Part shown: piece by piece, positions 1-32,000 of the stretch
Numbering within the stretch: the first letter of the stretch is position 1
Layout of the letters: the number at the start of each line of letters is the position of its first letter
Assembly: GCA_008080745.1 (NCBI GenBank)
Contig: SHMX01000008.1
Location: forward strand, 30,001 to 62,000
DNA: 32,000 nucleotides
Origin: Candidatus Thorarchaeota archaeon
GTDB taxonomy: Archaea > Asgardarchaeota > Thorarchaeia > Thorarchaeales > Thorarchaeaceae
Direction of reading: 5' to 3'
The notes under the pieces: model-generated
What the model was told of the DNA's origin: nothing
What the model saw: only the letters and a program-made list of their open reading frames with translations
Databases searched by the model: none
Program-made: the position numbers and the translations under genes

Positions 1-1
1 A

Positions 2-1615
2 GCTTTTACATTGAATATGATCTCTCAAATGCAGACCATAATTTTTTCTGGTCCCTCAACAAGTCTCTTTTCTTTGGGATTTGTTGTCGACACCTATAGT
101 GTCATGATCTCTATCATTCTTGGAATTGGTCTGACTCTTTTTGCTGGTTATTTTCCTGCGTTATCGACAACTAGACAATCAGTTTCAAAAAGTCTCTCTG
201 GTGGAAATCCTTTTAGTAAATTAATCACTGATAATAAGCCCAAAAAAGAACTGAGGTTGGCCCATCTAATAATCACCATCGTGAGTTCGTTTATCATAGG
301 ATTTGTTATCCTACAACTCTTATCAGATATTTTTCACTTGGGAATCGTTTCAGAAGATTCTATAAGATTGGCAGCAATACCTGGGTTTCTGGTTCTATTT
401 GCTCTCCTCTCCCCGCGTATCTCAAATTCTAGTGGGATTCTCAAGATGTTAACCAAACGAAGCAAAGTTGTTATTCGATATTTATCCTCCAGAAATTCAC
501 GACGCAATACGTTATCTTCTCTTGTGATTTTTAATCTTTTTTGCGCTGTTACTGTATTATTCATTGCATCTACGAATGTTGGTTTCATGGTCACGGAATC
601 GTGGAAACAAAATATTGGATATCAAGCAACATCAGCTAATCTAGTGGCATATATGGATCCTCCAGTTGAAATGGATTTTCTAGATGCCGTTCAATCTTAC
701 TCTGAAGTAAGAACAGCCGTACCTATGAATCAGGATTTATATCATTTTACAAGTCAAGCATCTAGTCTTACAGGGCTTTTGTTAGCAACAGAACCTACGG
801 GTTTTGAACAGTTAGCATCATTAGCTATCCTTGAGTCTGTAAACGAATCTGCAGGTCTTGATATTCTACACATTTCAATGTCATGTGTTATTTCGGATGA
901 TACCGCTCTTGAATTAGATGTTACTCTGGGCGATACAATTCGAACTCACAATAATTATACCCTCTCAGTAGTTGGTATTTGTTCGTCCTCCATCGCAATA
1001 TTTGTTGTATCAGTAATCAATCCATTGTTTGCTATTGTGGGGACTGAAACTTGGTCCACTATACAAGAGGAAGATTTCAAAATCGGAAGTCTCCTCATAG
1101 AATCTACCAATCCCTCAAATACATTAGACACTCTTTCTGATATTTCTGGAGTACATCCTGTTTTAGTGTCGAATATTCTCGCTGATTACGAAACTGCGTT
1201 GTTCACTGTAGAACAGATGATTAATTCCTCTCTGATTGCACTTCTTGCTGTGACTTTTGCCAGCGCTCTACTTAGCTCTTGGTCTCTAGCTGCTTCTCGA
1301 AGAAGAGAGATTGGGATGCTATCCGCCTTTGGGATGACACGTGAGGAGATTGCAAAAACTCTGACGGCTGAAAGCACTGTGGCATTTGTAGGTGGGGTAT
1401 TGGCAGGATGTGTAGCTGGTTATTTAGTCCAATTATCAATCTCCCGTATCATAATTAGAATCACTGGTGACCTTTTCATTCTCATATCACCTCTTGTCAT
1501 TTTTCTCATAATTTTCTCACTCATTGTGTCAATTCTTGGTTCATACCTCACAGTGGCAAGAGTGACAAGAGAGAATGTGGTATCTTTACTCAGGGAAGAA
1601 AGTAGAACTGACTGA
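2..1615 (+). CDS. FtsX/MacB-type ABC transporter permease (5'-truncated by the window edge)
   Basis: Frame is open from base 2, so the true start lies upstream. Several TM segments, a ~200-aa extracytoplasmic domain, then a C-terminal FtsX-type motif (AASRRREIGMLSAFGMTREEIAKTLTAES) followed by TM helices. Confidence 0.85.
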   Translation, partial: AFTLNMISQMQTIIFSGPSTSLFSLGFVVDTYSVMISIILGIGLTLFAGYFPALSTTRQSVSKSLSGGNPFSKLITDNKPKKELRLAHLIITIVSSFIIGFVILQLLSDIFHLGIVSEDSIRLAAIPGFLVLFALLSPRISNSSGILKMLTKRSKVVIRYLSSRNSRRNTLSSLVIFNLFCAVTVLFIASTNVGFMVTESWKQNIGYQATSANLVAYMDPPVEMDFLDAVQSYSEVRTAVPMNQDLYHFTSQASSLTGLLLATEPTGFEQLASLAILESVNESAGLDILHISMSCVISDDTALELDVTLGDTIRTHNNYTLSVVGICSSSIAIFVVSVINPLFAIVGTETWSTIQEEDFKIGSLLIESTNPSNTLDTLSDISGVHPVLVSNILADYETALFTVEQMINSSLIALLAVTFASALLSSWSLAASRRREIGMLSAFGMTREEIAKTLTAESTVAFVGGVLAGCVAGYLVQLSISRIIIRITGDLFILISPLVIFLIIFSLIVSILGSYLTVARVTRENVVSLLREESRTD

Positions 1616-1673
1616 TTGTTTCCTCAGCTTCGTAATTACTGTAATCGATTGATTATGGATAAAATTCGGGAAG

Positions 1674-1704
1674 AATCCTTCTTCTTTTGAAAGAAGAATG
1701 GATT
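1674..1704. terminator. Hairpin between convergent transcription units, possible bidirectional terminator
   Basis: AATCC-TTCTTCTTT-tg-AAAGAAGAA-t-GGATT: 9-bp perfect inner stem plus 5-bp outer stem, located between the permease stop (1615) and the sORF3 stop (1729). Confidence 0.55.
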
Positions 1705-1728
1705 TGAAAATTTAAGAAAACTGAGTGC

Positions 1729-1833
1729 TCAGGTTGCTTCCAACGCGAGCACTTCACTGAAAGTGAGTTCACCACTCTTGCTAGAGTCCTGGTGTGTGGG
1801 AGTCGATTGCTTATCTTGAACGCTGGAGTTCAT
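1729..1833 (-). CDS. Micro-ORF 3, 34 aa, acidic (MNSSVQDKQSTPTHQDSSKSGELTFSEVLALEAT)
   Basis: ATG is preceded by GGAGATGA plus TCTCA, the same junction geometry as sORF2. The stop is followed by a CTGAG-ca-CTCAG palindrome and a T-rich tract on the minus strand. I recognise no homolog. Confidence 0.55.
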   Translation of the reverse strand: MNSSVQDKQSTPTHQDSSKSGELTFSEVLALEAT

Positions 1834-1838
1834 TGAGA

Positions 1839-1922
1839 TCATCTCCTGAAGTAAGCGTGGGTGATAGCCTTGGTCGAGGGGGACTTGGTGTCCTTGATGA
1901 TCTTGGTCTTGGATACTGCCAT
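1839..1922 (-). CDS. Micro-ORF 2, 27 aa, basic (MAVSKTKIIKDTKSPSTKAITHAYFRR)
   Basis: Hand translation. SD-like GGAGGTAA then TCTCA before the ATG. Shares STKA-x-x-[YH]AY with sORF1. All 5 Lys codons are AAG and all 3 Ile codons are ATC. Confidence 0.7.
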   Translation of the reverse strand: MAVSKTKIIKDTKSPSTKAITHAYFRR

Positions 1923-1927
1923 TGAGA

Positions 1928-2032
1928 TTACCTCCAGTATGTGTAAGCATAGGACAGAGCCTTGGTGCTCTGAGTCTTACGGGTGTTGTTCTTCTTCTCG
2001 GATTCAGTTCGGGAGTTCTTTGCAAACGCCAT
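1928..2032 (-). CDS. Micro-ORF 1, 34 aa, basic (MAFAKNSRTESEKKNNTRKTQSTKALSYAYTYWR)
   Basis: Hand translation. ATG lies 31 nt downstream of a TTATATAC TATA box, implying a near-leaderless mRNA. Paralogous C-terminus with sORF2. All 5 Lys codons are AAG and all 3 Asn codons are AAC. Confidence 0.7.
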   Translation of the reverse strand: MAFAKNSRTESEKKNNTRKTQSTKALSYAYTYWR

Positions 2033-2045
2033 GATTGTTCACAAC

Positions 2046-2071
2046 ATATACTACTCCAAGTTAGTATATAA
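2046..2071 (-). promoter_or_regulatory. Candidate TATA box (TTATATAC, 2071-2064) overlapped by an 8-bp perfect inverted repeat
   Basis: ATATACTA(2046-2053)-N8-TAGTATAT(2062-2069). The TATA position fits a transcription start near 2040, about 8 nt before the sORF1 ATG. Confidence 0.55.
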
Positions 2072-2101
2072 TGGAAAGCCACGATTATAGGACACACAAT
2101 G

Positions 2102-2120
2102 TAGTCACAAATTGTGACTA
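2102..2120. promoter_or_regulatory. Perfect 9-bp palindrome, candidate transcription-factor operator
   Basis: TAGTCACAA-a-TTGTGACTA, about 30 bp upstream of the micro-ORF TATA box. Confidence 0.5.
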
Positions 2121-2243
2121 TCTGCCCTATCATAACAATTACCTATCGGGGATAAACATTCTAATCTAGAAAAGTGATTAAGCTGATACTATTACACAAA
2201 ATAAACTAAACATAAAATCAGTTATTTGGTCTATTGTGCTAAT

Positions 2244-2279
2244 GGAAAGAAAAAGGTAGGGACTGACCCTTGCCAGTCC
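2244..2279 (-). terminator. Candidate terminator downstream of rubredoxin
   Basis: Minus strand GGACTG-N8-CAGTCC stem starting at the stop codon, followed by CCTTTTTCTTTCC. Confidence 0.45.
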
Positions 2280-2437
2280 TATAGTTTCTCGAAATCCTCT
2301 TTTCCAGCCCCGCACATTGGACATACCCAATCGTCTGGTATGTCTTCAAATTTTGTACCAGGGTCGACACCATTCTCAGGATCTCCCTTGTCTTCGTCAT
2401 AAACCCAACCACATACAAGACATTCCCATTTAGCCAT
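2279..2437 (-). CDS. rub: Rubredoxin (52 aa)
   Basis: [14 protein letters not shown]...DDWVCPMCG has two CxxCG motifs and the canonical length. GGAGA SD lies upstream of the ATG at 2437, so the start is shortened from the 73-aa track ORF. Confidence 0.95.
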
Positions 2438-2600
2438 ATGTTTGTCTCCAATTGACTTATTCTGGTCCTGAATCGGACCTGTATTCTTTTCAAATCGCAT
2501 TTTCAGATAAAAGGCTTGTCTTAGAGTGAAAAAGAATGGAAAATCAAAATCTAAAAAAGAAGAAAAGGACTCACAGCAAAAGCTGCAAGTCTAAGTTATT

Positions 2601-5024
2601 CTATGGTCTTCTACGAACGAGTAGGATTGCAACACCGATAACTGCTACTCCTCCGACACCAGCTGCAACATAGAGGGTGGGTATACCCAAAATGGATTCA
2701 GGCCAGAAACCTCCAGTGACCAACACTTGGTAACCTGGAGCGGACATAGCATAGCGAGCAGTTCCATCCCAACTCTCAGGGGTGGAGGCGTCAAAACTGT
2801 CTAGTGTCGTATTGAAGTAGACACAGATTGCAGGTATATCGGTATAGAGACCAGCATCGCTGGCAGGTACTGTGAAGGTTATTTCCCAGGTTGATCCTGC
2901 TGTTAAAGAGTCACGTGTCCAATAGAAATCACGGTCTCCGTCGAGTCCTGAGCTCATGCCATCAAGTACTTTGACATCATAGGCTGTTGCATCACCATAG
3001 TTGTGAACTGTTATGGTATAATCGAGAGTGCCACCTACTGGAACTTCCCGTGTGGTTGGACTCTTTGTTACAACTAAGTAGGGACCATCGAAATTAACTG
3101 CACTTGGATCAGCATCAAAGGTCATACTGAATGTATCAGTGTTGATATCTTCGAATACTGGAGTTGGGCTAGTGAACATGTCAACATTGATTGCACCAGC
3201 AAATCCAATTCCTGCCATTAGTGATGTACCAAGATCTGCCATGAGATAAGGTGTGATGTGCTCTTGGAGGTTGGTAGCATTAAGCATGTCTTGAACTGCA
3301 GCCTTAATAGCTGGAATGTCATCATTTGCCATCGCAGTCCATAGAGCTCCGAGCGTAAGCTCCCAATGCTCCTCTACAAAGGTTGCTATTGCCTCTTTAG
3401 ACTGGAATTCTGATGGTAAGTCTACAGCAGCAAAATCGCTTAGGAATGACTCTACACCATCAATGAATGTATTAAGATATCCCTCAAGTGCTACAGGGTC
3501 TGCGTAATAGTCGTTATCTAAGATGTTCAAAAGATTGTACGCATCGAAATAATCTATGAATGCCTTCACTATCGCTGCATATGGATTTTCTGAATACAGA
3601 CTATCATCAATTCTTGAAATCAAAGCATCTGAATTCAGTCCAGCCTGATTCATTATTTGAGCTATAAGGTCCATATTCAACTCTACTAATGCTGTTTCAG
3701 GAAGCTCTGAAAAGTCCAGATTCAAAATTGTCTGTCTTAAATCGGGCATGGGAACTACAGAGTTCCAGAGCTGCTCAATTATACTGTCAAACATTTTCGA
3801 ATCGATGCTTCCAATAGAATCATGAGCTTCCAGAGCTAATTGAGTGGGCATATAAGTTAAGACCGCTTGAATAACCTCAGCGAGAGTACTGTTCTCAGGA
3901 AGTGTTTTCCCTGGCAGAGTAATCTCAGTTGGAATTTCAAAGCTCTCATCTATGGTTGTCCATCCTGCTGGTAATCCATTGAAAGTCAAATGTGCTGGTG
4001 CTGCTCCAACTAACACCGATATTGATTCTGCTGTATCATCTTGATACATCTTATTCTGTAGATTTTCTGTAAATCCAACGTGATCCAATAGACTGTATTC
4101 TTCGTCACCTGAGACCGCCTCAACTTGTCCAGGAACATTCTGTGAGGCCTGAGCACCGACTACAAGGTTCATCTCACATTCATAGCTTGGATGACTTGCA
4201 TGGGGCCTATAATAGGGGTAACCAACATAACCTAGTAATGAAACAAGTGAACCTGGGGTATATTGTGATGGTCGATAAATTGCTGGAAATATGACCTCCG
4301 TGGTTGCTGTCAAGAGGTCTGTCCATTCAGATGCCCCGATGACATCCATAAATCCACCAAGTGTTGCGAGTCTTGACCTCATTGTGTTGAGAGCAGTAAC
4401 TCCTCCATCCGGACTTAAGATTGTCACATATGTCAATTCATAACCATAGTAATTGACCCATTCTGAACCTGTATATTCAGTATCAACTATTGTTTTCATG
4501 ATCTCCAATCTTTGTAGATCAATACTGAACGCTGATTCATAAAGGATAACGATATCTTCAGCGATGTCGATTGCTTCAGTGCTAGATACATTCTCATAAT
4601 ATTGGTCATCGAGCTCTGGAACAATCACTACAGGAGTGACTGTAAGTTGTAATACCGCCATTGCAGCGCCCATTGCACCATTTGGAAATGGTGTGGTTCC
4701 TCCTAAGTTAAATGTGATTCGTGATACATAGCCTTCTTCACTAGCCAATTGACTGTCAATTGCAGATTCGATAGCGTCTGTATGTGAATAGTCATAATAG
4801 GATGCATTTTGAACAGCACCCACTATGTCGTAGACTCCTCCCCATGCATCAACCATGGATCCTGCTACCTCAATAGTCTGTATATTAGGGTCCGTCGTGG
4901 CTGGCGAATGATTTGGAGTAACGACCATTTGTGGTGTGCTTATGAAGTTACCCGCAAATACTGGCATTACTAATGTAATAGCCATAAATACAGCTAACAA
5001 TAAGTTACTTTTTCGATAATTCAT
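2601..5024 (-). CDS. Large acidic secreted/cell-surface protein with a C-terminal DUF11-like Ig-fold domain and TM anchor
   Basis: N-terminal signal peptide (MNYRKSNLLLAVFMAITLVMPVFA), DUF11-like segment (VVTKSPTTREVPVGGTLDYTITVHNYGDATAYDVKVLD), C-terminal hydrophobic helix plus RRRP. GAGGAG SD upstream. Confidence 0.8.
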   Translation of the reverse strand: MNYRKSNLLLAVFMAITLVMPVFAGNFISTPQMVVTPNHSPATTDPNIQTIEVAGSMVDAWGGVYDIVGAVQNASYYDYSHTDAIESAIDSQLASEEGYVSRITFNLGGTTPFPNGAMGAAMAVLQLTVTPVVIVPELDDQYYENVSSTEAIDIAEDIVILYESAFSIDLQRLEIMKTIVDTEYTGSEWVNYYGYELTYVTILSPDGGVTALNTMRSRLATLGGFMDVIGASEWTDLLTATTEVIFPAIYRPSQYTPGSLVSLLGYVGYPYYRPHASHPSYECEMNLVVGAQASQNVPGQVEAVSGDEEYSLLDHVGFTENLQNKMYQDDTAESISVLVGAAPAHLTFNGLPAGWTTIDESFEIPTEITLPGKTLPENSTLAEVIQAVLTYMPTQLALEAHDSIGSIDSKMFDSIIEQLWNSVVPMPDLRQTILNLDFSELPETALVELNMDLIAQIMNQAGLNSDALISRIDDSLYSENPYAAIVKAFIDYFDAYNLLNILDNDYYADPVALEGYLNTFIDGVESFLSDFAAVDLPSEFQSKEAIATFVEEHWELTLGALWTAMANDDIPAIKAAVQDMLNATNLQEHITPYLMADLGTSLMAGIGFAGAINVDMFTSPTPVFEDINTDTFSMTFDADPSAVNFDGPYLVVTKSPTTREVPVGGTLDYTITVHNYGDATAYDVKVLDGMSSGLDGDRDFYWTRDSLTAGSTWEITFTVPASDAGLYTDIPAICVYFNTTLDSFDASTPESWDGTARYAMSAPGYQVLVTGGFWPESILGIPTLYVAAGVGGVAVIGVAILLVRRRP

Positions 5025-5211
5025 TAAGTATTCTCCTCGAATTTGAAATATGTAGGATAAGACTGATAGGTGGTGCGTCCCCTACATCAGTATCCATTAC
5101 TCGCGATGGTTTATGAACTTTTGCAGAAACCAGCCAATGACTAAATAGGTAATCGGATGTTAATAATAGAATTGAAAGAGCTGACAGTGATTCTGCCAGC
5201 TCTAGATTTAT

Positions 5212-6555
5212 CTACATAGATTCTTCTGATTGATCAGGCTCTTCTTCAGTTTCTGAATATTCTTCTGATTCTATAGGGGTTTCTTCGGATACCTTTTCGG
5301 TTTCAGAACTATCTGGCTCCATTTCAGTTTCTGGCTCATCCGAAGGCTTCTCCGGTTCTGATTCTTCGGGCTTGTGTTTTTCCTCTTCTTCAACTGGTTC
5401 GTGAACTGGTTTTTCTTCAGCTTTTACATCCGCGACTTTACCAATTCTTCGGAGATAGAATAGCTCCATAATAAGGGCAATCAAGGGGAAGATTAGTAGT
5501 TTGACCAAATCACTGATGGATTCAGCAAAGGCCTGTGCTGCTGGGTCCACAAGTATTGGGAACATTAAGTCTGCAAAGTAATATCCTATTGCCATGAAGA
5601 AGGTAATTCCAGCTGCGGTTTCTCCAGATATCTTGATTCTAGTATCAAGATTTTCGCGACTTGCGAGTGTCCTTCCAACAGAACTCATAGTATAAATTAC
5701 AAAGAAAATGGATATTGCAACTCCTACAAAATCCCAAGGTGTACCAGCGGGTTTGCCCGCATTGTATATGAAATATGCAGAATATAACGAAATAAACAAG
5801 CCCACCAACGCTACGTTATCAAGAGTGGTCTTATTCCGATGTCGTGCCATAATGAGGCCGTTTACGAAATTGAATCCTGAAGCTGCTAATGCACCCAAGA
5901 CGAGTAATCCTAGTAGTAATGCATTACCTGGAATCAAGAAATTAAGTAATTCTGGGTTTATGAAAACGACCGTGAATATGAGCGACCCAATTATTACAAA
6001 ATAACAGAAGAGATTACTCACACCAACAATCAACTTCATCCATCTTGACGTTGCTTGTGTATCCGCCATATCCGCATACTTCAATGCATTTCTTGTTGAT
6101 AGATATGCTTGGAATGCAATCCAACCAAAGAATGCAACTCCAAATATTATTCCGAGAAATATCGGTAATGCGAATAAAATGAACATTATCAAGATAATAC
6201 TACTAATAATTATCCATGGGATTAGATATAGTAGTGATTTCTTGTATGACTCTTCACTTGCAACATATTTTTGCATTCCCAAAGAGGATACAAGAGCTGT
6301 GAGCATAAAGAATACAGGCCATATTCCACCACCTAAAGCGGTTACAAATATGACTGCACCTTGTAGTGCTGGACTTACATCTAGTACTATCCTTCCTATT
6401 ACTGTTAAACCTGAGATTGCTATCAGAGCTATGATAAATACAATCGTCAGCCACTTCAGACGTTTTGACCTCAAAAACAACTTGAGGCCTTCAATGAATC
6501 CTGATATCACTGGTATTTCCATTACATTCGTCTCCTTGTACAAATAATCCATCAA
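5212..6555 (-). CDS. Hypothetical multipass membrane protein (~10 TM) with a Glu-rich low-complexity C-terminal tail
   Basis: About ten hydrophobic segments by eye, then ~75 aa rich in E/P/S. No family recognised. Confidence 0.8.
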   Translation of the reverse strand: MMDYLYKETNVMEIPVISGFIEGLKLFLRSKRLKWLTIVFIIALIAISGLTVIGRIVLDVSPALQGAVIFVTALGGGIWPVFFMLTALVSSLGMQKYVASEESYKKSLLYLIPWIIISSIILIMFILFALPIFLGIIFGVAFFGWIAFQAYLSTRNALKYADMADTQATSRWMKLIVGVSNLFCYFVIIGSLIFTVVFINPELLNFLIPGNALLLGLLVLGALAASGFNFVNGLIMARHRNKTTLDNVALVGLFISLYSAYFIYNAGKPAGTPWDFVGVAISIFFVIYTMSSVGRTLASRENLDTRIKISGETAAGITFFMAIGYYFADLMFPILVDPAAQAFAESISDLVKLLIFPLIALIMELFYLRRIGKVADVKAEEKPVHEPVEEEEKHKPEESEPEKPSDEPETEMEPDSSETEKVSEETPIESEEYSETEEEPDQSEESM

Positions 6556-6571
6556 TGCAATATGTATACAG

Positions 6572-7048
6572 CTATTTAGTCTTGATGTGATAGAGTATTT
6601 CTTCCTCTATGGTTGATTTAATTGATGGTTTTTCAATAATCGTGCCAATACGTTTTCCATCTTTCCCAAAGATTTCTATCCAGGGGATCGCTTTTACCTT
6701 CCACTTCTCCATCTCAGGAGGGGATGGTGGAATTGCCCATTGAACATCTGGATCGAGAGGTACTGTCTTTACTTTGCCAAAAGACCTAATTTCTAAGCCA
6801 ATCTCTTCCTCTAGCTTAAGCAGGACTGGAATCGCATTTACGCAGTCTTTGCACCAAGCTGCACTTATCACAACTATACTAATATCTGGGGCATATTCTC
6901 TGAGTTCTTTAGCTGCATCTTGGTTCAATTGGTAGTCATTGTAAACAGAAAGAAATTTTTCTCTATCCTTCTCTTTCATTCCTTCGATGTATTTCCTCAC
7001 ACTCTGAGTTCTAGAACGAATATCCTCAAGATTTACCATTTCAATCAT
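6572..7048 (-). CDS. Thioredoxin-fold protein (WCKDC)
   Basis: ISAAWCKDCVNAIP CxxC motif and a later AIPWIEIF cis-Pro-type motif. Start uncertain (7048 or 7039). The 7129 start would overlap the divergent GTPase ORF. Confidence 0.8.
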   Translation of the reverse strand: MIEMVNLEDIRSRTQSVRKYIEGMKEKDREKFLSVYNDYQLNQDAAKELREYAPDISIVVISAAWCKDCVNAIPVLLKLEEEIGLEIRSFGKVKTVPLDPDVQWAIPPSPPEMEKWKVKAIPWIEIFGKDGKRIGTIIEKPSIKSTIEEEILYHIKTK

Positions 7049-7153
7049 TTCAAAATGTAATATTTCTGATAAAACCCTTCCCATGGTGCTTTCCTTTACC
7101 GTATGAAAAATCCTCATATGTATAGTCACAAATCAAATGTTACAGTGAATGAC

Positions 7154-7702
7154 ATGTCTGTTGATATATTCAAATCAATGCTAGTCGGCGCACCAAATGT
7201 TGGTAAGAGTTCAATTCTGCGACGATACAAGTTCGACGAATTCTCAGAGTCCTATACTGCCACCATTGGCGTAGATATGTCTGCTTCAACATTTGATTTT
7301 CCAACTGGAAAAGTTGTCCTAACTCTCATTGATATTGGTGGCCAACCTGCCTTTACTGATGTACAGAATGCTTTCTTTGCAGGTACTCACCACATTATTT
7401 TCATTTATGATGTAACTAAAGAATCAACCTTTAAACGGATACCTGATTTATACGAGCTTCTTTCAAAGAAGATATACGGTGGAGAGGCTGGATTCGTTAG
7501 TGGTTCTCTAGTGGCTAACAAAATCGATCTAGGAAAAAAAAGAATAGTTACACGAGAAGATGGGATTCTCACGTCAAATATTCTCAGTTTGAAATATTTT
7601 GAAGTGAGTGCAAAAACAGGTGAAGGAGTAAGTGAAGTATTCACTCACGCTGCTTCAGAATGTAGCCATACAGAACAGCCCGCGATAAAGGGGTATTTAT
7701 GA
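7154..7702 (+). CDS. Rab-like small GTPase (Ras superfamily), paralog 1
   Basis: G1 GAPNVGKS, G2 YTATIG, G3 DIGGQ, G4 NKID, G5 SAK. Rab-like IGVDM and FIYDVT. Start at MSVDIF is inferred. Confidence 0.92.
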   Translation: MSVDIFKSMLVGAPNVGKSSILRRYKFDEFSESYTATIGVDMSASTFDFPTGKVVLTLIDIGGQPAFTDVQNAFFAGTHHIIFIYDVTKESTFKRIPDLYELLSKKIYGGEAGFVSGSLVANKIDLGKKRIVTREDGILTSNILSLKYFEVSAKTGEGVSEVFTHAASECSHTEQPAIKGYL

Positions 7703-7791
7703 TGGGTCATTTCTTATTTTGATATAGGATAGAATATATTATATGCAAACATGTTATGATTTGATTGGGGCCTACAGACGGGTGCAGCACA

Positions 7792-8364
7792 GTGACTCGT
7801 GTTTATAGAACATTAATTATTGGCCCACGGAATGTGGGTAAAACATCATTGGTAAAGCGGTATCTTTACGATAGCTTTGACGAATCGTATACTGCAACAG
7901 TGGGGGTTGATATGAGTGTATACGATCTTGAATTTCCAGATGGCCGGGTTGTGGTAACAGTTCTCGATTTGGCTGGGGCACAGACCTTTCAATCTTTGAA
8001 GAATCGGTTCTATTGGGATACGCATCATGTGATAGCTGTATATGATGTTGCTGATCGCAAGACTTTCGAAACAATACCCGATTGGTATAATTCTATCTCC
8101 GAGGGACTCTGTATTCCTGGGTCTTTAGCACTCTCCGGTTGTTTAGTTGCAAACAAAATTGATACGGATAAAGAAATCGAAATAGATCCGATAGAAGCAC
8201 AACTCTTAGCTAGTCTACTAAACTGGGAATATTATGAAACTAGTGCAAAGACCGGAAGGAATGTAAGCGAATTATTCGTCCACGCTGCAATTTCATGCCG
8301 AACAAATCCCCTGCGTCAGAGTCATCTTGATAATCTACAGCTCCTTTCTGATTTTTCTCCCTGA
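7792..8364 (+). CDS. Rab-like small GTPase (Ras superfamily), paralog 2
   Basis: G1 GPRNVGKT, G2 YTATVG, G3 DLAGA, G4 NKID, G5 SAK. GTG start at 7792 inferred from the upstream GGGTG and alignment with paralog 1. Confidence 0.92.
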   Translation: MTRVYRTLIIGPRNVGKTSLVKRYLYDSFDESYTATVGVDMSVYDLEFPDGRVVVTVLDLAGAQTFQSLKNRFYWDTHHVIAVYDVADRKTFETIPDWYNSISEGLCIPGSLALSGCLVANKIDTDKEIEIDPIEAQLLASLLNWEYYETSAKTGRNVSELFVHAAISCRTNPLRQSHLDNLQLLSDFSP

Positions 8365-8467
8365 TTTTTGTACCTCTATTATGGATTCTCTAGAATGAGC
8401 CATTAATCCAGTCTGACATGTGTACTACTTACTAACTGACAAATACAATATCCTGTGATTGATTTCT

Positions 8468-9100
8468 TTAATGTTCGAGCTTCTCGATAATAGATGCATA
8501 CTGTTCAGCGGTAAGCGCTCTTTTCAACAGCTCATTATCGTATCCTTCTTTTTTCAATATCTTGAGTATTTCAGAAACCCGTTCCTCAATACTTCTAAAC
8601 ATATTAGTTGAAAGCTGAATCTCCAGGGGAATGACTCCAAGTTGATAACCGTGAAAATCGATTTTTTTAATATGAGGATACATATCAGGGCCGTTCTCCC
8701 ATATACAGCTCTTTTCTCTAGTCCTTCTTAGTGATTCCTCAGAAACTAAATGTGCTATTTCGAATTTCATGCCATCAATCATCCATCTTGCCATGTACCA
8801 TTGTTCTTTACCATCTTCTGATATAATGGTGAACACAGGTTTGTCAACTGTCGAGAGCCAGTCATCAACGGAATCACTGGGAGTCTTTTGAACAGCATAC
8901 TCACTCATCAATTCTGCAAAGAATGAAACACCCTCGGCATCCTTTACTAGAATATCTACATCATTAGGCTGAATATCACAACCTTGCAGATATGTAGACA
9001 TGGATCCGCAGACGAGATATTCGAAATTTCTCTCTTGAGATTGACTATACGTTTTATCGAGAAATAATTTTAGGATGTTTTCAAGTTTATTTACATTCAT
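8468..9100 (-). CDS. Nucleotidyltransferase-fold (pol-beta superfamily) protein
   Basis: LVCGSMSTYLQGCDIQPNDVDILV gives the hG[GS] plus DxD signature. Start moved to MNVNKL because the upstream track residues look non-coding. Confidence 0.65.
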   Translation of the reverse strand: MNVNKLENILKLFLDKTYSQSQERNFEYLVCGSMSTYLQGCDIQPNDVDILVKDAEGVSFFAELMSEYAVQKTPSDSVDDWLSTVDKPVFTIISEDGKEQWYMARWMIDGMKFEIAHLVSEESLRRTREKSCIWENGPDMYPHIKKIDFHGYQLGVIPLEIQLSTNMFRSIEERVSEILKILKKEGYDNELLKRALTAEQYASIIEKLEH

Positions 9101-9200
9101 TTTTATTCCCAGCAGTTGGATATTGAAACCACTCAAAAAGTTATCACTCTGGTGTTGTGAGAAAAAGAAGAGAAAAGAGTGGAAAGAATCCACTCAAAAT

Positions 9201-10580
9201 TTACTGGGTGGCTGCAGTTATCCTAACATCTGAAACCTTAATGGATGGGATAAATGTAGGCACATATACTTCCCACCAATAGATTTGCTTTCTATCCTTT
9301 CCCATAGCTGAGATGTTCTTAAACATTCGAAGCATGTTATCACTAATTCTAATGTTCTTTATTGGCTTCATCTCTCCATTTTCTATGAAAAATGTAGCAT
9401 CTCTGGGTATTGTGGAAAACTCGCCAGTTTGATAGTTCTGCCATCGAGTATACCAATTAGATGTAACATAGATGGTTGGCTTGTCGCTCTCCAAGAGTTC
9501 TTCAAGGGTATAATCACCCTCATTGAATACAATATTGGATGAGTCGGGCAATAGCATTCTTAGACCTTGACCTAGGCCAACGAATTCTGAACTACCCGTT
9601 GTTTCTGTTTCATACATCCTTGCTGTAGATGTGTTGTGTGTGAAATGCTTGAAAATACCATTATCTATGATATCGATATTCTGAGTTGGAGTTCCCTCCA
9701 CGTCAAAACCTCTGCTTGCCATTCCTTCAGGCATATGAGGATTGTCGGAAGCAGTTACGAAATCAGGTCCAACTTGCTGTCCGATTTTATCACCCAAAGG
9801 AGACATTCCTATCAAGACGAGAAATGGATTGGCCGCTCCTGGTAGATATCCAATTACATTAGCAGCTACAGTGGGGTTCATAACTAAATCATAGGTTCCA
9901 GGCGCTCCCTGTATTGCTCCATTAGCCCTCTTTGACAATTCACCCGCTTCTCGACCAGCTTCAATCATTGCTTCTTCTGCCTTACTTGGTATCGTTCCAC
10001 AAGTAATTCCTTGTCCAGAGTAATCTAATTCATCTTGAAATGCTCGGACATTTAGGTCATAGTTGGTCTTCTTAGATAGTCCTTCAAACCCAGAGCTTGT
10101 TCTGAGAAATTGTAATTCTTTCCCAAATAGCAATGCACCAGCAACTCGTTTAGCTCCTTCTTGTAGAGCTTTATCTATTGCAGCGTTTACCATTCCAGGT
10201 GCAATCTCATGATAATCATCAATTTTGTCATCATAGATCTTCTTGGGTTCTGTATATTTCTTCACTTCTGTTTCAATACCTGCATAGAACTGAGATTCAG
10301 GCATGAGCTTGGCAAATGCTATACTATCTGCCACTAGTGATCGTACATCGTCTTCATTAGATATAGCTCTTTGACTGAAACCTGTCTTTTCGCCATCGAC
10401 CACAACAAAAAGTTCCATAGTCTGAGTTTCCCAACGTTTGAGAATATCTATCGCACTCTGAGAAAAGCGGATTTGTGAACGTGATGACATATTTGACCTT
10501 GCGATAGCTGCATCCGTTTTATCTTTAGTAAGACTGATAGCTAAATCAGCATATCTCTTTAATTCATCCTGTTTACTCAT
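9201..10580 (-). CDS. pmbA: TldD/PmbA family protein, PmbA/TldE-type non-catalytic subunit
   Basis: GTYDLVMNP, FDVEGTP, NTSTAR and IKNIRISDN family motifs, with no HExxxH. One-nt TAATG overlap with tldD. Confidence 0.85.
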   Translation of the reverse strand: MSKQDELKRYADLAISLTKDKTDAAIARSNMSSRSQIRFSQSAIDILKRWETQTMELFVVVDGEKTGFSQRAISNEDDVRSLVADSIAFAKLMPESQFYAGIETEVKKYTEPKKIYDDKIDDYHEIAPGMVNAAIDKALQEGAKRVAGALLFGKELQFLRTSSGFEGLSKKTNYDLNVRAFQDELDYSGQGITCGTIPSKAEEAMIEAGREAGELSKRANGAIQGAPGTYDLVMNPTVAANVIGYLPGAANPFLVLIGMSPLGDKIGQQVGPDFVTASDNPHMPEGMASRGFDVEGTPTQNIDIIDNGIFKHFTHNTSTARMYETETTGSSEFVGLGQGLRMLLPDSSNIVFNEGDYTLEELLESDKPTIYVTSNWYTRWQNYQTGEFSTIPRDATFFIENGEMKPIKNIRISDNMLRMFKNISAMGKDRKQIYWWEVYVPTFIPSIKVSDVRITAATQ

Positions 10581-12007
10581 TAGCCAACACCTCCAAGGCG
10601 AATATGTCTAAATCTTATTTCTGGCCCTCCTGCATTAATGGGAACACCTTGTCCAGGATCACTTTTACCGCAGGTTCCGCCCATAAGAAGATTGAACCTC
10701 TTGGAAAGTGCATCAGCTGATGTGAGTAAACCAACACTAGTTGTTTCAAGAACTGGTCTGCGCACCATCGTTTCTGTCAGTTCGCCATCCTTGATTAGAT
10801 ATGCTTCAACACCAGTATATTTGCTCTGGTAACGTCGGTCATCGATATTCCATTCACTAAAGCTTCTCATGAATACTCCCAATTTTACATCCTCAACAAG
10901 TTCTTCAAAGGAATGATCACCTGGTTCAAAGAAGGTGTTTGCCATTCTAATTATCGGTTCTCTACTAAAGGCAGATGCTCGAGCTGAGCCGTTAGATTCC
11001 ATTCCAAATCTTACACCAAACTCTCTATTCAGAAGTGGTTCATGAATTATTCCTTCTTTGATAAGATGACGTTTTCTCGCTTTCACTCCCTCATCATCAT
11101 ACATATAGAACCCAGCACTATTTGGTATAGTTGGGTCCTCTGATACAGTAATCACATCAGATGCAACTCGTGACTTTCCAATTTCTAAGTCTCTCCAGAA
11201 ACTTTCACCTGCTTGAGCTCCCTCTCGTCCCTTAATTCGGTCACCTTCACTTGGGTGACCAACATTTTCATGTGCGATGATTCCTGCTACTTCAGGTCCT
11301 ACAATCATATCAATTGGGTGTTCAAGAAGTTCCGGCAGTTTCTTTGCCTCACTAGCCGCTCGGATGAGTCTCTTTATTTCATCCTCTAATATTTCCAGCA
11401 ATTTTGCCTCTTTGATTCGTTCCCATCCACCTACTTCATTCGCGGTATACATTTTCTGCTCGCTAATTCCCTCTCGAGCTGCAGTCATGATAGCGAAAAT
11501 ATTGATTCGAGAATAATTGCTAGTAATATCCGTACCCTCGCTAGTCATGATATATTTTCGTTGTGTTATTGGAGCTATCATGAACGTGAAGCTTGCCAAA
11601 TCAGACATAATTTCAGTCATATCAGCTGCTAATTCCATAATGGTATCAGTTGAAACATCAATCAGTGGTTCTTTGACTTTAACTTCCCATTTTGCTTTCG
11701 TAGATATTGGCTCTCCCATGTCAATGGGTTCTTTCCTTTTAGCGGTCTTAGCCATTTTGAAAGCAGTCTGAATAGTATCTTCAGCGATTTCCTTATTCAT
11801 TCGGTCAAAAGAAGCAAAACCAAGATTTCCCTCAACGAGAACCCGTACTCCAATTCCTTCAGAGGGTTCCACGCCTCCTGAAACAGGCTGCCCATTTCGG
11901 TAGGCAAAACCTCGGCTTAGTTCTTGGATACACCGGGCCTCTACATATTTACAGCCGAGCTCGCGTCCGTAATCTACACAATACTCAACTAGATCCTTTG
12001 CGTCCAT
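10580..12007 (-). CDS. tldD: TldD metalloprotease subunit
   Basis: HENVGHPSEGDR zinc motif, YDDEGV, RMANTF, C-terminal CGKSDPGQ. Start MDAKDL is inferred. Confidence 0.9.
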   Translation of the reverse strand: MDAKDLVEYCVDYGRELGCKYVEARCIQELSRGFAYRNGQPVSGGVEPSEGIGVRVLVEGNLGFASFDRMNKEIAEDTIQTAFKMAKTAKRKEPIDMGEPISTKAKWEVKVKEPLIDVSTDTIMELAADMTEIMSDLASFTFMIAPITQRKYIMTSEGTDITSNYSRINIFAIMTAAREGISEQKMYTANEVGGWERIKEAKLLEILEDEIKRLIRAASEAKKLPELLEHPIDMIVGPEVAGIIAHENVGHPSEGDRIKGREGAQAGESFWRDLEIGKSRVASDVITVSEDPTIPNSAGFYMYDDEGVKARKRHLIKEGIIHEPLLNREFGVRFGMESNGSARASAFSREPIIRMANTFFEPGDHSFEELVEDVKLGVFMRSFSEWNIDDRRYQSKYTGVEAYLIKDGELTETMVRRPVLETTSVGLLTSADALSKRFNLLMGGTCGKSDPGQGVPINAGGPEIRFRHIRLGGVG

Positions 12008-12134
12008 ATTGAACACCGTTATAAATTCCATTCGACATCCTCTGTTAAAAGATTACCACTATCTCTGAAACGACAGCTAGAAGTCTTAAAATACCTGTAA
12101 CTTCTCTATTTCTTATTGTGGATTTGGTGATTGG

Positions 12135-13475
12135 ATGTCTATCATAGAAGAAACGACTAGTGACAAATGGAGAGCCATTTTCTTTTTCATCCTTCTTGAT
12201 ATCTTGCAGATTCTCTTTGTTTCTCTCTTGGTTATGGACGAGTCGGCTCTGTATGTCGTTGTATTTGATTTATCTAGATTTGACCCAGTTAATTCTCTCA
12301 TTCTATTTCTTGGAATATCTTTCATTCAATTCGTATTGATCTATGGAACCGCCGCTGGAGTGGTGAAAAACCCCAAAATGATTCAAATTTTTCCTGAGCA
12401 GGAAAAAGAGATTAAGCCTTGGAAGTATAGATATTCTCCTCAAGAACTTGTCAAGTGGACTCGAGATATTGCAAAAAAGAGCCATATCTCAATCAAGAGG
12501 ATAATGCTCATGCAATCCCCCCTTCCCAATGCATTCACATTTAGTTTACCAGGTTTTGGTTCAACAGTTGTCATTCATAGCAATATAACAGACCTACTTG
12601 ATCGTGATGAGGTTCAATCAGTTATTGCACATGAACTTGGACATTTGAAGAATCGGGATACCATAATTTCCATTGTTTCTAGAACCCCGGGATTCTATGT
12701 GTTTGTCATCTATCTCTATATTTACTTCCGAATAGGATTGGGATTACTCAATTCTTTAGCTGTGGATTTTGATGTCATCACTGCTGGAGCTCGTGCACTT
12801 GTATTGGTAGGTTTCATTATTCTGACTCTGGTCCTTATTACTATCTCAAGGCTATTTGTCCAGAAGAGCTCTCGTAAAGCAGAACTACTATGCGATTATT
12901 ACTCGTCACAAGTTGTCGGACCTCAGATTACTATCAACTCCTTGATCCGTCTTGGACAACGGGTTGAGGCTGTAACTGCATTGGTGGATGAGATAAAGTG
13001 GTTAGCTCAGATGGATCCTGAGAAAATTAATCCTATGACAGATGAGGAACTGGCACATATTATCAGTAGCTATCCTCTTGATGGGATAGATGAAGATAAT
13101 GCTCGTACAAAAGCACCTGAGCTCTTTCTATCAACCCGGTTACGTAGAATGAGAGAGGTCTATGGAGTGGAATTAAGTGATGAAACTATCCACGATGCGG
13201 TCGATCCTGCAGTTACCCAACTTCTTGAGAAAAGAAGTGAGATGACTCAGGAAGAAGAAGAGGAAGAAGAGGTCACTGTTGACTGGCGAAAAGCTGATGT
13301 TGATGAAGATAAGCGGTTGTCTGAAGAAGAGATATCTGATTTGATTCAACTACTGAAGGAGAATCCTCAGAAGATGTTATTTGACAATGAAGTTGGGGCA
13401 AATATATTGATGCTCGATCATCCAAACTTTCGACAGAGAATTCTATTCGTTGCTGAAGCGTGCAAGATTGAATAG
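12135..13475 (+). CDS. M48 family (HtpX/Ste24-like) membrane zinc metallopeptidase with an inserted C-terminal domain
   Basis: PNAFTF, HELGH (His166), RKAELLCD third-ligand helix, terminal DHPNFRQRI motif, N-terminal and central TM helices. Confidence 0.88.
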   Translation: MSIIEETTSDKWRAIFFFILLDILQILFVSLLVMDESALYVVVFDLSRFDPVNSLILFLGISFIQFVLIYGTAAGVVKNPKMIQIFPEQEKEIKPWKYRYSPQELVKWTRDIAKKSHISIKRIMLMQSPLPNAFTFSLPGFGSTVVIHSNITDLLDRDEVQSVIAHELGHLKNRDTIISIVSRTPGFYVFVIYLYIYFRIGLGLLNSLAVDFDVITAGARALVLVGFIILTLVLITISRLFVQKSSRKAELLCDYYSSQVVGPQITINSLIRLGQRVEAVTALVDEIKWLAQMDPEKINPMTDEELAHIISSYPLDGIDEDNARTKAPELFLSTRLRRMREVYGVELSDETIHDAVDPAVTQLLEKRSEMTQEEEEEEEVTVDWRKADVDEDKRLSEEEISDLIQLLKENPQKMLFDNEVGANILMLDHPNFRQRILFVAEACKIE

Positions 13476-13479
13476 TTCC

Positions 13480-14946
13480 CTACTCCTCTTGGGGATTTAG
13501 ACATACTTCGTCATCAACAGGTTTACCACCTTCTTCAGCAGGGCTTAATCCTCTAAAAGCAGAGATTATCAAACCAATCACAATAAGGATGCTGAATGTG
13601 AATATGACTGATTGGACTGCTTGTTCGTAAGCTACTCCATAGACTAATGATGGATTCTGGATTAGAATGTAAGAGAAAAACCAACCGAAAGCTGCTGTAA
13701 CTGAAGCTATTCCAACTGAAAATCCTGTCGTTCTTGATATGTTAGTAAGAGCACTAATCACTCCCATGTACTGCTTCGGAGCAGAGGTCATTATGAAGTT
13801 ACCATTTGCCACCGTGAATAACGACATTCCAAATGACATAAGACTTACAGATATTATCATCAGAGGTATATTTCCTAGAGTTATTCCAAGAGATAAAAGA
13901 CCTATCATCTCTACTACAAGACCGAAGACAGTCTGATACTTTGCTTTCACTCTTTCTGAAACCCAACCTGAAATCGGTCCAGCAAAAGAAATTACTAAAG
14001 GATATGAAACCAAAAAGAGACCTGTGGCTGACTGTGTAAATCCTAAAGCTTCCTGAAGGTAATATGGTATCAAATAGCTAACTGGCACCATGGCCATGTA
14101 TGAGAATATTGCAGAAAAGATACTTGTTGATATTCTACGGTCCGATAGCACCTTTGTTGGGATAATCGGTGAACAGAAAACACGCTCCCTGTAAATGAAA
14201 CCCAAGAGAGCAACAATCATAATTGCAAAATAAGCCAGTGTCATAACAATGGAGGTTTCTGTAGCTACAGAAACGTAGTAAACCACTGTGAAAAGGAATA
14301 CAAAGAACAGTGCTGCCCCAACAGTATCAAAAGAGGTTTCCAATACTTTTTCGGTTTCTGGGATTATCGCCTTGACAATGAAAAATCCTACTAACCCAAT
14401 GGGTATGTTGATAAGAAATATTGATTGCCAACCAAAGAATTCTGTAAGCACTCCTCCGAGTACTGGTCCAAGACCTAAAGCACCTGCTAATACAATGGAA
14501 TTCAAACCAATAGCTCGACCTCGGTTCTTTGGAGTTGTATAATATGTTACCAATGCAAGTCCATTTGCTGTCATCATGCTTGCACCGATAGCCTGCAAGA
14601 TTCTTGACATCACGAGTAGTATCAATGTTGATGATAAAGCACACATCAGCGATCCTGTTATGAAAATCAGCATTCCCACTTGGAATACTATTGTCTTTCC
14701 AAACCGATCGCCGAGTTTCCCCATTAGGGGCATAGCCGAGGTAATTATGAGCAGGTATGCTAAAACAATCCATTGGATTTCTGACATTCCTACTCCCAAA
14801 CTATTTTGGATGGTAACGAGTGAAACGTTTATGATTGAAGAATCCAGAGCAGATAAGAAAACACCAAAACTTGTAGCTGCCACAATCCTATACGGACCAA
14901 TTTTTGGTTTCTGTGAAACTTGGGATGACCCCGTTTCCTGTTCCAT
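13480..14946 (-). CDS. MFS transporter, DHA2/EmrB-QacA-like 14-TM efflux type
   Basis: LSALDSSIINVSL, motif A GKLGDRFGKT, RILQAIGAS, LGPVLGGVLT. Start MEQETG is inferred. Confidence 0.9.
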   Translation of the reverse strand: MEQETGSSQVSQKPKIGPYRIVAATSFGVFLSALDSSIINVSLVTIQNSLGVGMSEIQWIVLAYLLIITSAMPLMGKLGDRFGKTIVFQVGMLIFITGSLMCALSSTLILLVMSRILQAIGASMMTANGLALVTYYTTPKNRGRAIGLNSIVLAGALGLGPVLGGVLTEFFGWQSIFLINIPIGLVGFFIVKAIIPETEKVLETSFDTVGAALFFVFLFTVVYYVSVATETSIVMTLAYFAIMIVALLGFIYRERVFCSPIIPTKVLSDRRISTSIFSAIFSYMAMVPVSYLIPYYLQEALGFTQSATGLFLVSYPLVISFAGPISGWVSERVKAKYQTVFGLVVEMIGLLSLGITLGNIPLMIISVSLMSFGMSLFTVANGNFIMTSAPKQYMGVISALTNISRTTGFSVGIASVTAAFGWFFSYILIQNPSLVYGVAYEQAVQSVIFTFSILIVIGLIISAFRGLSPAEEGGKPVDDEVCLNPQEE

Positions 14947-15079
14947 ATTGAATCCACTCTTGAAAATCAACCATTAAAAATCAAGTTAAGAGGTTATGGA
15001 TATAACTTACTCTCCATATTGGAAATCAGAACTGCATGTGACCCAATGATTTTTCAACATTAGTTTTTTCTACTGAACT

Positions 15080-15898
15080 ATGTCTGATCCAGTTTCAATT
15101 CAGTCACAGCTAAGACGTGAAATCGATTATAGTATAGAAATCTGGAAAACTATCCTTCTAGATGAAATTGGTGAAGATATCGAATACGTTTACTCCAAAG
15201 GATCATGTATAAAGAATTGGGATTCTCCTATTGATTATGTCCCATTTGTAAGTGATGTTGATATTCATGCATATCTAGTAACAGATGAGAAGGCAAGAGA
15301 TGTTGAGTCTGATCTAGGTCTTGCTTTCAAAGTTTCCTCTAGATACAAGAGAGAATTTTCCGAGGCACACCCAGATGCTCTTCATCTGCCAAGAATTCAA
15401 TTTCTGGTTTTGAATGAATTTTCAAAAAGCCACCTTTATTGTCCTCCAAAACCTTCACAGGTTAGAACTATCATAGGCACCGTGCCTAAGAAACGTTTAC
15501 CACTTCCTGAAGATATTCGAAAAGTAGATCGAACCAATCTTCAATCAGAACGAAAATTTCTTGAGACCTTACCTATGGGTATCATCGACAGGGTCGACTT
15601 GGAATTATGGACAATGCTTAGAAGATTCAGTTTTCGTGTTTCTCCAGCACCAGTCAGAGTAATCACCCAATCACATCGGGATCCTGTTGAAGTCTGGAAT
15701 TGGAACCGTACTAAAATTTCAGAATACCTCAAAGAACATGGGATGCAGCTAATTGCAGAAGAATATACAAAATTCTATGAACTTGGATGGAAATTATTCA
15801 GGGCCAATTTTGAAGGAATTGAGCTCTATCATGAGATTTTTTCCACAGGTACAAGACTACTCTCTTCTTGTATAGCATGTGTCGAAGATGTCCAATAA
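15080..15898 (+). CDS. Hypothetical protein with a nucleotidyltransferase-like signature
   Basis: YVYSKGS...FVSDVDIH gives a GS plus DxD pattern near the N-terminus. Confidence 0.6.
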   Translation: MSDPVSIQSQLRREIDYSIEIWKTILLDEIGEDIEYVYSKGSCIKNWDSPIDYVPFVSDVDIHAYLVTDEKARDVESDLGLAFKVSSRYKREFSEAHPDALHLPRIQFLVLNEFSKSHLYCPPKPSQVRTIIGTVPKKRLPLPEDIRKVDRTNLQSERKFLETLPMGIIDRVDLELWTMLRRFSFRVSPAPVRVITQSHRDPVEVWNWNRTKISEYLKEHGMQLIAEEYTKFYELGWKLFRANFEGIELYHEIFSTGTRLLSSCIACVEDVQ

Positions 15899-15905
15899 AT
15901 GATAA

Positions 15906-17894
15906 TTAGAACAATAGTGGAAGTTTTATCCTAAATACTGCTCCTTCACTTGAATCATTGAGATGAATTTTCCCACCACATGCCCAAATTATTTGTCGGG
16001 TTAAGTAGAGACCGAGACCTCCTCCACTAGTAGATGTTCCTCTACTAAACAAACGGGGACGTATCTCCTCTGGAATTCCTGGTCCATTATCACTTATTGT
16101 TATGATTACATAATCCCCTTCTCGGGACACACCAATTGTCACTTCAGGTTTTTCACCACAATACTGCGCACTATTTCTTAGAATATTTTCAAAAGCCATT
16201 GGGAGTAATGATCCTCCGGCCACTCGAAGATGTTCATTCTTCTCCTTTACTTCTATTTTGACTTTCAAACCACGATGTGCCTTTTCCGCCTGTGATGTTA
16301 CACCTTGAATAAGTTTGATAATATTCGATTGAACCTCCTTATCCATTCTATCAAATGATTTCACGAGTTGAGTCATTCTTTCAGCAGCGGCTAGCGCTGA
16401 TTCTATCATTTCATTAGCTGTTCCAGAAATATCAGATGAAAACATTTGGATAGCTTCAATATAGCCTAATACTACTTGTAAATCGTTGCCGACGTCGTGA
16501 CGAAGAAGACTTGCATACAATTCTGATTCTCTTCTTCTCTGTTCAGCTAAATCCTCCATGCGCTTCCTTTCAGTGACATCGATACAAACAGCAATGGTAC
16601 CATTTACTTTACCGTCAGCATCCTTAGCAGGGACAGCAGATATCCTGAAAATCCGAATTTCTTCATCTTTTCGAATCATCTCCATTTCATAAGTGGAGAT
16701 TTTTTTCTTCCTTCGTCTTAGGGTTTCAGTAATCAGTAATGGTAACTCTTTGGAAGGTACAAGGTCAGTAATTTTTTTCTTTACTAATTCCTCTGGGTCA
16801 TATTGTAACATCTTACAAATCGTTCTATTTGCAAAGATAATCGATTCATCCAATCCCACCACCATTAACCCTTCTGGTATGGTTTCAAGAAGGAATCTAT
16901 ATTCCTTTTCTCTTCTTTGAATTCTCTCTTCTGTGAGTTTTTTGGATGTGACATCAATGAAGGTTGCTTGAATTGCGGTTTCTCCTTCATATTCGATTCT
17001 TCTAGCAAACATCTCAAGATATCTATAAGTTCCGTCTTTGTGCAAAGCTCTTACCAAATAGTAGGGTGAAACATTTTCTCCTTGTAGACTCCTTCGAAAT
17101 CTCCCAAAGAAATCTTCTCTTTGTTCAGGGTCTACAAGTCCAATGATTTCTTCTGGAGAAAGCCCAAGTAACTCTTCGTTTGAAAAACCAAGTGATTTTG
17201 ATATTGATGGATTGGCAAAGATGAAAGCTGGTTCAGGGCCCTTTATTACCACTATCCCTTGTGATGATTGAAGTACCAGATTTCGATATCGTTCTTCAGA
17301 TTTCTTTAGAGCTATTTCACTCAGTTTTCTTTCGAAGGCCTCCATAAATGGAACAGTCAAGTTTTGAATATCTTCAACATCATGACCATCAAACTCTCTC
17401 TTATCATCAGCAAATGCAAAGAAACCGAAGAGTTTTCCTGAGCGCTTCAACGGTATTCCAATAAAATGCGTGAGAATCAGTGGTGCGGCTGAGGATATCT
17501 TCTTTGGAGTTATTTCAGCTAATTTATCATAAATGATTGAAACACTTTCATTACGAACTGGTTTAATGGGTGTGGTGACTTGGTAGATCATTGGCTGGGA
17601 GGTTTTTTCTAGAAATGAATCTGGGAATTTTTGTGATGATTGGGCCAAAATACGGATTTTTTTCTTCTCTTGAAACTGTGCTAATATGCCATGTTCACAT
17701 TCTAATACGTTTATAATTACCGAGAGACCTAGTGATGCTACTTCGTCTAGGCTTTCACAATTGTTGGTTTCAATCAGAATATGATTTATCGCATCCAGAA
17801 GCTCATTTCTTCGCTGAAGCTGGCTGGTAGTGTCAGAGGGAAAATTCTTTTGATGATTTTCCTTTGTATCATTATTTCTAGTAGGATCTGACAT
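15906..17894 (-). CDS. Soluble sensor histidine kinase: GAF, PAS, PAS, HisKA-like, HATPase
   Basis: H-box LRHDVGN, N-box ENILRNS, G1 DNGPGI, G2 STSGGGLGL. PAS motifs FANPS and FANRT with PAC endings DVT. No TM segment. Confidence 0.92.
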   Translation of the reverse strand: MSDPTRNNDTKENHQKNFPSDTTSQLQRRNELLDAINHILIETNNCESLDEVASLGLSVIINVLECEHGILAQFQEKKKIRILAQSSQKFPDSFLEKTSQPMIYQVTTPIKPVRNESVSIIYDKLAEITPKKISSAAPLILTHFIGIPLKRSGKLFGFFAFADDKREFDGHDVEDIQNLTVPFMEAFERKLSEIALKKSEERYRNLVLQSSQGIVVIKGPEPAFIFANPSISKSLGFSNEELLGLSPEEIIGLVDPEQREDFFGRFRRSLQGENVSPYYLVRALHKDGTYRYLEMFARRIEYEGETAIQATFIDVTSKKLTEERIQRREKEYRFLLETIPEGLMVVGLDESIIFANRTICKMLQYDPEELVKKKITDLVPSKELPLLITETLRRRKKKISTYEMEMIRKDEEIRIFRISAVPAKDADGKVNGTIAVCIDVTERKRMEDLAEQRRRESELYASLLRHDVGNDLQVVLGYIEAIQMFSSDISGTANEMIESALAAAERMTQLVKSFDRMDKEVQSNIIKLIQGVTSQAEKAHRGLKVKIEVKEKNEHLRVAGGSLLPMAFENILRNSAQYCGEKPEVTIGVSREGDYVIITISDNGPGIPEEIRPRLFSRGTSTSGGGLGLYLTRQIIWACGGKIHLNDSSEGAVFRIKLPLLF

Positions 17895-17941
17895 ATGCTA
17901 GGTCCCCAGCTGATAGCGTGATTATTTCCAATTAGTTTCGT

Positions 17942-17970
17942 AATAGTACAAGTGTCCCAGCTGTACTATT
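17942..17970. repeat. Perfect 9-bp inverted repeat between kinase genes
   Basis: AATAGTACA-N11-TGTACTATT, about 50 bp upstream of the 17894 start. Confidence 0.5.
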
Positions 17971-18014
17971 CCTTTCCTTACAAAACTCGCTTTTCAATGA
18001 TTACCCGATGAATA

Positions 18015-19856
18015 TCAAACAGATATAGGTATCATAATTCTAAATGTCGCACCAAGACCTTCTTGTGGTGGGAGCAATTCAATAGTTCCACCTAATGCAT
18101 GGATAATATTTCGGGATAAAAAGAGACCGAGACCTCCTCCACTGGTGGATGCACCTCTCTGAAAAAGTCTATCTTTAATCTCTCGGGGAACTCCTGGACC
18201 ATTATCACTGACAATTATGCAGACATAGTCCCCCTTCTTATTTACTGTAACTGTGACGATAGGCTCATCTCCAGCATGGGCAACAGCATTTCGATAGAGA
18301 TTTTCAAATACCGCTGGGAGCAATCTGCTTCCTGGAACCATTAGACCTTTCACTTGATCGTCAATGTGTACATTAATCTTCAAATCTACTTCTGCTTCTT
18401 CCGCTTTAGCTGAAACCTCTCTAACCAGTTTCGCAATGTTCCTTTCAATCGAATCTCTTTTTCTACTAAATGCCTTGAGAAGATCTGACATTCTCTCACA
18501 TACAGCTCGAGCGGAGCTTAGCATCTCGTTTAGCTCGCTTGTATCCCCAACTGTAATCATCTCTATCATATCTATGTAACCTTGGATTAACTGCAAATCG
18601 TTACCAACATCATGTCTAAGAAGACTGGAGTATATTTCCAGTTCTTTCCGAGTCTGTTCTTTCATCTCTTGATTTTTCTTTCGTTCAATGTATAATCCCA
18701 AATCAAGAGCAACTGCGTCTAACAGATCCTTTTCTTGATCGAGGAAGGGGTCTGACTCGCTTTTTGGCAATCTTAATTCCCTAGGGTATATCACTTCGAT
18801 TTTCCCGTGTTCTTCATTAAATATCTCAATGTTTTTAGAGAGAAAATATTCTTCTGATCCTAATGATTGGATTTCTACATGGTATCCTTCAATAATGATT
18901 CGCACATTTGCAAGGTGAGGATATTGAAGTGCCCCCTGAACCAGATTTACAACTTGAAACAGGACATCTTCTAGTGGTTTATCAGTATCAGATAATTCGT
19001 TCGTAACAGACCTGAGGCAGACAATTTCTCTTGTAGTTCTCTCGAGTTCTTCTTTATCTCTTTTCCGGCCGAGATATCCACCAAGTGCTCTAGCTAGTGA
19101 ATCTAACAGGTCTCTCTCTTGCTTTCTAAAGGGACCTTCGAACTCTTCAGGAAATTCTTCAAGTAAACATACTCGAATCTCTCCCACTTTTTGATTCATG
19201 ATGTATACATCTGCTATCTGACACCATTCTGTTTCTTCGAAGTTTTCAGTCTGAGCAGTAACACCTTCACAGGTAACTTTTGACGCAGTACTGTCTGGAT
19301 ATTGGTATGCTGATGGAATGAGATGCGCAAGTGAATACAAAACTTCTTCTACCATTCTATTGGCGTCTGTAAGTAATTTCGAGCTCGAATATAGACATAC
19401 CAATTCTCTGATACTTTGTCGAAGATTACTGGTAGTTCGCTCAAGAATTTCCAAATACTGCTCTCTTTCAGTTATATCAATGACTATTGCAATCGCATGG
19501 GTATCCGAGTCATCTGTGACTCTTGGGATTGAACTAACCCGTACCCATTTCTTCTCTTGGTTCTTGGTTCTGATACTTAATTCGATGCAGGATGAGGTAC
19601 CCACAAAAAGTCCTTGTATTTTTTCTTGAACTAATTGTTGATCGTCCTCATCAATAATATCATGTAGTGATTTTCGTACAAGAGAAGGAATTGGTTCTCC
19701 AAGAATTGTAGCAAATGATTTGTTTGCATAGAGAATCTTAGCGTCTTCATCAATTATTACAACCGCCTCTGGAAGCATATCAAGTGCGTTCTGGAGATTG
19801 TTTTCACTTTTCTCTACTTGCGGATTATCCATTGAGGTCGGTTTTTCTCCTTCCAA
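18015..19856 (-). CDS. Soluble sensor histidine kinase: PAS, two GAF-like repeats, HisKA-like, HATPase
   Basis: LRHDVGN, ENLYRNA, DNGPGV, STSGGGLGL. N-terminal PAS (YANKS). Two ~125-aa repeats ending PF-x-x-Q-E-[RK]-DLLD. Confidence 0.92.
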   Translation of the reverse strand: MEGEKPTSMDNPQVEKSENNLQNALDMLPEAVVIIDEDAKILYANKSFATILGEPIPSLVRKSLHDIIDEDDQQLVQEKIQGLFVGTSSCIELSIRTKNQEKKWVRVSSIPRVTDDSDTHAIAIVIDITEREQYLEILERTTSNLRQSIRELVCLYSSSKLLTDANRMVEEVLYSLAHLIPSAYQYPDSTASKVTCEGVTAQTENFEETEWCQIADVYIMNQKVGEIRVCLLEEFPEEFEGPFRKQERDLLDSLARALGGYLGRKRDKEELERTTREIVCLRSVTNELSDTDKPLEDVLFQVVNLVQGALQYPHLANVRIIIEGYHVEIQSLGSEEYFLSKNIEIFNEEHGKIEVIYPRELRLPKSESDPFLDQEKDLLDAVALDLGLYIERKKNQEMKEQTRKELEIYSSLLRHDVGNDLQLIQGYIDMIEMITVGDTSELNEMLSSARAVCERMSDLLKAFSRKRDSIERNIAKLVREVSAKAEEAEVDLKINVHIDDQVKGLMVPGSRLLPAVFENLYRNAVAHAGDEPIVTVTVNKKGDYVCIIVSDNGPGVPREIKDRLFQRGASTSGGGLGLFLSRNIIHALGGTIELLPPQEGLGATFRIMIPISV

Positions 19857-19954
19857 GTTTCAATCCCCTTAGTAGATTAATTATTTCTATTTCTCGTTTG
19901 GTCACTAAGAGTCTACGGGATTTAAAGCAGATAAACCAATCCGCTACGGGCATT

Positions 19955-21379
19955 TCAAATGGGTAAAATAATTTTGAACACAGCACCTTCTGACTTCTGA
20001 AGCTCAATAGTTCCATTGAGACTTTCGATAATTTGTTTTGTGAGGTAGAGGCCTAGACCACCACCTCTGGTAGATACACCCTTATTGAACAGCTTCTTTC
20101 TGATACTTGGATCTACCCCGGGACCGTCATCAGAAACAATGATTTGAAGAGTTTTATCCACTTTTGTACAATGTACTTTCACTGTAGGGGTTTCTCCCGC
20201 ATGCATAGCTGCATTTCTGAACAGATTGACAAAAGCCACTGGTAATAATCTGGATGATGGAGCTTTGATTCCTCTCACCGCTTCATCACAGATCACTTCA
20301 ATTTTGAGGTTGGCATTTGCTTTCTCAGATTGTTCTGCGATAGATTCGAGAAGTAGACATATTTTCTCATCATACATGTCTTTCATTGGTGTAAATGTCT
20401 GAAGCAAGTTAGCCATCTGTTTTCCTATTGCTAGAGATTGAAGAAGTCTTTCTTGTGATATATTGTCTTCTTCAGGCAGTGAGTCTAGAGTTAGTTCTAC
20501 ATAACCCAATACTATCTGTAAATCCGAAGTGAGATCATGGCGCATTATAGATGTGTATAGTTCCAGCTCTCTTTCATATTGTTTTTGAACATCTTCATGA
20601 TGTTTTCTTTCAGATATATCCCGTAAAAACGACATGAATAATACTTGTTCTGGAGTGTGAAGATGACCAAGAGATATCTCTACAGGTATCCTCTTTCCTT
20701 CTTTAGTAAAGATAGTTCTCTCAAAAACATCTGATTCAAAGCCCTCTTTTTGCTGATAAACAGGATGTCTAGGATGGGTTCGTTCTTCTGGAGCAACTAG
20801 GTTCCTACTGTTCATACCAAGAAGCTCATTCCGGGAATAACCAAATAAGTCACAAGCTGCTTGATTTGCTTGAATGATGATTTCATCTGAGGTTTCAATA
20901 GTTATTGCTTCTTGTGCTCCCTCAAAAAGGAGTTTGTATCTCTTTTGACTGACTTCAAGAGCTTTTTTAGCGGTTTTTTCATCCGTGATATCATCTACAA
21001 TACCTACAGTTCCAGTAATCTCGCCTTCGGAATTCCTCCAGGGTGCTGCGGATACTCTCAGAATTCTGCATTCTCCATTCTTACGGGTCATAGACAATTC
21101 ATATACTGACGGATTGCCCTCTATCCTCTGACTGGTTTGACTCTCAATCTCTTGAGTATATTCTGTGTCGATAAAATCAAAAATACTGTTACCAATCAAT
21201 TCCTCTATTTCATACCCCATCACATTTGCCATATGCTCGTTAACAAAAATAAACTCCTCTTGGAGATTGACAATTGCTATACCTCGTGGTAGAGATGTTA
21301 CTGCCTGCCATACTGACTTAAGGTCGGCATTCAAGAGTTTTCTTAACTCGTCAACTGATATTTCCGGTTTATGTTTCAT
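19955..21379 (-). CDS. Soluble sensor histidine kinase: PAS, PAS, HisKA-like, HATPase
   Basis: MRHDLTS, VNLFRNA, DDGPGV, STRGGGLGL. Two PAS/PAC domains. Start MKHKPE is inferred. Confidence 0.92.
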   Translation of the reverse strand: MKHKPEISVDELRKLLNADLKSVWQAVTSLPRGIAIVNLQEEFIFVNEHMANVMGYEIEELIGNSIFDFIDTEYTQEIESQTSQRIEGNPSVYELSMTRKNGECRILRVSAAPWRNSEGEITGTVGIVDDITDEKTAKKALEVSQKRYKLLFEGAQEAITIETSDEIIIQANQAACDLFGYSRNELLGMNSRNLVAPEERTHPRHPVYQQKEGFESDVFERTIFTKEGKRIPVEISLGHLHTPEQVLFMSFLRDISERKHHEDVQKQYERELELYTSIMRHDLTSDLQIVLGYVELTLDSLPEEDNISQERLLQSLAIGKQMANLLQTFTPMKDMYDEKICLLLESIAEQSEKANANLKIEVICDEAVRGIKAPSSRLLPVAFVNLFRNAAMHAGETPTVKVHCTKVDKTLQIIVSDDGPGVDPSIRKKLFNKGVSTRGGGLGLYLTKQIIESLNGTIELQKSEGAVFKIILPI

Positions 21380-21585
21380 ACTGGCCAATCTCCAGATATA
21401 GGAGCATAGCCTTCCCACCACATGATTGAACTCCCTTGTCTATGTTTCTTAGATTATTAGTTATCAATGTTGTCGAAGTTTTTCGTTGTGGGCTGGTATC
21501 ATTTCACCTTATTTCCTATATCAAGGTGTTTGTGTTCAATATTGTGCTCTTTCCCTACTCCTTTTATTTAGGTTATTTGAAAGAA

Positions 21586-22938
21586 ATGCCCATGAGAACT
21601 CTCAAAAAAATGGGTTATAGTGTTGGTAGTATTACTGCTACTCTTCCACAATATATGATTCAGACGTACATCTTCATCCATTACTTAACTCGTCTTCATA
21701 TGAATGAGTTCTGGCTTGCTGGCGCTTTATCCATTTGGGCCGTATGGAATGCTGTAAATGATCCCATTTTCGGATATCTATCTGACAAAACTAGAACACG
21801 GTTTGGTAAAAGAGTACCTTGGATTGCTATATTCGCAGTACCTTTAGCTTTGACCACTTATCTTGTATTTGCTCCTCCAGGTGATGCTTTTTCGTTGGGC
21901 AATCTTTCTCTCTTTGTCTGGTTGACAGTCACAATTATTCTCTACGACACTTGTTATACTATTGTAGTTCTTAATTGGACATCTCTATTTCCGGAGATGT
22001 TCACAAGCAATGAAGAGAGGTCTCAAGTTTCAGTTATTCGTCAGATCTTCTCTATCTTTGGTCTCATCGCAGGAACAGTAATCCCTGCAATTCTTGCTTC
22101 TACTATTGGATGGGGTACAGTAGCATTGGCTATTGGTCTTGTAGCAGCAATCTTTGCATTCCTCTCTCTTTCTGGTGTTGAAGAACGGGAAGAGTTCGCA
22201 AAAGAAGAACCACTACCAGTTATTCAATCAATGAAGCACACTTTTTCGAATAGATCGTTTCTAATATTTGTGCTATACAATTTCTTTGTGCAGTATGTTA
22301 TTGCAGTTGTAATGGGTGCTTTACCCTTCTTTGCTAAGTATGTTCTCTATGTTGACCTCTCATTGATATTTCTGACAGCATTCATCTCTGCAATTCTTTT
22401 CTTTGCCATCTGGAACAAAATGATTGTGGAAAAAGGACCTCGAACAACAGCCATTCTAACCATGTTCTGGGTCGGGGTTTCGCTAATAGGTATCATCTAT
22501 GTTAACGACCTCGTAACAGCACTGATTGTGATTGCCATAGCAGGAATGGGTGTTGGAGGATTTATGATCTTACCAGACATTCTCATCTCGTTTGCAATAG
22601 ACCATGATGAAATACAGACAGGTGTTAGACGTGAGGGGGCATATTTTGGTTTCAATGCTTTTGTCATGAGGTTCGCAATTGTGGCCCAGGCATGGACCTA
22701 CTCGCTTTTACTGTATGCATCAGGTTTTGATGAAACTCTACCTGTTCAGCCTGATAGTGCTATCTTTGCCCTGAGAATGCTTCTCTCTGTTATTCCCCTA
22801 ATTGCTGCTATAGTCGGTGCAATAATTATCTCTCAGTATCCATATCATGGAGAGAATCTCGAACGAATCCAACGAGAAATTGCACTTCTTCATATTGAGA
22901 AAAAGGGAAAACTTGAAGGCGACAAAACGACTTCGTAG
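21586..22938 (+). CDS. MFS transporter, glycoside-pentoside-hexuronide (MelB-like) family
   Basis: WNAVNDPIFGYLSDKTRTRFGKRVPW and IDHDEIQTGVRREGAYFG motifs. Start moved to MPMRTL because the earlier track residues span a divergent intergenic region. Confidence 0.9.
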   Translation: MPMRTLKKMGYSVGSITATLPQYMIQTYIFIHYLTRLHMNEFWLAGALSIWAVWNAVNDPIFGYLSDKTRTRFGKRVPWIAIFAVPLALTTYLVFAPPGDAFSLGNLSLFVWLTVTIILYDTCYTIVVLNWTSLFPEMFTSNEERSQVSVIRQIFSIFGLIAGTVIPAILASTIGWGTVALAIGLVAAIFAFLSLSGVEEREEFAKEEPLPVIQSMKHTFSNRSFLIFVLYNFFVQYVIAVVMGALPFFAKYVLYVDLSLIFLTAFISAILFFAIWNKMIVEKGPRTTAILTMFWVGVSLIGIIYVNDLVTALIVIAIAGMGVGGFMILPDILISFAIDHDEIQTGVRREGAYFGFNAFVMRFAIVAQAWTYSLLLYASGFDETLPVQPDSAIFALRMLLSVIPLIAAIVGAIIISQYPYHGENLERIQREIALLHIEKKGKLEGDKTTS

Positions 22939-22951
22939 TGGTTGTGATGCT

Positions 22952-23674
22952 GTGAAATCAACCCGGACAACAAAGATACGTAAATACTCAGACGAATCAG
23001 TTCATGAAGAACGTGACATAATCGTTAACGAACAAATTGTGGAAATTCGTACTTCTGAAAGGCAGCTGGGAGTATTAAGAACTAGTCCTGGTCTTGAAGA
23101 ATATCTTGCACTTGGATTTATTCTATCTATGGGTCATTGGCCCTTATCCAATCATTATCCCGAAGTTATTCGTCAAGACGATTATGTTCTAGTAATTCTA
23201 GATGAGGCCAGTATAGAAGATCATATTCGGGATATTGACGATATCTTTCCCCTTGAAAGTGACCTTATTCTAACAATAGATGACATTCAGGAACAACTAG
23301 ACTACATTCTTGAAAAACAGACAATCTATCAGAAGACTAGTGGTACATTCTCAGCACTATTGGTTGACACCATTGAGTACAAGAAATACTTCGCGGAAGA
23401 CATCAATCAATATGCAGCCATTGACAAGGTGATTGGAATGGGTCTTGCAAACGGGATACAATTTCCTGCAAGTTATCTTCTTATTACAGGTCCTATGCCA
23501 CGTGATATCGTAGAGCGTTGTATATGGGTTGAAATTCCATTGTTAGGGTCAAGTTCTGTTGCGAGTGACAAAGGCATTCAGGCTGCTGAAACCTTCAATA
23601 TCACTCTTCTTGGTTCAATTCAATCTGGTTCATTTTCAATGTATAATCAGGGAGCAGTGCGAATAGGGGAATAA
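22952..23674 (+). CDS. fdhD: FdhD/FdsC family protein, divergent, lacking the catalytic Cys motif
   Basis: TSPGLEEYLALGFILSMG, AEDINQYAAIDKVIG and AAETFNITLLG align to FdhD blocks. GTG start inferred 13 nt after the upstream stop. Confidence 0.75.
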   Translation: MKSTRTTKIRKYSDESVHEERDIIVNEQIVEIRTSERQLGVLRTSPGLEEYLALGFILSMGHWPLSNHYPEVIRQDDYVLVILDEASIEDHIRDIDDIFPLESDLILTIDDIQEQLDYILEKQTIYQKTSGTFSALLVDTIEYKKYFAEDINQYAAIDKVIGMGLANGIQFPASYLLITGPMPRDIVERCIWVEIPLLGSSSVASDKGIQAAETFNITLLGSIQSGSFSMYNQGAVRIGE

Positions 23675-23688
23675 ATCTCTAAGAGAGC

Positions 23689-24876
23689 TTATTCTCCCTC
23701 AGTTTCTTCATTAGGATATTTCTCGTCAACAAAATCTGGTTCCCCTCCCTCAGGGAGAACACCTTTACCAACTAAAGCTGAATGGAGTACAGGTGATGTG
23801 AGAAATATTTTTGGAATTATCATTTTCTTTGCATCAAAGTCTAGCGCAACTCTGATTTTGAAGAGACTATTCTTTTGTCTATCAAAGAGGTATTTTGCAT
23901 CAGCAAGTAAGACCACTTGAGAGTTCGAGTAACTCTCATTTTCCAGACTCACAAGTCTTGTTCCAATTTCTGGTCCCAATAACCAGAGCTTCCAGCTCCT
24001 CCGTCCTCGCTTGAAAAGGAGAAGTAAATCCTTCACAATTTTAGCTGATACCATTTCTTTTGCTGTGTCTGGAAAGTCAAGGCCCTGTGGAAGAGTCGAT
24101 CTTTCTATATATGGGCGAAGGACTGCTATTGGATTTTCCTCATTTTCTTCATCACCATAGATTACATCAACAAAAGGATCCCACGTAAGTTTCAATCCTG
24201 CATCAGTTTCATACCATAATCCTGTTTTCCGTGGATATCTGATGAGATTTCGAACATTTCTAGTGTTAGTTTCTCTCATCTCGAATAGTATTTCATCATC
24301 ATCAGGTCTATGAAAACGAGCTATGTATTCGTAATCTCCTGCAGATAATGATATCTTGGTATGAATGTAACCTTCTTCTTTTGAAGCGATGTCCTCCAGT
24401 ATTCGAGTCACAGTAGTTTCGATGTCTTTGGAACTTGGTATGTCCTTCATGCTGATTTTAGATTGTGCTGAATCACTCCAAATTTTAACCCATAAGATTG
24501 GGTATGTTTTTGTTCCATTGGAGAAACCATACTCGATTTTTCCCCATGGTGTCCATATACCGTCATTCTCATCTGGAGCTTGTAACCAGATGTATTCCTT
24601 CTCATCATAATTTGCAAGCATTAGATTGATTCTATCTTCTCCCAGCATTTCAGATGCCATTTCACTCAAGACATCATATCTGATAGAACCCCAAAACCAT
24701 CCGAATCGAAGATCTTTCCAACCCGTTAGACGAAAAAGTCCTGCGTGACAGTGACCTTTTTCATTAGTCTGGATCACCAACCAGTTTTCGGAATCCCCAG
24801 TTTCTTCGTCAATGGAGGTAACTAGTTGTCCATATCGAATATTTGATAGCTTCTTAGGCTTCTTGGTTTCTCCCAT
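23689..24876 (-). CDS. Hypothetical soluble protein (395 aa)
   Basis: Long ORF filling the gap, 12 nt downstream of the beta-helix protein gene. No motif recognised. Confidence 0.75.
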   Translation of the reverse strand: MGETKKPKKLSNIRYGQLVTSIDEETGDSENWLVIQTNEKGHCHAGLFRLTGWKDLRFGWFWGSIRYDVLSEMASEMLGEDRINLMLANYDEKEYIWLQAPDENDGIWTPWGKIEYGFSNGTKTYPILWVKIWSDSAQSKISMKDIPSSKDIETTVTRILEDIASKEEGYIHTKISLSAGDYEYIARFHRPDDDEILFEMRETNTRNVRNLIRYPRKTGLWYETDAGLKLTWDPFVDVIYGDEENEENPIAVLRPYIERSTLPQGLDFPDTAKEMVSAKIVKDLLLLFKRGRRSWKLWLLGPEIGTRLVSLENESYSNSQVVLLADAKYLFDRQKNSLFKIRVALDFDAKKMIIPKIFLTSPVLHSALVGKGVLPEGGEPDFVDEKYPNEETEGE

Positions 24877-24888
24877 TGAAATACACCA

Positions 24889-27800
24889 TTATCTTCTTCG
24901 CCTAATCAAGATAACCACTGTAATGAGGAAAAGAATGCCACCAATTGTTATCAATAATAATTGATATTCTGTTAGATTCCAGGGTAACCATCCCGGAGCT
25001 GTGGTTGTGGTGGTTGAACCTCCTTCAGGGACTACACGCACAATCACTGTATCCGAGGTGAATCTACCGGCTTGGTCGTATACGATTATGGTAAAATTAT
25101 ACACCCCATAGCCAAGTCCTGTAAGATCATACTCGATATCGCCACTAGTCCAAACCGAATAGTGGACTTGTGTACCATTTTGAAGAATAATGTAGTGACT
25201 ACCACTAACATCTGAAGGGTTCCAGATTATGATTTCGGAGACTGCTCCATAGATGATAGTCATATCTGGAGGATGATTGATAACTGGAGGGGCGCCTTCT
25301 ACTATTTCAATAGTGACCGAATCGGATTTCTGGTTACCTGCTCCGTCACTAACTACAAGCTCGAAGACATATACTCCAACCTCAAGTTGACCTAAATCAA
25401 ATCCTAGATTTTCATGAATTATTAATCCAGCTTCTATCTCTGAGTTGTTCCTTTCCAGAGAATATTGATATGAGAAGTCATCATTAATTGTCCAAATTAA
25501 TGTTGTATTGCCTATACCTTCTTCTTGGAGCACATTCATGGGGCTAGTAATTAGAGGAGCTAATTCATCCACAAGTATTTCTGGATTATTATCAAAAACA
25601 TCATTGGATTGATCCAACTCGTAGACACTTTCGCCATCATAATTACTCCAATAGTTTCCATCCCAGTTAATCGAAGTGAAAGTGTCAATCGCATTTCCTT
25701 GAGCGTTCCAACCTATTGAGTTATTATTCACAATAGAAGTGCCCGATATGATAATCATCTCAATCCCGATGCGATTGGAATAGATTCTATTATTGGTTAT
25801 TGTACAGTTCTTAGTTCCGTAAACCATGACTCCCTCGTCATTTCCAAAGAATCGTGAGTTTGTGATAGTTATATCACTTGATTGTTCAACAAAGAAACCT
25901 CGTTGATTTCCAGCAAAGACTGAATCCCTCATTGTACAATTATTGCAGAAAGCAAATTCATTAGACCCAGAATAAACACCTGTAAGGTTATAGACTTCAA
26001 TATTAGAGGAATTTACAAGTATCAATTCTCCCAGGTATGATCCATCAATTTGGACATTTGAAATGTTACAGTAATATCCCAAAGTTTTACCATTTACACT
26101 ATTATTTTCGATATTGTGAATATAATCCTCAATTAAGAGGCCTGTAATTGTAAGACCTGAGTTTATGAATTCATTCTCTATAACAGAACAATTCTCAGAT
26201 GAGAACAAAATAAGAGGGGAATTATCGAAGTAACAATGAGTGAGATTAAATCTGGATATGTCATCAAACATCGTATTTCTGCACTGATACACACTGCTTT
26301 CAGATACCGTGCAGTTTGTGGATTTTGAAAACAACCATCCAAGACTACAGTTATCAATAACAGTATCTGTGAGGAGAATGTCGTTTGAGAATCCAATTTG
26401 GATAGGGGTGAAGCAGTTATAGTGACTCCCCCCTGAAACCGTAGTTTCATTACAGTTACCTAGAATAATCTGGCTGAATTGACTACTGTCAATTGATAAA
26501 TTGGTTTCATTTAGGAAGAGTCCAATTAATTTTCCATTCAAATAACAGTCTTCAATGACCACAAACCAGTCTTCCAGATTTCTTCCTGCAAAGAATATAC
26601 CGTCGTTCGTAAAGGAATTATTTCTTATTTCTACCTCATTTCGCGTTAATACTTTGAGTCCTGATTCTCGTTGATTATGAAATTCATTGTCTTCTATGGT
26701 AAGATTTGACAGTTCCGATATTTCGAGTCCAATCTTGTTGCTGGAAAACACATTGGATGTGATGTTAGTGAAACCAGATTCCGAAATCTCAACACCATCT
26801 TCTTCGTTATTCTGGAATGTGTTGCAGCTTATCGATGAATAGCTAACATTAAAGAAATCAAATCCTTCTTTCTCGTTATCTTTTATTGTGTTTTCAAGAA
26901 AAGTAGAATTAGATACCCGTACAGCATAAACACCTGTATTTTCAAGGCTATCAATTGTATTTCCAATAAATGTCACATTTAACGCATCTGCAATCTGTAG
27001 ACAATTTAAAGAACCGTTGAAGGTGCAATTGGAAACCGTGATGTTTATGGAATCCTGAACCATAAGAGGGTCAAATCTTGGCTCAAAATCGCATCTTTCA
27101 ATAACAGAGTTATTACAGAAAGCAAGCTGTGGTCCGATTGGGCTAGCTGAAACAAAGTTCGATAAAGTCACATTGCTGCAATTTGCAAATATCAGCTGGC
27201 CGTAGTTATCTGTGTTAACCGAGATGTCACTAGCATTCCAGAAATATCCAATGTCTTTTCCATCTACTTTTACGTCTGTGATATTGATCTCCCAGGCTTT
27301 TGCTACCGCTCCCTCCAAATGCAGTCCGGTCTGATTGAATCTGAGATTTTCAAGTGAAATGTCTTCTGATGTCCCTATTGTCAACCCTGGTGATTCTTTT
27401 GAGCTGAAAGAATTATTCAGCAATGAACAGCCATTTGATTCGTATAAAGCTATTCCGGGATAGAATGAATTATTTTGCAGTCCACAATAATTTGAATGTT
27501 CTATCAGACTCTCTCCATCATCCATGAATGTATTATTCTCAAGAGTAGAGCTCCATGAGTATGACATGGATATTCCCCATAAGTTACTGAGAAAGGTATT
27601 ATTGGCAATGACAGTAGTTGACCAATATATGTCAAGTGAACTCCAGAAATCCCTGAATGTGTTATTGACTATCTTGCCACCATCCGCCTGGTCAAGTACC
27701 ACACCAAAGCCACTGTCTGATACGTTCGATTGAAAGTAGCAATCACGGATGATAAAAGAAACTGCTGTATTTTCAATATTTATGCAATAGTTGTCATTAG

Positions 27801-28059
27801 TTATGTTATAACCACTTATAACATACGGATTTGAAACTGACCCATTACCAATCCAACCTTCGGCAGAAGCGGTATCATTAAAATTATTATCAGAAGTTAT
27901 GTGGATTGGATCATGCTCTATGTAGCTCAGTATTCTACTGGAATCCATAGAGTCTGCTATTTGAGATTCTCCTGATATCTCGTTAATAATCGATGGTTGA
28001 ACTAGAAACGAAATAATAAGAAGTAAACTCACTAGAGTGACGATTTCTCTCCGAGGCAT
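24889..28059 (-). CDS. Cell-surface protein with right-handed beta-helix (NosD/CASH-like) repeats, Ig-like domains and a C-terminal TM anchor
   Basis: Signal peptide, HDPIHITSDNNF...WIGNGSVSNPYVI start motif, many IxNNxF repeats, many N-x-S/T sequons, Thr linker, TM plus RRRR. Confidence 0.88.
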   Translation of the reverse strand: MPRREIVTLVSLLLIISFLVQPSIINEISGESQIADSMDSSRILSYIEHDPIHITSDNNFNDTASAEGWIGNGSVSNPYVISGYNITNDNYCINIENTAVSFIIRDCYFQSNVSDSGFGVVLDQADGGKIVNNTFRDFWSSLDIYWSTTVIANNTFLSNLWGISMSYSWSSTLENNTFMDDGESLIEHSNYCGLQNNSFYPGIALYESNGCSLLNNSFSSKESPGLTIGTSEDISLENLRFNQTGLHLEGAVAKAWEINITDVKVDGKDIGYFWNASDISVNTDNYGQLIFANCSNVTLSNFVSASPIGPQLAFCNNSVIERCDFEPRFDPLMVQDSINITVSNCTFNGSLNCLQIADALNVTFIGNTIDSLENTGVYAVRVSNSTFLENTIKDNEKEGFDFFNVSYSSISCNTFQNNEEDGVEISESGFTNITSNVFSSNKIGLEISELSNLTIEDNEFHNQRESGLKVLTRNEVEIRNNSFTNDGIFFAGRNLEDWFVVIEDCYLNGKLIGLFLNETNLSIDSSQFSQIILGNCNETTVSGGSHYNCFTPIQIGFSNDILLTDTVIDNCSLGWLFSKSTNCTVSESSVYQCRNTMFDDISRFNLTHCYFDNSPLILFSSENCSVIENEFINSGLTITGLLIEDYIHNIENNSVNGKTLGYYCNISNVQIDGSYLGELILVNSSNIEVYNLTGVYSGSNEFAFCNNCTMRDSVFAGNQRGFFVEQSSDITITNSRFFGNDEGVMVYGTKNCTITNNRIYSNRIGIEMIIISGTSIVNNNSIGWNAQGNAIDTFTSINWDGNYWSNYDGESVYELDQSNDVFDNNPEILVDELAPLITSPMNVLQEEGIGNTTLIWTINDDFSYQYSLERNNSEIEAGLIIHENLGFDLGQLEVGVYVFELVVSDGAGNQKSDSVTIEIVEGAPPVINHPPDMTIIYGAVSEIIIWNPSDVSGSHYIILQNGTQVHYSVWTSGDIEYDLTGLGYGVYNFTIIVYDQAGRFTSDTVIVRVVPEGGSTTTTTAPGWLPWNLTEYQLLLITIGGILFLITVVILIRRRR

Positions 28060-28155
28060 CTAAAACCACAAAGCAATGAAGCTCTGAACTCTCTTATATT
28101 TTTTCAAAATTCATTGAATATATTTGAGTATCAGCTGAATCCCTTGTTGTTTTTT

Positions 28156-29034
28156 TTAGAACTGCGATAGGGCACCCCGTTGTCGAACTAAACGTTCTGT
28201 GGCTCTGAATAACAGAGTACCGACAATAACGAAGATAACATCCAGAATGATTAGAGCTATAACCGCAGTGATGACTCCCTCGTAAGCAAGCCCATACATA
28301 AGGAAACCTCTGAACCCCTCAACGGTCCATGTAAGCGGAGAAGCAACAGAAACATACTGAAGAATTGGTGGAAGTACTGCAATAGGATACGTCATGGGTG
28401 CAACCAACATTAGAATGCTGGAGAGGAATTCTACAATCATCCAACCTTGCTTTGCTGTTAATACTATGCACACGACTGCAAAGATTACTCCTTGCATTGC
28501 AATGATCGAGAGGCCTATTATTGCAAGTGCAGGCAGAATTCCCCAGACATTTAGACTCACTCCAAAGATTAATACTGATGCCCCTAGCTGAAGAATGACT
28601 CCAAGCCCACCATGTTGAAGATTATGGAGTGTCGAACCCCAGACAAGGGTCTCACGATTCATAGGTGTGGTCATAAGGGTCTCAAGGGTTCCTACATTTT
28701 GTTCTCGCCGTAGAGCAAAACCAGACCCCCAGAGAAGACTGAGAGCCAGACCTGTGAAAGCAGTACCAATTGCAATGTACGATAGCCAGTCGGAGATGCC
28801 TGTTAGATCTTGTAAATGAATAGATTCACTAGAACCCGTTAGGGCAGTACCAGCAATCAGGTAGGGAATAAACCAGATGAAGGGCATAATGATGAACCAG
28901 AGTACGCTGAGAGGATAACTCAACTCTACTTTCCACTGCTTAATTGCTATGGCACTAGCAGCCCGTAACTCGGCCCTGAATCCTTTCCGACTCCACATTT
29001 TCTGGAAAATTTCTGATTGCCCTTCCTCGGTCAT
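28156..29034 (-). CDS. ABC-2 type transporter permease
   Basis: REQNVGTLETLMTTP and TYPIAVLPPILQYVSVASPLTW motifs, six TM segments. Confidence 0.9.
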   Translation of the reverse strand: MTEEGQSEIFQKMWSRKGFRAELRAASAIAIKQWKVELSYPLSVLWFIIMPFIWFIPYLIAGTALTGSSESIHLQDLTGISDWLSYIAIGTAFTGLALSLLWGSGFALRREQNVGTLETLMTTPMNRETLVWGSTLHNLQHGGLGVILQLGASVLIFGVSLNVWGILPALAIIGLSIIAMQGVIFAVVCIVLTAKQGWMIVEFLSSILMLVAPMTYPIAVLPPILQYVSVASPLTWTVEGFRGFLMYGLAYEGVITAVIALIILDVIFVIVGTLLFRATERLVRQRGALSQF

Positions 29035-29035
29035 T

Positions 29036-29938
29036 TTAGAACCCTCCCATATGTCCTCTTTCCTTTGTCCATTTTTCTGCCCATTTGAACGAGAGCATCC
29101 CGAGACCCCAAAAAATCAACGCGAGAAATCCCAGAGCTCCAATTGATTGAACAAATGCAGGAAGACTCATAGTTCCATTGATCGCAATCTCTCTCACTGT
29201 AATGATTCCTATTGTCGTAGGAATAACATACGCAATAGCCTGAACTGACTTGGGTAATGCCTGAACTGGATATTGAATTGGTGACAACATGTATGTTGAC
29301 TCTGCTATAAGCTGTGTTAGGACACTTGGGTCTTTGAATACAAGAATCAAACCTGCCACCATGAAACCAAATCCATAGAGTGCAAAGACCATAATGAGCA
29401 ATATCAAAACAGTTGGGAATATTGCCGTAATTGCATATTCTACACCGAACAGAAACATAGCAAATATCAACATGATGATCGCCTGCAATGTGCCCTGAAT
29501 CGAATCAGAGAATGCAGCACCTAATAGGATACTAATTCTTGGAACAGGAGCTGTGAAGAGTGGTTCAAGTGTGCCACTAAATTGCTCCCAGCGGAAATTG
29601 TTTCCTATCCCCCATATCGAGTTGTCCAAGTACATGAATACAAACCAGCCAATGACTGAGAATTGCACAAAGTCATCAAAACCTGATATATTGGTGAAGT
29701 GAGTACTGGTGCTAGGTCCAGCGATAGCAGTTGCCATCAGAATGAATGGAGCAAACCAGAGAATGGGTAAAACACCCCAGACTAGAAAGTTAGCTGGATA
29801 CCGAATTGCTATTTTGAGATTCTTTGTGGCAAATACCCTTGCCGCAGACCAGTCCATTATTCGTGGTTTGAAATCAGTGAGATATGCCATATCAGATTCC
29901 ACTGATTTGGTGGATGGCTCCTGTATGGTTTCGGTCAA
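29036..29938 (-). CDS. ABC-2 type transporter permease
   Basis: WEQFSGTLEPLFTAP and YPVQALP...PTT motifs. TTG start overlaps the ATPase stop by 4 nt. Confidence 0.9.
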   Translation of the reverse strand: MTETIQEPSTKSVESDMAYLTDFKPRIMDWSAARVFATKNLKIAIRYPANFLVWGVLPILWFAPFILMATAIAGPSTSTHFTNISGFDDFVQFSVIGWFVFMYLDNSIWGIGNNFRWEQFSGTLEPLFTAPVPRISILLGAAFSDSIQGTLQAIIMLIFAMFLFGVEYAITAIFPTVLILLIMVFALYGFGFMVAGLILVFKDPSVLTQLIAESTYMLSPIQYPVQALPKSVQAIAYVIPTTIGIITVREIAINGTMSLPAFVQSIGALGFLALIFWGLGMLSFKWAEKWTKERGHMGGF

Positions 29939-30927
29939 TCAGCAATCCTCCTTCCAGTAAGTTGCAAGAACACATCATCCAAAGTCGGCTCCTTGACTTC
30001 AAAGTGCTCCACTTTAAGACCTGACTTGTCACGGAGAAAAGAAAGCAATCTGTATGCGAGATCATATCCATCCTTCGCAGTCACAACAATCTCTGAATGT
30101 CCGTTCTTTGAGGTCATACTTGCAGACATGACATCCTCAATCTGTTTTATTTGCTCAATATCTGGTAAGCCTACAATCTTCATATGTAGACTGTCGTAAT
30201 CACGTACTCCTTCTTTCAATTCATGAGGTGTACCAAAACTTTTGATTTCTCCCTTGTTTATGAGTGCAATCTTATCACATAGCATATCTGCTTCATGCAT
30301 ATAGTGTGTAGTAAGCAAGATTGTCTTGTTCTTCAATTCTTGTTTCACATACTCTCTCAAGTCCGTCGCAAAAGTAGGGTCTAGCCCTTGTGTGGGCTCA
30401 TCTAAAAGTAACACTGGTGGGTCATGAATCAACGACCGTGCAAAAACAATTTTCATTCGCATACCATGTGATAAATTCTCAGCCTTCTCATCAGCCTTAT
30501 CCGTGAGACCCATTCTGCCCAGCAGTTCGTCAGCCCTTTCCTTTGCTTCATTATGTGGCATACGATATAATTTTGCAAAGAAAATCAAATTCTCTCGAGC
30601 TGACAATTTCCAGTATATGGATCTCTCATTACCCTGACATACTCCCATCGCTGCTCTCGCATAGGCAGATTGTTGAAGCACATCATAGCCCATTACCCTT
30701 GCAGTACCAGCTGTAGGTAGAACAAGAGTTGCAATCGTCTTGATGAGGGTGGTCTTTCCTGCTCCATTGGGACCAAGAAGTCCATATACCTGTCCTTTTG
30801 GAATATCTAATGAAACGTTCTTCAGTGCTTCTACCTTCTTCTTTTCAACCGGAAATACAATAGCCCTTCTCTTCACTGAGATGTACGTCTTTGTTAGGTT
30901 TTCAATCTCAACAGTATAATCTGTCAA
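29935..30927 (-). CDS. ABC transporter ATP-binding protein (DrrA/NodI-like)
   Basis: Walker A GPNGAGKT, signature LSHGM, Walker B LLLDEP, H-loop TTH. TTG at 30927 has GGAGG upstream. Confidence 0.93.
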   Translation of the reverse strand: MTDYTVEIENLTKTYISVKRRAIVFPVEKKKVEALKNVSLDIPKGQVYGLLGPNGAGKTTLIKTIATLVLPTAGTARVMGYDVLQQSAYARAAMGVCQGNERSIYWKLSARENLIFFAKLYRMPHNEAKERADELLGRMGLTDKADEKAENLSHGMRMKIVFARSLIHDPPVLLLDEPTQGLDPTFATDLREYVKQELKNKTILLTTHYMHEADMLCDKIALINKGEIKSFGTPHELKEGVRDYDSLHMKIVGLPDIEQIKQIEDVMSASMTSKNGHSEIVVTAKDGYDLAYRLLSFLRDKSGLKVEHFEVKEPTLDDVFLQLTGRRIAD

Positions 30928-31211
30928 TGTTATCCTCCCCAAAATAGAGGGAATTTATGTTCAACAACGCATGAAACCCATTGTACTATGAATATCTTTG
31001 ACTCAGGGTCTCCGAGTGGAAAAGGTTCGGTCTATTGTCTGATGAACATAAAAGCACCAAAATGAGGCTGTCCTTTTCTAGTTATTAATTTTATCAGGTA
31101 TGCAAACATTGGCGTGAATTGTTGTATTAGAATCTAGCAGAGTTCACCAACTAGTGATACAGAAATTGCTCTTCCGATAACATATTTAATTCAGCTCTCA
31201 ACCGACCTGTT

Positions 31212-32000
31212 ATGCAGATTCATCCTGATGTCCTATTTGGAGCTGTTATGGGACTAATTAGTGCCGCGCTCTATGCTGGGTCAGTAGTTGTATATAGATC
31301 CCAAGCAGAAGAGATGTCGGCGATTCAGGTATCTGCAACAAAGATGTGGACCGCTCTCCCTCTCATGGCATTTTTGGTAATAATCGGATTAGCACCCGAC
31401 CTTCCAACTCTTACACAACCTATCATGCTAATCCTGGCCCTTTCTATCGTTCTTGGGGCGGTAATAGGAGATACTGTATATCTAGTAAGTCAGGAACGAA
31501 TAGGTGTTTCCTATGCATTTCCAATAGCTATGTCATTTCCTATTACTACTTATTTTCTAACCGTCATCTTCTTGGGCGAACCGCTTTTGTTCTCTAGACT
31601 GTTGGGCGTAGTGATTACCGTATTGGGCGTAATCGTCATTTCACGTGAACAAGAATTCTCTGAGGATGAAACCAAGCCCCGATTGGATTTATTTGGCATT
31701 CTTCTAGCAGTCATTACTTCTCTTCTCTATGCAGTTGGTACCACGATTTTACAAGTTGGTGTAGCTGATGTAGATCCTATATCTGCTAACTTCGTGCGGG
31801 TACTTGCTGGTTCTATCGCGTTCGTTCCTCTGGTGGGTTATGGACTCCATAATGACTCAAAACGTCCTAGCAAAAGAAACGTCAAAATCGTGATTATCGC
31901 TGCTTTCTTTGGAATGGCAATTGGTTCAATTTTATTTGTTACCGCAGTAAAATTTGCGGGAGCAGCTGTCATGGCTGTCATGAGTTCTACCGCTCCTTTA
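31212..32000 (+). CDS. DMT/EamA family transporter (3'-truncated, absent from the ORF track)
   Basis: Hand translation MQIHPDVLFGAVMGLISAALYAG...ERIGVSYAFPIAMSFPITTYFLTVIFLGEP... shows EamA-type repeats. The frame stays open to the window end. Confidence 0.88.
   Translation, partial: MQIHPDVLFGAVMGLISAALYAGSVVVYRSQAEEMSAIQVSATKMWTALPLMAFLVIIGLAPDLPTLTQPIMLILALSIVLGAVIGDTVYLVSQERIGVSYAFPIAMSFPITTYFLTVIFLGEPLLFSRLLGVVITVLGVIVISREQEFSEDETKPRLDLFGILLAVITSLLYAVGTTILQVGVADVDPISANFVRVLAGSIAFVPLVGYGLHNDSKRPSKRNVKIVIIAAFFGMAIGSILFVTAVKFAGAAVMAVMSSTAPL

Follow-up and report, generated by a model that had tools for sequence, protein, structure and literature searches.

The window, that is, the whole 32,000-nt stretch of Thorarchaeota DNA that was analyzed, carries on its minus strand three consecutive open reading frames (ORFs), each in a different frame, which encode peptides of 34, 27 and 34 residues (Table 1). 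These ORFs had been singled out in a sequence-only reading of the same DNA, and their coordinates, lengths and frames were all reproduced from the sequence and the ORF list. All three are enclosed in a repeated cassette of about 400 bp with sharp ends (about 1715-2120 in the window). Although the locus had been treated as a single one, it is in fact one of five dispersed copies in the source genome, which are 89-98% identical. ORF1 and ORF2 are paralogues of each other and encode peptides denoted here as A-type, and the third cistron encodes an acidic, B-type peptide with a variable N-terminal part and a C-terminal end, SEVLALEAT, that is invariant in the B alignment. A longer ORF of 134 aa (2133-1729) overlaps the block in the frame of ORF3. 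It is not conserved, and it was ruled out as a true gene because it is disrupted in both paralogues and orthologues.

Table 1. Features of the cassette, listed 5' to 3' along the minus strand (window coordinates; SD, Shine-Dalgarno).
Feature	Position	Strand	Description	Basis
Operator palindrome	2102..2120	-	TAGTCACAAtTTGTGACTA, core GTCACA-N3-TGTGAC; also the sharp 5' boundary of the cassette	
Putative promoter region	2064..2101	-	Half-site-like repeats and TATA box TTATATA (2071-2065)	
TATA-to-ATG interval	2033..2063	-	31 nt, includes the conserved CTTGTGAA motif	Sequence and conservation
Cistron 1	1928..2032	-	A-type basic peptide, 34 aa, MAFAKNSRTESEKKNNTRKTQSTKALSYAYTYWR	ORF, family alignment, profile
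Junction 1	1920..1935	-	SD GGAGGTAA (1935-1928) with stop TAA 1930-1928; TCTCA; ATG 1922-1920	
Cistron 2	1839..1922	-	A-type paralogue, 27 aa, MAVSKTKIIKDTKSPSTKAITHAYFRR	ORF, codon-position variation, pN/pS, GC3
Junction 2	1831..1846	-	SD GGAGATGA (1846-1839) with stop TGA 1841-1839; TCTCA; ATG 1833-1831	
Cistron 3	1729..1833	-	B-type acidic peptide, 34 aa, ...SEVLALEAT	ORF, alignment
RNA hairpin	1724..1753	-	12 bp; last eight codons of cistron 3, stop and the 5 following nt	
T-rich tract	1707..1723	-	CAGTTTTCTTAAATTTT; 3' boundary of the repeat, likely archaeal terminator	

Three frames under protein-level selection

The three frames are all under purifying selection at the protein level. 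In-frame pN/pS was 0.62, 0.56 and 0.73 for cistrons 1, 2 and 3, respectively, compared with about 0.85-1.1 in shifted frames (about 1.0 for cistron 1 and about 1.06-1.09 for cistron 2), the in-frame values lying moderately below 1, with saturated synonymous sites and variable middle segments. The claim that these tiny ORFs are coding is thus borne out by protein-level conservation across the family. Within the genus, the variable sites of cistron 2 are distributed over the three codon positions as 2/1/10, and the C-terminal codons of the B cistron show synonymous changes only, with Leu written as TTG, TTA, CTG, CTT or CTA and the stop as TGA, TAA or TAG. Moreover, the relative frames of the cistrons shift between loci. 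Frame-breaking changes had been proposed as a check on coding. Among the paralogues, junction 1 has undergone a 1-nt indel and a change of TAA to TAG, with both ORFs still intact, the stop at junction 2 is TGA, TAA or TAG, and every ORF survives these events. Nearly all listed matches to the A-peptide profile are open frames of about 34-38 aa, ORF length being conserved in most of the 150 matches listed, of more than 400.

Codon bias in the cassette is extreme and runs in the direction of the thermosome, EF-2 and ribosomal-protein genes, as judged against a crude high-expression reference that takes in a few spurious ORFs and leaves out EF-1alpha. The GC3 result is independent of this reference: GC3 amounts to 0.68 in cistron 1 and 0.81 in cistron 2, and spans 0.56-0.81 among the cistrons, compared with 0.357 +/- 0.083 in the ORFs of the genome (P about 0.0014 against a 95-codon null).

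The arrangement of the cistrons was compared across 48 non-redundant cassettes from many genera, which fall into the architectures AAB (22), AA (15), AB (9), AAAB (1) and AAA (1). In general, a cassette encodes between one and three basic A peptides, most often accompanied by an acidic B peptide ending in EVLALEAT. The latter is absent from 16 of the 48 cassettes and is, therefore, not an obligatory partner.

Operator, junctions and 3' end

The alignment of the five genomic copies begins at the operator palindrome, whose half-sites are near-invariant across 53 loci and whose central 3 nt are variable. A reading of this palindrome as an RNA or DNA hairpin was disfavored, because a C-to-A change found in one of its arms among these loci has no compensating change in the other. 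The source genome contains seven operator sites, where 0.9 would be expected. The consensus upstream of the cassette, derived from the 53 loci and also from the matches to a 55-nt pattern, reads TGTGAC-N8-GTGACCC-N6-GTGGCT-N4-(A/T)TATATAC-N31-ATG. The half-site-like repeats are GTGTCC in the window copy and GTGACCC in most genera, with GTGGCT at 2082-2077. When 41 family genomes, including the source genome, were scanned with the 55-nt promoter pattern, it occurred seven times in the source genome and one to seven times per genome in 35 of the 40 others, and the control, the reversed pattern, gave no match.

The sequence-only reading had noted a TATA box 31 nt from the start of ORF1 and the lack of an SD before this ORF. 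Both agree with the sequence, in which TATATAC and the first ATG are 31 nt apart, and the N31 spacing is kept in the 53-locus consensus. The spacing that is usual in archaea between TATA box and transcription start would place the start about 10 nt before the first ATG, which suggests a very short leader devoid of an SD.

In the source genome, the operator of the cassette is also found upstream of a bactofilin-domain gene. In addition, operator and promoter together precede a unit composed of a Tyr-rich small peptide and an MFS transporter, an arrangement that is kept in the sister species; this MFS gene sits elsewhere in the genome, away from the window cassette. A third peptide type under the same operator, NLYYEY(Y)R..., has an aromatic-rich C-terminus in common with the A peptides. 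A gene for an HTH_45 winged-helix protein, at C3:523367-523687 in the source genome, has its end 29 nt away from the operator that the bactofilin-like gene carries upstream and, by this adjacency, might encode the cassette regulator. This is a weak guess, since the gene also occurs in Asgard families without the cassette, where no operator comes after it. The HTH_45 gene and a convergent winged-helix gene beside the ancestral cassette locus show no homology to each other.

The source genome's own 16S rRNA ends in GGATCACCTCCT and, therefore, GGAGGTGA is the perfect SD, which each of the two junctions matches at seven of eight positions. The twin junctions described earlier, with the upstream stop inside the SD, are consequently in agreement with both the sequence and the genome's own anti-SD. 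At both of them GGAG lies 9 nt before the ATG, and the spacer is a 5-nt TCTCA. An SD-in-stop junction with a gap of 4-8 nt recurs at most junctions of the 48 non-redundant cassettes, in many genera, the stop being placed within SD motifs of the GGAGGTAA or GAGGTGA type. This recurrence, like that of the promoter pattern, puts the architecture well above chance. These gaps of +4 to +8 nt are unlike tight -4/-1 overlaps, so that ordinary SD-driven initiation may be enough for the downstream cistrons.

Identity among the copies fades at the T tract that follows the third cistron, and a T-rich tail is kept in every copy. In 56 sequences, 91.5% of the cells of the preceding hairpin are paired, versus 22-48% with slid partners, and the pair formed by the third position of a Val codon and a base located after the stop covaries (GC 34, AU 12, GU 6, UA 3). 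The folded 96-nt 3' segment (1680-1775), which includes neighboring stems, gave z = -2.7. A global RNA structure of the whole transcript was also considered and rejected, as its fold is ordinary (z = -1.15). Nucleotide conservation at the 3' end is partly due to RNA structure. The element is probably a 3'-end or terminator hairpin, and the codons that it covers are dual-coded. Thus, the T-rich sequence and the hairpin that had been assigned to the end of ORF3 were found, the hairpin extending over the last eight codons of this ORF. A structured non-coding RNA had also been named as the outcome that would count against coding: a covarying hairpin does lie over the last codons, but it does not replace the coding function.

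Copies, distribution and peptide properties

The cassette copies group by genome, with 89-98% identity within and 81-85% between genomes, and their number differs between sister species. The window copy adjoins an ORF that had been named, from the reading of its sequence, an FtsX-type permease. The interval between this permease and rubredoxin, which had been suggested for synteny searches, is not a conserved position, because the corresponding site is empty in the sister species. One cassette copy, however, occupies a conserved syntenic position throughout the family, taken as the ancestral locus. Among the roughly 80 loci compared, the recurrent neighbors are genes for a PolX-type polymerase, URO-D-like, histone-deacetylase-family and winged-helix proteins, an amino-acid kinase and an aminoacyl-tRNA synthetase.

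Because the cassette is a repeat of about 400 bp with sharp limits and five copies, ending in a palindrome on one side and in a covarying hairpin on the other, it could be taken for a non-autonomous mobile element (MITE- or PATE-like, with a 5' palindrome and a 3' hairpin) or for a non-coding RNA, its ORFs being incidental, more so as the orthologous site is empty in the sister species, the copies group by genome and the DNA best conserved across genera, according to a DNA search, is that of the 5' region and the 3' end. This notion is hardly credible in view of the codon-level signature in three frames, the survival of starts and stops through indels and the conserved ORF length. Furthermore, the whole-transcript fold is ordinary, the Rfam 15 covariance models gave no match at E up to 1 on either strand of window positions 1-6000, the change in the palindrome arm is uncompensated, and the two ends are unrelated in sequence, with no target-site duplication evident in the five-copy alignment. 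The cassette may still spread as DNA, which is compatible with coding.

The source organism is an Asgard archaeon, as the sequence-only reading had assumed. Of the 76 genomes sampled from one Asgard family, with records titled Thorarchaeota, 73 matched the A-peptide profile, which gave a single marginal match among 224 genomes drawn from 29 further families of this phylum. A DNA search recovered the cassette in 21 of 24 family genomes. A degenerate DNA pattern for EVLALEAT-stop, run against 185,579 species genomes, occurred at 47 archaeal loci, whose records bear the titles Thorarchaeota, Promethearchaeota or uncultured archaeon, as well as at 4 bacterial ones, a chance-level number. The cassette is, in short, family-specific and nearly universal in one Thorarchaeota family. 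Among the matches listed, the sequencing runs that contain cassette sequence were two DNA runs from one marine-sediment study, and no RNA run.

The cassette peptides match no described family, as the sequence-only reading had supposed: there was no match in Pfam-A and NCBIfam at E up to 10 or in PADLOC at E up to 1, the sole match among PDB chains (uS11, E = 0.67) was chance-level, and the ESM Atlas gave no usable match, just as Rfam had given none. Searches of the literature for small proteins of Thorarchaeota or Asgard archaea yielded nothing relevant. The additional claim that gene callers miss these peptides stands in that all three ORFs are missing from a collection of 15 billion proteins, but must be corrected in that relatives are occasionally called as 'hypothetical protein'.

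The two A types have mean net charges of +4.7 and +5.3, and the B peptide of -3.2. The peptides are markedly hydrophilic, with values of -0.40 and -0.20 for mean Eisenberg hydrophobicity, and their best 14-residue helical hydrophobic moment, 0.38 and 0.49, does not exceed that of shuffles. Neither ORF1 nor ORF2 encodes an N-terminal hydrophobic segment, a leader or a signal sequence. AlphaFold2 predicts for the A peptide of cistron 1 a single helix spanning residues 6-33 (mean pLDDT 68), and a complex prediction with the A and B alignments scored 0.02. Conservation is concentrated at both ends of the A peptide and at only the C-terminal end of the B peptide.

Hydrophilicity and a hydrophobic moment that does not exceed that of shuffled sequences are at odds with the possibility that these are secreted membrane-active peptides, comparable to leaderless multi-peptide bacteriocins (aureocin A70, garvicin KS, enterocin L50) or phenol-soluble modulins and exported by the transporter of the regulon. 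That possibility draws on the tandem arrangement of two or three paralogous cationic peptides, each about 30 aa long and devoid of signal or leader, on the operator shared with the Tyr-rich peptide and the MFS transporter, in the sister species as well, and on the putative permease ORF next to the window copy. However, the latter adjacency is not conserved, no transporter or immunity gene recurs beside the roughly 80 cassette loci, Pfam gave no match, and vertical inheritance throughout the family from a syntenic ancestral locus is unlike typical accessory bacteriocin loci. It was thus considered quite unlikely.

RiPP precursors, as exemplified by the prochlorosins, can be encoded by several dispersed gene copies, and the cassette genes are likewise small, multicopy and dispersed. 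Their terminal motifs are conserved, with variable middle segments, and the aromatic-rich C-termini are common to the third peptide type controlled by the same operator. The cassettes could, accordingly, be imagined as dispersed multicopy RiPP precursors whose Tyr-rich C-terminal motif (YAYTYRR / AYFRR) is modified by an enzyme encoded elsewhere. This was judged very unlikely: no radical-SAM, YcaO, P450, lanthipeptide-type or protease gene recurs beside the roughly 80 loci, no modifying enzyme carries the operator in the 41 family genomes, including the source genome, and the most conserved segments appear to lie where a hypervariable core would be expected. In addition, the codon bias and the five copies suggest a bulk protein rather than a secondary metabolite.

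Since 16 of the 48 cassettes do without B, and the peptides are too small for a DNA-binding antitoxin domain, there is very little room, too, for a small toxin-antitoxin-like or addiction module made up of toxic basic peptides and an acidic one that neutralizes them, with the palindromic operator serving autoregulation. The opposite charges of A and B, the palindrome itself and a multicopy state with unequal numbers between sister species would fit such a module, but one copy keeps a conserved syntenic position family-wide, the operator also precedes unrelated genes, and no match was obtained in PADLOC or in Pfam, which covers toxin-antitoxin families. The module was, for these reasons, deemed extremely improbable.

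Proposed function and known systems

The preferred explanation, which we hold to be highly probable, is that the stretch is one of five paralogous autonomous expression cassettes, each a three-peptide mini-operon. The description at the gene level is well supported, and the case appears unusually strong for a call made from sequence. The proposed molecular function is a guess and, as such, rather doubtful. In the proposed mechanism, a dedicated dimeric transcription factor would control the cassette promoter, and the resulting mRNA, almost leaderless, would be translated from its 5' end. Terminating ribosomes would then reinitiate, or ribosomes would be recruited, at the SD-in-stop junctions, so that the peptides would be produced at a constant ratio. 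The 3' hairpin would define and protect the 3' end of the short message. With several copies, optimized codons and one switch, the cell would obtain small cytoplasmic proteins in a burst. These small, hydrophilic products are probably abundant and inducible, and probably work together. As a guess, the likeliest targets of the basic helical A peptides would be polyanions (nucleic acids or ribosomes, for instance), and the A peptides would probably have the acidic B peptide as partner or neutralizer.

A broader version of this explanation is unlikely, although it can be spelled out: a lineage-defining microprotein system of Thorarchaeota, in which a dedicated winged-helix regulator acting through one operator would govern the cassettes, a bactofilin-like cytoskeletal protein and transporters, and the basic, Tyr/Arg-rich A peptides and the acidic B peptide would associate with nucleic acids or ribosomes in a protective or dormancy-type state, as the archaeal counterpart in function of small acid-soluble spore proteins (SASPs) or hibernation factors. 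Were it true, the closest relatives of eukaryotes among prokaryotes would possess a new class of cellular effectors. Small proteins are systematically absent from archaeal annotation, and a cassette that is nearly universal, multicopy, codon-optimized and operator-driven points, therefore, to an abundant, regulated and uncharacterized aspect of Thorarchaeota physiology. Further work could draw on the cassette for a small, naturally occurring case of SD-in-stop junctions between cistrons of some 30 codons, with putative coupling, for codons at the end of cistron 3 that double as a 3' RNA hairpin, and for a ready-made operator with a candidate regulator for Asgard genetics.

With regard to known systems, the junctions resemble those of translationally coupled gene pairs, which lie on the same strand at a very short distance, have the SD in the end of the upstream gene and often encode subunits of one complex (Huber et al. 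2019, 2023; PMC6728339, PMC10666635). In Haloferax volcanii, reinitiation takes place at the native distance of +1 nt, drops by 40-60% at 13-14 nt and disappears at 22-23 nt, and subunits of heteromeric complexes are over-represented among gene pairs with close spacing (PMC10666635). The layout that characterizes termination-reinitiation, that is, same strand, short gap and SD in the upstream end, is found in the cassette. However, typical coupled pairs overlap by 4 or 1 nt, whereas the cassette keeps a gap of 4-8 nt and has the stop itself within the SD. The cassette cistrons are also only 27-36 codons long, unlike those of typical termination-reinitiation pairs, and coupling is put forward here as a proposal.

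The cassette also resembles leaderless bacteriocin and psm-alpha operons in its tandem paralogous peptides of about 20-45 aa that lack a leader. Aureocin A70, garvicin KS, enterocin L50 and psm-alpha of Staphylococcus aureus consist of two to four tandem, paralogous, cationic, leaderless peptides of about 20-45 aa encoded in one short operon, and these peptides are hydrophobic, amphipathic and linked to ABC exporters or immunity genes. In contrast, the cassette peptides are hydrophilic and not amphipathic, have no conserved exporter neighbor, and are multicopy and family-wide.

The alpha/beta-type SASPs of Bacillus and Clostridium are very small hydrophilic proteins encoded by several near-identical, dispersed genes. 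Each of these units has a strong promoter and a terminator hairpin of its own, along with efficient ribosome-binding sites, and all answer to one dedicated regulator. The cassette differs from them in that there is no sequence relationship and no Pfam match, the peptides (27-36 aa) are half the size, the units are polycistronic with an acidic third peptide, and the lineage is archaeal; binding of double-stranded DNA in the manner of SASPs would be an analogy only. The likeness is one of organization: multicopy dispersed units, each with its own promoter and terminator, a single putative regulator, and apparent bulk production on a signal.

Layout and copies of the cassette

The sequence-only reading had described a three-gene micropeptide operon on the minus strand between an FtsX permease gene and a rubredoxin gene, and all elements of that description are present. 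The three ATG-initiated ORFs (34, 27 and 34 codons) each occupy another frame, and at both junctions an octamer holding the stop codon of the upstream ORF is followed by TCTCA and the ATG of the next one. The 16S rRNA of this genome ends in GGATCACCTCCT, so that the perfect Shine-Dalgarno (SD) complement is GGAGGTGA, which each octamer matches at seven of eight positions. Three further copies of the 16S rRNA 3'-terminal sequence (...GCGGATGGATCA(C/T)CTCCTACGCATTTT) lie within 3.5 kb on contig C9, additional to the one at the end of contig C2; they may represent fragments of rRNA genes or an artefact of the assembly. ORF1 starts 31 nt downstream of a TATA box (TTATATA), the interval being without an SD, and a hairpin and a T tract, judged from sequence and folding, lie downstream of ORF3. 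The 134-aa ORF that overlaps the block in the frame of ORF3, absent from the earlier description, is broken in paralogues and orthologues and was rejected as a gene.

Coordinates of the cassette, its neighbours and related loci (positions without a prefix are those of the window; C, contigs of the same genome; L, extracted loci)
Feature	Position	Details
Three-ORF block	1729-2032, minus	
Junction 1	1935-1928	GGAGGTAA
Junction 2	1846-1839	GGAGATGA
TATA box	2071-2065	
Palindrome	2120-2102	TAGTCACAAATTGTGACTA
3' hairpin	1753-1724	12 bp
Segment with hairpin and neighbouring stems	1680-1775	96 nt
Rejected ORF	2133-1729	134 aa
Second hairpin	1674-1697	TTCTTCTT...AAGAAGAA
Rubredoxin-like ORF	2279-2500	adjoins the 807-aa ORF
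807-aa ORF	2601-5024, minus	hydrophobic segments N-terminal and C-terminal, the latter then RRRP
Cassette copy in PolX locus	C2, ~572.6 kb	family-conserved order: HDAC-family gene, URO-D-like, PolX-type polymerase, cassette, convergent small winged-helix gene, amino-acid kinase, class I aminoacyl-tRNA synthetase
Another cassette copy	C2:311748-312151	
EF-Tu/EF-1alpha-domain match	C2:310307-310999	best match; reported with one in-frame TGA
Three 16S rRNA 3' ends	C9:10076-13550	
Peptide and MFS transporter unit	C4:63943-65715 (L088:2943-4716)	transporter 479 aa; sister-species copy L105
HTH_45 and bactofilin-like unit	C3:523367-525044 (L087:2368-4045)	HTH_45 107 aa, 63-99% identical across the family

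A search of the genome revealed five copies of this unit of about 400 bp. Alignment with flanks showed that identity starts at the palindrome and decays in the T-rich tail right after ORF3; these boundaries are sharp and common to the copies, the flanks are unrelated, and neither terminal inverted repeats nor a target duplication were seen at them. Another copy occupies the PolX locus, and the window copy is a dispersed paralogue. The synteny of the permease-rubredoxin interval, to which the sequence-only reading had looked, did not hold, as in the sister species this interval measures about 154 nt (628 nt in the window) and lacks the cassette. Copies are 89-98% identical within the genome and 81-85% between the two species, and the positionally orthologous, PolX-linked pair is 83% identical. 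This excess of identity within the genome, even over the orthologous pair, points to a family that evolves in concert or has been re-amplified in each lineage.

Several neighbouring features can be mentioned here. The second hairpin, outside the repeated unit and between its T tract and the convergent permease gene, may be the terminator of that gene, and the 807-aa ORF looks like a surface-anchored protein. The EF-Tu/EF-1alpha-domain match lies about 0.7 kb downstream of a cassette copy, on the same strand.

Coding evidence and the 3' hairpin

The differences among the five copies already indicate coding. Frame-breaking indels, named beforehand as evidence against the ORFs, are not what was found: the indel in ORF1 is in-frame (6 nt), and a 1-nt indel sits in junction 1, where it places ORF2 in another frame relative to ORF1 and turns TAA into TAG. 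At junction 2 the copies use TGA, TAA or TAG as stop. Within the genus, variable sites at the three codon positions number 6/9/14 in ORF1, 2/1/10 in ORF2 and 6/7/14 in ORF3. Over the full non-redundant set, ORF1-3 have pN/pS ratios of 0.62, 0.56 and 0.73 in their proposed frames, as against 0.85-1.11 in the two shifted frames (uncorrected values, with synonymous sites near saturation). GC3 reaches 0.68, 0.81 and 0.56, compared with 0.357 ± 0.083 in the long ORFs of the genome, and codon choice is nearer to a crude reference set (thermosome, EF-2 and ribosomal-protein genes) than in almost any long ORF, a value that random 95-codon samples match at a frequency of 0.0014. Finally, the last eight codons of ORF3 vary almost solely at synonymous positions (Glu GAA/GAG; Leu TTG/TTA/CTG/CTT/CTA; Ala GCA/GCG/GCT; Thr ACC/ACG/ACA/ACT), and all three stop codons are used. 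These substitution patterns demonstrate two or three predicted small proteins under purifying selection.

The alternative that a structured non-coding RNA accounts for the conservation instead was borne out only in part. Over its full length, the putative transcript is no more stably folded than shuffled sequences (z = -1.15), and the comparison with Rfam gave no match to the cassette; the 96-nt segment at its 3' end gives z = -2.7. The hairpin within it comprises the last eight ORF3 codons together with the stop and the five bases after it, and is followed by CAGTTTTCTT. Its cells are paired in 91.5% of cases among 56 distinct sequences, compared with 22-48% when partners are slid, although these sequences are related and shuffle statistics thus overstate the significance. 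The wobble position of the Val codon covaries with an untranslated base past the stop (GC 34, AU 12, GU 6, UA 3), and that of a Leu codon with the second position of the stop codon (CG 44, UG 6, UA 3); the compensatory pattern is plain. Leu and loop codons retain their amino acids even at lost pairs, so that coding is not displaced and the stretch is dual-coded, as peptide C-terminus and 3' hairpin. We infer that hairpin and T tract terminate a short, abundant mRNA and protect its 3' end.

Peptides, operator and distribution across the family

Five cistron orders occur among 48 non-redundant cassettes, namely AAB (22), AA (15), AB (9), AAAB (1) and AAA (1), where A denotes the basic peptides, such as the paralogous ORF1 and ORF2 (...STKALSYAYTYWR vs ...STKAITHAYFRR), and B the acidic one (ORF3). 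A peptides (26-41 aa, consensus MALAxNxRxxSEKKNxxxKxQSTxALxYAYxxxxR) have a mean net charge of +4.7 in the first cistron and +5.3 in later ones; B peptides (-3.2) vary in their N-part, which is rich in Ser/Thr/Asp/Glu, and hardly at all at the end, LTxEEVLALEAT. At most junctions the terminal Arg codon AGG and the stop form GAGGTGA, GGAGGTAA or GGAGATAG, with the next ATG 4-8 nt on, and all three relative frames are used; the remaining listed junctions either span longer gaps (83-151 nt) or reflect in-frame ATGs further upstream that the ORF finder chose.

At the DNA level, conservation is highest upstream of cistron 1, where the consensus reads TAGTCACA-N3-TGTGAC-N8-GTGACCC-N6-GTGGCT-N4-(A/T)TATATAC-N31-ATG. 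The half-sites of its palindrome are near-invariant, the central three bases vary freely, and in many loci one arm shows a C-to-A change that the other does not compensate, a pattern that misfits a hairpin and fits a putative operator for a dimeric protein. The motif GT(C/A)ACA-N3-TGTGAC occurs at seven sites in the genome (0.9 expected), five of which belong to cassettes. The sixth, with the full promoter, precedes a different 33-aa peptide (...ENLYYEYRWGV) and then an MFS transporter gene; this gene order is conserved in the sister species, the peptide having 33-36 aa and a conserved core, SPR(K/R)ENLYYEY, and extra GTGAC/GGTCA-like motifs lie between the two genes. The seventh, in a shorter promoter form, precedes a 411-aa bactofilin-domain protein. 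The promoter pattern was found in 35 of 40 other family genomes, in 1-7 copies each (none in the reversed control). Its short form directly follows a highly conserved HTH_45 winged-helix gene (29 nt from its end in this genome), usually ahead of a bactofilin-like gene, an order found in most family genera; in Asgard families without the cassette the HTH_45 gene is present and no operator lies downstream. By position, the HTH_45 protein might tentatively be considered a candidate regulator. In some other Thorarchaeota genomes (loci L093, L097, L100, L103) the short form instead stands ahead of a conserved protein (MSISLEETIALDLGFDTMKPIDEDV..., about 370-390 aa) without Pfam matches, which has a hydrophobic segment and a stretch rich in Arg.

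By DNA search, the cassette was detected in 21 of 24 other family genomes, and 16 genomes representing further families of the phylum gave no match. A profile built from 26 A peptides (alignment A1) matched 73 of 76 family genomes and 15 of 16 genera (1-12 matches per genome); nearly all of the 150 matches listed have a stop-bounded open frame of about 34-38 aa. Among 224 genomes from 29 other families it produced a single marginal match (E = 0.005). The end of the B peptide, EVLALEAT-stop, was also written as a fully degenerate DNA pattern and scanned against 185,579 prokaryotic species, each represented by one genome; this gave 51 loci, 47 of them in records titled Thorarchaeota, Promethearchaeota or uncultured archaeon; the four bacterial loci are about the chance expectation. 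This distribution identifies the organism as one of the Thorarchaeota (Asgard archaea), and the cassette is a hallmark of that lineage. Against 1.84 billion cluster representatives the A profile recovered about 40 stand-alone proteins of 29-59 aa, one labelled "hypothetical protein", and no longer or annotated relative; the three ORFs of the window are present in no protein collection searched.

Proposed working and comparison with known systems

A model can be proposed in which a single transcription factor would turn on all copies together, and the nearly leaderless mRNA would be translated from its 5' end. At each junction ribosomes would reinitiate or be recruited, yielding A1, A2 and B in fixed proportions, and codon optimisation and multiple copies would produce a large burst. 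Reinitiation couples a gene pair of Haloferax volcanii whose native distance is +1 nt; a distance of 13-14 nt lowers its efficiency by 40-60% and one of 22-23 nt abolishes it, and subunits of heteromeric complexes are enriched among closely spaced gene pairs (PMC10666635). An intracellular role is favoured for the predicted peptides, since they are hydrophilic, not amphipathic and devoid of signal sequences, and the A peptide is predicted as a single helix (pLDDT 68). The favoured, putative reading is that the basic, Tyr/Arg-tailed A peptides bind polyanions, with the acidic B peptide as partner.

Judged from its sequence, the cassette is a conserved, multicopy and putatively operator-controlled unit with SD-in-stop junctions and a dual-coded 3' hairpin, which we class as a candidate small-protein operon of an undescribed family. 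Apart from small size, no defining feature of RiPP clusters or toxin-antitoxin systems could be recognised in it. It resembles leaderless multi-peptide bacteriocins and the psm-alpha operon in its tandem, leaderless, cationic paralogues, but hydrophobicity, amphipathicity and exporter linkage differ. In its layout it comes closest to the alpha/beta-type SASP genes, a family to which it has no homology and which likewise comprises numerous tiny, almost identical genes scattered over the chromosome, all controlled by one regulator and each equipped with a promoter and a terminator of its own.

Follow-up and report, generated by a model that had tools for sequence, protein, structure and literature searches.

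Two short open reading frames of a Candidatus Thorarchaeota genome, sORF1 and sORF2, are, on the codon evidence presented below, genuine and related protein genes. Together with a third gene, sORF3, they make up a repeated 408-bp cassette that encodes three types of micro-protein: two basic ones (A and B) and an acidic one (C). The genes, their paralogy, the selection acting on them, their layout, their copies, their restriction to one family and their shared operator are established. The A and B peptides, of about 30 aa, form a family that, as far as sequence searches tell, is essentially restricted to one Thorarchaeota family. The features of the cassette, numbered along the window (the whole 32,000-nt stretch of DNA that was analyzed), are the following:

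1714..2121, minus strand: whole repeated cassette (operator, promoter, three cistrons, probable terminator), 408 bp
2104..2118, minus strand: putative operator, perfect palindrome GTCACAAATTGTGAC, marking the 5′ boundary of the repeat unit
2064..2071, minus strand: TATA box TTATATAC, about 35 nt before the sORF1 ATG, kept in all cassettes and across genera
1928..2032, minus strand: sORF1, type A micro-protein, 34 aa, net charge +6, MAFAKNSRTESEKKNNTRKTQSTKALSYAYTYWR, C-terminal end ...TQSTKALSYAYTYWR
1943..1969, minus strand: motif STKALSYAY in sORF1, residues 22-30, predicted C-terminal helix
1839..1922, minus strand: sORF2, type B micro-protein, 27 aa, net charge +6, MAVSKTKIIKDTKSPSTKAITHAYFRR, C-terminal end ...SPSTKAITHAYFRR
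1851..1877, minus strand: motif STKAITHAY in sORF2, residues 16-24, family consensus S-T-x-A-[IL]-x-x-[AV]-Y-F-R-R
1729..1833, minus strand: sORF3, type C micro-protein, 34 aa, net charge -3, MNSSVQDKQSTPTHQDSSKSGELTFSEVLALEAT
1707..1752, minus strand: 3′ hairpin GUGCUC..GUUG GAAG CAAC..GAGCAC followed by a T-rich stretch, overlapping the sORF3 end

A repeated cassette of three coupled genes

Both sORF1 and sORF2 lie on the minus strand where the preliminary description of this DNA had placed them, and both end in the C-terminal motif that it had reported as shared. The span from 1839 to 1969 comprises the whole of sORF2 and sORF1 from Ser22 on. The net charge of +6, previously counted by hand, was reproduced for each peptide. 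sORF3 has an acidic, variable N-terminus and the C-terminus EVLALEAT. At the upstream side, more half-sites resembling TGTG(A/T)C come after the palindrome, one at about 2090-2100 and one at 2077-2082. As the TATA box is located about 35 nt upstream of the sORF1 ATG, the first cistron would have a very short leader or be leaderless. At the downstream side, the MFE and the centroid fold both contain the hairpin, and every copy has T-runs after it; hairpin and T-rich stretch are probably a terminator. The window also encodes two Ras-family GTPase genes.

The cistrons are tightly spaced. The junction between sORF1 and sORF2 is GGAGGTAATCTCAATG, with the sORF1 stop codon inside the Shine-Dalgarno sequence of sORF2, and the sORF3 start is preceded by the junction AGGAGATGATCTCAATG; the sequence ATCTCAATG is present at both (1831-1839 and 1920-1928). 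Coupling junctions of the forms GGAGGTAA-N5-ATG and AGGAGATGA-N5-ATG recur in every genus. At the C-terminal end, Arg codons (AGG AGG TAA, AGG AGA TGA, GTG AGG TGA) provide the following cistron with its Shine-Dalgarno sequence, and since the last one or two of them have this double use, part of the C-terminal conservation is a translation signal.

Five copies of the cassette are present in the 3.16-Mb genome: the one in the window (C8) and those at C1:659805-660213, C2:572619-573033, C2:311748-312151 and C12:4339-4745. They share 90-94% nucleotide identity, have sharp boundaries and are embedded in unrelated flanks. A sixth A-B-C locus, divergent and with a different promoter, was picked up by a six-frame HMM scan (G000:C2:49550-49870). 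In a comparison with the four copies of the sister genome, the copies of each genome group together, at 100/100 support. Own copy C12 and sister copy L002 are nevertheless positional orthologues, each lying convergent with Cbf5, and concerted evolution of the copies is thus indicated. The codon usage of the cassette genes is biased as well, with a GC3 of 0.67 compared with 0.35 +/- 0.08 for the genome and with AAG used for Lys in 100% of the cases. Codon bias and concerted evolution would fit abundant products whose sequence and dose matter.

The likeness between sORF1 and sORF2 was then quantified. The local alignment of KTQSTKALSYAY with KSPSTKAITHAY scores 39, a value reached by 14 of 20,000 shuffles (z = 4.8). 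Among the matching DNA blocks listed earlier, ACCAAGGCT occurs in the 32-kb window only at 1866-1874 and 1958-1966 (0.17 occurrences expected by chance). The proposal of a tandem duplication is borne out across genera, as is that of a conserved C-terminus, accompanied by basic tails of varying length; types A and B also share the N-terminus MALA(K/T)N. Because the two types can be aligned over their full length, we take them, on this sequence comparison, to be ancient tandem paralogues.

Selection acts at the level of the protein. All five paralogues encode the same sORF2 protein: the differences counted over all their pairs are 34 synonymous and 0 non-synonymous. Among the five paralogues pN/pS is 0.30 for sORF1, 0.00 for sORF2 and 0.31 for sORF3; with the sister genome added, the values are 0.44, about 0.13-0.14 and 0.39, respectively. 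One Ser of sORF1 changes from TCC to AGT between paralogues and is still Ser, and the indels among the sORF1 paralogues are in-frame (6 nt). Between cistrons, a 1-nt indel shifts the relative frames and both ORFs stay open. Across genera, 32 coding versions of type A and 27 of type B, all distinct, were compared. In them the invariant Ser of the motif is encoded by both TCN and AGY, and Thr and Ala by four codons each, so that 4-8 codons serve each invariant residue. Codons of the type C tail EVLALEAT vary synonymously too, and its last five residues, L-x-LEAT, are identical in 16/16 aligned sequences. As for the RNA, the whole-transcript fold is unremarkable (z = -1.54; 8 of 100 shuffles fold as well), and an Rfam scan of the whole window returned no family at gathering score. 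The preliminary description had named a likeness residing only in an RNA-level repeat as the outcome that would speak against its motif. Such a repeat, of RNA or DNA and with untranslated ORFs, could account for the promoter and the 3′ hairpin being the nucleotide stretches best conserved between genera. It is extremely improbable, taking into account that synonymous changes far exceed non-synonymous ones, that invariant residues use multiple codons, that three frames are kept independently despite inter-cistron indels, and that the RNA fold is plain and without an Rfam match.

The peptide family and its C-terminal motif

Peptides taken from 44 loci were sorted into the three types. Type A (31-37 aa; 36 distinct peptides across genera) reads MAL(A/T)xNxR..EKKN..QST[KEDRN]A[LIV]x[YFH]A[YF]...R, type B (22-36 aa) reads MALAK....ST[KERN]A[IL]xx[AV]YFRR, and type C (31-40 aa) has an acidic, variable N-terminus and ends in [DE][EV][VI]LALEAT. 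Type C was detected in 12/16 genera with a profile model that is weak. By BLAST, the cassette is present in 21/24 other genomes of the Thorarchaeota family and in 0/16 genomes outside it. A profile of types A and B matched 57/59 genomes of the family, with up to 13 matches per genome, and 1/191 other genomes of the phylum, this last match being marginal (E = 0.007). Run against 1.84 billion representative proteins, the same profile gave 44 matches, of which 42 are peptides of 29-63 aa belonging to the same family and the remaining two are long trimeric-autotransporter-like proteins with a repeated QSTEAITGKQL string. The latter were rejected as homologues: they score through the repetition of a short motif, which may be a chance likeness or a convergent helix-cap motif.

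Searches of other resources did not add relatives with a name. The window's own peptides are absent from a collection of 15 billion proteins, and their relatives there carry either no name or "hypothetical protein". Types A, B and C and the C4 micro-ORF described below match no Pfam or NCBIfam family even at E <= 10; profile searches of the PDB gave chance matches only (E 0.4-1.8), the search of the ESM Atlas for look-alikes of sORF1 gave no usable match, and in the literature nothing was found on the A/B/C peptide family. A likeness to eL29 and to the SERF N-terminus was dropped for want of Pfam support.

The unit conserved in types A and B is S-T-x-A-[ILV]-x-x-[AV]-[YF]. In AlphaFold2 models built on the family alignments, type A has a helix at residues 23-33, that is, on the motif (mean pLDDT about 82 over residues 21-30), and a low-confidence helix at residues 8-19 in an N-terminal part of pLDDT about 60. 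The type C model has one helix, at residues 25-32 on EVLALEA (mean pLDDT about 85 over residues 21-30), and no secondary structure in the remainder (pLDDT about 59). The motif is thus predicted to be the N-capped start and the hydrophobic face of a single short C-terminal helix, the sole part of each peptide that is modelled with confidence: its residues A, I/L, A and Y/F, at i, i+1, i+4 and i+5, fall on one helix face, and its S-T would be a typical helix N-cap. As the Lys/Arg/Thr/Asn-rich N-terminal part is modelled at low confidence only, we read it as a largely disordered polycation. Averaged over the family, types A and B carry net charges of +4.9 and +5.7, respectively, and type C carries one of -4.2. 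The peptides are hydrophilic (GRAVY from -1.57 to -0.08, mean about -0.7) and have no hydrophobic stretch. Hydrophobic moments are modest (0.42, 0.24, 0.16), and a membrane-targeting amphipathic helix is consequently not favoured. Cys occurs in 6 of the 84 distinct peptides and a Gly-Gly site in none of them. PIP-box and APIM PCNA-binding motifs and HbYX proteasome-docking tails were considered and dropped, as the spacing in the peptides is unlike the consensus of these motifs.

In the preliminary description, the motif had been called aromatic and compared with the aromatic-x-aromatic triplets of RiPPs. Such a triplet is present in the sORF1 type, in which [YFH]-A-[YF] is found in 31/32 distinct coding versions (the middle residue is Arg in the remaining one). 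It is not conserved in the sORF2 type, where its first position is H, D, Y, N, E, Q, L or F.

The operator and the recurrent neighbours

With two or fewer mismatches allowed and a TATA box demanded, the operator is confined to seven promoters of the genome: those of the five cassettes, that of a bactofilin-like gene, and that of an operon composed of one micro-ORF and an MFS gene. The bactofilin-like gene (G000:C3:523800-525044) encodes a 414-aa bactofilin-domain protein and is present in 29/31 family genomes. The operator is found upstream of it in 22/24 loci from other genera, and an HTH_45 winged-helix gene is located directly upstream of that operator in 20/24 loci, with 69-100% amino-acid identity. 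The HTH_45 gene is single-copy in this genome (G000:C3:523367-523690), and its product is likely to be the regulator that acts on the operator.

In this genome the MFS operon consists of a divergent 33-aa ORF plus the MFS gene on C4, driven by the operator. In one genus, two type A genes are directly followed by an orthologue of the C4 MFS (66-68% identical); in three other genera, it is a second MFS type (MFS_1/MFS_3) that comes after A-B or A genes. An MFS gene directly downstream of A/B genes, on the same strand and under the same operator, is found in five genera. At the locus L006, the ATG of this second MFS type is placed 5 nt past the type B stop codon, where type C would otherwise be. 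Some loci have a conserved GGTCAC-rich element between the A/B genes and the MFS gene. No transporter is found near most cassettes.

In five genera (own copy C2a is one of the cases), the gene immediately preceding the cassette on the same strand is PolX (pol-beta plus PHP domains); this adjacency may be plain inherited synteny. The other flanking families include rubredoxin, DinB_2, histone deacetylase, GNAT, DsbD/AhpC, DsrE, Cbf5, Tsr3, TiaS, 3HCDH, hydrolases and flavodoxin. The PmbA/TldD peptidase genes of the window (9201-12031) were rejected as a link, as they are 7-10 kb off and absent beside the other copies. Neither an ABC exporter nor an immunity gene was seen among the families adjacent to the cassettes.

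Possible roles of the peptides and comparison with known systems

The preliminary description had likened sORF1 and sORF2 to signal peptides or to precursors of modified peptides (RiPPs), and had itself pointed out, correctly, that no radical SAM, P450, YcaO or LanM gene is present in the window. The likeness to signal peptides is not supported, as the peptides lack a hydrophobic segment and have a mean GRAVY of about -0.7; no Sec/Tat features (hydrophobic h-region) or Gly-Gly site were seen in them. The other roles put forward there, namely cationic effectors or micro-proteins that bind nucleic acids or ribosomes, may still apply. With respect to modification, profiles of P450 (PF00067) and YcaO (PF02624) gave 0 matches in this 98%-complete genome and were positive in the control genomes. 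Three SPASM radical-SAM genes do exist (C7:95386, C15:11017 and C4:3987), none of them near any cassette and none with the operator. No RiPP enzyme, recognition protein or leader peptidase recurs among the 20 flanking genes of the own genome, no RiPP enzyme is among the 25 commonest Pfam families listed for 55 flanking ORFs of other genera, and no LanM-like family appears in the window or among the flank families listed. A co-location of homologues with radical SAM, P450 or peptidase genes had been suggested as a check; beside the cassettes examined, no RiPP enzyme or leader peptidase was encountered repeatedly.

Precursors of this kind would need their aromatic C-terminal core to be cross-linked by a distant enzyme, for instance one of the three SPASM radical-SAM proteins. 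The near-constant triplet of type A would suit such an enzyme, multiple dispersed paralogous precursors do occur in some systems, and RiPP gene clusters have been predicted in Asgard archaea generally (PMC12144867). It is nevertheless very unlikely that A and B are such precursors: P450 and YcaO are missing from the genome, the SPASM genes are unlinked and without operator, the surroundings of the cassettes examined show no recurrent gene that would modify, recognise or cleave a precursor, type B varies at the first aromatic position, Cys is almost absent and a Gly-Gly site wholly so, and sORF2 is conserved over the whole peptide, without a split into leader and core. A modified-peptide role of sORF1 and sORF2 has no support.

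We tentatively prefer, as a reading that could well be wrong, that A, B and C are unmodified, trans-acting basic and acidic micro-proteins whose C-terminal helices dock and whose charged tails act. The A and B peptides would be translated without a leader peptide and would stay unmodified. As the stop codons are embedded in the Shine-Dalgarno sequences of the following cistrons, tight translational coupling would deliver them in fixed proportion with their acidic partner C, a disordered acidic tail joined to the EVLALEAT helix. The cassette would be switched by the palindromic operator, common to the bactofilin-like cytoskeletal gene and the MFS-transporter operons, with the adjacent, highly conserved HTH_45 winged-helix protein as the presumed regulator. 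The three helices may then dock on each other or on a common partner, and the oppositely charged tails may neutralise each other or coat a polyanion or filament; both the formation of a complex and an action inside the cell are inferred. Several observations count against this reading. Helices of ten residues are short for a stable bundle, their hydrophobic moments are modest, and type C, with its weak model, was detected in 12/16 genera only. No homologue with a known function was found in Pfam, NCBIfam, the PDB, the ESM Atlas or among the 1.84 billion representatives. The MFS gene that comes after A/B genes, in one genus with its start where type C would be, is explained at least equally well by export or cis-regulation.

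Export would mean that A and B are released as unmodified cationic peptides, bacteriocin- or pheromone-like, through the MFS protein, with the acidic C as an intracellular antidote or chaperone. The five genera with an MFS gene directly downstream under the same operator, and the start of the L006 MFS gene in the type C position, speak for this explanation; basic and acidic peptides could pair, and the several paralogous peptides per operon and many copies per genome resemble multi-peptide bacteriocin and PSM loci. We consider it unlikely, however, since the peptides are strongly hydrophilic, with neither a hydrophobic nor a strongly amphipathic helix, and in this differ from known leaderless bacteriocins and PSMs; since MFS carriers normally transport small molecules, not peptides of 3-4 kDa; and since most cassettes have no transporter nearby and none has an ABC exporter or immunity gene seen adjacent to it. 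The broader proposal is that in A and B an Asgard archaeon would for the first time be seen to secrete unmodified peptides as signals or weapons, passing through the lineage-specific MFS protein that has their operator and, in five genera, belongs to their operon. This proposal, with C as intracellular antidote and one HTH_45 regulator linking in the bactofilin-like gene, strikes us as doubtful in the same way. Cis-regulation, in turn, would make A and B leader or ribosome-arrest peptides, whose conserved C-terminal residues would act within the exit tunnel of the ribosome, with stalling at the stop codon gating the third cistron, be it type C or MFS. Conservation is indeed concentrated in the last 12 or so residues, up to the stop codon, which in all genera is part of the Shine-Dalgarno sequence that follows; transporter genes come after A/B genes in five genera, at times separated from them by the GGTCAC-rich element, and in size the peptides are similar to SpeFL or TnaC. 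Yet five to six self-contained cassettes terminate after a third gene of just 34 aa, the type A N-terminus (MALATNNR..EKKN) is conserved too, and concerted evolution and strong codon bias point to abundant products acting in trans. As we know of no archaeal precedent for such ribosome-arrest leader peptides either, we give this explanation little credence.

Whatever the role of the A/B/C family, it is invisible to annotation, and yet it is present in 5-13 gene copies per genome that are homogenised and strongly purified by selection. Copy number, selection and a switch common to cytoskeleton-like and transporter genes imply an important, lineage-defining function. No known prokaryotes are more closely related to eukaryotes than the Asgard archaea, about whose small proteins, to our knowledge, almost nothing is known. 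Being of about 30 residues, the peptides can be synthesised chemically, so that partners and activities are directly testable though the organisms are uncultured. An unsupported RiPP idea is hereby replaced by a defined, testable helix motif.

With regard to known systems, biarylitides and cittilins (P450) and triceptides (radical SAM 3-CyFE) resemble A and B in being short and in occurring as paralogous copies, and type A in its aromatic-x-aromatic triplet. They differ in that here P450 is absent and the radical-SAM genes are neither adjacent nor co-regulated; furthermore, the triplet is not conserved in type B, and the unit that is kept is the helix-forming S-T-x-A-[ILV]-x-x-A-[YF]. Trimeric autotransporter adhesins share with the family the string QSTEAITGKQL, or S-T-[DE]-A-[IV], in their stalk repeat, and are the only long proteins matched by the family profile. 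In them the string S-T-[DE]-A-[IV] presumably marks the start of a coiled-coil segment. They are bacterial surface proteins of 2,000-2,655 aa, in which the match covers profile positions 8-27 in 9-11 stretches.

The leader peptides SpeFL, TnaC and ErmCL are like A and B in having about 30 aa, C-terminal conservation up to the stop codon and a stop codon that abuts the next ribosome-binding site, and some of them lie upstream of transporter genes, as A and B do in some loci. Stand-alone multicopy cassettes with a conserved N-terminus set the present genes apart from them. Alpha/beta-type SASPs (small acid-soluble spore proteins) of Bacillus and Clostridium are encoded by small, highly conserved, multicopy, dispersed and co-regulated genes with strong codon bias, and the coating of nucleic acids would by analogy be possible for the basic A and B. 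SASPs are nevertheless proteins of 60-75 aa, expressed from monocistronic genes, and bind DNA as helix-turn-helix dimers, whereas the cassette peptides are half that size and form a basic/basic/acidic trio; at E <= 10 no Pfam or NCBIfam profile, that of the SASP family included, was matched. Aureocin A70, enterocin L50 and garvicin KS of Firmicutes and the psm-alpha peptides of Staphylococcus aureus come close in layout, with paralogous peptides of 20-45 aa encoded back to back; these leaderless bacteriocin and psm-alpha operons likewise have no leader, signal or modification genes and, in some loci, a transporter gene. Their products are hydrophobic or strongly amphipathic and membrane-active and have no sequence similarity to A and B, which are hydrophilic polycations with a single helix of about 10 residues; they are served by ABC exporters and immunity genes, whereas here an MFS gene is found in some loci and the third gene encodes an acidic peptide. 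The novelty with respect to all of these systems is the sequence family and its regulon, not the mechanism.

A winged-helix gene beside the bactofilin-like gene

The bactofilin-like gene, which shares the operator palindrome of the cassettes, is accompanied by the gene of an HTH_45 winged-helix protein.

G000:C3:523367-523690 (own genome; L055:968-1288), HTH_45 winged-helix protein, 107 aa; also found among the extracted loci L060-L083

This gene is present in one copy in the own genome, and its product exhibits 69-100% identity between those loci in which it was detected. In 20 of 24 loci, the gene ends only a few bases short of the operator that precedes the bactofilin-like gene. The HTH_45 protein is a candidate for the regulator of the micro-protein regulon.

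Other palindromes and a GGTCAC-rich element

The own genome also includes a sixth cassette with a different promoter.

G000:C2:49550-49950 (L056), minus strand, sixth, divergent A-B-C cassette

Its type A gene starts with TTG and encodes a protein ending in ..QKAVALYHAYVYRR, while the type B and type C proteins end in ..STKAIGYSYQYR and ..DEVLRLECT, respectively. Its promoter carries GGTTTG..CAAACC palindromes, a type also located 5′ of the second type A gene in loci L015/L049 and upstream of the C4 operator site.

In four loci, a conserved GGTCAC-rich element separates the last micro-ORF from the MFS transporter gene.

L008:1700-1830, GGTCAC-rich element
L015 ~1000-1160, minus strand, the same element
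L049:1600-1760, the same element
L054:1640-1760, the same element

The sequence (..TGGTCAC..TGGTCACAG..GGGCA..TGCCC..TGTGACCA..) allows a long-range stem of 8-9 bp enclosing a small hairpin. The element may act as a cis-regulatory RNA or may supply additional half-sites for the regulator of the micro-protein regulon.

Genes neighboring the cassettes

In five genera, one cassette has a PolX gene (pol-beta thumb/palm, HHH and PHP domains) directly 5′ and on the same strand, an adjacency that may reflect either a functional link or inherited synteny.

G000:C2:570877-572608 (L053:2878-4608), PolX gene; also in L004, L013, L018, L019 and L050

With respect to the assembly, long ORFs of the smallest own-genome contigs, C14-C19, show a GC3 of 0.8-0.93 vs about 0.35 elsewhere in the genome; C14-C19 resemble contaminating sequence (stated contamination of the assembly, 4.8%).

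Two further features of the window lie on the minus strand.

2279-2500, minus strand, rubredoxin gene directly upstream of the cassette
9201-12031, minus strand, PmbA/TldD metallopeptidase gene pair

As a 21-residue N-terminal extension precedes an internal Met and the canonical rubredoxin domain, the internal ATG may be the true start. The PmbA/TldD genes, of a peptide-processing family, lie 7-10 kb from the window cassette and were not found next to the other cassette copies. The ORFs between 6572 and 32000 include three PAS histidine-kinase genes and two Ras/Arf-family small GTPase genes, the latter fitting an Asgard origin.
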